Virus record (IMG/VR): IMGVR_UViG_2778261505_000002
Direction: 5' to 3' (one strand)
DNA: 64,000 nucleotides
Origin: a virus
Lineage: Duplodnaviria > Heunggongvirae > Uroviricota > Caudoviricetes
The translations under genes were made by a program, and so were the position numbers. This document shows, in pieces, positions 1-64,000 of the stretch. How positions within the stretch are numbered: position 1 is the first letter of the stretch; each line of letters opens with the position of its first letter. Under the pieces are notes generated by a model that saw nothing but the letters and a program-made list of their open reading frames with translations, searched no databases and was not told the origin of the DNA.

Positions 1-1446
1 TCTTTCAGCGAAATGTTGCAGGCATGGACCCGCAGCGGTGCGTTGCAGGAGCAGGTGGCAAACAAAATGCAGGAGTGGTTTGAATCTGGCCTGCAACAGT
101 GGGATATCTCCCGTGACGCACCTTACTTCGGTTTTGAAATCCCGAACGCACCGGGCAAATACTTCTACGTCTGGCTGGACGCGCCGATTGGCTACATGGG
201 TTCTTTCAAGAATCTGTGCGACAAACGCGGCGACACTACCAGCTTCGACGAATACTGGAAGAAAGACTCCACCGCCGAGCTGTACCACTTCATCGGCAAA
301 GATATCGTTTACTTCCACAGCCTGTTCTGGCCTGCCATGCTGGAAGGCAGCAACTTCCGCAAGCCGACCAACCTGTTTGTTCACGGCTATGTGACGGTGA
401 ACGGCGCGAAGATGTCCAAGTCTCGCGGCACCTTTATTAAAGCCAGCACCTGGCTGAATCATTTTGACGCCGACAGCCTGCGTTACTACTACACTGCGAA
501 ACTCTCTTCGCGCATTGATGATATCGATCTCAACCTGGAAGATTTCGTTCAGCGTGTGAATGCCGATATCGTTAACAAAGTGGTTAACCTGGCCTCCCGT
601 AATGCAGGCTTTATCAACAAGCGTTTTGACGGCGTGCTGGCAAGCGAACTGGCTGACCCGCAACTGTACAAAACCTTTACTGATGCCGCTGAAGTGATTG
701 GCGAAGCATGGGAAAGCCGCGAATTTGGCAAAGCTATCCGTGAAATCATGGCACTGGCTGACCTGGCTAACCGCTATGTTGATGAACAGGCTCCGTGGGT
801 GGTGGCGAAGCAGGAAGGACGCGATGCCGATCTGCAGGCGATTTGCTCTATGGGCATTAACCTGTTCCGCGTGCTGATGACGTACCTGAAACCGGTACTG
901 CCGAAACTGACTGAACGTGCAGAAGCATTCCTGAATACAGAACTGACCTGGGATGGTATCCAGCAACCGCTGCTGGGCCATAAAGTGAATCCGTTCAAGG
1001 CACTGTATAACCGTATCGATATGAAACAGGTGGAAGCACTGGTGGAAGCATCCAAAGAAGAAGTGAAAGCCACAGCTGCACCGGTAACTGGCCCACTGGC
1101 TGACGACCCGATTCAGGAAACCATCACCTTTGACGACTTCGCCAAAGTTGACCTGCGTGTGGCGCTGATTGAAAACGCGGAGTTTGTCGAAGGTTCTGAC
1201 AAACTGCTGCGCCTGACGCTGGATCTCGGTGGTGAAAAGCGTAATGTCTTCTCAGGCATCCGTTCCGCTTATCCAGATCCACAGGCACTGATTGGTCGTC
1301 ACACCATTATGGTGGCTAACCTGGCTCCGCGTAAAATGCGCTTCGGTATCTCTGAAGGCATGGTGATGGCTGCTGGCCCCGGCGGGAAAGATATCTTCCT
1401 GTTAAGCCCGGATGCCGGTGCTAAACCTGGCCACCAGGTTAAGTAA
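1..1446 (+). CDS. metG: methionyl-tRNA synthetase, C-terminal 481 codons (5' end outside window)
   Basis: Frame open from base 1; translation matches recalled E. coli MetG almost residue for residue through the C-terminal tRNA-binding domain; stop TAA 1444-1446. Confidence 0.95.
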
Positions 1447-1465
1447 TTAAACAACCTCTCTTCGC

Positions 1466-1495
1466 AATGCCCGGCAACACACCGGGCATTTTCAT
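1466..1495 (+). terminator. rho-independent terminator of metG
   Basis: GCCCGG-loop-CCGGGC hairpin followed by ATTTTC. Confidence 0.7.
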
Positions 1496-1529
1496 ATAGA
1501 CACAATCCCTCCTGATTTACACAAACCCT

Positions 1530-1544
1530 AAAACAATTTGTTTT
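1530..1544. promoter_or_regulatory. dyad AAAACAATTTGTTTT (operator-like, early family)
   Basis: Perfect inverted repeat; one of at least 12 dispersed copies. Confidence 0.5.
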
Positions 1545-1580
1545 CTACCTTTTGTTGATTGAGATAATAAGCCACATAAG

Positions 1581-1595
1581 AAAACAACTTGTTTT
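1581..1595. promoter_or_regulatory. dyad AAAACAACTTGTTTT (operator-like, early family)
   Basis: Inverted repeat 13 bp upstream of ATG at 1608. Confidence 0.5.
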
Positions 1596-1607
1596 GGAGT
1601 AGTTGAA

Positions 1608-1907
1608 ATGTTGAACATTACCCAAGCCTACCAGGTGGCATTGATCAGTTCATCTCATACATCAGAGGAAGATGCTCGCCGATTCATGATCGCAAGCAAT
1701 GAGCTGGATTGGGTTTCACAAATTGATGGCGGTTGTATTGTTCACGCCGGGTTACAGGATGATGTCTGGAAAGACGACTTGCGTCGATATGGTATATCCG
1801 AAGGCGCGATTGCTAACATTCAGAAAGTACTTGATGTAGGCTTTGACTCTGTACATTTTGATTGTGGAGCACCAGTCGTTGAAGGGCTTGAGTGCTGGAA
1901 CTGGTAA
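1608..1907 (+). CDS. hypothetical protein (99 aa)
   Basis: ORF preceded by dyad operator and GGAG-like RBS; no recognisable motif. Confidence 0.5.
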   Translation: MLNITQAYQVALISSSHTSEEDARRFMIASNELDWVSQIDGGCIVHAGLQDDVWKDDLRRYGISEGAIANIQKVLDVGFDSVHFDCGAPVVEGLECWNW

Positions 1908-1952
1908 CAGATATTAAAGCATTGGTAGTTTGTTTTTAGGATTATCAAAGAA

Positions 1953-2687
1953 ATGAAAAAGTTGAAAAGTTTAGAAATCCCTGGGACTGGTTATAAATTC
2001 TTTATGGACAACGCGGAGTGTGCGCCTAACGCGTTGGAAAAAATACAAAGTCTTATCAACAGCCTTACTGAAGAAGCGAAAGAACTGAAGAGCGAGGCGA
2101 CAAAGGACAATACAGCTAAAATCCAATGCTTAAATCTCGTTTCTTATTGTTTATATCAAGTGTCCAAAACACTGATTAAAGGCAATATCTATTACGACGA
2201 TGAAGACACCTCGACACCTGAAGAAAAAGATAGCGATGAAGAACTCTATGAAGATATCTCTACCAGTGCGGGTCACGCTGCCTTCGATGCTATGGGTGAA
2301 TCGTCAGGCATCAGATCGTTTGTTGAACAGAACAATTCGACAATAATGATTGAGTACTGTGAACAAACAAGCTCCAAGGCCATACATGTTCTTCACGATG
2401 TTGCTGCAGGGGTTCGCTGTGAGGCTGAAGCGGTCAGAAAAGATGTATTTGGTGCAGACAGTAATACCGTGAAAGCGTTCATCAACAGTGCTCTGCTAAA
2501 TTCTTACTCAAACCTTATCGTCAATGCGGCACTATGCGCAAATTCAGGTGAAGAACACATTGTCATAACTGAAACCAAACATGAGCATCAACAGTCACCA
2601 ACCATAGAAGAGGTAACTGCATTGGCTATCAAACAGGCGAGTGAAATTAGTGATGAAATTCTCTCTCTGCTAAACAAAACTATGTAA
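1953..2687 (+). CDS. hypothetical acidic protein (244 aa)
   Basis: ORF with D/E-rich stretches; no recognisable motif. Confidence 0.5.
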   Translation: MKKLKSLEIPGTGYKFFMDNAECAPNALEKIQSLINSLTEEAKELKSEATKDNTAKIQCLNLVSYCLYQVSKTLIKGNIYYDDEDTSTPEEKDSDEELYEDISTSAGHAAFDAMGESSGIRSFVEQNNSTIMIEYCEQTSSKAIHVLHDVAAGVRCEAEAVRKDVFGADSNTVKAFINSALLNSYSNLIVNAALCANSGEEHIVITETKHEHQQSPTIEEVTALAIKQASEISDEILSLLNKTM

Positions 2688-2811
2688 AACATTGATAATG
2701 GCGGTCACAATTTGATTCTTTTCTATAAGAATCCGTTGATCGCCACTACTCCCCTTCCATACCTGCAATCATACCCTTAAATATCAATAGGTTATGGTTG
2801 TTTATACAAAT

Positions 2812-3640
2812 AAGAAAACAACTAAATAACAGATCAACGAAACGTCAACGCTTTCACCCGATTTGGTCTAAAAAATTGACGTTTTCACACATCACTTCTT
2901 ATACCCGTAACTCTACGCAGCAGACAGCGCCACAGCGTCCAATTTTCACCACAGACGACCCAACACACTACCAACAAAAACATACGCTCAAAATCGCTCC
3001 CGTTGCGTTACACAACCATATAAACAACTTATTTTCAGTCATAACAAAACAACTAAATAACACACATGCCATTCCCAAAAACAACCAACCTCTTTATGGC
3101 AGGCTACCGAAAAGACCCACCTCTTCTCCCCAGGCTACCGGACAACCAACCTAACTTTCACAGGCAATCCGAAAACATTCATACGCGCGATACCCACGAC
3201 ACGCCATTCCCCAAACAGCGAAGAAACACCAGAATCACTGAAACCCCAACGAAGCCTGTAACCGCAAGGATTCTCTCAATCCCAAAAGACACGAAACAGA
3301 ACAATCACGGGAAACGCCATTACCCAATACACGAACAACTACAAAAGCCTTTCACACACTCCAGACAAACAACTCAAACACAATAACGAAAGCAATCGCC
3401 CACCTGCCATTACTCCATACACGGAGAAGAACAATCACCAAAACGACGAGAACACCCCATAGAAGAACCACCGCAAAACGAACGAAACCACATACACCGA
3501 CAGAGAAAACAACACACCCAATTCACCAACAGAAATAGTCGCCGTATAGAACATTCTGGAAGGAGTGAGCATTAACGCCTATAGAGAGGTTGAGACAGAT
3601 AAAACACAACATGTATAGCGAAGAAGCCAGGTATGTATAA
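2812..3640 (+). ncRNA. candidate non-coding transcript: C+A-rich, G-poor tract
   Basis: About 830 bp with strong strand skew (A and C dominate, few G), no credible ORF on either strand, dyad-like half-site at 5' end and hairpin terminator at 3' end. Confidence 0.3.
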
Positions 3641-3649
3641 GTGGGGAGG

Positions 3650-3676
3650 GAAGGAGGGGTGTCGCCTCCTTTTTCG
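3650..3676 (+). terminator. rho-independent terminator
   Basis: AGGAGG-GGTGTCG-CCTCCT hairpin followed by TTTTT. Confidence 0.65.
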
Positions 3677-3737
3677 TATTTATTCAACTCCTGATTTTAT
3701 CCCCCCGTAACACCCCTACGGTCAGCCTTCGGTCCAT

Positions 3738-3875
3738 ACAGGGAAAAGGCTGCATCCCGCTACAGAAACGGCTGGGTTGCCTTCGGGGAACGGCTGGAGG
3801 TTTTCAGGGAAACGGTCGAGTTGCCTGTGTGGATTTCGGGAAAAGGCTCGATGCCGGGTCAGGAACGGTGGCGTA
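3738..3875. repeat. iteron array, six direct repeats of core GGGAAACGGCTG at about 22 bp spacing
   Basis: Copies at 3741, 3764, 3785, 3808, 3838, 3861 with minor variation. Confidence 0.6.
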
Positions 3876-4203
3876 CCGGTATAGCGAGAGGGAGAGTTGC
3901 GGCTACCCACCTGTAATGTGCGGGAAGAAGAGAGGCGCTCACGTAGGCGGACTTGCTTACCGCTGGATTCCCTCTGAATGCCCAGCTACAGCGTAATTGT
4001 GCCAGACAGCCAACGGGTCACAATCGATTTCAGTAGGTTTTTGGGGAGAGGATTACTCTGCCACCAGCCACTTTCGGCCACTAAATCAGAATAATGTAAA
4101 AAGTGTACTCGGTACTGAACCTGAAAACTCACTGCCAAAACCACATTCACCGGAATAAAATCCTTTTTCGCCTGTGCGTTATTGCGATAATAACACCATC
4201 AAG

Positions 4204-4217
4204 AAAACATGTTGTTT
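4204..4217. promoter_or_regulatory. dyad-like AAAACATGTTGTTT (early family, imperfect)
   Basis: Family member upstream of ATG 4230. Confidence 0.4.
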
Positions 4218-4229
4218 AAGGATTGCTTT

Positions 4230-4559
4230 ATGTTTACAAATATCGACATCAACCAAATCAAGAAATTAACTCAAAAAGAGTTTGATCAGTTTTATGAGTT
4301 AGAAGGTTGGTCTTCCACTCTGATCAATTCAAGATGGGTGCTGGAGCTGATGACTCGTGATGACGCACCTGCTTTGATGATTTGCGACATGGGTGAAGAT
4401 GCTGACTTTATGGATATGAGCGAATTTTGTGTGGACACATACAACCGCAGCCAGAAGTACTACTTCACATGCGATAGCGAGAATGACGTTATTTCTAAGG
4501 TCTATCTTCACCTCGTCCAGCATTGGGACGTTCAGGAGTTTCTTGAAGTATTCGAGTAA
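4230..4559 (+). CDS. hypothetical small acidic protein (109 aa)
   Basis: ATG 4230 with AAGGA RBS 8 nt upstream; the track start 4209 lies inside the operator; D/E-rich. Confidence 0.5.
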   Translation: MFTNIDINQIKKLTQKEFDQFYELEGWSSTLINSRWVLELMTRDDAPALMICDMGEDADFMDMSEFCVDTYNRSQKYYFTCDSENDVISKVYLHLVQHWDVQEFLEVFE

Positions 4560-4686
4560 CCCCAACCAAAGCCAGCATTGCTGGCTTAATTTCTCTATAG
4601 CCGCAGGGAAGAACCTGCATATCGCTCATGCACCTGATCAATATGCTTTGTAGCCGTTTTCTTACTGGTATTATTTACGCCATTGA

Positions 4687-4701
4687 GAAAACAAGTTGTT
4701 T
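4687..4701. promoter_or_regulatory. dyad GAAAACAAGTTGTTT (early family)
   Basis: Inverted repeat upstream of ATG 4713. Confidence 0.45.
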
Positions 4702-4712
4702 ACGGAGTTGTA

Positions 4713-5024
4713 ATGAAAAAATCATTGGTTCTTGGTCTGGACAAAGACCAGAAGAGAAAAGAGAAGCCTGCGCTGGTTGCTCAATTAACTTTGCTGGACA
4801 TCGTTGCCAATGGAACCTCTATTCGTCTGTTCCGTGAAACAGCGGTGTCTTTCGATAAAAACACCTTTACTCGTTATGTAATGAATGTTCGTCGCCAGCG
4901 TGGAAAAGGCTGGGTGGCATTTCAAAGAATGTGGCCGGAACATCAGCTCGAACTGGCTTTGATGGAAGTTAACCGCGTGGCCCAGCAAGAAATTCAGAGA
5001 GCATCAGTGATGGCAATAGCCTGA
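4713..5024 (+). CDS. hypothetical protein (103 aa)
   Basis: ATG 4713 preceded by GGAG; track ORF 4683 trimmed to first RBS-supported start. Confidence 0.5.
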   Translation: MKKSLVLGLDKDQKRKEKPALVAQLTLLDIVANGTSIRLFRETAVSFDKNTFTRYVMNVRRQRGKGWVAFQRMWPEHQLELALMEVNRVAQQEIQRASVMAIA

Positions 5025-5059
5025 TAATGTGCAAGTGGCAATTAGTCGACAGTACGACA

Positions 5060-5087
5060 GCCCCGCCATCCTTACGGGGCTTTTTTG
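5060..5087 (+). terminator. rho-independent terminator
   Basis: GCCCCG-loop-CGGGGC followed by TTTTTT. Confidence 0.75.
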
Positions 5088-5150
5088 TATTGTAAGTACA
5101 TACTTACGATCATAGAATATAAAAATAACCAAAACACTACGGAGAGTGAA

Positions 5151-5546
5151 ATGACCGTTAAACGCGAAAAACTGACAGTTGATGTTTACTATGCCTCTGA
5201 AACCGCCGAAGGTAAGAATGTGGCAAAAATCACCGTTGTTACGTACAACACCGAAACTGGTGCCGAAGTCCAGGCCAGTACGATCGTGCGTAAAGGTGAT
5301 GCCTCCGGCGGCGAGTACGCGACTCAATACCAGTCCATTCTCGATGCAACTGACCCGCTGCTGCTGAAAATCGAGAACTACTTCCGCCAGGTTGATGAAG
5401 AGGTGTTTGAAACCATGATGAATATGGTTAACACCGTATTCGCCTCCAGCCTGAATACCAACACTACCTGGATTGGTCAGTACGGCCTGCGCATTACCTC
5501 TGGCATTCCTGCCGACACCTTAATCCCTGAAAGCGTATTCGCTTAA
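5151..5546 (+). CDS. hypothetical protein (131 aa)
   Basis: ATG 5151 with GGAGAG RBS; track ORF 5085 trimmed. Confidence 0.55.
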   Translation: MTVKREKLTVDVYYASETAEGKNVAKITVVTYNTETGAEVQASTIVRKGDASGGEYATQYQSILDATDPLLLKIENYFRQVDEEVFETMMNMVNTVFASSLNTNTTWIGQYGLRITSGIPADTLIPESVFA

Positions 5547-5554
5547 TCCTCTTT

Positions 5555-5583
5555 AAATGGCGCGTAAACCGCGCCATTTTATT
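5555..5583 (+). terminator. rho-independent terminator
   Basis: ATGGCGCG-TAAACC-GCGCCAT hairpin followed by TTTATT. Confidence 0.7.
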
Positions 5584-5590
5584 AAGCCCG

Positions 5591-5605
5591 ATAACAATTT
5601 GTTTT
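5591..5605. promoter_or_regulatory. dyad ATAACAATTTGTTTT (early family)
   Basis: Inverted repeat upstream of the 5622/5664 gene. Confidence 0.45.
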
Positions 5606-5663
5606 CTGCCTTATCTGATTTGTGAAAATGATTTCACTGAAGCAAGTTAATAAGGAAACCATC

Positions 5664-6038
5664 ATGGGACTTGATATCTATATCGAGACACAGCCTAAAA
5701 ACGATCTGAATAACGAGGCATCCAGAAAGCAGGTTGCTTACTTCCGTAAGTTCAATGCGCTCGTTGGGTGGATGGAGCGCAACGTAGGTGAAGTCGAAAA
5801 TTGTGAGCTTTTAGAATTAACGATGAATGACATTTGTTTTCTGAAGGCTCATTTGATGCACATAAACGAAAGTAATTGCGAAGAGTACTTGCCTACCCGG
5901 GAAGGTTTTTTCTTCGGCAGTCAGGAGTACGATGAAGGTTACTGGCATGATGTGGGGCAGTTGAAAGAGCTTGTGGAAGACCTGATTAAGAACCACGACT
6001 TTCACAATAACAGACTGACCTTCTGCGCCTGGTGGTAA
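5664..6038 (+). CDS. hypothetical protein (124 aa; alternative start 5622)
   Basis: ATG 5664 has AAGGA RBS; upstream in-frame ATG 5622 cannot be excluded. Confidence 0.5.
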   Translation: MGLDIYIETQPKNDLNNEASRKQVAYFRKFNALVGWMERNVGEVENCELLELTMNDICFLKAHLMHINESNCEEYLPTREGFFFGSQEYDEGYWHDVGQLKELVEDLIKNHDFHNNRLTFCAWW

Positions 6039-6040
6039 AT

Positions 6041-6184
6041 ATGGGCGATTTCAAGAAACGCCTGAAGGAAAGAGCCGAGATGGTCAGAAAGCAAAACGCC
6101 TCTTCTGTCATCAGATACGCAAGGCAGTTTAGTCGCAACAACAAATCAGTTGAGGAAAAGATCCTTAGCGTAATCGGTCGATAA
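6041..6184 (+). CDS. small ORF (47 aa), basic
   Basis: ATG 3 nt after preceding stop, below the track length threshold; followed by a hairpin at 6189-6214. Confidence 0.3.
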   Translation: MGDFKKRLKERAEMVRKQNASSVIRYARQFSRNNKSVEEKILSVIGR

Positions 6185-6353
6185 TTATTAAGGCCATCAG
6201 CATTGGTGGCCTTAAATGACCATCCTGTTTCCCGCAGGCTAAAAACACCAACCTCTTACCTCCAGGCAACCGATAAACCCACCTGTTCCCGTCCGGCTAC
6301 CGCAACTTTCCACTTTGACGCCTTATTCGTACAACGATAATTAACACCAACAA

Positions 6354-6369
6354 GAAAACAATTTGTTAT
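6354..6369. promoter_or_regulatory. dyad GAAAACAATTTGTTAT (early family)
   Basis: Upstream of ATG 6389. Confidence 0.45.
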
Positions 6370-6388
6370 TTACGATAAGGAATTAATC

Positions 6389-6871
6389 ATGAATTTTATC
6401 GCCACTGTAAACGCACCCGCACATGGCAATATCGCTGTAACGTTCTCTGACATTGAAAAACGAGTACTTGGTGCATGGCGCGACAATGAGACGGTAGAAC
6501 TGTCAGCACAAGAAAAATGCATTATTGCACGCGACATCATTGGCAATCGTCGTTACTCGCGGGTATTTGAGAAAGCGTATGTGGTAAATTCTGGATTCGG
6601 AACGTTCGTCTTTCCGGTGCGCTCCGGGCGATTCTGCCAGTCCAAGCTGATTGAGTTCGCTACGCAGATTTCTGTCTGGATTAAAACTCAATCGTCGTTC
6701 AAATTTTCCGACGATGAAGCAGTATCGCAGGGGATGCGGATCGCCAACAATGCAATTAAATGCAAAAACATTACGTATACCGCTGGCGTTGATACATGGA
6801 AACTGTTTTGCGCTAACTTTATGCTGAATGTATACGCAAGCAACCGCATCCACATCCTTGATGGCGTGTAA
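6389..6871 (+). CDS. hypothetical protein (160 aa)
   Basis: ORF preceded by operator dyad and AAGGA RBS. Confidence 0.55.
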   Translation: MNFIATVNAPAHGNIAVTFSDIEKRVLGAWRDNETVELSAQEKCIIARDIIGNRRYSRVFEKAYVVNSGFGTFVFPVRSGRFCQSKLIEFATQISVWIKTQSSFKFSDDEAVSQGMRIANNAIKCKNITYTAGVDTWKLFCANFMLNVYASNRIHILDGV

Positions 6872-6880
6872 CTGAGAAGA

Positions 6881-6903
6881 GGGCCAGAAACGGCCCTTTC
6901 TCT
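6881..6903 (+). terminator. rho-independent terminator
   Basis: GGGCC-AGAAAC-GGCCC followed by TTTCTCT; loop itself resembles the iteron core. Confidence 0.6.
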
Positions 6904-6917
6904 ATAGCCACCAGCTG

Positions 6918-7000
6918 CCGCAGGGAAATTTTCAGAAACGGCGAGGAACGTATTCATGAGCCGACGGGGAACGGCCAGGATTTTTTCGGGAAACGGCTGC
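6918..7000. repeat. second iteron array, about four GGGAAACGGC-type repeats
   Basis: Copies at 6921, 6934, 6966, 6988 related to the 3738-3875 array. Confidence 0.5.
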
Positions 7001-7290
7001 ATTCGCCTTTGTGTAGAAAAAACATCGGGAAGCTGGTGGAATCCAACCAGCGGTTGTCGGACAGGTGAGCGGGGAAAATTATGATGACTTTCGTCACCTG
7101 AGACATCCAGATTTCTTTCGTAGCATAATCACATACGTGATTAAGTGGTGTGATTAAGTGAAAAATCACGCGCACATAATACGCGAGCGGATACAGAACA
7201 AAACAAAATGCCGATCCGCACCGACAAATAAACGCGGATCACATAGCAAGACTAAAAGCCAATGATTAACCATACTCTATAGCGCAATAT

Positions 7291-7482
7291 AACGCGTTTT
7301 AAGCGCGTTAATGTGTTAAGTAATGGGCATGTACTGGTAAGGATATAAAAGCGCGTCTATGGCGTTATTTTGGCGCTTATTTTTATGTTGTTGGAGTGAG
7401 TTAAAGACAATAAAAAACGCGCCATCAATGGCGCGTTATTGTGGAAGTATTGGAAACGAAAAAAGCGCCCATAGTGGGCGCT
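7291..7482. repeat. cluster of GC-rich palindromes in an AT-rich non-coding region
   Basis: AACGCG..CGCGTT at 7291, AACGCGCCAT-CA-ATGGCGCGTT at 7416-7437, AGCGCCCA-TAG-TGGGCGCT at 7464-7482; the last two are flanked by A and T runs (bidirectional terminator-like). Confidence 0.5.
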
Positions 7483-7487
7483 CGATT

Positions 7488-7718
7488 TTATTTGTGTAAA
7501 CTGATTTTAAATCCCATTTCTACGAACGCTTTTAACATTAAAAATATATCAGCGTCGTTCACGTCTGCTTTTTTTCGCTCCTGGTCGCTCAATAAGTCAA
7601 TTTTGCGCGTCGTTTCATCTATAAGCTCGACTGCGCGCCCAGCGTAACCAGCGATCCCAGCGATGCGATTAACATAATATTCATTATGGACGTTAACGCC
7701 AGCGATAAGAACAAACAT
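7488..7718 (-). CDS. hypothetical protein (76 aa)
   Basis: Last ORF of the leftward operon, followed by a hairpin terminator. Confidence 0.45.
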   Translation of the reverse strand: MFVLIAGVNVHNEYYVNRIAGIAGYAGRAVELIDETTRKIDLLSDQERKKADVNDADIFLMLKAFVEMGFKISLHK

Positions 7719-7739
7719 GATTAAGCTCCTTAAAAAAAA

Positions 7740-7943
7740 TTAAATAGAATTTTGAAGTTTTCCGATTAATGCGCTTAAGCGTAAGTATTCACGTTTGCGC
7801 TTGCAATCTCGCTTGCTGTTAAGCAAATCAGAAAACGTAAAATTTAATTGGTCGCGTTGCGCGATCAAATCGTCGATTAATTCCAGTTTATAAGCGCGAT
7901 AATTTGCGCGATATTCTGCGCGGATCTTGTCATAGCTGACCAT
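7740..7943 (-). CDS. hypothetical protein (68 aa)
   Basis: ATG with AAGGAG RBS; track ORF 7740-7988 trimmed. Confidence 0.45.
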   Translation of the reverse strand: MVSYDKIRAEYRANYRAYKLELIDDLIAQRDQLNFTFSDLLNSKRDCKRKREYLRLSALIGKLQNSI

Positions 7944-7960
7944 CTTTAAAGCTCCTTTAA

Positions 7961-7979
7961 AGCGCCCATTGTGGGCGCT
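7961..7979. repeat. palindrome AGCGCCCA-TTG-TGGGCGCT (third copy of the family)
   Basis: Same arms as 7464-7482; intergenic within the leftward operon. Confidence 0.5.
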
Positions 7980-7991
7980 TGATTCCATTAA

Positions 7992-8642
7992 TTACGCTTT
8001 AAAAGCATCAGCTAAATAATTGTAGAAATCATTCTTGATAAAGCGATATTGCTGTGTACCAGCTTTGGCGCTCCCAGCTCCTTTGACTTTTTCAACAAGT
8101 CCGAGACGTTCGCAAAGATTGATCAACTGGTTGGCTTGAGTATAGCCAGCGTCCAATTTAATTTCACACGCTTTTTTAGCTTCATTCATTAAATCGAAAA
8201 CAGCGCCATTGGTGAACGTGTCGATCTCGTCGTTAATCATATCGATTAAAGCGAATACACGAGATCCAGACATATCAGCGATGGAATAAATGCATTTACC
8301 AGATTTAATTGATTTAACCAGATAAACCAGTTTTTCCAGAGAATAACTATTAGTCATTGCATCACGAAAAAATACTTCTGGCGCTTGTTTGCTTGCTTTA
8401 ATCGCATAGTAGAAAACAGAGCACAATTTTTCGTCTTCTACAGCGTTTACAACGTTGTTGATGAAGTAAGCTAGTTTAGTGGTCGCAGCTTGCATATTTG
8501 CTTTGTCTGCTTTAGTGTGCGTACCATTTTTATAATGTTCGTTGTATGTTTGAGTTGCCAGATCTGCTTTTTCGCGCAGTTCATCGGATACAATGGAAGC
8601 AGCTTCAACGATGGATTTTTTAGAAATGATAATGTTAGCCAT
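7992..8642 (-). CDS. hypothetical protein (216 aa)
   Basis: ORF with AT-rich promoter region upstream (8643-8880); no motif recognised. Confidence 0.55.
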   Translation of the reverse strand: MANIIISKKSIVEAASIVSDELREKADLATQTYNEHYKNGTHTKADKANMQAATTKLAYFINNVVNAVEDEKLCSVFYYAIKASKQAPEVFFRDAMTNSYSLEKLVYLVKSIKSGKCIYSIADMSGSRVFALIDMINDEIDTFTNGAVFDLMNEAKKACEIKLDAGYTQANQLINLCERLGLVEKVKGAGSAKAGTQQYRFIKNDFYNYLADAFKA

Positions 8643-8883
8643 GATGATTTTTCCTTATGTAAATTTAAAATTTATTGTCGTTAGCGTCTTCGCTTTCGAC
8701 GAGTTCAATTATCGATATACGAAAAAAGATTGCAAGTGTTTTTTTAAAATTTTTTGCAGGGATGAAAGTCCTAGAAATAAAAGCGAGATCGTCGAAGGTG
8801 TTCCCTAAATAAATAATCGATTGCGGCTTTAGACCTTATATATATTTAGGTTATTTGATTTGTAGATATAAAGAAGTGATGTG

Positions 8884-8912
8884 AAAAATAATAACCGGAC
8901 TTAGCCGGTTAT
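8884..8912 (-). terminator. rho-independent terminator (minus strand)
   Basis: ATAACCGG-loop-CCGGTTAT hairpin with T run on the minus strand. Confidence 0.6.
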
Positions 8913-8925
8913 TAACCTTATAGAT

Positions 8926-9234
8926 TTATTGAACAGACTCTACAGCCTTACGATTGGTGTCAAATAGCGCATCAACGAACTGTGCCGATGACTCGCTAGA
9001 TTCGCAATCCAACATTGCCCGTTCTTCATTTGCCACTTTCTTACACAGTTCCACATTCTCGCCTATCGCTTTTCCTGCTTTTACGGCTGCCGAAAATTGA
9101 TACATGCAAACTGATACATTCTGAGACGTTGAGCACACGTCATTCATCAGCGACTGAATGACAGGCTTATAGTCCATTGCATTTGCTGCAACTGAGCAAA
9201 GTAAAAATAATGGTGGTAACAATATCGATTTCAT
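8926..9234 (-). CDS. small secreted protein with N-terminal signal peptide (102 aa)
   Basis: N-terminus MKSILLPPLFLLCSVAANA is a typical cleavable signal peptide. Confidence 0.5.
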   Translation of the reverse strand: MKSILLPPLFLLCSVAANAMDYKPVIQSLMNDVCSTSQNVSVCMYQFSAAVKAGKAIGENVELCKKVANEERAMLDCESSESSAQFVDALFDTNRKAVESVQ

Positions 9235-9237
9235 AAC

Positions 9238-9762
9238 TCAAAAAGGCAAAATTCGTTCAACCCAATCGAACAAAACAACTATTTTTCTACCGTTCTCGAC
9301 ACGTAGTGTAACCTGACAAGCATCTGCACCTGCTGACACCCCCTCAATTTCACGGCCATCCGCCATGTACACCCTTATAGATTTGTTTGCTTTGTAGGCT
9401 TGGTTGCAAATTGCAAAAAAATCGCGGCGTGATGGCCGATTATCGACATAATCAGGGTGAACTGTTAGTCGACCTTTGAAATCGTGAGCGATACTGTCAA
9501 CCACACCTGATTCAATTGTACTAATGCGTTCAAGTGGGAGCCTTATACGATTTTCTTTGTCAAAAGGGGCTGGGCAAAGGTCAACTTTGTTACGAGATGG
9601 CATGAGGCCATAAACGTACATGCAAAACGCCTGGCCATCTTCGAGAGTGACCCTTACAGGAATTTGTTCTCTGCGCCAGAACATCAGTAGTTTTTCAACG
9701 TTAGTGTAATCTCGCGGCCAGAGTTCAGCTTGGATACCGTAGGTAATATCTTTGGTTGTCAT
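9238..9762 (-). CDS. hypothetical protein (about 175 aa)
   Basis: Track ORF 9238-9840 trimmed to the ATG just downstream of the lipoprotein stop. Confidence 0.45.
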   Translation of the reverse strand: MTTKDITYGIQAELWPRDYTNVEKLLMFWRREQIPVRVTLEDGQAFCMYVYGLMPSRNKVDLCPAPFDKENRIRLPLERISTIESGVVDSIAHDFKGRLTVHPDYVDNRPSRRDFFAICNQAYKANKSIRVYMADGREIEGVSAGADACQVTLRVENGRKIVVLFDWVERILPF

Positions 9763-9766
9763 GTCA

Positions 9767-10189
9767 TCACAGAGTTGTTGGCAGAATGTCGATGTCACCA
9801 GAATTGCTGGTGAACACCCTGAACGCTTTTGTGTCTCCATTCTTCAGAGTCGTTTCTCGCTCTTGACGAGCGGGGTTTAGAGCACATAAACCTGCACCTT
9901 CAAGAGATGCACCCACAATTAATTCTCCGGCATTTAAATGGAAAGTCGCTTTTTCGCCTGTAGCCAGTTTTGCGACAGTTTCGCCGTTGATGAAAATGGA
10001 AGCATCACATCCAGCTCCTACAAAACCTGTGTCTCTCATTACCACCAACGTAGCTGGCGCTGCGCTTTGATACTTGAACACTTTGGCCTGCGGTGCTGGT
10101 TTGGCGTCATGGATTGATATTGGGCGTGATTGGCACGCGGTAAGCATCAACACTGGTAACGTTAGTAGAGGGAGAAGCGAGTATTTCAT
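9767..10189 (-). CDS. lipoprotein (candidate superinfection-exclusion factor)
   Basis: MKYSLLPLLTLPVLMLTAC signal with lipobox LTAC; function is inference. Confidence 0.5.
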   Translation of the reverse strand: MKYSLLPLLTLPVLMLTACQSRPISIHDAKPAPQAKVFKYQSAAPATLVVMRDTGFVGAGCDASIFINGETVAKLATGEKATFHLNAGELIVGASLEGAGLCALNPARQERETTLKNGDTKAFRVFTSNSGDIDILPTTL

Positions 10190-10257
10190 GATAGTTTTAG
10201 AACAGAAAGTGAACAGTATGGGAGACTTCATCTTTGTCTCCCTAATTGATAGCGTGA

Positions 10258-10536
10258 TTATTTTAATCTGCTTAATAGCGTTTCGAGATCTTCCTTTGTC
10301 ATATTAGAGTTCTCATAGATACGCATGATTTTCTCACGAGTCTTAGCGGAAGCCCCGACAGAAGATATAACCTTGTCAAAGTCGGCCATTGTCAATTGTT
10401 CCAGAATGGTATTTATGACTTCAGCCTTAGACATTTTGATATTTTTTTCTTTTAGTTTCACTTGAAACTTTCCAAGTTTGTCATTGGCCTTATCAGACAA
10501 TGCTACCTGACAGTAAGTTGTTTTCTTTTCACTCAT
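10258..10536 (-). CDS. small DNA-binding protein, ribbon-helix-helix-like (92 aa)
   Basis: beta-strand/helix pattern FQVKLKE...SKAEVINTILEQL compatible with an RHH fold. Confidence 0.4.
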   Translation of the reverse strand: MSEKKTTYCQVALSDKANDKLGKFQVKLKEKNIKMSKAEVINTILEQLTMADFDKVISSVGASAKTREKIMRIYENSNMTKEDLETLLSRLK

Positions 10537-10538
10537 AA

Positions 10539-12098
10539 CTAATCTCGTTTCAGAACTCCAAAATCGAATGCTCCATCAATAGGCAATACACCTTCTGCAA
10601 AGCCAGGTGTGGTGTCGATGATGTGTTTTCGCTCATAAGAGTGAGACAACAGGTATTTGTTGCTAATGTCAATGAAATCAGTGATAAAACACACGTTTGC
10701 CTGATTTTTTTTGGCTCGTAAGCCACGACCGACACGCTGTCTCATTTCAACTTCTGCTTTCCCACCACCAGCAAGAATGACCGCACCAACGCTTGGCACA
10801 TCAACACCAACATCCAGAATAGTCGAGCCTATTAAAACATCTATTTCACCAGACGCTAAACTATTCAGCTTTGCTTGCCTTGTCGTCTGGTTAGATTCCC
10901 CATAGATGAAATCAACTTTAAGACCTGACTCCTTCATCATCTCCATCAGGATTTGCCCGTGGCGTTTAAGACGAACCAGAGTCATGCAGTTGAGTGAATG
11001 TTGCTTATAAAGCAATGCCTCGCGCACTATGGCCTCGTTACGTCCCAAATTATACACGATCCCCAACTGATAAGCCTTTTGGTAGGCGGTGCTCATACCA
11101 ACTCTAAAATTGAGGTGTTTGTTGGCAAGTTCGGCCTTGATTCTGGCCTCGTCTGGCTTGTAGGCAACTTTATGATAAAGGAAGTACGGCTTTGCCAGAA
11201 TGCCTCGATCAATCAGGTACTTTTCTGTGACTTTAATTTCAATTCGCCCGGCCACCGCCATCAGGCGCATGTTGGCTTCCGTCGAATCCTTCATGAACGG
11301 CGTGGCTGTAAGCGCCAGACGATAGTCTGCGTTCACACATAATCTGGCAATGTCATAGAAATTAGAGCCTGAAGACTCATGCGCTTCTTCCAGAATAAGC
11401 AGAGACACACTTGAAAGGAAGCGTTTCACCAACTCCCGACGTTTGAGGTGGTAGCTCTTTTTATCTGGTGTTGCATCGCGTGGTGGTTCTTCAAGGAAAC
11501 TTGCCAGAGTTTGAACTGTAGCGACGTTGATATGTCGTGATACCTGGAACTCACCCGAGCCAATGACTCCAACCTTTTGGCCCTTTAACCACGGTTCGCC
11601 ATTTTCGGCGCGGTAGTCGATGGATCTCTGGAAGTTTTCGGCCATTTGAAACATCAGAACGGAGCGGGTTGTTAAAAATAATGTCATTCGACCGATACGT
11701 GCAGCTGCTTTGCAGGCAACGTTAGATTTCCCGCCACCAGTAGCGATCTGCGCAATCATCATTCCCTCTCGAACCAGTGTTTCCACAGTCTGATCCTGAT
11801 ACGCATAATCAGGATTGTATGGGAATGGGTTAACCGCAGGATTTGGTTTACCAAGCGCCGGGGCTTTGTCTTTGCGGATATGAACACATTTGATGCCCGC
11901 CTTGTTCAAGTTCGCCGCTACAGGCTTGGCAAAGCCAGCAGGGAACGAGTTTTTACTCCAGTTGAACATCGTGCTTGTGCCCTTCCAGTCGCCAGTCTCG
12001 ACTTCGTAGCTCAACATTTGCTGCACCAGTTGCTTTACCTTGTCATCTGCGCCAGAAATAAGCGCATTTACTGCGTTAGATACAATCCGAACAGTCAT
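10539..12098 (-). CDS. superfamily 2 helicase (DEAD/DEAH-like)
   Basis: Motif I ATGGGKS, motif II LEEAHE, motif III TATP, motif VI QRVGRGLR. Confidence 0.8.
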   Translation of the reverse strand: MTVRIVSNAVNALISGADDKVKQLVQQMLSYEVETGDWKGTSTMFNWSKNSFPAGFAKPVAANLNKAGIKCVHIRKDKAPALGKPNPAVNPFPYNPDYAYQDQTVETLVREGMMIAQIATGGGKSNVACKAAARIGRMTLFLTTRSVLMFQMAENFQRSIDYRAENGEPWLKGQKVGVIGSGEFQVSRHINVATVQTLASFLEEPPRDATPDKKSYHLKRRELVKRFLSSVSLLILEEAHESSGSNFYDIARLCVNADYRLALTATPFMKDSTEANMRLMAVAGRIEIKVTEKYLIDRGILAKPYFLYHKVAYKPDEARIKAELANKHLNFRVGMSTAYQKAYQLGIVYNLGRNEAIVREALLYKQHSLNCMTLVRLKRHGQILMEMMKESGLKVDFIYGESNQTTRQAKLNSLASGEIDVLIGSTILDVGVDVPSVGAVILAGGGKAEVEMRQRVGRGLRAKKNQANVCFITDFIDISNKYLLSHSYERKHIIDTTPGFAEGVLPIDGAFDFGVLKRD

Positions 12099-12162
12099 AA
12101 ACCTCTTTCCTTAGTGCCTTTTGTATGTTATTTGGCTATTATAATAAGTAAGTGATTACTTA

Positions 12163-12861
12163 GTGGATTGTAGCAATAAAATGGATGTAAAAATCACGAT
12201 TTTGCAGGTTGATGTTGCCAACCTTCGCCCGAATACCTGGAACACCAATTCGGTTGGTGCGCAGAATTTTGAAAAACTGAAAGGTTCTATCGAAAAATTG
12301 GGCTTTTTTAAGCCAATTTTGGCTCGTGAACTTGAAGATGGATTTTTTGAAATCCTCGGCGGCGAACATCGCTGGCGTGCTGCTATTGAGCAAGGAATTT
12401 CAACGGTTCCGGTGCTTTCTGTGGGCAAAATTAGCGATGTCGTAGCTAAACAGATGTCACTGGTGGACAACGAGCGATACGGTGAAGACGACCAAATCGC
12501 ATTGCAACGCTTCATTGAAGAAATTCAGTCAGAACTTGACTATCAACTGTCTGAAATCGCTCCGTATGACGACGAAATCTCGATGGTTTTAGCAAAAGAG
12601 GCGGCAATCGACCTTGAAGCACTGGAGGCGTTGTCTCGTGGTAGTGATGAGCCTGTCGATACCGACAAACGAGAGAAAACCGAACGTGTGGGTGCGGAAC
12701 ATCAGACCATGCGCTTCAAAGTAACTTTCGATGCGTCAGATCGTGTTGCAGAAACCATAAAAAACATCATCAAAGAGCAGGCTATTAACACCGGTAATGA
12801 AATGGAGAACGCTGGTGAGGCTCTGGTGTGGCTGGTCGACTACTACAAGGAGCGTATGTAA
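12163..12861 (+). CDS. ParB N-terminal-domain (ParB/Srx-fold) protein
   Basis: GGEHRWRAA resembles the ParB arginine-rich box; start could be 12181. Confidence 0.6.
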   Translation: MDCSNKMDVKITILQVDVANLRPNTWNTNSVGAQNFEKLKGSIEKLGFFKPILARELEDGFFEILGGEHRWRAAIEQGISTVPVLSVGKISDVVAKQMSLVDNERYGEDDQIALQRFIEEIQSELDYQLSEIAPYDDEISMVLAKEAAIDLEALEALSRGSDEPVDTDKREKTERVGAEHQTMRFKVTFDASDRVAETIKNIIKEQAINTGNEMENAGEALVWLVDYYKERM

Positions 12862-13529
12862 TGACCAAAAAGTTTGAAATCGTATATCGCGACCCGGCAG
12901 ATCTTATTCCCTATGAGATGAATGCCAAAAAGCATGATGAACAGCAGATCAGAGATCTGGCCGCAGCCATTAAAAAGCGCGGATTTGACCAGCCAATTAC
13001 GGTCGATAAGAACGACGTAATTATTACTGGCCACGGCCGCCGTGAGGCTGCAATTTTTGCTGGACTTGAGCGCGTACCGGTTATTGTTCGTGATGATCTG
13101 AGTGATGACGAGGTACGTGCAAAGCGCCTTGAAGATAACCGACTTGCCAGCATTGATTACGATGCAATTAAGCTACAGAAAGAGCTTGAGTCGCTTGTTC
13201 TGGACGATATCGAGGTTTTCGGCTTCGAAGAGCGTGAGTTGAATGTTCTCGTTGGCAGTATGACAGAAGAAATGGACACCGACTCGCTAGTTATCGATCT
13301 TGGCGAAGAAACTAAACGACAGAAGGATGAACACACCGAGATCAGTCGTGAAGTTGCAGCGGAAGAAGTACGTGTTGTCGACGTATTGGGCTTTAAAACG
13401 CTCCCTGCTGGCTCTGCCATTGTTGTTGGTGATTTGCTTGCCCACATGGAAGAAATGACGGGAGAAAGCGGGGTAGACGCATTTGTGGCATATGCGGAGA
13501 AGATCTCTTCCGGGGAGATGGCTGCATGA
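12861..13529 (+). CDS. second ParB N-terminal-domain protein
   Basis: GHGRREAA motif; ATG overlaps the upstream stop (TAATG). Confidence 0.6.
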   Translation: MTKKFEIVYRDPADLIPYEMNAKKHDEQQIRDLAAAIKKRGFDQPITVDKNDVIITGHGRREAAIFAGLERVPVIVRDDLSDDEVRAKRLEDNRLASIDYDAIKLQKELESLVLDDIEVFGFEERELNVLVGSMTEEMDTDSLVIDLGEETKRQKDEHTEISREVAAEEVRVVDVLGFKTLPAGSAIVVGDLLAHMEEMTGESGVDAFVAYAEKISSGEMAA

Positions 13530-14191
13530 GCAAATACATCATCAACGTATCGTTTCAGACACGCGTAAATAAAACCACGCGCACGTTGGAAATCGCTGAG
13601 TCGTTCGGGCTTGGCCTGGACGAAAAAGAGTGGACGCTTTACGACAATCTGGAGCTGGAAGTGAAGCAGGGCGATGTGGTGTACATCACCGGCCAATCCG
13701 GTTCCGGCAAATCCGTTGTGCTGCGCGAGTTGCAACGACAGATGAAGGATGAAGGGCTGTCTGTAGCCTCCATCGATGATTTTACCTTCGATAATGAGGT
13801 TAACGTCATCGATCAGTTGGGCAAAACGACCAGTGATGCGCTTGGGTTGTTATCTATGGCTGGTCTGAACGATGCATATCTGTTTGTTCGCAAGCCTTCT
13901 GAAATGTCAGACGGCCAGAAATATCGTCTCAAGATTGCCAAACTGATTGAGTCAGGCGCTAAAGTATGGGCTGCTGACGAGTTCGGCGCTGTTCTAGACC
14001 GTGTAACTGCTCAGGTTGTGGCGTCTAACCTCCAGCGTGCCGCTCGAAAGGTTGGTGCGACGGTAATGGTGGCGACGACTCACGAAGACCTGAAGAACGC
14101 GCTGCGCCCGGATATGCAGATCACCAAGCACTACAAAGAACGCGTGAAGGTGGAATATCACAATGGTAGTCATGATGAGGTCCATTCATGA
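13526..14191 (+). CDS. small ABC-type ATPase (nucleotide-binding-domain-like, 221 aa)
   Basis: Walker A GQSGSGKS, signature-like MSDGQ, Walker B VWAADEF, H-loop TTHE; ATGA overlap with upstream gene. Confidence 0.6.
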   Translation: MSKYIINVSFQTRVNKTTRTLEIAESFGLGLDEKEWTLYDNLELEVKQGDVVYITGQSGSGKSVVLRELQRQMKDEGLSVASIDDFTFDNEVNVIDQLGKTTSDALGLLSMAGLNDAYLFVRKPSEMSDGQKYRLKIAKLIESGAKVWAADEFGAVLDRVTAQVVASNLQRAARKVGATVMVATTHEDLKNALRPDMQITKHYKERVKVEYHNGSHDEVHS

Positions 14192-15078
14192 CGGACATCA
14201 TCATTAAACGCTACCGCCCTGAAGAGTTTCCGCGTCATCTGGACTTTCTGGAGCGAATGACTGTTACAAAAGGAACTGTAGAGGACTGGCACGCTCTTAA
14301 GTCGCTTCACTACAAAACAGACGGCAAACCTTTCGCGCCAACTTACTATCGCTGCGAACTTGATGACCGTCTGGTGGGCGTCGTGGTTATGGCTTACCCG
14401 AAACTACTGCTGGCACCTCGCCATCGCATGTTTCCTAAGTTGAAACCAACCACCAATACCACCGTGGCTAACCAGTACTGGGGCCGGTACGTGAATAACA
14501 ACTTTGCGGTGATCAGCCGCTCAGTCGTGGATACTCAGTACCGTGGCGTAGGCGTCTCTTATCGAATGATTAACCTGGTTAGCAGGATGCATGACCGGCC
14601 AATCATTGAGATCCAGTCATCGATGAGCAAATACAATCCCTTCGCCATGAAAGCAGGGTTTAAGTTCATCCGCCCTGAGCGACCGAAGAGCTATGAAAGT
14701 GCACTGCGTGTGTTCCAGCGCCATTTCCGCTCCGACCCGGGTGATAACGAGGCGATCGTCAAAGAGTTGTTCGCTATGAGCGAGTCTCGTCGTCGCCGTG
14801 CACTGCGTGATCTGGTGGCGGACTACCACAAGAACAGTTCCCTGGCAAAAGCTGGGCGGAATCGTGGCACGACGATTCAGGACATTGCCGACAGTCTGGT
14901 GGACGAGGCCAGCATTGTGAAGCTGCTCAAGGACATTCACAACCTGAGCTTTACGTCTCCGTTGTATGGTGTGTATCGAAACCCTGACTTTGGTCGTCGA
15001 CTGCCTGACACGCTGCCACTGCTGGCATTCGACAAACAACCTTTGGATAAACCGTTAGAAATTGCTTTACCGGCATAA
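14188..15078 (+). CDS. hypothetical protein with possible GNAT acetyltransferase-like core
   Basis: TQYRGVGVSYRMIN resembles GNAT motif A (R-x-x-G-x-G); weak. Confidence 0.4.
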   Translation: MTDIIIKRYRPEEFPRHLDFLERMTVTKGTVEDWHALKSLHYKTDGKPFAPTYYRCELDDRLVGVVVMAYPKLLLAPRHRMFPKLKPTTNTTVANQYWGRYVNNNFAVISRSVVDTQYRGVGVSYRMINLVSRMHDRPIIEIQSSMSKYNPFAMKAGFKFIRPERPKSYESALRVFQRHFRSDPGDNEAIVKELFAMSESRRRRALRDLVADYHKNSSLAKAGRNRGTTIQDIADSLVDEASIVKLLKDIHNLSFTSPLYGVYRNPDFGRRLPDTLPLLAFDKQPLDKPLEIALPA

Positions 15079-15087
15079 GGATTTGCC

Positions 15088-15354
15088 ATGACGTTAACCG
15101 ATAAACAAAAGGACATCATCAAAACGCTCAATCTCGGTTATGAGCGAGGTCATCTACTTGACCTGGACGAATTGCTTGAAGTTTTGCCGTACAAGACAAC
15201 CAAGCAAAGTATCCAGTTCTCAATTCGCGCTCTGATAAAAAAGGGGCTGGTGGAGAAAGGGCATACGCGCCAACGCAGTGACAATCGCTATCACCGCCGA
15301 ACTCTTGGGTTAACTACTTTAGGTCGAGCCAAAGCGAAGTTACTGGTGATGTAA
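15088..15354 (+). CDS. small winged-helix DNA-binding protein (88 aa)
   Basis: HTH-like segment TTKQSIQFSIRALIKKGLV; basic C-terminus. Confidence 0.4.
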   Translation: MTLTDKQKDIIKTLNLGYERGHLLDLDELLEVLPYKTTKQSIQFSIRALIKKGLVEKGHTRQRSDNRYHRRTLGLTTLGRAKAKLLVM

Positions 15355-15378
15355 TCGGTCTGGGAGCTTATTTAAAGA

Positions 15379-15433
15379 CCTGCTTCTGTATATATAAATA
15401 ATAAGTAACTTATTAAATATATACGGAAGCAGG
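15379..15433. repeat. 55 bp palindromic element, copy 1
   Basis: CCTGCTTCTGTATATATAAATAATAAGTAACTTATTAAATATATACGGAAGCAGG; near-identical copy at 47837-47891. Confidence 0.7.
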
Positions 15434-15468
15434 CTTCGTAAGACATGCCAGACCTAATTAAACACCCC

Positions 15469-15510
15469 AGAAAACAAGTTGGTTAGCAGATGCAGTAAAC
15501 AAGTTGTTTT
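15469..15510. promoter_or_regulatory. two tandem early-family dyads (AGAAAACAAGTTGGTT, GTAAACAAGTTGTTTT)
   Basis: Upstream of terminase small subunit gene. Confidence 0.45.
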
Positions 15511-15549
15511 AGAGCGCATGGACGCGCTCTGTGTGTTTTAGAGGGATCT

Positions 15550-16182
15550 ATGACGGTCGAAAAAGACGAGGTAAAAACTCGCCTGACACCAGCGGAGTGG
15601 GCCGAAGCTGAAGCCAAATGGACGTCAGGCGAATATACACTCTCAAAGCTGGAGGAAGAGTACGGCATTCGTCGTGAAACACTCTCCAGACATTTCAAAA
15701 AGCGAGGATTAGAGAAAGGCGCGGACTCTGTTGGGAAGATGGTTCGTGAGTCTCTTAAATCTGACGCAGAGCTTCGCGCTAAAGCCCGTGCGGAAAAGAT
15801 AGAAGAACGTCGTACACGTTATGACGGCTGGGCGTATGCGTTGGGGCAGATGGTGATGGTCGAAGTCACTACGGCCAAACGTGAGGGTAAGCCTTTAGGG
15901 GCGATTGAGGATTCTCTCAAGAGCTTACAGAGAGCCAGTAATACCCTTGCAAAATGCTTTGAAGTTTCGTCCAAAGCATTGGGCATGGATCATGCGGAAA
16001 ATGACGAGGAAGAAATTCCGAACCTGGTATTTGGTGAGCTTACGCCTTCCCAGGTGGCGAAATTACGTCAGGAAGACGACGAGCCTGAAATCATCGATGA
16101 CGAATTGCTTGAGACGTTGGAAGAAGAAGCTCTAAGCGAATTTGATGCGACAGATGATGGAAGTGAAGGGGAGGACGAATAA
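15550..16182 (+). CDS. terminase small subunit (putative)
   Basis: N-terminal HTH, acidic C-terminus, directly upstream of and overlapping TerL. Confidence 0.55.
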   Translation: MTVEKDEVKTRLTPAEWAEAEAKWTSGEYTLSKLEEEYGIRRETLSRHFKKRGLEKGADSVGKMVRESLKSDAELRAKARAEKIEERRTRYDGWAYALGQMVMVEVTTAKREGKPLGAIEDSLKSLQRASNTLAKCFEVSSKALGMDHAENDEEEIPNLVFGELTPSQVAKLRQEDDEPEIIDDELLETLEEEALSEFDATDDGSEGEDE

Positions 16183-17438
16183 TGGCAATCCCGTCCTCGC
16201 TCAGTCTTGTGCAACTGCATTCTGGACAGATGAAAGTCTTCCAGTCTCCGCATCGATTTAAAGTTGTTTGTGCTGGTCGACGCTGGGGAAAATCCCGGTT
16301 GTCGATCTCCACTATTATTCGTGCGGCGGCAAAGGAAAAAAAGCAAAGGGTCTGGTATGTCGCTCCTACTTACCAGATGGCTCGCCAGATTTTGTGGGAC
16401 GATCTACAGGAAGTTCTGCCTCGTAAGTGGGTTAGGAAAAAGAACGACACCACGATGACAATCGTGTTGAAGAACGGTTCGGAGATCGCCCTCAAAGGTG
16501 CTGATAAGCCTGACACTCTGCGCGGCGTAGCGTTGCATTTTGTAGTGCTTGATGAATTTCAGGATATGAAGGCTGACACCTGGTACAAGGTGTTACGACC
16601 TACTCTTTCATCGACACGCGGCGGTGCACTGATCATTGGTACGCCAAAAGGCTTCTCGGAATTTCACAAACTGTGGACTATAGGCCAGAACGTAGAGCTG
16701 CAAAGAAAGGGACAGTGGAAGAGCTGGCAGTTTGTAACTGCCGATTCTCCGTTTGTACCTACGGCGGAAATTGAAGCTGCTAAGAACGATATGGACCCCA
16801 AATCGTTCGCTCAGGAGTACCTGGCCAGCTTTGAGAACATGTCCGGGCGCGTTTACTACCCGTTCGATCGTAACGTGCATGTAAAACCGCTTCAGTTCAA
16901 CCCTCGGTTGCCTATATGGGTAGGGCAGGACTTCAACATTGACCCGATGTCTTCAGTAATTTTGCAACCTCAGCCAAATGGTGAGCTATGGGCAATTGAT
17001 GAATTGGTGCTCTTTTCCTCTAACACGGCAGAAGTTTGTGATGAGCTTGAGAGACGCTTCTGGCGCTGGAAATCACAGGTAACGGTATTTCCAGATCCGG
17101 CAGGTGCTTATCGCCAACATGCTCGTGGGGAGTCTGACGTAGACATATTCAAAGAGAAGGGATTCTTACGTGTCGATTATTCGAAAAAGCACCCGCCAAT
17201 TGCGGATCGTGTTAATGCTGTTAACCGAATGCTGATGTCCGCATCTGGAGATATCCGGCTGTATATCGATCCGAAGTGCAAGCATTTGATTGATTCACTG
17301 GAAAAAGTCATCTACAAGCCTGGAACACGAGATATGGATAAGACAGGTGGCATTGAGCATAGTGCAGACGCATTGGGCTATCCAGTACATCGTAGGTATC
17401 CAGTCAAAAACCGTGTTATTCTTGGTGGTTCTCGATAG
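16182..17438 (+). CDS. terminase large subunit
   Basis: Walker A-like CAGRRWGKS, Walker B VVLDEF, C-terminal nuclease-like region. Confidence 0.8.
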   Translation: MAIPSSLSLVQLHSGQMKVFQSPHRFKVVCAGRRWGKSRLSISTIIRAAAKEKKQRVWYVAPTYQMARQILWDDLQEVLPRKWVRKKNDTTMTIVLKNGSEIALKGADKPDTLRGVALHFVVLDEFQDMKADTWYKVLRPTLSSTRGGALIIGTPKGFSEFHKLWTIGQNVELQRKGQWKSWQFVTADSPFVPTAEIEAAKNDMDPKSFAQEYLASFENMSGRVYYPFDRNVHVKPLQFNPRLPIWVGQDFNIDPMSSVILQPQPNGELWAIDELVLFSSNTAEVCDELERRFWRWKSQVTVFPDPAGAYRQHARGESDVDIFKEKGFLRVDYSKKHPPIADRVNAVNRMLMSASGDIRLYIDPKCKHLIDSLEKVIYKPGTRDMDKTGGIEHSADALGYPVHRRYPVKNRVILGGSR

Positions 17439-17464
17439 GTAAGTAATTATCTAAGGTTATTCAA

Positions 17465-19039
17465 ATGGAATTGAACGACAAACAAATTAAGGATCTGGTG
17501 GCGCGACGCCACCCGGAATACGAAAAGAAAAAAGAACATTGGGACTTCCTCGCCAGCACTTACGCTGGCGGGCGTGGTTGGTTTACAGACAATATCTTTC
17601 GTTACTTTAAAGAGGGAGATCAGGAGTTTAAGGAGCGTGTTGAGCGTGCCTATCGCTTCAACCACACTCGTGAGGTGGTAAACCTCATCAACAAATATCT
17701 CTTTAAAGAAGACATTCATAGAAATATCGAAGAGGCACCAGAGCAGATCCGCAATTTCTGGAAACGTGCGACTCGCCAGAATGCCTCTATTGACTCATTT
17801 ATGGCCGCCATTGATTTGCAGTCGTCTATTTACGGTCGCATATGGGTTGTTGTCGATAGCACGATGAGTGGTGATGTTGAGTCAGTAGCTGACGAGAAAA
17901 AGAAAGATGCTCGCGCCTACGCCTACTGGATTTCACCTCAGCAAATGCTGGATGTGGCATGGGACGACGACGGGAATATGTTGTGGGCGTTAATTGTGGA
18001 AGTCGCTCGCGATGACGCAGATCCTTTTACTTCTACAGGTCAGGAATACCAACGTTATCGTCTGTGGACACAAAACGAGTGGTATCTGTTCCGTGAGGAA
18101 GTGAAGAAGGGCGCTGGTGGAGCAGGTCGCCGTCAGGCAAAAGTTATTTTAGAGGATAGCGGTGAGCATAATCTCGGCGTAGTTCCTGTATTTCCTGTTG
18201 ATTGTATTGGAGAAAGTGAATCACCGTATTTCAGCCCATCGTTGATCGATGATATCGCTTATCTTGATCGTGCGGTTGCAAACTATCTGTCAAACCTTGA
18301 TGCCATTATTCAGGATCAGACATTTAGCCAGTTGGCTATACCGGTACAGTCGCTTTTACCTGGTGATGAAAACCACACTAAAGTGCTTGAAATGGGCACA
18401 AAGCGAGTCTTCACCTACGATTCTGAAGGTGGAAACCAGCCGTTTTATCTGTCACCAGACCCGAAACAAGCTCAGATGATCATCACTACGATTAAGACGG
18501 TGATTAACGAAATCTACCATTCAGTTGGTGTAGCTGGTGAGCGAACGAAGCAGGACAACGCACAGGGAATCGATAATTCATCTGGTGCCGCAAAAATGTA
18601 TGACTTCCAGCGTGTAAATAGCTTGCTTGTCACAAAAGCAGAGCGTCTGGAAAGGGCTGAACGCCAAATCATGCTACTGGTTGCGAAATGGATGGGGGTA
18701 GATCTGGACGAAGACCACTCTTTAATTGCGTATCCAGAAAGTTTCGATATTCGTGGCCTTACTGATGAATTTTCTGTTGCCGAGAAACTGTCATTACTTC
18801 AGGCACCGGACTCTGTACGTCGTCACCAGATGGAAATGCTTATTGAGAAGATTTTCCCGAACATTACTGAGGCGATGAAAAAGGAATTTGATAAAGATCT
18901 CTTGAATTTTCCTCCAAAAAATGATCTAAATACCCTTGAAAATAAGTCAGTACTTACTTATGATCGTGGTGCAGCCCAAGAAAGCGGGCAAGATCAACCC
19001 CGAGGGAATGGGGACTCATCTACTCAAGAGAACGAGTGA
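17465..19039 (+). CDS. portal protein
   Basis: 524 aa ORF immediately after TerL; assignment by position and size. Confidence 0.7.
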   Translation: MELNDKQIKDLVARRHPEYEKKKEHWDFLASTYAGGRGWFTDNIFRYFKEGDQEFKERVERAYRFNHTREVVNLINKYLFKEDIHRNIEEAPEQIRNFWKRATRQNASIDSFMAAIDLQSSIYGRIWVVVDSTMSGDVESVADEKKKDARAYAYWISPQQMLDVAWDDDGNMLWALIVEVARDDADPFTSTGQEYQRYRLWTQNEWYLFREEVKKGAGGAGRRQAKVILEDSGEHNLGVVPVFPVDCIGESESPYFSPSLIDDIAYLDRAVANYLSNLDAIIQDQTFSQLAIPVQSLLPGDENHTKVLEMGTKRVFTYDSEGGNQPFYLSPDPKQAQMIITTIKTVINEIYHSVGVAGERTKQDNAQGIDNSSGAAKMYDFQRVNSLLVTKAERLERAERQIMLLVAKWMGVDLDEDHSLIAYPESFDIRGLTDEFSVAEKLSLLQAPDSVRRHQMEMLIEKIFPNITEAMKKEFDKDLLNFPPKNDLNTLENKSVLTYDRGAAQESGQDQPRGNGDSSTQENE

Positions 19040-19060
19040 TAAGTAACAAAAGGAATTTTT

Positions 19061-19948
19061 ATGAATCTGTGGCAAATGCTTTTGGCCCGTCGTGGTCTGA
19101 TGGATGTCGCTGAAGCGCATGAGCGTGGAGGCGCTGGCGGTGTAGCTGCTGATAATGAGCAGAGCACACAAGATCCTGACAAACAGGGTGAACAAAAAGA
19201 GCAGCCGAAGGGCGATGACGAATACGCTGGCATGACTCAGGAAGAGTTACTGGCCGAACTTCGTAAAACCAAGAAAGCTGGTGCTGAACTGCTGAAGGAG
19301 AACATGAAGCGCAAAGAGAAAGAGCGCACATTGGCCGATCAGCTTGCTCAGTACGGTGATATCGACCCGGCGCGTGCTCGCCAGCTTTTAGAAGCTGAAC
19401 AGGCCGCAGAAAATGCACGTCGTGAGGCGGAGCAAGCTGAACTGGAGCGTCGTGGTGAGTTCGATGCTGTTAAAAAACAGATGATCGAAGCACACCAGGC
19501 AGAGCTGGCACAGCGTGACGAACGTTATACAGCACTGGAAAGTGAAAACGCATCACTGAAATCTCAATTAGTCGAGATGACCGTGGGCGCTTCCTTCAGT
19601 AACTCTCTCTTCCTACGTGACAAAGTTCTGATGACCCCGGCAAAAGCCCGCGTGATCTACGGTTCTCATTTTGAAGTGGGTGAAGACGGTAGCGTAGTGG
19701 GTTATGACAAACCGGCAGGTCATAAAGAACGAGCTGTTCTGGTTGACGGTGAAGGTAAGCCGTTGCCGTTTGAATCCGCGATTGAACGCATTGTGCGGGC
19801 AGATCCGGAAGCTGACGCATTGATGCGTAGCGAAGCCAAGCAGGGTGTAGGCTCACATTCCAAATCGACCTACACAATATCCCAACCGAAGAACAAGTCG
19901 ACTATGGATAAGTTGGCCTCCGGTCTGGGGAAAATTGGACTTAAGTAA
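19061..19948 (+). CDS. scaffolding protein (coiled-coil)
   Basis: Charged, helix-rich, low-complexity protein between portal and capsid genes. Confidence 0.55.
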   Translation: MNLWQMLLARRGLMDVAEAHERGGAGGVAADNEQSTQDPDKQGEQKEQPKGDDEYAGMTQEELLAELRKTKKAGAELLKENMKRKEKERTLADQLAQYGDIDPARARQLLEAEQAAENARREAEQAELERRGEFDAVKKQMIEAHQAELAQRDERYTALESENASLKSQLVEMTVGASFSNSLFLRDKVLMTPAKARVIYGSHFEVGEDGSVVGYDKPAGHKERAVLVDGEGKPLPFESAIERIVRADPEADALMRSEAKQGVGSHSKSTYTISQPKNKSTMDKLASGLGKIGLK

Positions 19949-19973
19949 CATCTAAATCAAAGGGAATTGATAG

Positions 19974-20852
19974 ATGCCATTACTGCGTGAAGAAGCTGAA
20001 AAGCTGTCTAACAACGAACTTGAACAGGGTGTGATCGAAACTATCATCGATCGCGATGACCTGTTTGCCATCCTGCCTTTTATGAAAATTAATTCAAAGG
20101 CATATCTGTACAACCGTGAAAAAACGCTGAGCGAAGCTACTTTCATTGATGTGAACGACACCATCACCGAAGGTGCAGCAACCTTCGAAGAGAAAGTTGC
20201 GAAGCTGCGCATTCTGGCTGGCGACGTTGACGTCGACAAATTCCTGGCTACCACTATGGCTGATACCAACAACCAGCTGGCTATCCAGGTTCGTCAGAAA
20301 GTCAAAGGTCTGGCTCGTGCCTTCCGTCGCAATCTGATTGTTGGCGACTCCACCACTAACAACAAAGCCTTCGACGGTATTCCGAAGCTGATGCATGACG
20401 ATCAGAAGATCGACATCTCCGGCGCATCCATGACTTTCTCTATGTTCGACGAACTGGTCGACGCAGTTAAAGATCTGGGCGCAGACTGCATCATGATGCG
20501 TTCTGAGCATCTTCGCGCATATCGTGCGCTGCTGCGAACTGTAAACGTAGGCCCGTCCGAAATCATGATGGAAAACTTCGGTCGACCAATGCTGTGCCAT
20601 AACGGCGTTCCGTTTATCGTAAACGACTTCATTCCGGTTGTGGACTCCACCAAAGCGGATATCTACTGTCTGCACCTTTCTGAAGAGAACGGCGTTACTG
20701 GTCTGTATGGCGGCGACAACGCAGGTATCGTTGTTGAAAACATTGGTACTGTACAGAACAAAGACGCAGTACGTACCCGTGTGAAGTGGTACTGCTCTCT
20801 GGCGAATAAGCACGATAAGGCTATCGCTGCACTGACCAATGTAAAAATTTAA
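19974..20852 (+). CDS. major capsid protein
   Basis: 292 aa ORF after scaffold, followed by a strong terminator. Confidence 0.7.
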   Translation: MPLLREEAEKLSNNELEQGVIETIIDRDDLFAILPFMKINSKAYLYNREKTLSEATFIDVNDTITEGAATFEEKVAKLRILAGDVDVDKFLATTMADTNNQLAIQVRQKVKGLARAFRRNLIVGDSTTNNKAFDGIPKLMHDDQKIDISGASMTFSMFDELVDAVKDLGADCIMMRSEHLRAYRALLRTVNVGPSEIMMENFGRPMLCHNGVPFIVNDFIPVVDSTKADIYCLHLSEENGVTGLYGGDNAGIVVENIGTVQNKDAVRTRVKWYCSLANKHDKAIAALTNVKI

Positions 20853-20886
20853 TCAGTGTGGTAGATAAGTAATTATCTATGTTTAA

Positions 20887-20912
20887 GGGTGGGCTATACG
20901 CCCACCCTTTTT
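20887..20912 (+). terminator. rho-independent terminator
   Basis: GGGTGGGC-TATAC-GCCCACCC followed by TTTTT. Confidence 0.8.
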
Positions 20913-20925
20913 GTAGGAGCAAGAA

Positions 20926-21846
20926 ATGCCAGAACAAAAGATGAAGATTACGGAAGAGGCATTTTCGGATTTTACGGGGCATATGTGCCGCGCCGGATTT
21001 ACCAATTCTATCTCCGATGAACCTTTAACCGAGCGGCAACAAAGTCAGCTATCTGCTTGTTTGCAGGCGGTTCCCTTCTCCCAATCCGTAAACATAACTC
21101 CGGCTTCACCATCAGTTTTGGTTGGGAAAACTGTTCAACTTAGTGCAGGTATTAGTATGGGTAAGAGTGCCAGTTCATTTACCTGGAAGTCAGCCAATGA
21201 TCAAATTGCAACCGTTAACGGCACTGGATTGGTAACTGGCGTAGCCCCAGGCAAAGTAAAAATTACTGCAACTGATCAGGAAACCCAGCTTTCCGCTTCA
21301 GTGGAAGTCACCGTAAATCCGGTAGCCGTTCAATCCGTAACGGTAACGCCAGAATCAACGTCTGTTGAGAAAGGGAAATCAGTCAGTCTGAAAGCGAATG
21401 TTCAGCCGTCAAATGCGACGAATAAGGCTGTTACCTGGTCTTCCAAAAATGAAGATAAGGCAACGGTAGACCAGAGCGGGAACGTAACTGGTGTAGAAGT
21501 TGGCACTGCGACGATTGAGATCGTTTCCCAAGATGGTAGCAAAAAGGCAACTGCAACGGTGGAAGTAACTGCGCCTGTTGTGGCTGTTACAGGCGTCGAA
21601 ATCGACCCAAATAGCACAACCGTTGAGGCAAACAAAACTGTTCAGCTGACCGCAAATGTCGAGCCGGCAGGAGCCACAAATAAAACCGTTACTTGGGAAT
21701 CCAAAAATACCGAGTTTGCAACGGTGGACAGCGAAACCGGTGTTGTAACTGGTGTTGCGGCTGGCACTGCCACAATCGAGGTTACTACCCAAGATGGTAG
21801 CCACAAAGCGACAGCGACCGTAGAGGTCACTGCCGCACAGGAATAA
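20926..21846 (+). CDS. Ig-like (BIG2-type) repeat protein, capsid decoration candidate
   Basis: Three tandem Ig-like repeats with VTGV..GTATI pattern. Confidence 0.65.
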   Translation: MPEQKMKITEEAFSDFTGHMCRAGFTNSISDEPLTERQQSQLSACLQAVPFSQSVNITPASPSVLVGKTVQLSAGISMGKSASSFTWKSANDQIATVNGTGLVTGVAPGKVKITATDQETQLSASVEVTVNPVAVQSVTVTPESTSVEKGKSVSLKANVQPSNATNKAVTWSSKNEDKATVDQSGNVTGVEVGTATIEIVSQDGSKKATATVEVTAPVVAVTGVEIDPNSTTVEANKTVQLTANVEPAGATNKTVTWESKNTEFATVDSETGVVTGVAAGTATIEVTTQDGSHKATATVEVTAAQE

Positions 21847-21890
21847 CCGACATTGGGCGGCGAAAGCCGCCCAAGAGGAGAGAAAGCGTT

Positions 21891-22325
21891 ATGAAACCAG
21901 CAAAAATTGTTTTATTAGAACCGCAATTTTCCGGTTATTCGGGAATGCTGTGCGGCGTTCAGTTCGAGAACGGGGTGTCCGTAGCGGAGTTGCCTTTTAT
22001 CGATCAGCAAAGGATTTGTGCCTCAATGCGAGCATCAACAGTCGAGGGCAAAAATGTTTCTCCGTCTGCCGCATACAGTGATCGTGGCGAGTTGACCGCA
22101 GACCTGATTACCGAGCCAGCAGCACCTGACATTGTGCCAATGAAACGTGGGACACCAGATGAACCGGCCAAACAGATCCAGACTTTCACACGAGAAGAGT
22201 TGGAGTCAATTGCAGACAATGAAGGCATTGCCGGTCTACGTGTGATTGGTAATCAGGTTGGTGTCAAAGCAAAAGGAATTGTCGAGATGATTGAAGGCAT
22301 CCTGAAAGCACAAGGCGGTGAGTAA
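21891..22325 (+). CDS. hypothetical virion protein (144 aa)
   Basis: Position in head module. Confidence 0.45.
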   Translation: MKPAKIVLLEPQFSGYSGMLCGVQFENGVSVAELPFIDQQRICASMRASTVEGKNVSPSAAYSDRGELTADLITEPAAPDIVPMKRGTPDEPAKQIQTFTREELESIADNEGIAGLRVIGNQVGVKAKGIVEMIEGILKAQGGE

Positions 22326-23158
22326 TGGCGCAGATCGACTCGTATCGTAGCGGTGAAGCTGTTTCCCTTTCATTTGCCTTCAACGTGCTGGATATCGAAT
22401 CTGCTACCTACACAGTAAAGGACAGCACCGGGGCTATTCTCGTTGATGGCGAGCCGCTAGAAATTACCAGCGGTCAAATGTCGATTCCGGTTGTCGTGTC
22501 GGCTGAATATAACCAGCTCTCTGAGAAAGAACGCGATCTGCGGTACGTCATTGTGAAGGCTGTTGCATCGGGTCTGACGCATGAAGAGCGGCAAATGTAT
22601 GTTCTGCTGAATAGTTTTGAACTGTCGATACCAGAACAGTCGTTTGCAACTGTCGCTGATGCTCAAATGCAGGCGATCGATATGCTGAATGGGGACACTT
22701 TGCTGTCGGATGGTGAAGGCTTAATGCGCAAGCGTCTCATTGAGGCTACCAGACGAATTAAAACTTTACCGTTCTCAATCCGCAAAATTCTACGTATCGA
22801 CTTTGACCGATACGATCGCCCTCAAAATATGCTGAATGTGTATGACATTCCGTGGGGAGCAGATGGAGCGTACCGGCATGATTTAGTCGATTGGGAAAAG
22901 ATGACGCAGGAGAAGTTTGAAGAGTTCCCTGACTACTTCAAAGAAGCGTTGATGCTTGCCGTTGTCAACGAAGCGTGTGAGATCGCAAATGGCAATGATG
23001 TAGCCGCAGCACGAGAGGATGGCATTTTGTCAGAGTCCATCGGTGAAACAACCAACATGTACCGTACCGGTAAAGCTGCAAACGTGCATGTGGCTCGCAG
23101 TACCTGGCGCTTGCTGGTCAGTTACATCAACAACCGTATGATTGTTCGCCGTGCGTAA
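22325..23158 (+). CDS. hypothetical virion protein (277 aa)
   Basis: Position in head module; ATGA-type coupling to upstream gene. Confidence 0.45.
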   Translation: MAQIDSYRSGEAVSLSFAFNVLDIESATYTVKDSTGAILVDGEPLEITSGQMSIPVVVSAEYNQLSEKERDLRYVIVKAVASGLTHEERQMYVLLNSFELSIPEQSFATVADAQMQAIDMLNGDTLLSDGEGLMRKRLIEATRRIKTLPFSIRKILRIDFDRYDRPQNMLNVYDIPWGADGAYRHDLVDWEKMTQEKFEEFPDYFKEALMLAVVNEACEIANGNDVAAAREDGILSESIGETTNMYRTGKAANVHVARSTWRLLVSYINNRMIVRRA

Positions 23159-23237
23159 CGCCAGTCGCATTATTTACTTTTGGTCGAAAGGTTTTTTGGC
23201 CAGTAATGAGAGCGACCGACAACAACAGAGAGAGAGC

Positions 23238-23582
23238 ATGAATATTTCGTGGCAAACAGAAATTGCGATCTACCGCTTTGGCGCAAAGAACGTTTACGGC
23301 GAGGCGCAATTACAATTCGTCAGGAAGACGAATGTCGGCGTGGTTAAGTTCGAACAGAGTAATGAGAAATCGTCAGTTCGTGCTGATAGCTCTGGTAGTC
23401 GTGGTAAGGCGAGTCTGGAGCTGTTTGATGCTGTGTTAGTTGTCCCTTTAGAAGCGGCTGTACAACTTGATGATGTGCTGATCCTTGAAGGTCAAAAATT
23501 AAAGGTGTCCAGTGTTCATCGCCGCTGGGGGCTACGAGGAAGACCTGGGCATCTTGAAGTGGGGGCGAATATATGGGTCTGA
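23238..23582 (+). CDS. head-tail joining protein (putative)
   Basis: Track ORF 23142 trimmed to ATG 23238; position. Confidence 0.4.
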   Translation: MNISWQTEIAIYRFGAKNVYGEAQLQFVRKTNVGVVKFEQSNEKSSVRADSSGSRGKASLELFDAVLVVPLEAAVQLDDVLILEGQKLKVSSVHRRWGLRGRPGHLEVGANIWV

Positions 23583-24046
23583 AATACGATGCGCATCAGT
23601 TCAAACGTGCGGGGAATAGACTCAATAACAGCCAGAAAGCATTTAAGCGATATCTTATTCGGGACATGGAAAAGCTGGCGCGTTTGGTTGAGCGTCTCAG
23701 CCGTGCAATGGCCCCGCTGGAAACCGGATCTCTGGAGACAGCCATCTTTGCCAGGGTGATTAAAGAAGGTTATTCAGGGCTGCGCATTGAGCTTTCTGTG
23801 TCTGGAGCAAAACCACGTCAGGGGCATCCGGGCGTAGAAGTCGGTGACTATGCTAAGTACATGGAGCTGGGTAAATACCGACTCGGTTATCTTTCTCGAA
23901 TGAAGAACGTGACAAACCCACCAATTGCCGGTGTTAAACCCCGTGTTGGGCCACACTTTCTGGAAAGAGCGGTGGAAATTAGCGAGAAGCAGTTCTCAGA
24001 AGCGATTCTTGAGGCTGCCAGAAAAGCCGGTTTTACGAGAGGTTAA
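23573..24046 (+). CDS. head-tail joining / tail completion protein (putative)
   Basis: Position. Confidence 0.45.
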   Translation: MGLKYDAHQFKRAGNRLNNSQKAFKRYLIRDMEKLARLVERLSRAMAPLETGSLETAIFARVIKEGYSGLRIELSVSGAKPRQGHPGVEVGDYAKYMELGKYRLGYLSRMKNVTNPPIAGVKPRVGPHFLERAVEISEKQFSEAILEAARKAGFTRG

Positions 24047-24047
24047 T

Positions 24048-24431
24048 GTGTTTATTGAAGCGTTTGCAAGTTTGATGCAGAAGGCAAAGATTGGCACGGT
24101 CGGGGCTGACATTTTCTGTCACTACTTGCCTGCCAATGTGAAATCTGGCGTCCTGCTTATTAACCCAAATACCGGTATCAGCATCGATCATGAGCTACAG
24201 GGCTTTTACCACGAATCATTCACAATAATTGTGCGTGGTTCGTCAATTACTACGACGGTTGAGAAAGCCAATAAAATCATTGAGATGTTTCCAGTAGAGG
24301 AAACGGAATCTGGTGGTGTTTATTTTCGACTGGTACGACCGATGGCGATGCCAATCATTTATCCCAAAAATGATGGAGCATTAATAGAAGCAGGCATTCC
24401 TGTTGAATTTGCTGGCTATTTATTGAATTAG
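24048..24431 (+). CDS. tail terminator-like protein (putative, GTG start)
   Basis: GTG 24048 with GAGAGG RBS; no in-frame ATG until 24075. Confidence 0.4.
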   Translation: MFIEAFASLMQKAKIGTVGADIFCHYLPANVKSGVLLINPNTGISIDHELQGFYHESFTIIVRGSSITTTVEKANKIIEMFPVEETESGGVYFRLVRPMAMPIIYPKNDGALIEAGIPVEFAGYLLN

Positions 24432-24505
24432 GTTAATCGGTAAGTATATACTTACTGTTAGCGCAATGAATGCGTAGAATTAACGGAAAAAGGAGTTTTC
24501 CATCA

Positions 24506-25252
24506 ATGTCTAATACCCATGTAAAAAACATCAAACTTGGTGCCTGTAAGGTGTCGTTTGGTGGTGTGGATTTGGGTTACACCAAAGGTGGTGTTCAGGT
24601 TGAAGTAGCCACTGAAACGCTGAAAGTCACTGTCGACCAGCACGGCCAGACAATTATGTCAGAGCTGGTGCAGGGTCGTAACATTACCATTACTGCGCCG
24701 CTGGCCGAGTCTGTGTTGAAAAATATGGTCGATCTGATGCCGGGGTCTACTCTGAACGAAGACGACAACGCTGTGACCATCACTTCCGCACAGGGTGTCA
24801 ACCTGATCGACGTAGCCAAAGAGCTGGTTCTGACTCCGCAGGACACTACCGACTACGTTCTGACCATCCCGAAAGCTGCGACCGCAGGTAACTTCACCAT
24901 GACTTACCAGTCTGATGATGTTCGTGTGTTCTCTGTTCAGTTCAGCGCATACCCTGATGACGAAGGCGTTCTGGGAAGAATGAGCGGCCCTAAACCGGTA
25001 AAAACCGTGTCGATCAAACCGGAATCTCCAACTGTAAAAGCAGGGGAGACTGTGCAACTGACAGCCGAAATCACTCCAGCTGATGCCGCAGACAAAACCG
25101 GTGTTTGGGAATCCGAAGACCAGGAAAAGGCCACGGTAGATCAAACGGGTCTGGTACGTGGTGTGGCGCAGGGTTCTACAAATATCTCCTTCACCAGCAA
25201 TAGCGGTGGTAAGAAGGCTACTAAGTCAGTAACGATTAACTCCGCAGGTTAA
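24506..25252 (+). CDS. major tail protein with C-terminal Ig-like domain
   Basis: ATG 24506 with AAGGAG RBS; C-terminal Ig-like segment; precedes chaperone and tape measure genes. Confidence 0.7.
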   Translation: MSNTHVKNIKLGACKVSFGGVDLGYTKGGVQVEVATETLKVTVDQHGQTIMSELVQGRNITITAPLAESVLKNMVDLMPGSTLNEDDNAVTITSAQGVNLIDVAKELVLTPQDTTDYVLTIPKAATAGNFTMTYQSDDVRVFSVQFSAYPDDEGVLGRMSGPKPVKTVSIKPESPTVKAGETVQLTAEITPADAADKTGVWESEDQEKATVDQTGLVRGVAQGSTNISFTSNSGGKKATKSVTINSAG

Positions 25253-25265
25253 TCAGTAATTAAGC

Positions 25266-25292
25266 AGAGGCTCAGGATGAGCCTCTCTTTTA
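25266..25292 (+). terminator. rho-independent terminator/attenuator
   Basis: AGAGGCTC-loop-GAGCCTCT followed by CTTTT. Confidence 0.6.
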
Positions 25293-25307
25293 AAAGGATT
25301 TTAACCA

Positions 25308-25625
25308 ATGACCAAATTACTCGATCTCGATTCCATTCTGCCTCCGAAGAAAAGCATCAAATTTGGTGGCAAAGAATATCCCATCGTTGAAATGACCGTC
25401 GGCCTCTTTGTTTCCATCAAGCAGATGGAAGGCAAAGATCTCATGAACATGTCTCCTGTTGAGCAAGTGACAGCTTATGCAGATCTGGTTCGTAAGGTTA
25501 TCCCTTCAGTACCTGACGAAGTTCTTGAAAAACTGACTGTTCCGCAACTCCAGCAGATCTTCACCTTCGCTATGGAAGTGATTGATGAAGAAAACGAAAA
25601 AGCGGCTGGCGAAGGGGCAAAGTAA
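25308..25625 (+). CDS. tail assembly chaperone (G-like)
   Basis: Small acidic protein directly upstream of tape measure; A-run slippery site near its 3' end. Confidence 0.65.
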   Translation: MTKLLDLDSILPPKKSIKFGGKEYPIVEMTVGLFVSIKQMEGKDLMNMSPVEQVTAYADLVRKVIPSVPDEVLEKLTVPQLQQIFTFAMEVIDEENEKAAGEGAK

Positions 25626-25975
25626 TTTCCCGCGATGAATCCGGGACAAGGACCGTCTCAATAGATCTCGGATTCTATTTCAGTCGTGTAGTTGCTCACT
25701 ACGCCGTGTCGCCATTAGAGCTACTGAACGTTCCTCTCACGATGTTCTGGATGCTCAGTCGCAATATAGACCGTCTGCGTGCGGAAGAGGATGTCCGCAA
25801 CTTACAAGTCGCTCGTGCGTCCCAGGCGGATGGCGAGGCTGTGAAGGCGTTCATGGAGGGTTTGCAACTCAGGATTGGAAGACCAGTCGTAACAGATAAA
25901 GTCTACGATCCAAGCCAGGATAAGGCAGACCCTGACGCCAAAGAGCAACTGATGCAAATATTTGGCAGAGGATGA
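25598..25975 (+). CDS. tail assembly chaperone frameshift extension (T-like; expressed as G-T fusion by -1 frameshift)
   Basis: -1 frame is open from just after TGATGA at about 25585 to 25975; GAAAAAG slip site at about 25603-25609. Confidence 0.5.
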   Translation, partial: KSGWRRGKVISRDESGTRTVSIDLGFYFSRVVAHYAVSPLELLNVPLTMFWMLSRNIDRLRAEEDVRNLQVARASQADGEAVKAFMEGLQLRIGRPVVTDKVYDPSQDKADPDAKEQLMQIFGRG

Positions 25976-25982
25976 CAAGGGA

Positions 25983-28900
25983 ATGTCACAAAACGTAGAG
26001 TTTATCCTGTCGCTGGAAGACAAACAGTTTACAGCGTCAATCGATCGTGCGGGGAAACTGCTTACTCGATTTGGTGAGCAGGTAACAAAGCCTGCTCAAA
26101 AAATCCAAACCTTTGAACGCTCTTTGGGTTCGGTCGCCCGTATCATTGGCGTTCTGGAAAGCAAGCTCGATTCTACGGCAGATAAACTACAGGATGTAGC
26201 TGCCGGTTTTGAGCTTGCTTCAGATGCTACGCGTAAAATGCGTGGCAACATCACCAGCCTCAATTCTGGTCTTAAAGCCCTGATTGAGCGCGTCGATACG
26301 ACAACTTCTTCAGTAGATAAACTCACCGCGTCATTACGTAAAGTGCAATCAGAGCTAAATGATTTCTCTGATTGGGCGACCTATGCAAGCAAAAGCGCAA
26401 GCCGCTTTGGTACGGAGGTCAAAGAAGCCTCTGCGTCCGTGAGTGGCATGAATACGCGCCTTAATACCACGACGAAGCGACTCAGTAATTGGGGTGTCAC
26501 AACGAGTCAGGCTGCCGAGGGACTGAAAAAGGTTCGTGAGCAGATGGACGAAGTTATCGGACGTCAGCAACTGATTAGCAAGCCGGTACGCGTTCGTACA
26601 TCTGGAAGTGGCGATGGTGGCAGCGGGCGGCGTAGCGGCTCTGGCCATAGCGGTAAAAGTAACGAAGGAGGTATGTTCTCTGGCCTTCGTGGCAACATTT
26701 TCCTGCTTGGCGAGATCGGAGATGCAGCCAGAACGGTTACTGACATCATGTTTGGATGGCAGAAGCCTATTGTTGAAGCTGCGGCCGAAATGGAACGTAT
26801 GCGGGTGATGCTTCGAGGGTTGAATAAGGAGAAGTCCAACCCGGGCCAGGCTGCTGCTGATGATATGAAGTACATCGTAGACATGGCTCAAAATGCGCCG
26901 TTCGCGATGCAGGCGTTAACAGATTCCTTCGTGAAGTTTCGTTCTGCTGGCTTAGATCCAACCGATGGCTCTCTGAAGGCGCTGGTGGACTCCGTTGCTC
27001 GTTTTGGTGGTGATAGTGAGCTGTTGAAACGTGCGGCTGTGGCCGTTCAGCAGATGTCCGGTAAGGGCGTCGTGTCAATGGAAGAGCTACGTCAGCAATT
27101 AGGTGAAGCCGTTCCTAACGCGATGCAGGCAATGGCAGACGCCGCAGGCATCACTATGGGGGAACTGACTAAAGCCGTTGCCAGCGGTACGGTTGAGGCA
27201 AAGCAGGCGTTGTCTCTGATGTTTGTTGGTCTGCGTGCGGAGAACGAGAACGCAGCGAAAGACATGATGCAAACCTACACAGGTGCGCTGGCGCAACTTC
27301 AGACGTCATTCACGTTATTTGCTGATCGGGTTGGTCAGGCCGGATATCTGGATTCTCTATCGAAGGGGATGAAAGAACTGGCTTCAATCATGAATAGCGC
27401 CGAAGGGATTTCGTTTGCCAATTCTTTAGGTTCGGGGTTAACAACGGCAATCGATGGGTTGCGTCAGCTTGCTCAATGGTTAGCAAAGAACCAAGAGCTG
27501 GTAATTAATCTCGGTAAGGTCGTGGCCGCGATGGTTGCGTTCAAACTGATGCGAGCAGGGATCATGGGGGTAGTTGGCGCTGGGAGCCAGATGGTTAGCA
27601 CCTTTGCCACGATGGCGACCGCCATACAGACTCCATTTAACCTCGGCGCTACAGCAGTAACTCGATTCAATCGTGCGGCACGTATGGGGCTGGCTCCGAT
27701 CCCCTCTCTTATTTTCGCCATCCGTGGGGCGATTACGGGGCTTAAAGGCGCTTTTGCTGGATTAACGGCGTTCATTGCAGCAAACCCTATAGGGGCAGCA
27801 TTTACAGTTGCCACTGTAGCTGTTGCTGGCCTAATCACGTACATGACCATGCTCCGCAGCGAAACTTCAAAGGTCGTTGACGAGATTAGGAAAATACCAG
27901 AAGCGATGACAGCGGCCAAACGTGCACAAATGGCCGACCGCGCAGAAAAGCTCGAAAAGCAGATTCTTGCTGATCAACGAGCATTAAAAACTGGTGAGGG
28001 TGTTAATTACGTATCTAACTCTGCCGGTGTTATTACTCACAAAGAGTCGAAGGCTGACATCGAAGCACGCCTGAAAAAAAATCAGGAAGAGTATCAAAAG
28101 ATAACCGGCACGATAGCTCTTGGTGACGGCGCTGTAGCAAAGCGTTTGGCTAAAGAGGCTGCCGAATCTCAGATTGAGAAAATTCGAGCGGAAAACCAGA
28201 TTTTCGCGGCAACATTCGTGAAAGCCCGGCAGGAGGCTCTGGATAAGATCCAGAAAATCAATGATGACGGTTCACTTTCAGATGACGAAAAGAACAAGCT
28301 ATTGGCACCGTTACGTGAAACGGTAAACAAAAGCTATCTGGAGCCTGCGCAAAAACTGGTTGATTCACTTTCTTCTCGTAAGAATGCGACCGAGAAGCAA
28401 ATCGCGACTCTTAATGATCAGCTTGAAAAAGCCAAAAAGGATGGCAATACCGAGCAAATCCAGAAACTGCAAGGCAGTATTCGTGGTTATCAGGAGCATT
28501 TGGAAGCCGTTGCTCAGGAACTTACTCAGGCAGAGTTCGAGAGAGATAACGCGGCCAAAACTGGTAAGGGCGTAATGTCAAACCAGGGGACTGTTCTTGG
28601 GTTAGGTACAACTGATAAAGCTGCTCAGAAGGCGTTGGCGCAATATATGCGAAACCAGATGGATTCTGCGACTTATCAGCGTACTTTGCCTGACGGCACT
28701 CCGATGATGGACTTCGAAGGTAAGCCGATTATTGGGCCTAAACAACTCAAGACGCAGCTTAATTTGCAGAAAGCATCCAGTGCCAGCTCTCTGGAGAAAA
28801 TGAGCGATGAAGAGCGTGCCGCAGCCATTGCTGCACTGACTAAAGCTCGTGAACAGGATGCAGCAGCTGCCGAGAAAGCAGCCCAACGATCAGCTAACGC

Positions 28901-30551
28901 CTCGCAGCGTGCGGCCAAGAAGGAACAGGCAGCGCAACAGAAACTGGCAGCCGGATACCAGAAGGCTCTGGACAAAGCTGATCAGCTTATGGGGCAAATG
29001 GGTGAAAGCTCTAAGGCTACGGTATCGTTTGATCAGTCTCTTCGCGATACAACGAAATCGCTGACAGATTTGGCTAATGCGGTACCTAACGAGTTCATCA
29101 CTCAAGAGATGATCGACAAGGCGAAAAAACGTCTTGAAGACCTCAAAAATGCGACACCTGAATATCGCGAGATGTTTAATCGCCGCAATGTTGAGCAGAT
29201 GATCTCTACTTGGGCACCGGAGGCGGATTCCATTATTAGTGCTGGCTATACGCCGTCTCGTGAAGAGAAAGTTGCTGATTTCGAAGACACCTACAACCGC
29301 AATCTCAAAGCGTTGATAGAACTTCGTGATAAGGCGTCTGATCCTAAAGTTGTGGCGCTTTATACAAAGAAAATCAATCAACTGATTGCTGCTGGCAATA
29401 CCGCGCTTATTAAAGAGACGGGGACTGCGACGCAGAAGTTGGCACTGGAATACGAAAACCTGGCAGAGCAGATCGAAAGCACCTGGACTGATTTGTTTAG
29501 TGGCTTAACTGATGTCCTGACTGATTTCGTTATTAACGGGAAGATGAGCTTCTCCAGCCTATCTCAGTCCATTTTGAAAGATATCACCAATATGGTCGTG
29601 AAGTCGCAGATCACGCTGCCTCTAATGAACATGTTGGGGATGGGAACCACCGCTGCTGGTAGTTCACAGAGTGGTAATTTGCTGACCGGGGTTGCTTCCG
29701 CCGTTGCCAATCAAGGGGTACGAATGGGCAACACTGTTAACGGCGACAAGTCTGTAGGAGAAGCCACGAAGGAGACGTCCAGTTCGGTAACTGGATTGGG
29801 GCAAACAACACAGCAGACCACCAGCGCAATTGGCACAGCAACAAATGCGATTGGTAGCTGGGTATCGGGGCTATTTGATAGCACCGAAGCCAAAGATGCT
29901 GAGACAAAAGCCGTGAAGGACTCCATCTTCTCGATGCAGAACCTCAGCTCTGTTACCGGCGCGCTGTCTGCCGCGTTTGCAATGCTTGGAGCTAATGCTT
30001 CCGGCTCTGGTAATAAGTGGTTGAGTTTTGGAGCAACGGTTGCATCTGGTCTTGTTTCAGCTTGGGCTGGCGGTGGATTCGATGGATTGATGTCCGGTTC
30101 TTCTGGCTCAACTTCCGGGTTCAACAATCTGACCAGTTCTGCTGCCGATGGCACGAATGGCATTCCTGCAATCCCGAAGTTTGCAAATGGTGGCATATTC
30201 GGAAAAGACGGCGTGATCCCGCTCCGGGCATACCAGAAAGGCGGTATCGCCAACTCACCTCAATTGGCGTTGTTTGGGGAAGGCGATATGAATGAGGCGT
30301 ATGTTCCATTGCCTGATGGTCGAACAATCCCTGTAACGCTAAGTACCGATGGTATGAGTGGAGGAGGAAATGTTCTTTCTCCTGTATCAATTGAGATCAA
30401 CGTCCATAGTGACGGTAGCACGACAGAATCCGGCGATACAGAAAGCATATGGAACAATGCCGCTCAACGGATGAAAGCAATCGCGCTTGAGACTATCGCT
30501 CAAGAGAAACGCCCTGGCGGATCACTCAACCCAAACACTCAACGTAACTAA
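25983..30551 (+). CDS. tail tape measure protein
   Basis: 1523 aa, coiled-coil N-terminal half, Gly/Ala-rich hydrophobic segments, position after G/GT. Confidence 0.85.
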   Translation: MSQNVEFILSLEDKQFTASIDRAGKLLTRFGEQVTKPAQKIQTFERSLGSVARIIGVLESKLDSTADKLQDVAAGFELASDATRKMRGNITSLNSGLKALIERVDTTTSSVDKLTASLRKVQSELNDFSDWATYASKSASRFGTEVKEASASVSGMNTRLNTTTKRLSNWGVTTSQAAEGLKKVREQMDEVIGRQQLISKPVRVRTSGSGDGGSGRRSGSGHSGKSNEGGMFSGLRGNIFLLGEIGDAARTVTDIMFGWQKPIVEAAAEMERMRVMLRGLNKEKSNPGQAAADDMKYIVDMAQNAPFAMQALTDSFVKFRSAGLDPTDGSLKALVDSVARFGGDSELLKRAAVAVQQMSGKGVVSMEELRQQLGEAVPNAMQAMADAAGITMGELTKAVASGTVEAKQALSLMFVGLRAENENAAKDMMQTYTGALAQLQTSFTLFADRVGQAGYLDSLSKGMKELASIMNSAEGISFANSLGSGLTTAIDGLRQLAQWLAKNQELVINLGKVVAAMVAFKLMRAGIMGVVGAGSQMVSTFATMATAIQTPFNLGATAVTRFNRAARMGLAPIPSLIFAIRGAITGLKGAFAGLTAFIAANPIGAAFTVATVAVAGLITYMTMLRSETSKVVDEIRKIPEAMTAAKRAQMADRAEKLEKQILADQRALKTGEGVNYVSNSAGVITHKESKADIEARLKKNQEEYQKITGTIALGDGAVAKRLAKEAAESQIEKIRAENQIFAATFVKARQEALDKIQKINDDGSLSDDEKNKLLAPLRETVNKSYLEPAQKLVDSLSSRKNATEKQIATLNDQLEKAKKDGNTEQIQKLQGSIRGYQEHLEAVAQELTQAEFERDNAAKTGKGVMSNQGTVLGLGTTDKAAQKALAQYMRNQMDSATYQRTLPDGTPMMDFEGKPIIGPKQLKTQLNLQKASSASSLEKMSDEERAAAIAALTKAREQDAAAAEKAAQRSANASQRAAKKEQAAQQKLAAGYQKALDKADQLMGQMGESSKATVSFDQSLRDTTKSLTDLANAVPNEFITQEMIDKAKKRLEDLKNATPEYREMFNRRNVEQMISTWAPEADSIISAGYTPSREEKVADFEDTYNRNLKALIELRDKASDPKVVALYTKKINQLIAAGNTALIKETGTATQKLALEYENLAEQIESTWTDLFSGLTDVLTDFVINGKMSFSSLSQSILKDITNMVVKSQITLPLMNMLGMGTTAAGSSQSGNLLTGVASAVANQGVRMGNTVNGDKSVGEATKETSSSVTGLGQTTQQTTSAIGTATNAIGSWVSGLFDSTEAKDAETKAVKDSIFSMQNLSSVTGALSAAFAMLGANASGSGNKWLSFGATVASGLVSAWAGGGFDGLMSGSSGSTSGFNNLTSSAADGTNGIPAIPKFANGGIFGKDGVIPLRAYQKGGIANSPQLALFGEGDMNEAYVPLPDGRTIPVTLSTDGMSGGGNVLSPVSIEINVHSDGSTTESGDTESIWNNAAQRMKAIALETIAQEKRPGGSLNPNTQRN

Positions 30552-30593
30552 CTATCGACTGCCCCGACCGGGGCAGTCTCACAAGGATGTGAG

Positions 30594-30929
30594 ATGGAAA
30601 GACAAACGTTTAATTGGTATCCAGATTACGAATCTGAAAAGAGCGTAAAACCGAATGTAACGGTACTTAATTTTGGTGATGACTACGAGCAGCGACAGGC
30701 TCAAGGTCTTAATCGTATTAAAGAAGAATGGTCGTTAACCTTTACCAGATCATACAACGAAATTAATGCAATCGATGATTTCCTGACTGAGCGATCAGGT
30801 GTTGAATCGTTCTATTGGGTTAATCCAAGAGGCAAGCAGATTGTAGTTGTATGTGACAGTCATACGGTCAAGCGATATCAGGGGTACTGTGTCTTAACTG
30901 CTACATTCAGACAAGTATTTGAGGCTTAA
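30594..30929 (+). CDS. minor tail protein (lambda M-like)
   Basis: Size and position after tape measure. Confidence 0.55.
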   Translation: MERQTFNWYPDYESEKSVKPNVTVLNFGDDYEQRQAQGLNRIKEEWSLTFTRSYNEINAIDDFLTERSGVESFYWVNPRGKQIVVVCDSHTVKRYQGYCVLTATFRQVFEA

Positions 30930-31011
30930 GCATCTGGATAAGTAAGTACTAATTTACTATCATTGTGGCGCTGACAGGATGTTAGCGCCTACTTATTTCA
31001 AGGATGAAACA

Positions 31012-31710
31012 ATGGGAATTAAAGCTGATATTCAGAGCTTATCTCCCTCTGCACTCATTGAGTTGTTCGTACTGGATATGTCGAACACAACTTCAGGGGG
31101 GAAGCTATTCTTCCACGCCGGAACAAACGAACTGATGCAACCGGTCGTCTGGCAAGGAGTGACATACGAGCCGTGGCCAATCAAAGCATCAGGCTTTGAC
31201 AAAACTGGCCAGGGAACGTTGCCACGTCCAAAAATTCAGGTATCGAACTTTGCCGGAACCGTCTCTGCGGAAGTTCAGGCGAACGACGATCTTGTTGGCT
31301 GCCGCATTATTCGCAAGATGACGCTGGCTCGCTTCCTCGATGCCGTTAATTTTAAAGACGGTAATCCAACAGCAGATCCAAACCAACATTTCCCGGATGA
31401 AATGTGGTTTATCGAACAGAAAACGCTCGAAACTCATCAGGTTGTCGAGTTTGAGTTGTCCAGTGTGTTCGATTTGATGGGGGTGCAACTGCCGTATCGT
31501 CAGATCATTAAAAACACCTGCCCGTGGAAATACCGAGGGCCAGAATGCGGCTATACCGGTCCATATTTCGACAAAAATAACCAGCAGACGTCTATGTCTG
31601 GTGCTGATTACTGCACAAAACGTTATGACGCCTGTAATGCGCGTCGGAATTATTTTGCCAACGGAGTGATCCATTTTGGCGGGTTTATTGGAGCTACGCG
31701 ATATGTGTAA
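31012..31710 (+). CDS. minor tail protein (lambda L-like)
   Basis: ATG 31012 with AAGGA RBS; position. Confidence 0.55.
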   Translation: MGIKADIQSLSPSALIELFVLDMSNTTSGGKLFFHAGTNELMQPVVWQGVTYEPWPIKASGFDKTGQGTLPRPKIQVSNFAGTVSAEVQANDDLVGCRIIRKMTLARFLDAVNFKDGNPTADPNQHFPDEMWFIEQKTLETHQVVEFELSSVFDLMGVQLPYRQIIKNTCPWKYRGPECGYTGPYFDKNNQQTSMSGADYCTKRYDACNARRNYFANGVIHFGGFIGATRYV

Positions 31711-32500
31711 TAAAGCAATCCCTGAGCTTGGCTCTGATGTTATGCAGCAAATCTATCTCTGCGCCATAAATCGCTACCCTAATGAAGCGTGTGGCTTTCT
31801 GGTGAGAACTAATGGCGACAAATATCGCTTTATGGAAGCGCGAAATGTTTCGGAGAACCCGCAGAACACTTTTGTAATGCACGTTGACGACATTATAGCG
31901 GCAGAGGATGCGGGTGATGTTATCGCAATCTGGCATTCACATACTGATGAATCAGCAGAAGCATCTGATGCCGATCGTGCAGGCTGTGAAGCGACGGAAG
32001 TTCCGTGGATGATTCTGGCTATTCGCAAGAATGTTGAGGGAGATGCCCCTTTCCATTTTAGCGAGATGAATGTGATCACACCTGATGGTTTCGAAATGCC
32101 ATACCTGGGTAGACCGTATGTATTTGGCGTATTCGATTGCTGGATGTTGTGTCGGGACTATTTGAAGCGTGAGTTTAACGTCGAACTAAACCCGAACGCA
32201 CACCTGCATATTCCATCGTGGTACACCGGCGATAACGACATTCTCGATCAGAACTACCGTAACGAGGGATTGGTACGGCTTGCACCCGGAACAGAGCCTC
32301 AACGTGGGGACGTATTCTTTATCCAATACGGGAAAATGCCTGACCACTGCGCGGTTTATATCGGCGATGGAATGATTCTTCATCACCAGATCGACCGCCT
32401 AAGTTGTCGTGCTTATTACGGCGGAATGTATCAGAAACATACGACGCATCACTTGCGTCACAGAGACTTGCTCAAGGGAGATGAGACGTGTCTGAGTTAG
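31703..32500 (+). CDS. tail assembly protein with JAMM/MPN and NlpC/P60 domains (lambda K-like)
   Basis: JAMM motif H-S-H-x7-S-x2-D (HSHTDESAEASDAD); C-terminal Cys...His segment. Confidence 0.7.
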   Translation: MCNKAIPELGSDVMQQIYLCAINRYPNEACGFLVRTNGDKYRFMEARNVSENPQNTFVMHVDDIIAAEDAGDVIAIWHSHTDESAEASDADRAGCEATEVPWMILAIRKNVEGDAPFHFSEMNVITPDGFEMPYLGRPYVFGVFDCWMLCRDYLKREFNVELNPNAHLHIPSWYTGDNDILDQNYRNEGLVRLAPGTEPQRGDVFFIQYGKMPDHCAVYIGDGMILHHQIDRLSCRAYYGGMYQKHTTHHLRHRDLLKGDETCLS

Positions 32501-33078
32501 TTCATGTGCAGCTTGGCGGCCCTATGGCCAAACATTTTGGCCGCCACTGGCATCTAAAGGTGCGTAATACAAAACAAGCTCTGGATTTAATTGAGGCCAA
32601 CAAGCCTGGGTTTAAAGCATGGATGAAGCGCAATATCAAAACCTATGACAGATACCACATCCAGATCACCAATAAACAGGGCCACAAGTGGTCTGTGGAC
32701 GAGAGTGAATATCAGATGATGGGGCAGTCTGACAATATTGCAAAAATCCGCATTACACCTGTTCCGCGAGGAAGCGGTGGATCTGCTTTTGGATGGTTTC
32801 AGACGGTTGTTGGAGCAGTATTAATGGTTGCCTCGATATGGGTGCCCGCTCTTGCGCCTCTCGGTTTGTCACTGATGATGGGCGGTATAGCGCAAATCAT
32901 ATCTCCGCAAGCCACTAACGAAAGTGTGAGGCAGGCGGATAACTCGAACTCTTATTACTTTGATGGACCTCAAAACACAACAAACCAGGGGAACCCTGTA
33001 CAGCTTATCTATGGCGAGGAAATTTTAGTTGGCTCACAGGTCGTGAGTTCTTCTATCACCATCGACCAGCTTATGTAA
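32488..33078 (+). CDS. tail assembly protein (lambda I-like)
   Basis: Position; C-terminal hydrophobic segment. Confidence 0.55.
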   Translation: MSELVHVQLGGPMAKHFGRHWHLKVRNTKQALDLIEANKPGFKAWMKRNIKTYDRYHIQITNKQGHKWSVDESEYQMMGQSDNIAKIRITPVPRGSGGSAFGWFQTVVGAVLMVASIWVPALAPLGLSLMMGGIAQIISPQATNESVRQADNSNSYYFDGPQNTTNQGNPVQLIYGEEILVGSQVVSSSITIDQLM

Positions 33079-33095
33079 TCAAGGATTTTTTGGAC

Positions 33096-36000
33096 ATGGA
33101 ACAGTTCAAGAAGAAAAAATTACCGCTTCTTATTGCCGGTGCTGGTGGCAAGAAAAGTAAAAGCTCCAGCCGTACCCCGGTTGAAGCTGATGATACTGTC
33201 AATTCTCGTGCTATGGCAGCCATCCTCGACCTTCTTGGCGAGGGGGTTATCGGTGGCCTGGTAAATGGCGCAAAGTCGATCTTCATCGACGATTTACCGA
33301 TCTTGAATGAAGATGGCTCTTCCAACTTCAGCGGTATTACATGGGATTTTCGTGACGGCTCACAAGACCAGACGCCAATGGCTGGTTTTGATTTTGTTGA
33401 AACGCCTAAGTCCGTAAATATTCAGCTTAAAAAAACACACGACGTTACGGTTTCAATCGATAACGATGAAGCTGATCGCGTTCGTGTCATCATGAAATTC
33501 CCCTCTTTACGTAGCGTTGATAAAAGCTCTGGCGATACAAATGGCACTACGGTGAAGTACAAATTCCAGATCGCCAACGCAGACGCAACATTTTCTGATG
33601 TAGTGGCAGAAGGTGAGAAAAGCGTTGATATCACGCTAACGGCAAAGAAAACCGGCGTGTATTACCGTAGCTATGAGCTGAAACTGCCTAAGCCTGGTCG
33701 TGCATACAAGGTTAGGGTGATTCGTCTTACAGATGATAATAGTAGCCAGTACCTCTACAACGACACATGGGTTGATTCCATCGGTGAGATTGTCGACACG
33801 CCAATGAACTACCCTAACTCTGCTCTTGTTGGCTTGAAGGTCAATTCAGAGCAGTTTGGTAGCACAATGCCTTCCCGTTCGTATTTGGTGCGCGGTATCA
33901 AAATCCGAGTACCGTCAAACTACAACGAATACACCAATACTTATGTCGGCGTATGGGACGGTACTTTTAAGCTGTTGTCTTCTTCAAACCCTGCGTGGAT
34001 TCTCTACGATTTGCTTACCAATACTCGGTATGGTCTTGGGCAATTTGTGTCGGAATCCATGATTGACCTCGGCCAGCTCTACCAGATTGGTCGATATTGT
34101 GACGAAGAGGTCGATGATGGCTTTGGGGGTAAAGAGAAACGCTTTGCAATCAATACGCAGATCACCAGTCGACAAGACGCATACCGATTAATTCAGGATA
34201 TTGCCGGTGCATTCCGCGGCATGGTGTTTTGGGCTGGTGGCATGGTTAACATCATGCAGGATAGCCCATCAGATCCGGTAATGATGTTTACCAACTCCAA
34301 CGTCAAAGATGGACTGTTTACCTATAAAGGTTCTGCGCGTAAAGATCGCCCATCCGTTGCGCTCGTAACCTACAACAACAAGGAGGACGGTTATAAGCAA
34401 AATATCGAGTACGTTGAAGATCAGGACGCAATGCGCCGTTATGGTGAGCGTAAAACAGAAGTCGTAGCATTTGGATGTACAAGCCGAGGCCAGGCTCACC
34501 GAGTTGGTTTGTGGCTGTTGTATACCGCCAGAATGGAGTCGGATGTAATTACATTTACTGCCGGCTTAGACGCCTCATTTCTGATGCCTGGTGAAACCGT
34601 TCTGATTCAGAACAAATATCGTGCAGGTAAACGTAACTCCGGTCGAATTGTGGAGTTTACCAAAAACAGCATCACTCTCGATGCGCCTGTGTCGTTAGCT
34701 AAAAGCGGCAGCTTTATTCGGATATTGAATCAGGAAGGCAAAATCGTTGAACGCGATGTTCTTGAAACTGGCGAAAACATAACAAAGGTTACGTTTTCAA
34801 AAGCCCTGTCGTCAGCGGAAACGCCTGTTTTGAACGGTGTCTGGACAATTACAGAACCAGATCTCGAACCTATGCGCGTTCGCATCGTTAACATCGCACA
34901 GGGGGAAACGTCGGGTAGCTTTGACATCACCGCTGTTGAGAACAATCCGTCTAAATATGAGGCAATCGACAATGGTGCAACGCTGATCCCGCAGAATACG
35001 ACGGTATTGGACCCAACTTACTCCAAGCCATCTAATCTGCAAATCACTGAAGGGACTTATCTCTCAAGCCCGGGCAACCTGTCAGTAAAACTGACTGCAA
35101 CATGGGAAGGGAAATCTCCAGAGTATTGGATCAGTTGGCGACGTTCTGATGAAAACAATGTATCGAACTGGCAATCGGCGCGTGTAACCGAAGAGCAATA
35201 CGAAATCGTTAATGTCGCGGAGAATGGACGCTACGACTTCCAGCTGTATGCGGTTTCATTCAACGGTAAAAAAACAGAGATTATCAGTACCGTTTATCAG
35301 GTGTTGGGCACAATGACACCGCCTGATGCCCCAACGTCATTAACGGCCGTTGGAGACTATCGTAATGTGATACTGAATTGGGTTAATCCAGATTCGGTAG
35401 ACCTTGATCACATTAATGTTTACGCATCCCAGACCAACAATCTGGATACGGCGAAACTGATCGCAGAGTCTGCAAGCACCACCTTTACACATGCTGGTCT
35501 TGGGGATAGCGAAACGTGGTATTACTGGGTTCGAGCATCGAACAAGCGAGGTATGTTAAGTCCTCCGAACTCAAACTTGGGTACAGAGGCGACAACTCGC
35601 GATGTACTGTCGTTCCTGACTGGCAAAATTACATCTTCCGAGCTTGGTCAGGCTCTGCTTGAGGACATCAACAGCAAAGTCTCTCAAGAAGCAGTTGACG
35701 AGTTAAATGAGCATATCAACCAGAGCGTCGAATCTTTAGAGGGGGCGGTAAACGACGTTAAGGAAGATATAGCTGAATTAGATAAGCAGTTCAGCGATAA
35801 CCTCGCGGGTTTTGAAATAAAATTCAACGAGCGTAGCGATGCTTTGGAGAACGCACAAACCGAGCTTAAAGGTGAGGTTTCGGCAACGATTAACAAGGTC
35901 AATGAAGCGTTTGAAAAAATTGATGCTACTGATGCTGCAATTGTTGAAATCGAAAACACCGTATCTGAACACGATAAAGCTCTCGCTAATACAGTCGAGG

Positions 36001-37820
36001 CAATAAAGGCTGCAAGAGATGAAGCGGCGGCTCTTATTGCTAAGGAAAGCGAGGCTCGTGTTGAAGGTGATGCTGCAAACGCTAAACAACTGGAAGTGTT
36101 GCAGTCAACGGTAGAGGAAAGCTCCGCTGCCGTTGAAGAAATGAAAAAGACGGTTGCAGAGGTCGATCGTGCCAGTGCAGAACTGACTACGAACATTGAG
36201 GCTTTGGCCAAAACAAATATTGACCTGGCTCTTCGTCAAGATGAAGACCAGCACAAGCAGATGGTCAATAACGCGAAGATCGCAACAACACAGAAAACCT
36301 TTGCTGATGATATGTCTGCAATGGCCACGAAGGTTGAGGAAATTCGCGTAGAAATTGGCGAAGATATTAAGGCCAGTATTCTGGAAGAGTCCACCGCTCG
36401 TGCCGATGGCGATGAAGCGTTGGCAAAGCGTGTCACTCAGCTGCAATCTAAGTTTGAAGGAGATATCAGCGCGGCGATTAGTACAGAGCAGGAGGCTCGT
36501 ACATCTGCCGATGAAGCTCTGACGACACAAATCACTCAGCTTGAGTCGAAAGTAAGCAACGATATCGTCGCAGCTATTAAGGAAGAGCAAGAAGCCCGAG
36601 CAACGGAAGATTCGGCTCTGGCAAGCCAGATCACCCAACTTCAGGCAAAGGTTGATGATGATATTTCTGCTGCAATACGCAGTGAGCAGGAGGCCCGAGC
36701 AAGCGGGGACTCTGCGTTAGCCAAACAAATAAACCAGCTTCAGTCAAAGGTTGACGGTGATATATCCGCTGCCATCACTCAGGAGCAGGAGGCCAGAGCA
36801 AGTGCTGACCAGGCGCTCTCACGAGAAATTAACAGCCTGCGAGCACAAACCGGAACTGATATTGCCGCAGCGGTTGCTGTAGAGACAAAAGCAAGGACTG
36901 ATGCCGATAGTGCATTGTCTACCCAGATTACGTCTCTTACAGCAAAAGCTAATGATCTCAAGGCGTCTCTTGCCAGAGAAACAACGGCTCGTGCAGATGG
37001 TGATACCGCTTTAACAAAAGAGGTTTCAAGTTTAAAAGCACAGACAGCGAAAGATATTAGTGCGGCCGTTGCAGTTGAAACGCAGGCTCGAACTGATGCT
37101 GACTCGGCGTTGTCGTCTCAGATCACCAAGCTGACCTCTCAATACAAAGAGGATATTAAAGCGGCTGTAGCAACCGAAACGAAAACGCGTACAGAGCAAG
37201 ATGCTGCATTGGCGACTCAAATCACAAACTTAGAGTCTCAAACGGCAGCCAACATTTCCGCGGCGGTCACAACTGAAACGAAAGCGAGAACGCAGGCAGA
37301 TAATGCTCTGAGTGGGCGAATCGATACTCTGAAAGCAGAGGTGAATGGAAATACCGCGACAATTCAACAGCAGGCAACAGCTATTGCTGATACCAACAAA
37401 AAAGTGTCAACCGCGTGGACGTTGAAAATGGAGACTTCAACGAGCGGAGGGCAGAAGTATGTTGCCGGTATTGCGCTTGGTATTGACACCACTGGGCTAT
37501 CTCAGTTTTTGGTTCAGGCGGACAGGTTTGGTTTGGTCAACTCTGTTAACGGGAAGATCACAACGCCATTTGTTATCGAAAACAGTATCGCCTATATGAA
37601 TGGAGCGTATATCAAGGATGGCACAATCACCAATGCAAAAGTAGGCGATCTGCAATCTACCAATTTTGTTAGCGGTAGATCTGGATGGCGGTTCGGCAAA
37701 AATGGAACGCTTGAGATCAACGGTAATAGCGGCGGCAATGGGCGATTGGTTATAAATGGTCAGCGGATTGACGTTTATGACGATAACAACGTCTTACGAG
37801 TAAGAATTGGCCGTCTGTGA
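33096..37820 (+). CDS. central tail fibre / host specificity protein (lambda J-like)
   Basis: About 1574 aa after K and I; internal 33-aa coiled-coil repeat array. Confidence 0.8.
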   Translation: MEQFKKKKLPLLIAGAGGKKSKSSSRTPVEADDTVNSRAMAAILDLLGEGVIGGLVNGAKSIFIDDLPILNEDGSSNFSGITWDFRDGSQDQTPMAGFDFVETPKSVNIQLKKTHDVTVSIDNDEADRVRVIMKFPSLRSVDKSSGDTNGTTVKYKFQIANADATFSDVVAEGEKSVDITLTAKKTGVYYRSYELKLPKPGRAYKVRVIRLTDDNSSQYLYNDTWVDSIGEIVDTPMNYPNSALVGLKVNSEQFGSTMPSRSYLVRGIKIRVPSNYNEYTNTYVGVWDGTFKLLSSSNPAWILYDLLTNTRYGLGQFVSESMIDLGQLYQIGRYCDEEVDDGFGGKEKRFAINTQITSRQDAYRLIQDIAGAFRGMVFWAGGMVNIMQDSPSDPVMMFTNSNVKDGLFTYKGSARKDRPSVALVTYNNKEDGYKQNIEYVEDQDAMRRYGERKTEVVAFGCTSRGQAHRVGLWLLYTARMESDVITFTAGLDASFLMPGETVLIQNKYRAGKRNSGRIVEFTKNSITLDAPVSLAKSGSFIRILNQEGKIVERDVLETGENITKVTFSKALSSAETPVLNGVWTITEPDLEPMRVRIVNIAQGETSGSFDITAVENNPSKYEAIDNGATLIPQNTTVLDPTYSKPSNLQITEGTYLSSPGNLSVKLTATWEGKSPEYWISWRRSDENNVSNWQSARVTEEQYEIVNVAENGRYDFQLYAVSFNGKKTEIISTVYQVLGTMTPPDAPTSLTAVGDYRNVILNWVNPDSVDLDHINVYASQTNNLDTAKLIAESASTTFTHAGLGDSETWYYWVRASNKRGMLSPPNSNLGTEATTRDVLSFLTGKITSSELGQALLEDINSKVSQEAVDELNEHINQSVESLEGAVNDVKEDIAELDKQFSDNLAGFEIKFNERSDALENAQTELKGEVSATINKVNEAFEKIDATDAAIVEIENTVSEHDKALANTVEAIKAARDEAAALIAKESEARVEGDAANAKQLEVLQSTVEESSAAVEEMKKTVAEVDRASAELTTNIEALAKTNIDLALRQDEDQHKQMVNNAKIATTQKTFADDMSAMATKVEEIRVEIGEDIKASILEESTARADGDEALAKRVTQLQSKFEGDISAAISTEQEARTSADEALTTQITQLESKVSNDIVAAIKEEQEARATEDSALASQITQLQAKVDDDISAAIRSEQEARASGDSALAKQINQLQSKVDGDISAAITQEQEARASADQALSREINSLRAQTGTDIAAAVAVETKARTDADSALSTQITSLTAKANDLKASLARETTARADGDTALTKEVSSLKAQTAKDISAAVAVETQARTDADSALSSQITKLTSQYKEDIKAAVATETKTRTEQDAALATQITNLESQTAANISAAVTTETKARTQADNALSGRIDTLKAEVNGNTATIQQQATAIADTNKKVSTAWTLKMETSTSGGQKYVAGIALGIDTTGLSQFLVQADRFGLVNSVNGKITTPFVIENSIAYMNGAYIKDGTITNAKVGDLQSTNFVSGRSGWRFGKNGTLEINGNSGGNGRLVINGQRIDVYDDNNVLRVRIGRL
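36370..37340 (+). repeat. about ten tandem 99 bp coding repeats inside the J-like gene
   Basis: Repeated EQEARxSADxAL..QITQLQSKV units visible in the translation. Confidence 0.7.
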
Positions 37821-37913
37821 TGGTGGAAAAAAAATTTTATATCGGTAAAAATAGGTAAGTATCTACTTAATGGCGGGCAAGGATAGCCCGCCAAATCAAG
37901 GAGCATATTCAAC

Positions 37914-40900
37914 ATGTGGTACAGGGAAGGTACTATCACATTTACACAGGGCAGCAATACTCTGGTTGGGGCAGGGACAGCCTGGAACGTAACAGCTAAT
38001 GGTGTGTTGCCGGGGATGATCGTCATTGGCCCCGACAATAAGCTGTATGAGATCAAGCGCGTAACCAGTGATACGAACATTGTTCTCTCAGAACCTTATA
38101 CCGGCGAAACTCAGTCTGAAGTTCCGTGCCGAATCATTACGACCTATGAAGGCGACTTAACACAGTTTAGCGCGCGCTTTACTGCGCTAATGTCGCGTAT
38201 ATCGGCTGATTCCAAGTCCATACGCAGTTGGTTGACTGCGCTGGATGAGGTGACAATCGAGCGTGAAGACGGTACAGAAGTGACCGTTAAGCCGCTAATG
38301 CAGATCGTCAACGAGCACAACGAAAACGTTGAGTGGTATAAAAATAACACTGACGCGATTGATGCTGCTGGCGACAAAGCTCGTGAGGCGGCGGCCAGTG
38401 CTGCCGCAGCAGCAAAAAGCGCCAATGCCGCTGGAGAAAAAGCCTCTCAAGCGTCTCAAAGTGCATCCGCTGCGGCATCCTCACAAAGTGCCGCAAGTGC
38501 GAGTGCAACTGCTGCGAAAAAATCTGAAACGAATGCTGCAGCGTCACAAAAATCTGCAGCCACTTCTGCATCCACCGCGACCACGAAGGCGTCAGAAGCT
38601 GCCACCTCAGCCCGGGATGCGGCGGCCTCAAAAGAGGCAGCGAAATCATCAGAAACGAGCGCAGCCTCGAGCGCCAGTAATGCCGCTTCCTCGGCAACGG
38701 CGGCAGGAAATTCCGCGAAGGCGGCAAAAACGTCCGAGACGAACGCCAGGTCTTCTGAAACGGCAGCGGGACAGAGCGCCTCGGCTGCGGCAGGCTCAAA
38801 AACAGCGGCTGCGTCGTCTGCCAGTGCCGCGTCAACAAGTGCCGGGCAGGCCTCAGCCAGTGCCACCGCCGCCGGAAAATCGGCAGAAAGTGCCGCATCG
38901 TCTGCTTCAACTGCCACAACGAAGGCTGGCCAAGCCACTGAACAGGCCAGCGCAGCAGCGAGGTCTGCTTCCGCAGCGAAGACATCCGAAACGAACGCGA
39001 AAGCGTCGGAAACCCGTGCAGAATCCTCAAAAACGGCAGCCGCATCGTCCGCCAGTTCGGCGGCGTCATCGGCATCATCGGCGTCTGCTTCAAAAGATGA
39101 GGCGACCAGACAGGCGTCAGCAGCGAAGGGCAGCGCCACGACGGCATCCACGAAAGCAACAGAGGCGGCAGGCAGTGCGACGGCAGCATCTCAGAGCAAA
39201 ACTGCTGCTGAATCCGCTGCGACCCGTGCGGAAGCTGCTGCTGATCGTGCTGAAGAGATTGCCGGTGCAGTTGCGATGGAAGACGCAAGCCTTACAACTA
39301 AAGGTGTTGTGAAACTTAGCAGTGCTGTCGACAGCACCAGTGAATCGCTGGCCGCAACGCCAAAAGCAGTTAAAGCAGCCAATGACAATGCGAATAGCAG
39401 GGTGCCATCTAACCGAAAAGTTAACGGTAAAGCACTGACTGCGGATATCAAATTAACGCCGAAAGATATTGGTACTTTAAATTCAGTAACGATGTCTTTC
39501 TCTGGCGGGGCAGGGTGGTTCAAACTGGCTACGGTTACCATGCCACAAGCGAGTTCCATCGTTTACATCGCATTGATTGGTGGCGCTGGTTACAACGTCG
39601 GCTCCCCACATCAGGCAGGCATTTCAGAACTGGTTCTACGAGCAGGCAATGGAAACCCCAAAGGGATTACAGGTGCTTTGTGGAAGCGTACAGCTGTCGG
39701 ATTAACGAATTTCGCCTGGATCAACACATCCGGCGATACATATGATATTTACGTTGAGATTGGCAATTATGCGACTCGTGTAAATATCCATTGGGATTGT
39801 ACTGCAAATGCGACAGTTTCTATTTATACCTCGCCAACATATTCAGCGAGTAAGCCTTCCAGCGTTACCGATGGTGTTGTTTATACGATGTATAGCACAC
39901 ATCAGAAACCGACGCCGTTAGATATTGGAGCACTGCCAACAACCGGAGGAACAGTTTCAGGTCCGTTGTCTGTTACAGGTGGATTAACTGGTTCATTGAA
40001 TGGTAATGCAAGTACAGCCACGAAATTGCAGACGGCAAGATCTATCGGTGGAGTTGTTTTCGACGGTTCTGCAAATATTAACCTTCCAGGTGTAAACACT
40101 ACGGGTAATCAGAACACCACTGGTAATGCTGCAACTGCTACAAAACTTCAGACGGCAAGAACTATCGGCGGCGTGAGCTTTGATGGTACTGCGAATATTA
40201 ATTTGCCAGGTGTTAATACGACTGGTAATCAGAACACAACGGGCAACGCGGCTACTGCTACGAAGTTGCAGACTGCGCGTACTATCAATGGGGTGTCGTT
40301 TGACGGCTCGGCAAATATTGCCTTGTCGCCAGCAAATATAGGTTGCCCGGCATCTCCTACTGGTTGGTTAACTACAGGAAGTAATGGAGGAGCAATAACG
40401 ACAGCCCAGTTAGTTACTTTGTTGCAAAATAACGGGGCATTCAGTACGAAAGCATGGATCGCTCGTTGTGCATGGGCGTATGCGAATAGTGCATCCATAC
40501 CAGACAGTGAAACTGGTTGTGGCATTATTCCACTGGCGGGTGCTGTGATAGAAGTATTCAGCAATAATACCAACAATTACACCATTCGAATAACAACGGC
40601 CACTACGACAAATGTCTCTGGTGCACTCACTAATGCGGAGTTTATCTATGTGTCTAATGGCTCAAGTTATTCACCTGGATGGCGCAGAGCGTATAACACT
40701 AGAAACAAACCAACAGCTTCTGATGTAGGAGCATTACCGCTTTCAGGTGGCACATTATCTGGAGGGTTAACGTCTTCTGGTGAGATCGTTTCAAAATATG
40801 CAAATGGTTTCCGCATTGCTTACGGTAACTTTGGGTTCTTTATCCGTAATGATGGGGCGAACACATATTTCCTGCTAACAGCATCAGGAGACACATTAGG

Positions 40901-42065
40901 TTCATGGAACGGTTTGCGACCTATTACAATTAATAATACCAGCGGTGCTGTATCAATTGGTAATGGACTAAATGTGACTGGTGGCGTAAATGGTAGTTTG
41001 AACGGTAATGCTTCAACAGCTACGAAGTTGCAAACAGCGAGAAACATCAATGGTGTTAAGTTTGATGGTTCAGGCGATATCAATATTAATACATTGGTAT
41101 CTCGTGGCCGAGTTACGGCGTTAAGCGGCTCTACTCAAGGCACTGCTGGCATTCAAATGTATGAGGTGTACAACAATAGCTACCCGACCACGTATGGCAA
41201 CGTATTGCACATGAAAGGTGCGAGTGCTGCTGGTGAGGGCGAGTTGCTTATTGGCTGGAGTGGTACGAGCGGTGCACATGCGCCGGTTTTCATTCGCTCC
41301 CGAAGAGATTACACAGGTGCGGCATGGTCAGCGTGGGCGCAGGTATATACATCAAGGGACTCCATTCCTGGTGTGAATGCCACTGGTAATCAGAACACTA
41401 CTGGTAATGCCGCAACCGCCACAAAATTGCAGACAGCAAGGAAAATTGCTGGTGTGGCGTTTGATGGCTCTGCCGATATAACTTTGACTGCGGCTAACCT
41501 TAATGCTTACACGAAAACAGAGGTAGCAAACCTTCTAAGTTCCTATGCAAGCAGATCATCACTGACAGGCTATAGTGGCAACCTGGATATTGTTGCTGAA
41601 ACACTGGTTGTCAAATCAGGCGGTAGTGGAGGGTTTGCTATATGGGATATTGGCACAACTACTAGCGGTGCCAATATGTACATTGATCCAAACCCAGGTA
41701 TCAATACAGTTTGGCGTTCAACGTCTTCAAGGCGCTATAAAAAGGATATTGAAACATTACAAGATCGATATGCTGATGAACTTTTGTCATTAAGACCTGT
41801 TTGGTATCGTTCAATTTGTCGAGGTGACCGAAAGGATTGGGGGTATTACGGCCTTATTGCTGAAGAGGTTGGTGAGATTGCCCCGCAATATGTCCATTGG
41901 CGTGAACCAACAAATAATGATTCTCCAGAAGATATTTCCTCAAATGGTATGGTCGCTGAAGGAGTGATGTATGAGCGTTTGGTTGTACCACTCATTCATC
42001 ATATTCAGCAATTGACCAAAAGGGTTGAGGAGCTTGAAACGAAGTTAAATTCACCTAAAGAATAA
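37914..42065 (+). CDS. side tail fibre with C-terminal intramolecular chaperone (S74-like) domain
   Basis: Ala/Ser-rich low-complexity region, repeated GNAATATKLQTAR fibre units, C-terminal chaperone-like segment. Confidence 0.75.
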   Translation: MWYREGTITFTQGSNTLVGAGTAWNVTANGVLPGMIVIGPDNKLYEIKRVTSDTNIVLSEPYTGETQSEVPCRIITTYEGDLTQFSARFTALMSRISADSKSIRSWLTALDEVTIEREDGTEVTVKPLMQIVNEHNENVEWYKNNTDAIDAAGDKAREAAASAAAAAKSANAAGEKASQASQSASAAASSQSAASASATAAKKSETNAAASQKSAATSASTATTKASEAATSARDAAASKEAAKSSETSAASSASNAASSATAAGNSAKAAKTSETNARSSETAAGQSASAAAGSKTAAASSASAASTSAGQASASATAAGKSAESAASSASTATTKAGQATEQASAAARSASAAKTSETNAKASETRAESSKTAAASSASSAASSASSASASKDEATRQASAAKGSATTASTKATEAAGSATAASQSKTAAESAATRAEAAADRAEEIAGAVAMEDASLTTKGVVKLSSAVDSTSESLAATPKAVKAANDNANSRVPSNRKVNGKALTADIKLTPKDIGTLNSVTMSFSGGAGWFKLATVTMPQASSIVYIALIGGAGYNVGSPHQAGISELVLRAGNGNPKGITGALWKRTAVGLTNFAWINTSGDTYDIYVEIGNYATRVNIHWDCTANATVSIYTSPTYSASKPSSVTDGVVYTMYSTHQKPTPLDIGALPTTGGTVSGPLSVTGGLTGSLNGNASTATKLQTARSIGGVVFDGSANINLPGVNTTGNQNTTGNAATATKLQTARTIGGVSFDGTANINLPGVNTTGNQNTTGNAATATKLQTARTINGVSFDGSANIALSPANIGCPASPTGWLTTGSNGGAITTAQLVTLLQNNGAFSTKAWIARCAWAYANSASIPDSETGCGIIPLAGAVIEVFSNNTNNYTIRITTATTTNVSGALTNAEFIYVSNGSSYSPGWRRAYNTRNKPTASDVGALPLSGGTLSGGLTSSGEIVSKYANGFRIAYGNFGFFIRNDGANTYFLLTASGDTLGSWNGLRPITINNTSGAVSIGNGLNVTGGVNGSLNGNASTATKLQTARNINGVKFDGSGDININTLVSRGRVTALSGSTQGTAGIQMYEVYNNSYPTTYGNVLHMKGASAAGEGELLIGWSGTSGAHAPVFIRSRRDYTGAAWSAWAQVYTSRDSIPGVNATGNQNTTGNAATATKLQTARKIAGVAFDGSADITLTAANLNAYTKTEVANLLSSYASRSSLTGYSGNLDIVAETLVVKSGGSGGFAIWDIGTTTSGANMYIDPNPGINTVWRSTSSRRYKKDIETLQDRYADELLSLRPVWYRSICRGDRKDWGYYGLIAEEVGEIAPQYVHWREPTNNDSPEDISSNGMVAEGVMYERLVVPLIHHIQQLTKRVEELETKLNSPKE
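40007..40335 (+). repeat. about 120 bp direct coding repeats (tail-fibre repeat units)
   Basis: Three consecutive NxxTATKLQTAR-I-GV-FDGSANI units; further copies near 40990 and 41390. Confidence 0.65.
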
Positions 42066-42125
42066 ACAACTTCAATCGGGGCTGGAGCTAAACCAGCCCC
42101 TGCTTAAAAGTATAAGGATATATTT

Positions 42126-42380
42126 ATGAGCTATGGTGCACAGGTTTGGTCGCCATCAAGACAGGAGATGGTCAATGCGTTGGCCCCTGTTTATTACCTC
42201 GATTATTTTACTCCCTCTGGTTCAGGAAGTAGAACATATGAGGTTGAGGCGGGATTGGGAATCGACTATTACATAATGGACGTAACCAATGGAAAGTACA
42301 CAAGTCTTACGGTTTCTGGAAATACCATTTCGTGGTCTGGAGCTAGTGGTAATTTAAACATATTGGTTTTTCAAAAATAA
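42126..42380 (+). CDS. hypothetical protein (84 aa)
   Basis: ORF downstream of fibre gene. Confidence 0.4.
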   Translation: MSYGAQVWSPSRQEMVNALAPVYYLDYFTPSGSGSRTYEVEAGLGIDYYIMDVTNGKYTSLTVSGNTISWSGASGNLNILVFQK

Positions 42381-42988
42381 TGTACGGAAGCAAGATATAT
42401 CGATCTGACGGGAAGGTCTGGATGTCTCCTTCTTTGTCTCCTATCGTTTTTCAGAGAAAGCAGGTTGTTTCTTTGTCCGGCGGAACAGAGTTTAACACCA
42501 AAATATCTCCAGATCGTTCACCGATTATTTTTGTTGCCTATTCGAAAGCTGTTTCATTAATAGCCAACAGAATAGTGCGTAACAACCAGGTGATTTACAG
42601 TTTCGGAGGTCAGGGTAGCGACTCTAGTGCCACGATATACGTATTTTCGAAAGGTATAGCCAAAAAAGAAACTTGGGGCATGAGTTTTTTCAATGCACAA
42701 GGGGAGGAAATCTATAATACGGCAAATATCCCACTTTCATTTACCTTTCTTAATAATACAGAGTGGAACAGCTCTGGAGGGCATGTTTTTGATTACCCTC
42801 CAGCGATAATCCCAACATATGCGAATGTGTTCGCTGTTCCAGTACCGGGCGGAGCCATGACAATGGTTTATGGATATGCGGCATATGGAAATACTGTTAG
42901 CTCGATATTCGTAAACCAACTTAATGGCGGCCATAGTTTTAGCGTAAATGGCAGAGTACCGGTAATAAATAGAAATCTGTATAACTGA
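42380..42988 (+). CDS. hypothetical protein (202 aa)
   Basis: ORF; ATGA-type coupling. Confidence 0.45.
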   Translation: MYGSKIYRSDGKVWMSPSLSPIVFQRKQVVSLSGGTEFNTKISPDRSPIIFVAYSKAVSLIANRIVRNNQVIYSFGGQGSDSSATIYVFSKGIAKKETWGMSFFNAQGEEIYNTANIPLSFTFLNNTEWNSSGGHVFDYPPAIIPTYANVFAVPVPGGAMTMVYGYAAYGNTVSSIFVNQLNGGHSFSVNGRVPVINRNLYN

Positions 42989-42995
42989 TGAGTAA

Positions 42996-43229
42996 ATGAT
43001 GAAAAGATTATTTCTAACAATAGCTGTTGTTCTCTCTCTTACTGGCTGCCAGAAATTGCCGACACCTATATGTTATGGTGAAGCTATCATTGGTGGACAG
43101 GAGACAGTCATACCCATATATGCTGTTAAAAAAGTGAACGACTATACCTTATACAAAGCGGGTAGCATCTATAACTGGCGATGGGTTGGAGTAGGTGCTT
43201 TCTCATCAATCGGTTGCAATGCTGAATGA
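42996..43229 (+). CDS. small lipoprotein (Cor-like superinfection-exclusion candidate)
   Basis: MMKRLFLTIAVVLSLTGC lipobox; 77 aa; located just after tail fibre genes. Confidence 0.5.
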   Translation: MMKRLFLTIAVVLSLTGCQKLPTPICYGEAIIGGQETVIPIYAVKKVNDYTLYKAGSIYNWRWVGVGAFSSIGCNAE

Positions 43230-43298
43230 TAGGTAAGTACACACCTACAACAAAAGGGTGAAATGTGATATAAATCCGCCATCCCGATTTGACTTTTC

Positions 43299-43634
43299 AT
43301 GGAGGAAAACATGTCGAACGAGATGGCGGGCGTTACAACAGAGCAAGTTGAGCGTATTGCCGCGATCGTTGCTCGGGAGGTTGTTGGCAAATTAGGTAAA
43401 GAGCTACGTGAAGAAATTGGCCAGGAGGTCAATGATCAGCTGAAAACCTACTTTGGTGATATGACCCCGGCGCAACATAGTATTCAACACTCCAATCTGG
43501 ACAAACTCCTTAACCGGTTAGATTCCATCTCAAGTGGGTTCTTTGGCGGCATTGTTTCTAAAATAACGTCGTTCATTATTACCGCACTGCTTTTGGGGTT
43601 AGCCGCGTATGGCGTAAAAAGTGGACTGCAATAA
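43299..43634 (+). CDS. putative holin / lysis-associated membrane protein
   Basis: C-terminal transmembrane segment; first gene of lysis cassette; weak. Confidence 0.35.
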   Translation: MEENMSNEMAGVTTEQVERIAAIVAREVVGKLGKELREEIGQEVNDQLKTYFGDMTPAQHSIQHSNLDKLLNRLDSISSGFFGGIVSKITSFIITALLLGLAAYGVKSGLQ

Positions 43635-43647
43635 CAGGAGATCAAGG

Positions 43648-44340
43648 ATGAAGACTCCGAGAGGCATTCGTAATAATAACCCCGGTAATCTTGATAAAGG
43701 ATCACCGTGGCAAGGTCTGGTTGCGAATCCAGACGAACCGCGCTTTTGCACGTTTAAAGACCCTGTTTGGGGGATTCGTGCGCTGGCGGTGACTCTAATT
43801 ACCTACCACGACAAACGTCGCGCAAAAGACGGCTCAAGTATCGATACCATTCGTGAAGTTATTGAACGTTGGGCACCGCCGAATGAAAACAATACTGACG
43901 CCTACATTAATGAGGTGTCTAAAGCCGTTGGTGTAACCGCAGACATGATCATCGATCTGCATGATTACGACATCCTTCGACCTTTGGTTGAGGCAATCAT
44001 TCGCCACGAGAATGGCCGAGGCCCGCTAAAAACGCTGAACACCTGGTATGCGGCAGAAGTTATTGAGGAAGGTCTGCGTCGAGCTGGCGTTGTTAAGCCG
44101 GTGAAAACCGTGAAGGCTGTTCCTGTAACTAAAGAAACCGCAGGCGCAACTGTTACAGCAGGTATTGGTCTGGCGCAGCTGGCCGATGTTATGCCGCAGG
44201 TTTCCGCTGCTATGGATAAAGCACAAGGTCATATCTCTAGCGGGGATACAGTACGCATCATCTTCGGTATTGCCACTATTGTTGTGGCAGGATTCATTGC
44301 CTGGTCGCAGGTAAGAAAACACCAGAAAGGGATGGTCTAA
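43648..44340 (+). CDS. putative endolysin-like protein with C-terminal hydrophobic segment
   Basis: Assignment by position between holin-like gene and spanins; ATG 43648 with AGGAG RBS. Confidence 0.35.
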   Translation: MKTPRGIRNNNPGNLDKGSPWQGLVANPDEPRFCTFKDPVWGIRALAVTLITYHDKRRAKDGSSIDTIREVIERWAPPNENNTDAYINEVSKAVGVTADMIIDLHDYDILRPLVEAIIRHENGRGPLKTLNTWYAAEVIEEGLRRAGVVKPVKTVKAVPVTKETAGATVTAGIGLAQLADVMPQVSAAMDKAQGHISSGDTVRIIFGIATIVVAGFIAWSQVRKHQKGMV

Positions 44341-44341
44341 T

Positions 44342-44593
44342 ATGCTAGGCAGCCTGATGACAAAGCTAAAAGTTGCTTTGATTACGCTGGCTGCCGTTCT
44401 TTTCGTTCTTGTCGGCGCTTACACGATGGGCGGGAATGCGGCGCGACGAGCAATGGAAGAGAAGGCAAAACAGGAAGACAGAAAACGACTTCAAAGCACA
44501 GTGGAAGTGGTGAATGAGACGAGCAATAAAATACGTCAGAAAGATGCTTCTGCCGTTCATCGTGAGTTGTATGATAAGTGGGTGCGTCATTAA
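44342..44593 (+). CDS. inner-membrane spanin (Rz-like)
   Basis: N-terminal TM helix plus charged coiled-coil. Confidence 0.6.
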   Translation: MLGSLMTKLKVALITLAAVLFVLVGAYTMGGNAARRAMEEKAKQEDRKRLQSTVEVVNETSNKIRQKDASAVHRELYDKWVRH

Positions 44594-44729
44594 ACCACAA
44601 ACCGCCAGCGTATTGTTCTGCGATGGAGCTGGGCCTATCTATATCAGCAATAATGATGTGATGACCGAAGAAACCGAACGCCAAATCCTTTTTCACAATA
44701 CGATGGGAGAGAGAGTTTGCGGTTGGTGA
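44544..44729 (+). CDS. outer-membrane lipoprotein spanin (Rz1-like), overlapping Rz in the +1 frame
   Basis: Lipobox ISGC in MLLPFIVSCMISGC; starts inside the Rz gene and extends past its stop. Confidence 0.55.
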   Translation: MLLPFIVSCMISGCVIKPQTASVLFCDGAGPIYISNNDVMTEETERQILFHNTMGERVCGW

Positions 44730-44760
44730 TGCGAAGTTCCCCTCACTTGAGGGGAGTACA

Positions 44761-45282
44761 TTATTCTTCGAACAATTTTTCGATAGATTTTGTAGGATAG
44801 AACAAAGAACGCTCGTTGTTACCAACCAGCTGGATAAAGTCTAAACTTTTATAAAACGCCTTGGCTTTGTCATTTAACGCCTCAACGAAAAGTCCATGAA
44901 TGCCTACAGCAAGAGATGCATTGTACACAACGCGCATTGCATGTGTTACAAGCATTGAGCCAAATCCTTGACCTTGAAGGGACTTGTCCAAAGCCAGCCT
45001 ACCCAAAGTAACACTTGGAACATTCCGATAAGGTACCTTCTTTTGCTGGCTTCTTGAAGGTAAGGACTCCTTTTCAAAGCAGCTACCTGACAAAGTGTAA
45101 TACCCTAACACTTTTGGTCTGCCTTCTTTCGTGCAAAGCACATAAGCGCGAAGAATTTTTCCCTCATGCTGCCTTTTTAAGTGGTTGGTTAAAAAGGCAT
45201 TTAGTGATTCTTCACCGCAATCAAAACCATTCAAATCATAATCTTTCTCTCCAGAGAAAATTTCTATCTTTATATTATCCAC
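44761..45282 (-). CDS. GNAT-family acetyltransferase toxin (TacT/AtaT/KacT-type)
   Basis: GNAT motif A QGQGFGSMLV; 173 aa; immediately downstream of DUF1778-like gene. Confidence 0.75.
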   Translation of the reverse strand: MDNIKIEIFSGEKDYDLNGFDCGEESLNAFLTNHLKRQHEGKILRAYVLCTKEGRPKVLGYYTLSGSCFEKESLPSRSQQKKVPYRNVPSVTLGRLALDKSLQGQGFGSMLVTHAMRVVYNASLAVGIHGLFVEALNDKAKAFYKSLDFIQLVGNNERSLFYPTKSIEKLFEE

Positions 45283-45289
45283 GAGTAAA

Positions 45290-45559
45290 CTACTCCATGC
45301 TTTTCAGACGATCAGCAGCTCGTTTCAGCTTGTCGTTCGGTGCCGGAGGATTGCTTATAGCGTCCATAACCAGATTCCAGGATTCTTCATTCAGAACTAG
45401 TCTACGGTGTTGCTCTATAACTTTCACGGCACGTTCAGATGCACTGCTAACCATAAACTGAGTAATGCTCTGGTTAGACATTGCGGCAGCTTCCTCGATG
45501 ATGCTTTTATCGTCATCGGTTAATCTCAAATCGATGCGCTGCTTTTTTAGTGCTGACAT
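45290..45559 (-). CDS. RHH antitoxin (DUF1778/TacA-type)
   Basis: About 90 aa; ATG 45559 with GGAGG RBS; 8 bp from toxin start. Confidence 0.7.
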   Translation of the reverse strand: MSALKKQRIDLRLTDDDKSIIEEAAAMSNQSITQFMVSSASERAVKVIEQHRRLVLNEESWNLVMDAISNPPAPNDKLKRAADRLKSME

Positions 45560-45826
45560 GTATTCCTCCTGATGGCCGTGATGTAGGAAGGCCATCAATC
45601 TCCTCTGTTCAAACTGAGTTTTCGACTCAAAAATTACTTTAAAAGGCTATAGCCCATTACGTGTGCATTATCAAATTGTGTACGGCATATCACCGTACTT
45701 GTAATATAGAGGTCATTGTTACTTTTTTCAACAGACAAATACAAGCTATGTTTGCCAATTGTTAATCACAACCTACCATTTAACCTTTACACCGCAGCCG
45801 TAGGCATTTAGGCTATATCACATATA

Positions 45827-45842
45827 AGAAAACAAGTTGTTT
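45827..45842. promoter_or_regulatory. dyad GAAAACAAGTTGTTTC (early family)
   Basis: Upstream of parA-like gene. Confidence 0.45.
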
Positions 45843-45877
45843 CAGACGATAATTATATACGCAAAGGGAACTCTCCA

Positions 45878-46546
45878 ATGACCAAGATCTTTGTGGTTGG
45901 CGGCACAAAGGGCGGGCCTGGCAAATCCACCGTTGCCCAGCAAATTGCCGTTTGCCTGAAAGTCAAAAAGAAGAAGAAGGTTTATATTACCGATATAGAT
46001 ATTCAGCGCACGACAACGAGCTGGTGTGAAGACCGTCGACAGAACGAAGACCTTGAGCTGATTCCTTTTGCATACGTTCAGGATGACATCATTAAGCACC
46101 TAAAATCGCTTCAGGGTAGAGCTGAGTTTGTAGTGGTAGATGCTGGTGGCTTCGACTCCGAAATTCAGCGACAAGCGATGCTGATGGCTGACGTTATCAT
46201 TATCCCGCTGCGTCCTAAGCGTCGTGATTTGAAATCTTTACGTGACATCGATCCTATTATCGACAATGTTCGCAATGTAAACGATAAAGTGAAGGTCCGC
46301 GCGGTCATGAACCAGTGCCCGGCTTTGCCATCACAAGTGTCTCGCATTCTGGCGGCTAAAGAGATTGTTGAGACGTTTGGAATCGAGTCTGCGCCAGTCA
46401 ATCTATATAACCGCAACGTCTATGATGATGCGGAAGAGTCTGGTCGTTCTATCTTTGAAATGACCGGTAGCGAGCGCGACAAAAAGGCGGAAGCCGAGTT
46501 TGAAGAATTTGTAGATTATCTGTTGAGTCTGGAGGAAGAAGAATAA
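45878..46546 (+). CDS. ParA-family partition ATPase
   Basis: Deviant Walker A GGTKGGPGKST; 222 aa. Confidence 0.8.
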   Translation: MTKIFVVGGTKGGPGKSTVAQQIAVCLKVKKKKKVYITDIDIQRTTTSWCEDRRQNEDLELIPFAYVQDDIIKHLKSLQGRAEFVVVDAGGFDSEIQRQAMLMADVIIIPLRPKRRDLKSLRDIDPIIDNVRNVNDKVKVRAVMNQCPALPSQVSRILAAKEIVETFGIESAPVNLYNRNVYDDAEESGRSIFEMTGSERDKKAEAEFEEFVDYLLSLEEEE

Positions 46547-46905
46547 TGTCCATGAAAATGGGTGACCTAGCAAAGCGCAAAGAGCCTGATGCACCGGCTA
46601 AGAACACAACTCCTTTGCGCCAACCAGTCAGACCACAGGGACGCCCGACTCGTGGCAAAGAGAAAATTAAAAGCCGCACAATGTCACTGGAGGACGAATA
46701 CTTCGAACTGCTGGAGATGATGAAGTTCATCCCTCGCTTCGAGAAGTTCACTCGTTCTGACGTGATTCGAGCAGCCATTTTCCATCTGGCAGAGAAGTCA
46801 CCGCAGGAAATCGAGGACATCGTGAAATTGAATGAGGCGATCACCGCTGCCGATGTCACGATGCGTACCGATGAAATCAAACGAGAGTTGATGAAGAAAG
46901 GTTAA
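46546..46905 (+). CDS. small partition-associated DNA-binding protein (ParG/RHH-like, putative)
   Basis: 119 aa, basic N-terminus, translationally coupled to ParA. Confidence 0.5.
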   Translation: MSMKMGDLAKRKEPDAPAKNTTPLRQPVRPQGRPTRGKEKIKSRTMSLEDEYFELLEMMKFIPRFEKFTRSDVIRAAIFHLAEKSPQEIEDIVKLNEAITAADVTMRTDEIKRELMKKG

Positions 46906-46910
46906 AAATC

Positions 46911-46941
46911 ATGCATTGGCGCGTACATTGCGCCAATGCAT
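46911..46941. terminator. bidirectional hairpin between convergent genes
   Basis: ATGCATTGGCGC-GTACATT-GCGCCAATGCAT perfect 12 bp stem. Confidence 0.6.
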
Positions 46942-46957
46942 AACTACAGTGTCAGCT

Positions 46958-47725
46958 TTATGCCGCGCTAACACTATGTTCAGTCCTAACCACCCCAACC
47001 TTCACAAAAGGGCTACCGTAGCTTGGTGGCTTCTTGATTAATTTGCCTACATACAGTTTTCTAATATGCTCATCGGCTATTCTGCCAACAAATTCATAAC
47101 GTTTTGTGTCGGGGCCAAGAGCTATATCCCTTGTAAAGTACTGCTGAGAACCGGCTTTGACCCAGCATTCAATCTGATAAACTTCCATTATCAGCCCACC
47201 ATATGTAGCGTAGGCATATTTGAGATTCTCGTCTCTTGGAACCTTTGCCCATACGCCACGCGTAGCTTCATATAATGCCAGAGCGGACATTCCTGACTTG
47301 TAGGTGCTGTTTAGCAGGAAGGCAAGACCGGCGTGCTCAGGAGCAATTTCAGTTTCCTCTTGCAGCACTAAGTGATGGTAGGCGTCTAGTGATATTCTGC
47401 CCATCATGGAACCACTTCCTCGTACCTTATTCGTAAGCTCTCCGACCCCCATAAGGTCGATGCATGTCGCCTCAACAAGTTTGGCTGTGGTTTCATCCAT
47501 ACCATGACGAAGTATATCTATGCCTAATTTTTTATTAGCCAAAAGTTCTTTGATCCGCATGGATTTGGGAGAGTCATCGGGATACTTGATGTGATCGAGA
47601 CAACGAGTCGATTTGCCTTTTCCTATGTAAAACGGTCTTTTCATCTTGTCTTCTGTATCATAGAGACAGTAAACATAGTATTTAGCCTTATCCAATGATC
47701 TCGCGTATACCGATAAATCGTCCAT
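46958..47725 (-). CDS. GIY-YIG nuclease-domain protein (255 aa)
   Basis: N-terminal YVYCLYD...PFYIGKGK...R...H matches the GIY-YIG pattern; C-terminal region unassigned. Confidence 0.6.
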   Translation of the reverse strand: MDDLSVYARSLDKAKYYVYCLYDTEDKMKRPFYIGKGKSTRCLDHIKYPDDSPKSMRIKELLANKKLGIDILRHGMDETTAKLVEATCIDLMGVGELTNKVRGSGSMMGRISLDAYHHLVLQEETEIAPEHAGLAFLLNSTYKSGMSALALYEATRGVWAKVPRDENLKYAYATYGGLIMEVYQIECWVKAGSQQYFTRDIALGPDTKRYEFVGRIADEHIRKLYVGKLIKKPPSYGSPFVKVGVVRTEHSVSAA

Positions 47726-47836
47726 TATTGCATCTCTTTGCTACTGACTAATGCGTTCTATTTTACACATAAGTTTTTAATCAATTTAACAGGCTCAAAG
47801 TGTAGAGCTTCTGGGCGTCTAAGACGACAAGTTATG

Positions 47837-47891
47837 CCTGCTTCCGTATATATAAATAATAAGTAACTTATTAAATATATACGGAAGCAGG
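47837..47891. repeat. 55 bp palindromic element, copy 2
   Basis: Near-identical to 15379-15433. Confidence 0.7.
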
Positions 47892-47998
47892 TCTTTTAAA
47901 AGACACCACCAGAACAACTCCCTTCCGTTTCCACTTCCAAAAACTGCCACCAGTCGCTATCATCCGCTCATTGTGATAAGTAAGTAACTACCTACCAG

Positions 47999-48748
47999 GT
48001 GAGCCACATGAGCCAAATCTTTTTCGATACCATCGACAACGACCAGTACGACTTCATGACAGAGTGGAATACCGCTGTTATGGACAAGTGGGTCGCTGAA
48101 AACATTGGTTTGTCGCGCTGTAAAGACGAGGCTGAACTCTTCGAGACGAAGTGGTTTGATTACCGCGACATGCATCCTCTCATGGCCACCTGTCTTTTTA
48201 CGGAGGCATACAAACGTCAGTACTCAAATATCATGCTGACGCACGGTCGCGAACACTTTGAAACAGCTCCGTTCACCACCGGGTTAAAACGTCTGCCTTA
48301 TCAGGAGTTGTCGACTGCCAATAAAACGTCGCTATGGAAAGCACGCCAGTTTGCGGATCGCTATTGCTGCTCATACGACTACTTTATCTCCACCGTTCTT
48401 TCCGCAGCTGCACGACGGCTGTGGGACAAGCTGCCGCGCCCACAGCATTTATGGCAGCCAGAACTGATTGAGATATTTGAAGAGAAATTAGCCAGACGCG
48501 CAACAACCCGTCTGGATGACTCTCTGGTTAGCTTTAAGCATATGGGAGACATGCAGTTCAACCCGATTCAGGAAAGCTATTTTGAGTGGATTCTGGAGCG
48601 TTTGCGCACCATCCCTCGCAGCAAGCGCATACGCGCAATTTTCTCCGCTATCTGGCTAATGGAAATCGTTCCAGAGCGCCTTATTTCCGCCCACTTTCCA
48701 GAAGAACTGGAAGAAGCACGGCGGTTTATTGATCCCCTATCTAATTAA
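47999..48748 (+). CDS. hypothetical protein (249 aa), first gene of replication module
   Basis: ORF preceded by late-type GTAAGTA motif. Confidence 0.5.
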   Translation: MSHMSQIFFDTIDNDQYDFMTEWNTAVMDKWVAENIGLSRCKDEAELFETKWFDYRDMHPLMATCLFTEAYKRQYSNIMLTHGREHFETAPFTTGLKRLPYQELSTANKTSLWKARQFADRYCCSYDYFISTVLSAAARRLWDKLPRPQHLWQPELIEIFEEKLARRATTRLDDSLVSFKHMGDMQFNPIQESYFEWILERLRTIPRSKRIRAIFSAIWLMEIVPERLISAHFPEELEEARRFIDPLSN

Positions 48749-48756
48749 CTAATACT

Positions 48757-48772
48757 AGAAAACAATTTGTTT
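48757..48772. promoter_or_regulatory. dyad AGAAAACAATTTGTTT (early family)
   Basis: Upstream of helicase gene. Confidence 0.45.
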
Positions 48773-48791
48773 AAAAAACAAAGGAAAGCAC

Positions 48792-50132
48792 ATGACCGAA
48801 CTTTGCCATACAGGACGCGGGCTGTCCGAAGAATTTGATGAAGATTTCCAGAACAGACTGACGGCATATTTTTGTCGTGATCACGAGTTTCTTACTCGTG
48901 CGGGAGATCTGGTTGTGCCTAGCCAGTTTGCCAATGCGGCCAATGCCATATTGGTTAATATGGTTTCGGGCTATTACCGTATGTACAAGAGCGCGCCCTC
49001 TTCATCTGCAATTCTGGATATGCTTAAGCGTGCGAAACGCGATAAGACTATCCGTGAGGAACTATTCGCCGATGTTGTTGCTGCGTTTAAGCGCATCCTT
49101 GCAGAAAAATTGTCCGATACCTCGTACATGGTTGACCAGGTATCAACCTTCGCAAAAAGTGTAGCGTTTGATGATGCTCTGATTAAGGCTGCTGAACTGA
49201 AAGAGAAAGGCGACTTTCAGGGGGCGATGGCAATCATGGCCAAGGTTCAGCAGATTGGATCGAACGAAGCGACCGGAATCTATGACTACTACACCTCCGC
49301 AAGTGAGCGATTGAAAGCGCGTGAATATGAGGCTTCAGAGGAGTATGTACCAAACAGTATTACAACTGGACTCCCTCTTCTCGATAGGTTGCTGTACCAA
49401 AAAGGCTGGGCAAAGCGCGAAATGGTGCTCTTCATGGGGTTCGCTAAATCCGGTAAATCGACCGCAATGGGGGAGTTTTCCATAAACGCAACACTTGCTG
49501 GCTACAATGTTCTGTATCTCTCGCTGGAGGTTCACACCACCATTTTATCCGACCGTTTTGATGCAAGATTGTCGGAGACGGAAATGTCCAAGTTGGTGGA
49601 ACGGCGCGATGAAGTTCATCGTAAGTTGGCAGAGTTGGGAGCCTCTAAGGGGATTGGTAGTTTGTGGGTTGTTGAGCGTCCGTCAGGAAGTATGTCACCG
49701 GCAGATCTGGACCGTATGCTTAACAGTATGAAAGCCAATGGCATGGTGCCTGACATGGTTGTTGTCGACTACGCAGATTTGATGCGTGCCAGTTATGACC
49801 TTCGTGATGATCGCGCCAACATTCGTAGTATCTACACCGATTTACGTGCTCTTTATGACAAGCATAACGTTGCTGGGATCACGGCATCGCAGACAAACCG
49901 TGAAGGTGGCGCGTCAGAAGTTGCCACAATGATGCACGCTGCCGACAACATCGAAAAAGTACGTATTGCTGACCTGGTAATAACGATCAACAAAACCGAA
50001 GAAGAAGAAGCGAAAGGAGAGGCTCGTCTCTACTTTGCTGGTTCACGTAACCAGCAGGGAGGGATCAGCATTCGCGTTAAACAAAACCTCGAACAAATGC
50101 GCTTCATTGAGCGAATCTTAGACGTTACCTAA
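48792..50132 (+). CDS. DnaB-like replicative helicase
   Basis: Walker A GFAKSGKST, SLEV (DnaB-type) motif, RecA-like C-terminal domain. Confidence 0.75.
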   Translation: MTELCHTGRGLSEEFDEDFQNRLTAYFCRDHEFLTRAGDLVVPSQFANAANAILVNMVSGYYRMYKSAPSSSAILDMLKRAKRDKTIREELFADVVAAFKRILAEKLSDTSYMVDQVSTFAKSVAFDDALIKAAELKEKGDFQGAMAIMAKVQQIGSNEATGIYDYYTSASERLKAREYEASEEYVPNSITTGLPLLDRLLYQKGWAKREMVLFMGFAKSGKSTAMGEFSINATLAGYNVLYLSLEVHTTILSDRFDARLSETEMSKLVERRDEVHRKLAELGASKGIGSLWVVERPSGSMSPADLDRMLNSMKANGMVPDMVVVDYADLMRASYDLRDDRANIRSIYTDLRALYDKHNVAGITASQTNREGGASEVATMMHAADNIEKVRIADLVITINKTEEEEAKGEARLYFAGSRNQQGGISIRVKQNLEQMRFIERILDVT

Positions 50133-50213
50133 AAAATAAGCGTGGAGAACACCTCCACGCTTGATTCATTGGTGAAACAACTTTTCTTTTGCCAAACCAC
50201 AAAAGAAAAACAC

Positions 50214-51395
50214 ATGAGCCTTTATGTTATATCAACATTTAGGTTGGTCACAATATTGCCTGTTAAAAGTGGAATTATCGTGAGCGAGCTGAAAGAGCTA
50301 ATTACCGAATTAGATTTTGAACAATGGTTGGATACTGAAGGTATCGTTTATCGACGTGGAGGCGTGAGTGCTCGCGGTCGTGAAGTGAATATCAAGGAGT
50401 GTCCGGTATGCGGCAGCTCCAACTGGAAGGTATATTTCAATCTGACCAGTGGCGTCGGTAAATGCTTCGCTGGTGATCATCCCGAAGAGATTCAGTTCAA
50501 TAAGCTGGTCTTCCTCAAGCACTACAGCGGCAAATCACGACGACAGTTCGAGGAATATGTGCAGAACGCCCTTCTTTCCCAGGGGTGGGCACCAAAGAAA
50601 GAAGAGCTAGTGCTTGCAAGCACAGTCGAGTTAGAGGGGCCAGTTGCACTCCCTCGTCATTACGAGCTTCCTATAGATGGTCGTCTTCCAGACTATCTGG
50701 TTGAACGAAACATATCGCCTGAAATGGCAAAGTATTTTGACCTACGATACTGCGTCGAAGGCAAGCACGCCTATGTAGATCCGTATACAGATCAGGTTAA
50801 AGGACAGATATTCGATATGCGAATACTGATACCGGTTTACGATCTGGATGGGGTAATGAAGACATTTCAGGGACGAGACATTACCGGTACAGCAGAACGC
50901 CGCTACCTCTTTCCTATGCAGCTTCCAGCTTCAGGTAAATTTCTCTACAACGGCCATAATGCAGTCGGCAAACAGACTGTAGTTGTCTGTGAGGGTGCGT
51001 TCGATGTTATGGGGGTCAAACGAGCTATTTTCGACGAAGAAACATTACGTGATTACGTGGAGCCAATAGGAACGTTCGGGATGCATCTATCTGGCAACAC
51101 CACTCAGGATGCAGAAGATCAGTTGGGCGCGTTCCTGACGCTCAAGGCGCGTGGATTACGTAATGTGATCATGATGTGGGATAGTGAAAAGCAAGCTATA
51201 CGCAACACGATGGCCGCAGCCAGGCGACTGACCAGTATTGGTCTTAATGTCAAAGTGGCGTGTTTGGGCGAGGAAGGACTCGACCCGGGCGATGCAACGC
51301 CAGAGCAAATCATCAAAGCCTATTATCGGGCAAAACCGTATACCAAGCAGTTGGAGTTGCAAAGCAAGGTTTTGGGCATTAAGGCTCTATCATAA
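50214..51395 (+). CDS. DNA primase (zinc-binding plus TOPRIM-like)
   Basis: CPVCGSS...C..GDH zinc motif, VVVCEGAFD acidic TOPRIM-like motif; start taken at first ATG after a hairpin at 50140-50160. Confidence 0.65.
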   Translation: MSLYVISTFRLVTILPVKSGIIVSELKELITELDFEQWLDTEGIVYRRGGVSARGREVNIKECPVCGSSNWKVYFNLTSGVGKCFAGDHPEEIQFNKLVFLKHYSGKSRRQFEEYVQNALLSQGWAPKKEELVLASTVELEGPVALPRHYELPIDGRLPDYLVERNISPEMAKYFDLRYCVEGKHAYVDPYTDQVKGQIFDMRILIPVYDLDGVMKTFQGRDITGTAERRYLFPMQLPASGKFLYNGHNAVGKQTVVVCEGAFDVMGVKRAIFDEETLRDYVEPIGTFGMHLSGNTTQDAEDQLGAFLTLKARGLRNVIMMWDSEKQAIRNTMAAARRLTSIGLNVKVACLGEEGLDPGDATPEQIIKAYYRAKPYTKQLELQSKVLGIKALS

Positions 51396-51470
51396 CAATC
51401 ACCTTCAAAATAAGTAGATGATTACTTATCTTTCTGTGAGAATACTTTCATCTGTTAGCTAGGAGTTGGT

Positions 51471-52253
51471 ATGAAAGACGAAATTCAGAAATTAGCCTGC
51501 GACATCATTGATAAAACTGGTTTAGAAATCAGCGAGAGCAATCGGCTAGACATCATTGAAAAAGCCGTAAAAACAGCAATGGATCATATCGCCACTCGTT
51601 TGGTCGAGATCCCGCTACCGGGGCTACCTTATCTGAAGGTTAAGTTACACGTATGGGGTGAACCTTCTTGTGCACGGCGTTCTGCATTAGTTGTTTTTAT
51701 TAGCAAAGAAAACCCGATCAGTCTTAAAGTGCAGGTTGGGGCATGGATGGATGGCAAAGTGATCTACACAAATACCGTTTTTTGTGCGTCAAATGACAGT
51801 ATTATTGAAGAGGCTATTCAAGAATCACTTCTAACTATGCATAGCTTATTTTTGCTGGAAGACAAGCAAAACTACGAAGAGTACTTACGGTCGATAAAAG
51901 GTGAGAGAACATTGTCACTTAAAGCCGATTTCGTTACCCCGACAAACCTGTTGGAAGTCTTGCTTAATAAAGGGGCTAATGATGCCGTAAATGTAATCAG
52001 AGAGAGTGAGTATGCGTCTCTTTGCGACATGTGCAAAAGCCAGTTGGATCTGGTGCATATCGTTATTGATGCTGGGAAGGCATGTGATGGCGTAATGGCG
52101 GAGTTTGCTGGGAAGATGGTCAGGATTGCTAACGAATTACCGATGATAGAGCAAGAGGCTAAATCATACGCCACCAATCATGTCACAGAGCTTCTTGTCC
52201 CCTATCGCTTAGAAAGCGATCAGCGCAAGATGATTAGCTGGGGAAGTTGGTAA
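51471..52253 (+). CDS. hypothetical protein (260 aa)
   Basis: ORF. Confidence 0.45.
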   Translation: MKDEIQKLACDIIDKTGLEISESNRLDIIEKAVKTAMDHIATRLVEIPLPGLPYLKVKLHVWGEPSCARRSALVVFISKENPISLKVQVGAWMDGKVIYTNTVFCASNDSIIEEAIQESLLTMHSLFLLEDKQNYEEYLRSIKGERTLSLKADFVTPTNLLEVLLNKGANDAVNVIRESEYASLCDMCKSQLDLVHIVIDAGKACDGVMAEFAGKMVRIANELPMIEQEAKSYATNHVTELLVPYRLESDQRKMISWGSW

Positions 52254-52308
52254 GCTCTCAGTGTGTCGTTTTTTACGCAAATAATGATAGGTAAGCACAA
52301 GATTATTT

Positions 52309-52791
52309 TTGGCGGTAATTGTGAAAGCTGATTTGTCAAAAATCCCCTCTATTTCAGGAAATAATGGTTATTCACTTCGTTGTGAGGAAGTAAAGATAAA
52401 CGGTGAGTCGGCATATTGCAGCTACTCCGTTTGCCAGCACACCATTCTTGCCTTCAAAGAAAACCGTCTTCCTCGAACTTCATTCCAGTCGTGCGCAACC
52501 GCTATCAAAGCAGGCAAATGCAAGGCGTTAAAAATGATGGTTGAAGAGATTCGTAAAGGAGAATCTCTGTATTTCGAAGATATGACCGCGCTCATTAAGG
52601 AGGTTGAAGAACGGAATAAACAAGCCAGAACTTTAAAACGAAAACGTGACAGTGTAACGATTAATAGCATGGTTAAGAAGAGCGCCACATCACAAACAGC
52701 GATCACTGACGTGTATGCGGCGTTGCTTGAAGAAACAACAAAAGAAACACATGAGCAAATCGATCAACATATGGAGGTAAAACAACAATGA
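52309..52791 (+). CDS. hypothetical protein (about 160 aa; start uncertain, non-ATG)
   Basis: ORF; no clear RBS. Confidence 0.35.
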   Translation: MAVIVKADLSKIPSISGNNGYSLRCEEVKINGESAYCSYSVCQHTILAFKENRLPRTSFQSCATAIKAGKCKALKMMVEEIRKGESLYFEDMTALIKEVEERNKQARTLKRKRDSVTINSMVKKSATSQTAITDVYAALLEETTKETHEQIDQHMEVKQQ

Positions 52792-54110
52792 AAAAGTTGA
52801 TCGCACTTAAGCATAAGCTGGACGAAATGAAAGTTATGGGCACCAATGCAAAAAAAGAGGCATTGGCCAACATGGATGACTTTGAACAAAGCATGGTTTC
52901 ATTGATGCTCAACCCTTTCATCCGTTTTGGGGTAAAGAAATACAAAGTGGCAGAGCCGCTTAGTGAGTCCATCCCAAGTGACGAAAAAGCCATTGATGTA
53001 CTGAATAAGCTGGCCTCTCGCGAGCTAACGGGGAACGCAGCAATAGCAGCTGTTGAGTCTATCGTGGCGTCAATGTGCGCCGATGGGCAGGACGTGTTCC
53101 GTCGTTTCCTCTTAAAAGACCCGAAAGCTGGCGTTGGGATTAGCCTATGCAACAAGGTTTTTGAAAATCCCATTCCGAAATTCGAGGTGCAGCTGGCGTC
53201 ACCGTATAAAGAAAAAGGCGACAAATACCCCTTCAAGCCAAATCCTAAAGCAAAATGGCCGATGATTGGCAGTCTTAAGCTCGATGGTTTGCGAGTAATT
53301 TGCGAGGTTATTGTTGACGAGGAAGAGGTTAACTTCCTTTCTCGTACTGGTAATCCAATCACGTCTCTCGATCACCTAAAGCCAGCCATGCTCGAATTAG
53401 GCAAACTTTCAGGCCACAAACACATCTTCTTCGATGGTGAAGGAACTGCCGGTTCATTTAACCAGTCCGTATCTGCATTGCGCAAAAAGAACGTGCAGGC
53501 AATTGGCGCTATTTATCATGTTTTCGACTTCTTCCTACCGGAATGGCGAGCACAGGCTAAATCCAAAGAGTATGCAAAGACAGGTATGAAGCTGAAAGAG
53601 CGCCTGGCTATGCTGGTGGCGTTGTTCAAAAACGATCGCAGTGAAGGCTACACACAAGACATTCACCTGCATCCGTTCTATATCATCCATAGCCACGAAG
53701 ACTTCATCGAACGCTTCATGAAACGCCTGGACGATAACGAAGAAGGGGAGATGGGCAAAGATCCGAACTCTGTTTACGAGTTTAAACGTACCCGCAGCTG
53801 GTGGAAGTTAAAAGACGAAGATTCAGAAGATGGTGAAATTATCGACTTTGAGCCGGGCGACCCGGACTCTGGTTTTGCCAACACACTTGGAAAAATTGTT
53901 ATTCGTCTTGAAAACGGCGTCATCGTTCGTGCGAGCGGCATTAAGCATAAATATCTGGATGAGATCTGGAACAACAAAGAGAAGTACCGTGGTCGTATTG
54001 TCGAGGTTCATTGTCACGAGAAAACACCGGACGGCAGCTTACGCCACCCACGACTGAAATGGCCGCGTTGCTTACGCGATACAGAAGATCGAATCGGAGA
54101 TAAAGAATGA
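52788..54110 (+). CDS. ATP-dependent DNA ligase (nucleotidyltransferase motif I KLDGLR)
   Basis: SLKLDGLRV contains the K-x-D-G-x-R adenylation motif; 440 aa. Confidence 0.65.
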   Translation: MKKLIALKHKLDEMKVMGTNAKKEALANMDDFEQSMVSLMLNPFIRFGVKKYKVAEPLSESIPSDEKAIDVLNKLASRELTGNAAIAAVESIVASMCADGQDVFRRFLLKDPKAGVGISLCNKVFENPIPKFEVQLASPYKEKGDKYPFKPNPKAKWPMIGSLKLDGLRVICEVIVDEEEVNFLSRTGNPITSLDHLKPAMLELGKLSGHKHIFFDGEGTAGSFNQSVSALRKKNVQAIGAIYHVFDFFLPEWRAQAKSKEYAKTGMKLKERLAMLVALFKNDRSEGYTQDIHLHPFYIIHSHEDFIERFMKRLDDNEEGEMGKDPNSVYEFKRTRSWWKLKDEDSEDGEIIDFEPGDPDSGFANTLGKIVIRLENGVIVRASGIKHKYLDEIWNNKEKYRGRIVEVHCHEKTPDGSLRHPRLKWPRCLRDTEDRIGDKE

Positions 54111-54286
54111 TGCTCGGCTGGATGATTGCATTTTTAGCAGTTGGTTTTTTCATAGGTATTGTGGTGATGTCCAGTTGCATCAATGACTACATTAAAAGCG
54201 GTGTTATAGAAAGACGCGGTCGTATTTATCGCATTGTAGAAATAACCAACACCCTGAAGGAGATTAAGGATGATCGTATTAAGTAA
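54107..54286 (+). CDS. small membrane protein (59 aa)
   Basis: ATGA overlap with ligase stop; hydrophobic N-terminus; below the track threshold. Confidence 0.35.
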   Translation: MMLGWMIAFLAVGFFIGIVVMSSCINDYIKSGVIERRGRIYRIVEITNTLKEIKDDRIK

Positions 54287-54485
54287 ACGGGAGAAGGAAA
54301 CGCTTCATGAAATCAGTAAGTGGCCGGAGTTCCCTGAGTACTGGAAGCCTAAAACGCGAGCTAAGTTAGAGCGTTTAGGGTTGGTTGCAAACGTTTCTGA
54401 AACGTGGTGTTCGGCCAACTACCAGTTAACTGATAAAGGGAAAGTATTGCTACAGCAATTAGTAGAATCAGGAGCGTTAAAATGA
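54270..54485 (+). CDS. hypothetical protein (71 aa)
   Basis: ORF overlapping neighbours. Confidence 0.4.
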   Translation: MIVLSKREKETLHEISKWPEFPEYWKPKTRAKLERLGLVANVSETWCSANYQLTDKGKVLLQQLVESGALK

Positions 54486-54634
54486 TTCCATACATCTCAT
54501 TAGCTTTTATGGGTGGCTTCCTTATCGGCTTCGGCATCTGTCGTGATTTAATTAAGCAGGAACTTAAAACCAAAACACTGTGCATCGGAAAGCGTGTGTA
54601 TCGGGTAGTTCATGAAACAAAGGTGAAAATATGA
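54482..54634 (+). CDS. small membrane protein (50 aa)
   Basis: ATGA overlap; hydrophobic N-terminus similar to the 54107 product. Confidence 0.35.
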   Translation: MIPYISLAFMGGFLIGFGICRDLIKQELKTKTLCIGKRVYRVVHETKVKI

Positions 54635-54921
54635 GCAATTTAACTTCTTGGGAATGGTGGTTGGCCACCTATTTCTTAGCGGCCGGAGTCGCATTCGCCT
54701 TTTACGTAGGTCAGTTAGTCGTAAAACTGTTGCTGATTAAATTTGCTAGTCATAAACGTATCGATGATGGTCTGTGGCGTCTTGGCACCCTGGTGGAAAC
54801 TCGCTACGGGCAACTTAAGGAGAACGAAACCATTACTATCCAAGCGAAACGATTCACTGCCACCATTACAAGAACACCTAGTCGTAGAGTGGCCTTGATC
54901 AAAAAAGTCACAACCGAATAA
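54631..54921 (+). CDS. membrane-anchored small protein (96 aa)
   Basis: ATGA overlap; N-terminal TM helix. Confidence 0.45.
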   Translation: MSNLTSWEWWLATYFLAAGVAFAFYVGQLVVKLLLIKFASHKRIDDGLWRLGTLVETRYGQLKENETITIQAKRFTATITRTPSRRVALIKKVTTE

Positions 54922-55310
54922 AAACATATTGATAAGTATTTACTTACTTATCTTTTATGTATAAGATGACTTTGTTTTCGTTGAGACGCGACTGTTTGAA
55001 CTTAAATACAAGTGCAAACGAAGAAGTCTATCTGGCAGTAGCCTAATAAGCCAAACACCAGCGAGGTCAGTTTCCAGCCTCGTTACCGAAATGGGACACA
55101 CTGAGCGAGTGTGATTGCAGAACGCAGGAGGGAACATTCATGTTCCCTCCGATGAAGTAACAGAATGGGCGGTTGGTATATTTTCAACTCCATATGACTC
55201 CCGGATTCTTAGCCACTGACCGCCCATCCTGTTACGTCATTTTGTTCAATTATGTCGTTTATACTGGGTTAAAAAGCGGCGACGTAGCCCGGCTGGTATG
55301 GTTAGCCAGC

Positions 55311-55425
55311 ACACAACGTTGAGGCCATTACATTTTTATCAATTCTAAGGTTCTATTCACAGAGATACCGGCGAGCGTTGATATGTAACATGTTGGGCAA
55401 ACATTCAATCGGAGTAGTGGCCTCA
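55311..55425. repeat. long-range inverted repeat (16 bp arms CACAACGTTGAGGCCA / TGGCCTCAACGTTGTG)
   Basis: Arms about 80 nt apart in a 700 bp ORF-free region. Confidence 0.6.
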
Positions 55426-55699
55426 ACGTTGTGAAGACAGGATTGTTGTGTAGGTTTAACCACTGTTGCCATTGGTGCCTGTTTTCACAACAAATGATTC
55501 CATACATCACATTGTATAAATTACAAAGTAGGTGCTGTCCTCAGAAACATCATCTACTTAAAGATTTTGCCTTCTACTATTGAGCGAAGTCGAAAGCGTC
55601 TGGCACTAACGAAAAGTGCAAGTAGCGGTGCGTTTCCTGGCAGAAACTAAACCGTCGCGATTGGCACTGTTGAGTAATAAATACTGGCAGTGCTGAATT

Positions 55700-55774
55700 G
55701 ATGGTGTAGCTCAGCGGTAGAGCAGTTGGCTGTTAACCAACTGGTCGGTGGTTCGAATCCACCCACCATCGCCA
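55700..55774 (+). tRNA. tRNA-Asn (anticodon GTT)
   Basis: Cloverleaf folded by hand: 7 bp acceptor, D arm, anticodon loop CTGTTAA, T loop TTCGAAT, 3' CCA encoded. Confidence 0.85.
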
Positions 55775-55779
55775 ATTTA

Positions 55780-55866
55780 GGGGAGTTAGTCCGTAGAGGT
55801 AGCGGTGTAGACTGTAAATCTACTGTCATTGCGACTCGGGTGGTTCGACTCCATCACTCCCCACCA
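55780..55866 (+). tRNA. tRNA-Tyr (anticodon GTA), long variable arm
   Basis: Acceptor GGGGAGT/ACTCCCC, anticodon loop CTGTAAA, T loop TTCGACT, CCA encoded. Confidence 0.85.
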
Positions 55867-55870
55867 AATT

Positions 55871-55946
55871 GCCGGTTTAGCTCAGTTGGTAGAGCGCCTG
55901 CCTTGTAAGCAGGATGTCAGCGGTTCGAGTCCGTTAACCGGCACCA
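55871..55946 (+). tRNA. tRNA-Thr (anticodon TGT)
   Basis: Acceptor GCCGGTT/AACCGGC, anticodon loop CTTGTAA, T loop TTCGAGT, CCA encoded. Confidence 0.8.
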
Positions 55947-56163
55947 ACACAACAGGAAAGAGCATTGAAAACCGCCGAGACTGCCCTGTTTTAAGCGTAA
56001 GTCCGTGCAAACGTCATACAGTGCTCTTTTCGTTGTGGTTGATGCGCAGACTGATGCGCGGAAAGAAATGCCCCAGCGACACACGAGGCGAGTTCACACA
56101 CTGCAATGCAGTCAGTAGCCGGGGTCGCTAAGCCGGAGATCAGTACCGGTAACCACAACAATT

Positions 56164-56250
56164 GGAGAGTAGGGAGCATGGTGCTCAAGCGGTCTTGAAA
56201 ACCGTCCCATTGTGCAAGCGATGATGGTTCGATTCCATTACTCTCCGCCA
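56164..56250 (+). tRNA. tRNA-Ser-like (anticodon TGA), atypical D arm
   Basis: Acceptor GGAGAGT/ACTCTCC, anticodon loop CTTGAAA, long variable arm, T loop TTCGATT, CCA; D arm non-canonical. Confidence 0.55.
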
Positions 56251-56252
56251 GA

Positions 56253-56330
56253 CACAGCGTTGAGCGGTTTGGCCTTTTAATCACCCAGATTAAGACTCCG
56301 CTAACATAAACCAGACCGCTCAACGCTGTG
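56253..56330. repeat. long imperfect hairpin (20 bp arms) immediately 3' of the tRNA-Ser-like gene
   Basis: CACAGCGTTGAGCGGTTTGG ... CCAGACCGCTCAACGCTGTG, 19 of 20 complementary. Confidence 0.6.
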
Positions 56331-56405
56331 ATAGACAATTACGGCAGACGTTCTTAACCATAGCTTGCTAACATCCTAGCAACACTTTTTTTCAGCGCAA
56401 AATTC

Positions 56406-56428
56406 AAAGGGGCTTCGGCCCCTTTTTT
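56406..56428 (+). terminator. rho-independent terminator
   Basis: GGGGC-TTCG-GCCCC followed by TTTTTT. Confidence 0.85.
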
Positions 56429-56471
56429 GCAACTGAAAGAGTCAAGTCTACGAACTTTGTAGGAAGAAATA

Positions 56472-56822
56472 ATGACCAGCAAAGAGAACACACCACTAAA
56501 AGTCACCCCTGAACACATTGAACAACTCATTCAAAGTGAACATTATTTCACTGCATATGATGCCAGCCACGGGGATAACTTCATCTCTGTTTACAATTCA
56601 AAAACAGATATCGACAAAGGTCATGAGTCGTTAAAACTCTTAACGTTCTGCGTTATGGTTCTCAAAAATGGATATACCGTAACGGGAAAATCTGCGTGCG
56701 TAAGACCAGAAATCTTCAACTTTGATGTTGGTCGCGAGTACGCTCGAAAAGATGCTATCGATCAAATCTGGCCCCTGGAAGGCTATCTCCTGAAGCAAAA
56801 GTGGCATGAGGCAAAGCAATGA
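56472..56822 (+). CDS. hypothetical protein (116 aa)
   Basis: ORF translationally coupled to the glutaredoxin gene. Confidence 0.5.
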   Translation: MTSKENTPLKVTPEHIEQLIQSEHYFTAYDASHGDNFISVYNSKTDIDKGHESLKLLTFCVMVLKNGYTVTGKSACVRPEIFNFDVGREYARKDAIDQIWPLEGYLLKQKWHEAKQ

Positions 56823-57064
56823 CGATCACTATCTACGGACGAGATAACTGCTCATACTGCAAACGTGCGGTCGAGCTGGCGAAGCAACTAAAGGGACATG
56901 GCTACGGTGATTATGAGTACATCGACATCACCACTGCCGGTATCGACAAGGAAAAACTAAGTGAAATTGTTGGTAAACCGGTAGAGACTATCCCCCAAGT
57001 GCTGATCGATGGCCAACCGATTGGCGGATACACTGAACTGGCTGCATACGTCAGCACCCTCTGA
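56819..57064 (+). CDS. glutaredoxin-like protein (NrdH/Grx family)
   Basis: CSYC active site and C-terminal IPQVLIDGQPIGGY signature. Confidence 0.8.
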   Translation: MTITIYGRDNCSYCKRAVELAKQLKGHGYGDYEYIDITTAGIDKEKLSEIVGKPVETIPQVLIDGQPIGGYTELAAYVSTL

Positions 57065-57274
57065 TTTTAACGGCTCACAGGAGCCGTTTTTATTCCCACC
57101 AAACTCACTCCCGTTTCCCTTAAAATTCAAAAAACAACGTCAAAATGATTCCATACCTACTATGTATGGAATCATTACTGAAAATGAGTTACTTTTACTC
57201 TTGATCCTATAAGAATCTATGCCTAATATACTGTTTACTTATACAGTGAATCGGCGTAACTCGGTGATTGTCAT

Positions 57275-58378
57275 ATGAAAAATAGCTTTGACAGAGCACG
57301 CGCTGCGGAGAACACCTCAAAAGAGGCGATTGAGTATCTCGAAAGAGCATCTCAAATGCAGGCCGTTATGATCTCGCAGGTTAGCAATGATATGAGATTC
57401 TCGGACGCATTCATGTTATTTACTCGCTTATCTCTGCTGATAACCAGACGTCGGCCAGAGATCGCTGTTCATTGTATTTTGATACATGTTTTGCCGCACA
57501 TTGCCGATGTAAAAGTAAGTGACATTAATAGGTTCATGGTGAACCAACTGGTCAACCCACTAATACTGGATGGCAAAATTGTTATGGGCCGCCGCGTTTT
57601 CTCTCTGATGAAGCAGTTCCTTAGCTGGTGCGCCTTCCAGGGGATGATAGACGTGTCACCGTTAAACGATATGTCACTTAACAAAGTTGCCGGTGGCGCA
57701 AAGCCCACACCTCGCGAGCGGAAGCTGACCGACGCAGAGGTATGGGTGTTCTGGAATATATGGGACTACTTCAATGTGTGCGCTGGTACAAAATGGGCGG
57801 CCAGGCTGTGTCTTGTATCCGCAAGACGACCTGACGAAGTACTGCGGGCTAAAAAAAGTGAGTTCAATCTTAAGCGTGGGGTTTGGAATCAAGGCAAGAG
57901 GAACAAATCTGCCCGTGAGCATTCGCTGCCTTTAAGCACATTAATGCGCACATGTATTGAAGAGTTGTTCGAATACGGTAAAGGCAGCCAGTGGCTCGTG
58001 CCTTCGAATAAAAAAATCGGGAAAGACCTTCCTATGTCTAAAGTGGCAATAGCCCAGGCATTACGTCGTATTCTGGAACGACCAGAACTGATGGAGCTTG
58101 AGCCATTTACACCCCGAGACTTGCGCCGTACTGCGCGTAGTTACTTCCCAGCATTAGGCATAAGCCAGGAGGTATCACGTAAAATCATGAACCACAGTCT
58201 TGAGGGGATAGATCGAGTCTACGACCGGCACGATTATATGGACGAGATGCGAGACGCCTTAGAAAGTTTCTCGACGTACATCGCATCAATCGTAGAGCAA
58301 CCGGATTTAGACGAAATTGACCACAAATTCAAGGGAGATCGTCTATCAACAGAGCTTATTCGTGTAAATTTTTCATAG
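57275..58378 (+). CDS. tyrosine recombinase / phage integrase
   Basis: C-terminal catalytic pattern R...NHSLEG...RVYDRHDY (Arg, His-x-x-Arg, Tyr). Confidence 0.8.
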   Translation: MKNSFDRARAAENTSKEAIEYLERASQMQAVMISQVSNDMRFSDAFMLFTRLSLLITRRRPEIAVHCILIHVLPHIADVKVSDINRFMVNQLVNPLILDGKIVMGRRVFSLMKQFLSWCAFQGMIDVSPLNDMSLNKVAGGAKPTPRERKLTDAEVWVFWNIWDYFNVCAGTKWAARLCLVSARRPDEVLRAKKSEFNLKRGVWNQGKRNKSAREHSLPLSTLMRTCIEELFEYGKGSQWLVPSNKKIGKDLPMSKVAIAQALRRILERPELMELEPFTPRDLRRTARSYFPALGISQEVSRKIMNHSLEGIDRVYDRHDYMDEMRDALESFSTYIASIVEQPDLDEIDHKFKGDRLSTELIRVNFS

Positions 58379-58759
58379 AGACTTTATGGCCTCAACAACC
58401 TTTTGTGATGCGCCTTTCTCTTTACCGAATCGCTCGTTATATGCAGCAAGAACCTGTTTTTCGTCCTCGTTAAGAGGAGCGGTGCCTTCTTTGTATAAAA
58501 ATGCTGCGAGTTCAGGTTGGCGTTCTTCCAGCACCATCATCATAAGACGACTTGGCTCAATACCCAGCGCCAGCGCCAACGGACGAACCTTATCGATAGG
58601 CAAAGGAATTTTGCCACTTTTAATTAAAGAAAGGTTGTTGGCATTTTTATAACCAATAAGTCTGGCTATTTGGGCCTGACTCATAGGTGAGGATTCAATC
58701 AGCCCTGCGATAAAAGCAGCATAGCGACTTTCTATAAATTCAATCTTGTTGTCAGACAT
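58373..58759 (-). CDS. HTH (XRE-like) DNA-binding protein, candidate repressor
   Basis: HTH segment SQAQIARLIGYKNANNLSLIKSGK; convergent with and overlapping the integrase 3' end. Confidence 0.55.
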   Translation of the reverse strand: MSDNKIEFIESRYAAFIAGLIESSPMSQAQIARLIGYKNANNLSLIKSGKIPLPIDKVRPLALALGIEPSRLMMMVLEERQPELAAFLYKEGTAPLNEDEKQVLAAYNERFGKEKGASQKVVEAIKSL

Positions 58760-59010
58760 TGTTACAACCTTTGCGCGTTCAATTCTCACTGGTAAGTGCT
58801 TACCGATATTACATCAAAGGTTAGGGTTGTAAAGCTATTATCATTTTTTTCGATAGGCACTTAAAAGACCGGTTAAAGGCCATTGCACGGAGAAAAATTA
58901 GCCCAAAACAGGTAAGAAAATTAACTTGTATATGATATGAATGTATTCAGTATTGATATAAATTTTAGTAGTATTCCTTACCATAGTATAAGTTAGAATG
59001 GATTGATTGA

Positions 59011-59223
59011 ATGAACACCACTATTTCCAGCCTAATCGCTCTTGAGATCGGACACGTACAGAAATTAGCTGATGAGTGTGTAGCTGACATCCTCACCGAT
59101 CTACCGAATGAGCAGATTCAGGTTGGTGTGAATGACACAACTGGCTTTATATTCGAATTTAACAACAAACGCTTCACGCTTCTCAATACCGGCTCCGGGT
59201 CTTTAGCCGTCAGAATCTGTTAA
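59011..59223 (+). CDS. hypothetical protein (70 aa)
   Basis: ORF. Confidence 0.35.
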   Translation: MNTTISSLIALEIGHVQKLADECVADILTDLPNEQIQVGVNDTTGFIFEFNNKRFTLLNTGSGSLAVRIC

Positions 59224-59321
59224 CCCCTCTTCTCCCTGCGCGAATGGCTTAGTTCCCTGTTCGCGCAGTGCTACATTAAACACACTAGTAAATAATTTGT
59301 TTTCATAACAAAGGATTAGCC

Positions 59322-61430
59322 ATGTCTAAAAAACGTTCCATCAAAGAGGTTCAGGACTTCCGTGACAGTGTAAAACGAGTAGTCGCTCTCCTTTCAGGTA
59401 AAAACATCCCTGTTGCAGAACGAGGGGACGACGCTTATGTTCGCTATAACGATGATGGAGAGCCAATTCTCGTAAACATCCCATCAATCCCGGATAACGC
59501 AACACCGGCATTGATGAATGCTGTGCGCGGATTTCTCGATCATGAGGTTGCTCACATTTTGTTTACCGATATTCGTGTGTCCAACAAAATGAGAGAAAAA
59601 GGACGCGTTCCTTCCTGGTCGCTATGGAATGCCTTAGAAGACGTGTTCATCGAGCGAAAAATGGGTCAGGTCTTTAACGGAACAAGACGTAATCTGATGG
59701 CAACTCAGCGCCTTATAATCGAAAAAGTCTTTAAACCAAAGGCTTCAGAGGCTATTGCTTATTGTGGCAAAGATCAGCGCGCGCTTTTTCTAAACTTCTT
59801 TCTCTGTCCGGTTGTAAGAGCCTGGGATGGCCAAGCACCGTTCGTAGATTTCATGGATGAATATTGGCCTGTCATTGAGAAACCAATTTCATTATTAAAA
59901 GAACATGGTATCGATGTGGCCGTGCGTAACATGTCTTGCACCGAGGATTGTGTAAAGGTGGCTGCGACCATAGCTAAGATCCTCAAAGACACTGAAAGTG
60001 AAAGCAAAGGTAAGGAGTCAGCTCCGGGAAAAACTTCCGATCCTTCAGACGCTGACCAGACGGATGCCTCTGGAGAAAACAGTGAAGACAACGAAGATCA
60101 TGAGACACCCTCAGTGTTAGATAATCACAAATCTATCAAATCAGAATCACACAGTAAGCACAAACATGATAATAACGACAGTGATGATTCAGATAATTCT
60201 GAATCATCAGAAACAATATTCGATGATACAGAAAATGATAAAGAGGTATCAGATTCTGATGCTTCTGATAACGCGGCGTCAGAATCATTAACCGCTGACC
60301 ACGAAAAAAGAAAAACGACAGAAGACGGCTCTTCAGATATCCCAACTCCGTCAAAAATGAGTCTGGAAGAGGCTTTAGAGGAGTTGGATAGCATGGAAGA
60401 TGAAGTCGGAGGCATGACAGAAGATGCGCTATCCGAAACGATTAAAAGCGAGTTAACAGAAAGCTCGAAAAGCGAATACAGGCCATACAATCGCTCATAC
60501 GACTTCATCGGCTCGATTGATCAGGCAGAAGCCCATATCAAACGGCTTATTAAAACATTCTCCGATATTGATTTGGGAGGATATCCAATCAGCCGCTATC
60601 GCATCGTTCCTGAAGGCAACCAGCTCTTCGACAAATATATTGAAAAGCATCTTTCGTCAGGTGTTTCGTCGACGCTGGCAAAAGACCTGGAGCGAGCAAT
60701 AGCAAGCAGAAACAGAGTTCAGTTTATACCGGGCCAGCGTCGGGGGCGCATTCATGGTTCTAGTATCTACAGATTAGCAATGAATGATGCTCGCGTGTTT
60801 CGTAAAAAAGAAGAATCTAAAGCCGTTAACGCCTGTGTTCAACAAGTGATTGATTTATCAGGTTCAATGAGTGGTATAACGATACAATTGGCTCTTGCAA
60901 GTGCATATACCATCGCCGATGCCCTTGATCGAATAAATGTTCCCAACATTATCACCGGCTTCACTACATTTGGTAGTCATATGGCGGCAGGAGAACTTAA
61001 GGCTGTCAAGTATGAGTTCTCTCGCTTTGAATCTTTAATGCTACCTATCATCAAAAATTGGAATGAAAAGGTAAATTCTCGCGAAGTTCGCTCACGTATG
61101 GGGTGCGTAGGCTACACATTCCCACTTCTTAATAACGTGGATGGTGAAAGCATAGCCAGCCTTGCATCGTTATTTTCCGGTCGCTTGGAGGACAGGAAGA
61201 TCATGCTTGTTCTGAGTGATGGCGCGCCGTGGGCTGTTGGGAGAGGTTTTGACGCTCATTTGCGTTCAGTTGCGAAGCAAATTGAAACGCAGACTGATAT
61301 TGATTTGATGGCAATTGGCATCATGACTGACGCACCGGAGAGATTTTACTCAAATCATGCCCTGGTAACGAGCGTTGATAGTCTTGGTTCATCTGTAGTT
61401 ACTGAACTATCTCGTATCATTTTAAAGTGA
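59322..61430 (+). CDS. von Willebrand factor A-domain protein (CobT-like) with acidic Ser/Asp/Glu-rich central region
   Basis: MIDAS motif DLSGSMSG in C-terminal half; long acidic low-complexity linker. Confidence 0.65.
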   Translation: MSKKRSIKEVQDFRDSVKRVVALLSGKNIPVAERGDDAYVRYNDDGEPILVNIPSIPDNATPALMNAVRGFLDHEVAHILFTDIRVSNKMREKGRVPSWSLWNALEDVFIERKMGQVFNGTRRNLMATQRLIIEKVFKPKASEAIAYCGKDQRALFLNFFLCPVVRAWDGQAPFVDFMDEYWPVIEKPISLLKEHGIDVAVRNMSCTEDCVKVAATIAKILKDTESESKGKESAPGKTSDPSDADQTDASGENSEDNEDHETPSVLDNHKSIKSESHSKHKHDNNDSDDSDNSESSETIFDDTENDKEVSDSDASDNAASESLTADHEKRKTTEDGSSDIPTPSKMSLEEALEELDSMEDEVGGMTEDALSETIKSELTESSKSEYRPYNRSYDFIGSIDQAEAHIKRLIKTFSDIDLGGYPISRYRIVPEGNQLFDKYIEKHLSSGVSSTLAKDLERAIASRNRVQFIPGQRRGRIHGSSIYRLAMNDARVFRKKEESKAVNACVQQVIDLSGSMSGITIQLALASAYTIADALDRINVPNIITGFTTFGSHMAAGELKAVKYEFSRFESLMLPIIKNWNEKVNSREVRSRMGCVGYTFPLLNNVDGESIASLASLFSGRLEDRKIMLVLSDGAPWAVGRGFDAHLRSVAKQIETQTDIDLMAIGIMTDAPERFYSNHALVTSVDSLGSSVVTELSRIILK

Positions 61431-61525
61431 ACAAAACAGCCTTAATGATAAGTAACCACTTACGATAGATGATGATATATTTATATAAGAAGTTGAACGC
61501 TCATTAGAGAACAAAGGAAAAACGC

Positions 61526-62761
61526 ATGACGACTACTGCACTGCAAAATGAAAAAAATCCTTCTGATTACCTTGTTTGCAAGTGGTGCGGCAAATCATTT
61601 CACTATTTTAAGTCCCATGTAGCCAATGGTAATTGCGAGGGCATTCCTGAGTCAGTAAAAGATGCCGATCCTGACACCGTACTGAAAATGTACACAACGC
61701 AGTTTCCAGATGAACCAACGCTATCGAAAAAGGCACTTGATGCAATTCAAGCTAAACGTGCCGAGCAAAAAAGCGAAATGGCCAAATCTTCTGGCTTGAC
61801 CAGTAGCCCTGGCTACACAGGCACAGTTGAGTACAAGACAGATCTGGTCGCAGCTCACGAACTGCTAAACGTAACGGTGGAAGAACTCGGAACAAAACGT
61901 GGGACGCCGCTCATGGTTAGCGTCAACGTCAATACGCCGTATCCAGAGTTCGTTCCCGAAGTGAAGAAAGGCTACGTATATGGCGACTTCGAACTGATCA
62001 AAGATATTTTCATGATGCTTGAACTTGGCATACCTGGCTATTTGTGGGGTCATGCAGGAACAGGCAAATCGTCATTGCCTACACAGCTATGTGCTTTGCT
62101 CAATCGTCCGTTGATCCGTGCCCAACATACAGCATCAATGGAAGAGGCACATGTTACGGGGCAAATTCTGGCGCGTGATGGCTCTACGTATTTCGAACCT
62201 GGCTTGCTTGCGCTCGCAATGAAGCATGGCTGGGTTTACCTCGCGGATGAATACGACTTTGCGTTTCCACAAATTCTTGGCGTGTATCAGCCAGTGCTGG
62301 AAGGTGAAGCGTTGGTCATCAAAGAGGCAACTCCAGAATGGCGTCGCATTACTCCGCATGAACGGTTTGCTTTCATTGGCACTGGCAACACGAACGGATC
62401 TGGTGATGAAACCGGCTTGTACCAGGGTACAAACATCCAGAACGCCGCGAACTTTTCGCGTTTTGGCATCGTTTCGAATGTGAAATACATGAGCAAAGAC
62501 GCAGAGATCAACATGCTGACAAATGCAGGCATCGTGGATGAATACGCTGAAAAGATGGTTAAGTTTGCCGGTATCGTTCGCGATGGATACGAAGAACACC
62601 TCATTAGTCAGCCAATTGGCCCTCGTGAACTTTTGTTGTCGGCCAAGATTGGAATGATGCGAGGCGACTTTGTGACAGGTATTGAGCGTTCTTTCATTAA
62701 CAAACTCCCTTCAGCTTCTGCACAAGCGGCTCGTGAAGTTGTTCAAAAAATATTTGGTTAA
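61526..62761 (+). CDS. AAA+ ATPase (CbbQ/NorQ/CobS-like)
   Basis: Walker A GHAGTGKSS, Walker B VYLADEYD. Confidence 0.7.
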   Translation: MTTTALQNEKNPSDYLVCKWCGKSFHYFKSHVANGNCEGIPESVKDADPDTVLKMYTTQFPDEPTLSKKALDAIQAKRAEQKSEMAKSSGLTSSPGYTGTVEYKTDLVAAHELLNVTVEELGTKRGTPLMVSVNVNTPYPEFVPEVKKGYVYGDFELIKDIFMMLELGIPGYLWGHAGTGKSSLPTQLCALLNRPLIRAQHTASMEEAHVTGQILARDGSTYFEPGLLALAMKHGWVYLADEYDFAFPQILGVYQPVLEGEALVIKEATPEWRRITPHERFAFIGTGNTNGSGDETGLYQGTNIQNAANFSRFGIVSNVKYMSKDAEINMLTNAGIVDEYAEKMVKFAGIVRDGYEEHLISQPIGPRELLLSAKIGMMRGDFVTGIERSFINKLPSASAQAAREVVQKIFG

Positions 62762-62941
62762 TCGTGCGTAAAGGATGTTTCGGCTCTCTTATCGCTGCTT
62801 CTGAAACTGGTAAGGCTTGTCTGGTGTGTCCAGACAAGCCCGATTGTCACCAATCAGCAAAAGAAGTTGCGATTTCGATGCATGGGAAGTTCGTAGGCTT
62901 CCCCAATGACAAAATCAAAAAAACCAGAAAGGTAAAAACAC

Positions 62942-64000
62942 ATGAAGGCACTGATGGTTCGAACTGACTTCTCACTTGGGGAGTCGGCTCTAAAAGCAGA
63001 AAACGCGGTGAAGATTGCCAGAGAAGCTGGCTACACCGCTGTAATTTCAGCAGATAGCATGAATATTGCGAGCGTTATTCCACTACAACGTGCCGCTGGT
63101 GACGACATGGCGGTTATTTGTGGTGTGAAACTAAACATTGTTGATGATCCCACATACGAGCACCGGGCTAAACTTGCTAAAGAATCTATGAGATGTATGG
63201 AATCATTAGAGCGAGGACGTAACTACTCGTTTACCGCTCTAATTAAAAATGAGAAAGGATATCGCGACATCTGCGAACTAATGACGGCGGCCAACACACG
63301 AGAACAGTTCTACTTTGTACCGCGTCTCTCGCTCGAACAGTTGGTTTCTACATATGCCAAAGGCAACATCATCCTGCTTACTTCCGACATCGGTAGCGTG
63401 TTCCAACGCAACGATTTTGCAAAAATCATAAGCACACTGATTACAGCGGGTGGAAAAGACAACTTCTATAGTGTGGTTTATCCGCACCCTACCCCATTCT
63501 ACGACCAGATTAACGTCCGGGCGATGAAAGTCGCCAGCGCATTGAAAATAGAGCCAGTGGCGTTCTATCCCGCTTATTACGAATCGATCGACGATGCAGA
63601 CATTAAAGACATTGCGCACATGGTTACGAACAACATCAAAATCGACCAGCCGCATCGTCTGCGTATCCCCCACCAGCGAGATAACGCCGTCAATGGTCGC
63701 CGCCATCTCCTTGAGGCGCTTAAAGCCTTCTCCGTTCGCATGGATGTGCCGGTAACAGCTGCAATGGCCTCAACAACGCAGGATACCATTATCGATGCCT
63801 GCACATGGCGCTGGCATGAATTGCCGCCAGCACTGCCAAAGATGGCAGACGACGAGCCTGCAACGCTGATGAAACTGGCTGTTGCAGGGCTGCGTAAACG
63901 TCTTACCACAAAAGAGTTTGGATACACACCACCTGCTTCTGAGAACAGGGTTTATGTTGAGCGGCTAAAGTACGAAATGGACACGCTGACTCGCCTGGGA
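62942..64000 (+). CDS. DnaE-like DNA polymerase III alpha subunit, N-terminal region (3' end outside window)
   Basis: ATG 62942, frame open to the window end; N-terminal pattern compatible with a PHP domain; not in the ORF track because no stop is reached. Confidence 0.55.
   Translation, partial: MKALMVRTDFSLGESALKAENAVKIAREAGYTAVISADSMNIASVIPLQRAAGDDMAVICGVKLNIVDDPTYEHRAKLAKESMRCMESLERGRNYSFTALIKNEKGYRDICELMTAANTREQFYFVPRLSLEQLVSTYAKGNIILLTSDIGSVFQRNDFAKIISTLITAGGKDNFYSVVYPHPTPFYDQINVRAMKVASALKIEPVAFYPAYYESIDDADIKDIAHMVTNNIKIDQPHRLRIPHQRDNAVNGRRHLLEALKAFSVRMDVPVTAAMASTTQDTIIDACTWRWHELPPALPKMADDEPATLMKLAVAGLRKRLTTKEFGYTPPASENRVYVERLKYEMDTLTRLG

Follow-up and report, generated by a model that had tools for sequence, protein, structure and literature searches.

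The window analysed here, a 64,000-nt stretch of IMG/VR record IMGVR_UViG_2778261505_000002, is an SSU5-like E. coli phage-plasmid, matched by SSU5-like plasmids and phages of E. coli. Its protein genes upstream of the region of interest stop at position 54921, and the gap that follows (54922–55699) opens a + strand unit made up of a putative promoter, a structured RNA of ~340 nt, long hairpins, four tRNAs and a terminator. This gap is kept in 773 plasmid records and holds no open reading frame (ORF) above 60 aa on either strand, in which sense the 'ORF-free' region that the initial annotation had placed upstream of a tRNA cluster stands; tRNA-Asn begins at 55700. The homologous gap is unannotated in phages Cyrano and SSU5, and a single minus-strand ORF of 46 aa is called in pJN2-26. 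With all ORFs at ≤60 aa and relatives leaving the gap unannotated, we rejected a protein-coding function. None of the proteins flanking the gap has a Pfam link to trans-translation.

A putative sigma-70 promoter lies at 54939–54967 (+), with a −35 hexamer TTTACT (54939–54944), a 17-nt spacer and a −10 hexamer TAAGAT (54962–54967). The hexamers are kept across 18 SSU5-like relatives (−10 TAAGAT, TATGAT or TATAGT), Felix O1-like and Erwinia-phage homologues carry TTGACA-17-TATAGT or TAATCT at the same position, and the stretch matched in one GenBank record carries a promoter annotation. Scoring 8/12, the element falls under the threshold of our consensus scan and was therefore not called; the scan found neither promoters nor terminators within the gap. 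From the sequence we infer a sigma-70-type promoter with a predicted transcription start near G54974, and likewise the ends of the structured RNA (54974–55312, +), whose conserved part stops near 55312.

Next to this core lies an insert-type long hairpin (55312–55433, +; z −6.5), in which a 20-bp stem encloses 82 nt of variable cargo. The initial annotation had stressed this hairpin, giving 16-bp arms about 80 nt apart; the arms CACAACGTTGAGGCCA (55312–55327) and TGGCCTCAACGTTGTG (55418–55433) are indeed perfect and extend to 20 nt (95%), and the stem shows compensatory changes (GC 9/AU 6, GC 9/AU 4). It is nevertheless the least essential part of the region: it is missing in relative L105 by loss between CAACGTTG repeats, is different in L015 and L050, and has recombinant arms in L010. 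DNA-level recombination does happen at such insert-type hairpins. A CACAAC...GUUGUG frame is common to this hairpin and to those following the core in lambdoid phages. The second hairpin, GUUGUGAAGACAGG/CCUGUUUUCACAAC (55428–55491, +; z −3.2), shares GUUGUG with the preceding stem, aligns poorly and is weakly supported. Beyond it, ATGATTCCATACATC (55494–55508, +), invariant in SSU5-like relatives and one of five ATGATTCCATAC copies in the window, is probably a DNA site rather than part of the RNA structure. A variable spacer (55509–55699, +) is poorly conserved apart from a small hairpin, GCAC-UAACGAAAA-GUGC (55603–55619), which changes from GCAC/GUGC to GUG/CAC in Klebsiella relatives.

No terminator separates the core RNA from the tRNAs. 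The genes for tRNA-Asn, -Tyr and -Thr (55700–55946, +) are followed by a structured module (55947–56163, +) homologous to the one following the core in HK620 and Carvaje, by tRNA-Ser (56164–56250, +) and by a long hairpin (56253–56330, +; z −10.7) with arms related to those of 55312–55433. An intrinsic terminator, GGGGC-UUCG-GCCCC-U6 (56406–56428, +), which was read from the sequence and not listed by the consensus scan, is likely to end the transcription unit.

Covariation and structure of the ~340-nt RNA

The segment 54974–55312 (339 nt) folds at −117 kcal/mol, compared with −90.9 ± 4.8 kcal/mol for shuffled sequences (z −5.5). Across 18 SSU5-like sequences, 96.3% of cells are paired and 17 pairs are doubly changed, against 6.5 ± 1.6 after shuffling (0/500); in 33 lambdoid and Felix-like sequences, 94.1% are paired. 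The initial annotation had described three pairings, all of which are present, shifted by 1–10 nt, and had proposed a covariance analysis and an Rfam-type scan as checks. The former revealed helices kept by compensatory substitutions in relatives 47–95% identical, which places them beyond chance; the latter returned no family at threshold.

A P5-like helix, CUGG/CCAG (55032–55035/55058–55061, +), encloses the end of the tag frame described below together with both of its stop codons. It is 100% paired in the 18 + 33 sequences and is compensatorily changed to CUGA/UCAG in the N4-like phage IME11. Three H-type pseudoknots follow downstream, two supported by covariation and the third tentative. 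In pseudoknot A (55062–55096, +), CGAGG pairs with CCUCG (55062–66/55078–82) and the loop sequence UUCCA (55072–76) with UGGGA (55092–96). In SSU5-like phages, pairing is complete (100%) in both stems and accompanied by compensatory changes; in the lambdoid and Felix-like set, the two stems are likewise 100% paired and covarying (stem 1: UA 22/CG 11, GC 23/AU 10; stem 2: GC 21/AU 12, AU 26/GC 7). Stem 1 of pseudoknot B (55097–55125, +), CACACU/AGUGUG (55097–102/55108–113), is 100% paired with changes from CG to GC or UA. Its stem 2, GCG/CGC (55105–07/55123–25), is short (3 bp) and invariant in the SSU5-like lineage; in lambdoid and Felix-like phages, read directly, it is long and covarying (GCCC/GGGC, CCCUGA/UCAGGG, GACGGGAG/CUCCCGUC).

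Pseudoknot B is followed by a perfect 11-bp hairpin, GGAGGGAACAT-TC-ATGTTCCCTCC (55127–55150, +; −16.5 kcal/mol, z −5.2, 0/200 shuffles), the first feature initially described, in which 7/11 pairs are doubly changed among SSU5-like relatives, so that the sequence is almost wholly replaced while the pairing is kept. The hairpin is followed by GAUGAAGUAAC and not by a U-tract; with this and the empty scan, reading the gap as a terminator only or a promoter only was rejected. A long interrupted hairpin (55152–55240, +) then forms ~23 bp around a 39-nt loop (55177–55215) with a conserved CCCGG. Its 22-nt stem (55152–55173/55219–55240) is 91% complementary (z −5.1), with 99.3% of cells paired and double changes at 5 pairs. 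The 15-bp pairing reported earlier, AACAGAATGGGCGGT (55159–55173)/ACCGCCCATCCTGTT (55219–55233), is part of this stem, although it consists of 14 Watson-Crick pairs and one A·C mismatch.

Candidate pseudoknot C (55251–55290, +) combines UAUGUCGU/GCGACGUA (55251–58/55279–86), 97% paired without covariation, with GGGU/GCCC (55266–69/55287–90), a stem that is GGGUU/AACCC in most relatives and there aligned one column off; we regard this pseudoknot as tentative. The last element of the core, GCUGG-UAUGGUUAG-CCAGC (55292–55310, +), has a D-loop-like loop and is 100% paired with one compensatory change (GCUGA/UCAGC). Minimum free energy and RNAalifold predictions instead pair 55292–55310 with the 3′ end of the tag, and covariation favours neither fold. 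The segment upstream of the tag has no covariation-supported fold and contains no pseudoknot 1.

Since covarying pseudoknots make sense only in RNA, these data support a structure in RNA rather than in DNA. The suggestion of a structured, unclassified non-coding RNA on the tRNA strand is supported, and that of a DNA origin or recombination site is unsupported for the core. A further suggestion, a leader or processing platform for the tRNA precursor, agrees with the uninterrupted path into the tRNAs, but the RNA is more than a leader: its 5′ third forms a module that stands by itself, is conserved widely, has a putative promoter of its own and is also found without adjacent tRNAs (HK620, Vi01).

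The core occurs in at least six enterobacterial phage lineages (SSU5-like, lambdoid/P22-like, Felix O1-like, Erwinia Ounavirinae, Vi01-like and N4-like phages and Klebsiella siphoviruses), usually adjoining tRNAs and almost always on their strand. In lambdoid phages, it is located in the leader between pR′ and the terminator. Among complete E. coli genomes, 350/5426 (about 6%) carry the core, with the annotation 'none'. A host range beyond the Enterobacteriaceae was rejected: in a search covering 185,579 species representatives, the only carriers were Buttiauxella, Kluyvera and Pseudocitrobacter; 18 further pattern matches were set aside as chance matches in coding sequence. Full-text literature searches turned up no account of a phage RNA that is template-only or directed against ssrA. 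Judging by the description in their preprint (Hfq-type, ~84 nt, intrinsic terminators), the Pas sRNAs encoded by lambdoid prophages appear to be distinct RNAs.

The tag frame and the search for a tRNA-like domain

Within the structured RNA lies a tmRNA-like reading frame missed by the initial annotation (55014–55049, +): GCA AAC GAA GAA GUC UAU CUG GCA GUA GCC UAA UAA, which has no start codon and would encode ANEEVYLAVA. An A-rich linker (54998–55013, +) precedes its putative resume codon, with an A at −4 that corresponds to A86 of E. coli tmRNA; in relatives, GCA is preceded by AUAAAU or AUAACU. As in tmRNA, a frame without a start codon thus begins at a resume codon and its stops are enclosed by a CUGG/CCAG helix. 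The frame is present in every homologue (>120 viral contigs), with the consensus AN[DE]xx[YF]LAVA, variants such as ANDDVVLMAA and ANEEMYLAAA, and synonymous changes (AAC/AAT, GTA/GTG, GCC/GCT/GCG). Members found without an ORF constraint likewise show synonymous and conservative tag changes alongside the compensatory CUGA/UCAG helix. Conservation at the ends of the tag ORF extends even to synonymous sites, a pattern equally explained by constraints on the RNA, so that translation of the tag remains a putative reading.

ARAGORN reported a 'resume consensus' in a Felix-like homologue and also read the tag. Rfam tmRNA models matched within the gap only on the tag, always below threshold: beta_tmRNA with E 0.007 in the window (17.3 bits at best, against a gathering threshold of 84), tmRNA_permuted with 21.7–29.8 bits and alpha_tmRNA with 20.8 bits, the best Felix-like locus reaching 29.8 bits against a threshold of 47. 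The alignment inspected, that of the Carvaje homologue, deletes the tRNA domain. Across the whole window, no known Rfam family covers the structured RNA at the gathering threshold, and at E ≤ 10 the segment 54800–56500 matched only tRNAs and the weak beta_tmRNA hit, and no match to ROOL, GOLLD or any riboswitch, ribozyme or intron. Homology to E. coli ssrA at the level of a sequence profile was rejected, since the core profile hardly recognizes it (2.9 bits); the case for relatedness to tmRNA is built on the tag together with its context and on the architecture.

ARAGORN at default settings found no tmRNA in the window, and an acceptor stem with G3·U70, a T-arm and a 3′ CCA were not detectable. 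Relaxed settings paired the tag with arbitrary tRNA domains and made many false calls besides. An acceptor piece of the two-piece kind, with complementary strands flanking a CCA-loop, was not present upstream of 54974. The possibility that the invariant 5′ end supplies the acceptor strand to a tRNA-like domain in two parts was discarded, as a complementary CGAAAAC-N-CCA was absent in cis (within 2.5 kb in 127 loci). Felix-like phages carry a permuted tRNA-like element ~550 nt upstream of the template, with three tRNA genes in between and two covarying acceptor-stem types, one of them without CCA. This element matches neither YrlA nor any other Rfam family, and it was rejected as the missing domain because SSU5-like and lambdoid loci lack it. 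In the permuted tmRNA that ARAGORN called in Felix-like loci, the 5′ tRNA domain lies inside tRNA-Lys. Having no detectable tRNA-like domain, the RNA is by definition not a tmRNA.

Complementarity of the 5′ arm to host ssrA

The predicted 5′ arm (54974–54997, +) consists of GUUUUCGUUG (54974–54983), complementary to E. coli ssrA nt 95–104 (tag codons 2–5), and GCGACUGUUU (54988–54997), complementary to ssrA 82–91 (the linker and bases 1 and 2 of the resume codon). Conservation within the 5′ domain peaks, in all lineages, at the islands GUUUUCG and GCGAC, and the longest exact complement of the 5′ end (7–12 nt) always falls at ssrA 96–98. The target is the same in E. coli and Klebsiella, with one extra A in Salmonella.

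Calculated arm–ssrA duplexes range from −23 to −41 kcal/mol, compared with −10 to −21 kcal/mol for shuffles (0/500 each). In a stricter control that let shuffles pair anywhere along ssrA, the HK620-type, a second lambdoid type and IME11 remained clearly separated (z −4.4 to −5.0, 0/100), Pistou and Vi01 were matched by 1–2/100 shuffles, and the signal was weak in Felix-like phages and absent in the L015 subtype. The arm of the window (−26.3 kcal/mol) is significant against the ssrA 61–130 segment (0/500) but was matched by 12/100 shuffles in the strict control and is hence not significant on energy alone. The antisense idea therefore rests mainly on the other lineages and on the constant target position, identical across lineages with the exception of the L015 subtype under the strict control; because the lineages are related, their agreement is not independent evidence.

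Pairing of the 5′ end with the RNA's own tag was rejected, as the complement there is only 4–6 nt and the duplex much weaker; in 46/46 variants, the predicted duplex of the arm with ssrA was stronger than that with its own tag region. No other part of the 340-nt RNA stood out for pairing with ssrA.

Interpretation and relation to known systems

At its most conservative, this is a new, well-supported and widespread family of structured RNAs associated with phage tRNA clusters. Beyond that, we lean, by no great measure, towards reading the start of the + strand operon as a relative of tmRNA that lacks the tRNA-like domain and whose arm pairs with host tmRNA to mask or replace its tag template. 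The phage RNA would then probably interfere with the rescue of stalled ribosomes in the host. Arm–ssrA pairing in vivo, and any effect on trans-translation, are inferred. The arm would anneal to a stretch of host tmRNA that begins in the linker downstream of pseudoknot 1, includes the resume codon and reaches into tag codons 2–5, thereby masking both resume codon and template. This may simply block host tagging; antisense oligonucleotides directed at the tag region of tmRNA are known to suppress trans-translation in vitro (PMC8012679, PMC3384345). Alternatively, it could place the single-stranded resume codon and tag of the phage beside the alanine-charged tRNA-like domain of the host and SmpB, giving a host–phage 'two-piece tmRNA' by which the phage tag would take the place of ANDENYALAA on stalled products. 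A probable role of the long hairpins and of the tRNAs is that of processing punctuation that releases the RNA. The full version of this second option, a 'template-only' tmRNA that silences the host tag while host SmpB, alanyl-tmRNA and ribosomes append the phage tag (...YLAVA), is a tentative proposal that we consider possible though doubtful. To our knowledge, template exchange between two RNAs has no precedent in trans-translation.

Rather unlikely, in our estimate, is a pure antagonist or decoy that masks the ssrA resume region and/or titrates SmpB, S1 or RNase R, its tag never being translated and the tag-like part being kept as a mimic or for RNA-level reasons. The anti-ssrA arm and the synonymous-site conservation at the tag ends suit such a molecule, a phage RNA with only the tRNA-like domain (DS6A type) is reported to inhibit tmRNA, and the in vitro block by antisense oligonucleotides agrees with it as well. 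It leaves unexplained, however, why the resume context with its A at −4, the paired stop codons inside the helix and an open 10-codon frame with an aromatic residue 6 and an Ala/Val-rich end should persist, and why LAVA should be replaced so conservatively by LMAA or LAAA across six lineages.

That the RNA belongs to a genuine phage tmRNA in pieces, with a phage-encoded acceptor piece too unusual to recognize, appears improbable. Candidates for such a piece are the tRNA-like long hairpins of lambdoid phages, the permuted element of Felix-like phages with its two covarying acceptor-stem types, and a CACAAC/GUUGUG helix stacked on a pseudoknot; the hairpins adjacent to the core have UCCA or UCCG at their ends, and a canonical T-arm is present in some. 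Yet no candidate is shared by every lineage, the cargo of the hairpins is hypervariable, hairpin 55312–55433 of the window is dispensable, and neither G3·U70 nor a partner for the invariant 5′ end was found. The permuted tmRNA called by ARAGORN in Felix-like loci speaks for this reading, but its 5′ domain lies inside tRNA-Lys, and relaxed thresholds gave arbitrary domains and many false calls.

We give still less credence to a mere leader or processing platform, with hairpins as RNase III or RNase P punctuation and the tag as a decaying relic of a captured piece of ssrA. The tRNAs do follow on the same strand with no terminator ahead of them, near-perfect long stems suit RNase III, and insert-type hairpins are gained and lost. 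A relic, however, would not keep an open tag frame in >100 variants, and a leader does not account for compensatory change maintaining the pseudoknots, for a putative promoter of its own in several lineages, or for a core kept in sequence and structure in Ackermannviridae, N4-like and P22-like phages, including loci without a nearby tRNA. A DNA-level element (a replication origin, a site for partition or recombination, or a miniature mobile element bounded by terminal inverted repeats), to which the insertion-like behaviour of hairpin 55312–55433 in L105 and L010 and the repeated ATGATTCCATAC motif at 55494 might point, is scarcely credible, since pseudoknot covariation has no rationale in DNA, the orientation relative to tRNAs and promoters is constant, and the core occurs in virulent phages with unrelated replication systems.

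The unannotated family extends to hundreds of phages, including Felix O1-, Vi01- and N4-like kinds used for typing and therapy, and to phage-plasmids whose relatives occur in Salmonella, Yersinia pestis and Klebsiella. Should the RNA block or re-template trans-translation, it would constitute a new viral control of ribosome rescue and protein quality control, and possibly a natural means of inhibiting or re-programming a pathway that serves as a target for antibiotics. Re-templating, if true, would amount to a hybrid host–virus two-piece tmRNA and to the first re-programming of trans-translation by a parasite. It has long been observed that certain phages require host tmRNA or are sensitive to it, and the proposed interaction, if true, would offer a concrete handle on this relationship.

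So far, tmRNA has been defined as a molecule that unites a tRNA-like domain with an mRNA-like one, and since search tools find it through the tRNA-like part, a template-only relative would be invisible to them. With one-piece tmRNA (SsrA, RF00023), the phage RNA shares a GCA-started frame without a start codon, the first residues A-N-D/E and an aromatic sixth residue (ANDENYALAA), an A-rich upstream context with A at −4, stops within a conserved CUGG/CCAG-type helix, H-type pseudoknots after the frame and, in the SSU5-like form, an overall length of ~340 nt. Unlike one-piece tmRNA, it has no acceptor stem, T-arm, G3·U70, CCA end, P2 helix or pseudoknot 1; a sequence complementary to host ssrA lies upstream of the frame instead, the tag ends in LAVA and not in LAA, and beyond the tag there is next to no nucleotide similarity to E. 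coli ssrA. Two-piece tmRNAs of Alpha- and Betaproteobacteria and cyanobacteria (RF01849-51, RF04321), which gave the best sub-threshold Rfam matches, have a coding piece that pairs with a separate acceptor piece, as proposed here, and genes processed by tRNA-processing enzymes. Their pieces, however, come from one gene of one organism and pair via the acceptor stem and P2, whereas no acceptor piece was found at the phage locus and the proposed partner is the complete tmRNA of the host, engaged via its template region.

ROOL, GOLLD and the 'species 1 and 2' RNAs of T4 are large or stable structured non-coding RNAs in or beside phage tRNA clusters. We know of no tag frame or antisense arm in any of them, and the ROOL and GOLLD models have no match at E ≤ 10 in 54800–56500. 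The anti-sRNAs AgvB and AsxR (PMC4104026) and StxS (PMC7547250) are likewise phage RNAs that act on host RNA or derive from a late-promoter leader, and the pR′ leader is constitutively transcribed in lysogens (PMC7547250); the pairing proposed here resembles theirs, but sequence, size, target and architecture are unrelated and a tag template is absent from all of them. Ribosome display and cell-free systems make use of synthetic anti-ssrA oligonucleotides (PMC8012679, PMC3384345) that are also complementary to the tag stretch of E. coli tmRNA, although they are artificial DNA without a second template attached. The tmRNA-like RNA of mycobacteriophage DS6A, which comprises only a tRNA-like domain and is thought to interfere with host trans-translation (PMC4131195, PMC11915505), is a mirror image of the RNA described here: it keeps the tRNA-like domain without the template, whereas the present RNA keeps the template without the tRNA-like domain.

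A tag template in a conserved phage gap

The gap at 54922–55699 (+ strand) holds no ORF longer than 60 aa and ends at a tRNA cluster whose tRNA-Asn starts at 55700, in agreement with the initial annotation, which placed an ORF-free region upstream of that cluster. The pairings proposed there are present, but a tmRNA-type tag template had been overlooked. The frame at 55014–55049 (GCA AAC GAA GAA GUC UAU CUG GCA GUA GCC UAA UAA) encodes ANEEVYLAVA, compared with ANDENYALAA in E. coli ssrA, the host tmRNA gene; it has no start codon and follows an A-rich stretch. The sole non-tRNA Rfam match in the gap, a sub-threshold beta_tmRNA hit, covers this segment. Homologues yield sub-threshold tmRNA_permuted, tmRNA and alpha_tmRNA matches at the tag position, and in one Felix O1-like phage ARAGORN reads the tag and the resume consensus.

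Scanning viral contigs for the pattern gave at least 120 loci; apart from one chance match, all of those listed carry tags that fit AN[DE]xx[YF]LAVA. Members found by BLAST, or by a pattern lying outside the tag frame, add the tags ANDDVVLMAA, ANEEMYLAAA and AKDDQFLAVA as well as synonymous changes (AAC/AAT, GTA/GTG, GCC/GCT/GCG), and these variants therefore suggest a partly coding-like frame. Conservation at the ends of the frame extends to synonymous sites, and constraints on the RNA itself would equally account for this.

By sequence, the window belongs to an SSU5-like phage-plasmid of E. coli, and its gap is identical (100%) to plasmid CP056788.1 and 97–99% identical to phages Cyrano and CMS-2020a. 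An equivalent gap of ~780 bp, from a small ORF to tRNA-Asn, is present in SSU5 and in related plasmids of Salmonella, Enterobacter, Citrobacter, Yersinia pestis, Klebsiella and Cronobacter (773 plasmid records; 47–95% identity among 18 aligned representatives). The 96-aa ORF directly 5′ of the gap (54631–54921) carries the name ‘C-type natriuretic protein’ in many plasmids and in RefSeq SSU5; as a Pfam search gave no match, this name looks like a propagated annotation error.

Positions ~54962–55116 also match unrelated phages. The core (5′ end, tag and two pseudoknots, ~190 nt) lies with its tag 583–698 nt (mostly 634–698) from the downstream tRNA-Asn in SSU5-like phage-plasmids. It also occurs in lambdoid/P22-like phages, between the annotated pR′/qut and the late terminator in HK620 and often upstream of Ser, Arg or Met tRNAs in other members. 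In Felix O1-like and Erwinia Ounavirinae phages it sits within the tRNA cluster, immediately preceded by a TTGACA-17-TATAGT promoter, and further copies are found in Vi01-like Ackermannviridae, N4-like Gamaleyavirus and Klebsiella siphoviruses. Altogether, the core is present in 641 phage records and in 350 of 5426 complete E. coli genomes (141 chromosomal and 219 plasmid places, where the RefSeq annotation is ‘none’); among species-representative genomes, it was found in three Enterobacteriaceae only.

Folding, covariation and flanking hairpins

The initially proposed 11-bp hairpin is perfect (55127–55150, z −5.2), and the 16-bp arms, likewise perfect, sit within a 20-bp stem (55312–55331/55414–55433, z −6.5). 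The 15-bp pairing exists as a stem stronger than chance (55152–55173/55219–55240, 22 nt, 91% complementary, z −5.1), but the 15-mer as described contains one A·C mismatch. The fold of 54974–55312, the SSU5-type RNA (~340 nt), is 5.5 sd better than dinucleotide shuffles.

Across 18 SSU5-like sequences, 96.3% of cells in the hairpin and pseudoknot model are paired, with 17 doubly changed pairs versus 6.5 ± 1.6 in shuffles (0/500) and 0–4 in slid controls. Covariation supports the + strand elements 55127–55150, 55152–55240 and 55292–55310 of the SSU5 form; a third pseudoknot (55251–55290) is tentative. An alignment of 33 cores from lambdoid and Felix-like phages has 94.1% of its cells paired; both stems of pseudoknot A (55062–55096 in the window) and stem 1 of pseudoknot B (55097–55125 in the window) reach 100%, with many compensatory changes. 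The stop-enclosing helix CUGG/CCAG is invariant, the sole exception being a compensatory CUGA/UCAG in IME11. MFE and RNAalifold predictions pair the tag end (55032–55053, CUGGC..UAGCC..AGCC) with 55288–55310 (GGCU..GGU..GCCAG), the 3′ terminus of the SSU5-type RNA. This pairing, which could be a switch hiding the template, competes with local helices, and covariation cannot choose between them because all positions are invariant.

The stem of hairpin 55312–55433 is kept through compensatory change; one relative lacks the hairpin, and others have a different one in its place. With its CACAAC...GUUGUG frame and hypervariable cargo it falls into a class of long hairpins, represented in the window also at 55947–56046 and 56253–56330, which in lambdoid phages follow the core and in some cases contain a T-arm. 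In a Klebsiella-type relative (locus L105) the whole hairpin is absent and a single CAACGTTGTG is left, consistent with deletion between two CAACGTTG copies created by the palindromic arms. Just up- and downstream of the core, the lambdoid loci L004–L126 carry a hairpin family (CACAAC-AGGUAAGAGCAUUG ... CAGUGCUCUUUCC-GUUGUG) with covarying stems (e.g. AAGCUGC/GCAGCUU, ACGACGCU/AGCGUCGU, CCCAC/GUGGG) and hypervariable cargo of 35–95 nt. Several have a canonical T-arm (GGGUUCGAGUCCC) and UCCA or UCCG ends, and the family may represent decayed tRNAs retained as processing signals, or small-RNA cassettes.

Between tRNA-Thr and tRNA-Ser, a structured module at 55947–56163 (a long hairpin ACACAACAGGAAAGAGCAUUG...CAGUGCUCUUUUCGUUGUG, then GUGGUUGAUGCGCAGACUGAUGCGCG...GCCGGAGAUCAGUACCGGUAACCACAAC) is homologous to that immediately 3′ of the core in HK620 and Carvaje and absent in Cyrano; its cargo includes TTGAAAACCG (55965–55974), identical to an anticodon-arm segment of the neighbouring tRNA-Ser (56195–56204). 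This tRNA-Ser(UGA) (56164–56250; called tRNA-Ser by ARAGORN) scores 44.3 bits on the tRNA-Sec model (threshold 47) because of its long variable arm. The 20-bp hairpin directly after it (56253–56330) gives the locus its strongest fold signal (z −10.7), and its arms (CACAGCGTTGAG...) resemble those of 55312–55433, with a compensatory A-T to G-C change.

A 12–15-mer, ATGATTCCATAC(ATC), occurs in five copies in the window, of which three are exact. They lie at 54482–54496 (+), the start of a 50-aa ORF (MIPYI...); at 55494–55508 (+), invariant in all SSU5-like relatives; at 57145–57159 (+) and 57161–57175 (−), forming a near-perfect palindrome (ATGATTCCATAC-CTACTAT-GTATGGAATCAT) ~100 bp 5′ of the integrase gene; and at 63192–63206 (−). 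The motif resembles an operator or some other site of protein binding.

Complementarity to host tmRNA and the missing tRNA-like domain

Upstream of the tag, conservation peaks in two islands, GUUUUCG and GCGAC, which are the reverse complements of ssrA CGAAAAC (tag codons 3–5) and GUCGC (last three linker bases and resume-codon bases 1–2), respectively. Within the window's 5′ arm (54974–54997), 54974–54983 is predicted to pair with ssrA 95–104 and 54988–54997 with ssrA 82–91 (−26.3 kcal/mol). The longest exact arm complement (7–12 nt) maps to ssrA 96–98 in every lineage, with chance frequencies of 1/5000 shuffles for the 12 nt of Pistou, ~15/5000 for 10-mers and 361/5000 for the window's 8-mer. 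Lineages differ in the sequences with which they would pair to adjoining host bases (UUUGCGG:CCGCAAA in lambdoid phages, CUAUUUU:AAAAUAG in Felix-like ones), and in 46/46 variants the arm duplex is stronger with ssrA than with the RNA's own template. The target is the same in E. coli and K. pneumoniae and has one extra A in Salmonella. When shuffled arms were free to pick any ssrA site, as a strict control, significance stayed strong for the HK620 type, a second lambdoid type and IME11 (z −4.4 to −5.0), was marginal for Pistou and Vi01, and was absent for the lineage of the window (12/100), for Felix-like phages and for the SSU5-like L015 subtype. Outside the arm, no complementarity to ssrA was found.

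With default settings, ARAGORN called no tmRNA in the window; relaxed settings recovered the tag only with arbitrary tRNA domains, amid many false calls. The tRNA domain is deleted in the one Rfam tmRNA alignment inspected (a Carvaje homologue), and no cis complement to the invariant 5′ end was found. As no tRNA-like domain was detected, the predicted RNA is by definition not a tmRNA.

Felix O1-like loci, e.g. L005 (Citrobacter phage Mijalis, ~1960–2100), contain a circularly permuted tRNA-like element without a match in Rfam, ordered as T-arm, 7-nt 3′ acceptor strand, 4–8-nt capping loop, complementary 5′ acceptor strand and D-arm. Two covarying types exist (ACCCUUC-GCCAAACA-GAAGGGU and ACUCGGC-AGAU-GUCGAGU), with CCA in the first only. 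The ‘permuted tmRNA’ called there by ARAGORN joins this element to the tag 550 nt downstream across three tRNA genes; we rejected the call, which merges the tag, the separate capped element and part of tRNA-Lys.

Proposed mechanism and relation to known systems

Comparative analysis shows that the gene for a structured RNA is conserved on the same strand as the tRNAs, with a tmRNA-like template, predicted pseudoknots and host-template complementarity, and no tRNA domain. In the reading that we hold most likely, transcription would start at ~54974 from the conserved putative promoter and run through to a terminator at 56406–56428, cleavage at the long hairpins and tRNAs would release the RNA, and its arm would anneal to host tmRNA. 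The annealed RNA might merely block the host template, or it might present its own resume codon ~16 nt past the duplex, whereupon the charged tRNA-like domain of the host, together with SmpB, would carry on with the phage template. Because of everything that is conserved, we consider such re-templating more likely than simple blocking. In vitro, trans-translation is blocked by antisense oligonucleotides against the tag region of tmRNA (PMC8012679, PMC3384345). That the RNA is a pure antagonist is improbable in our assessment. A phage tmRNA whose acceptor piece went unrecognised is a distinctly unlikely reading, a mere leader carrying a relic is doubtful in the extreme, and a DNA element is scarcely credible.

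Among phages and plasmids, a 2014 tmRNA census recorded ssrA for mycobacteriophages and Bacillus phage G alone. The 2025 tmRNA database lists 79 phage entries, some of which may be Felix-like ARAGORN calls. Our literature search found no description of a template-bearing phage RNA family devoid of a tRNA domain, and re-templating, if true, would be categorically new. Synthetic anti-ssrA oligonucleotides, a mycobacteriophage RNA and both one-piece and two-piece tmRNA are the closest known counterparts. The RNA of mycobacteriophage DS6A (PMC4131195, PMC11915505), which consists of a tRNA-like domain (TLD) only, is the mirror image of the template-bearing phage RNA. With tmRNA and two-piece tmRNA the phage RNA shares the template logic, but not the tRNA domain that defines them.
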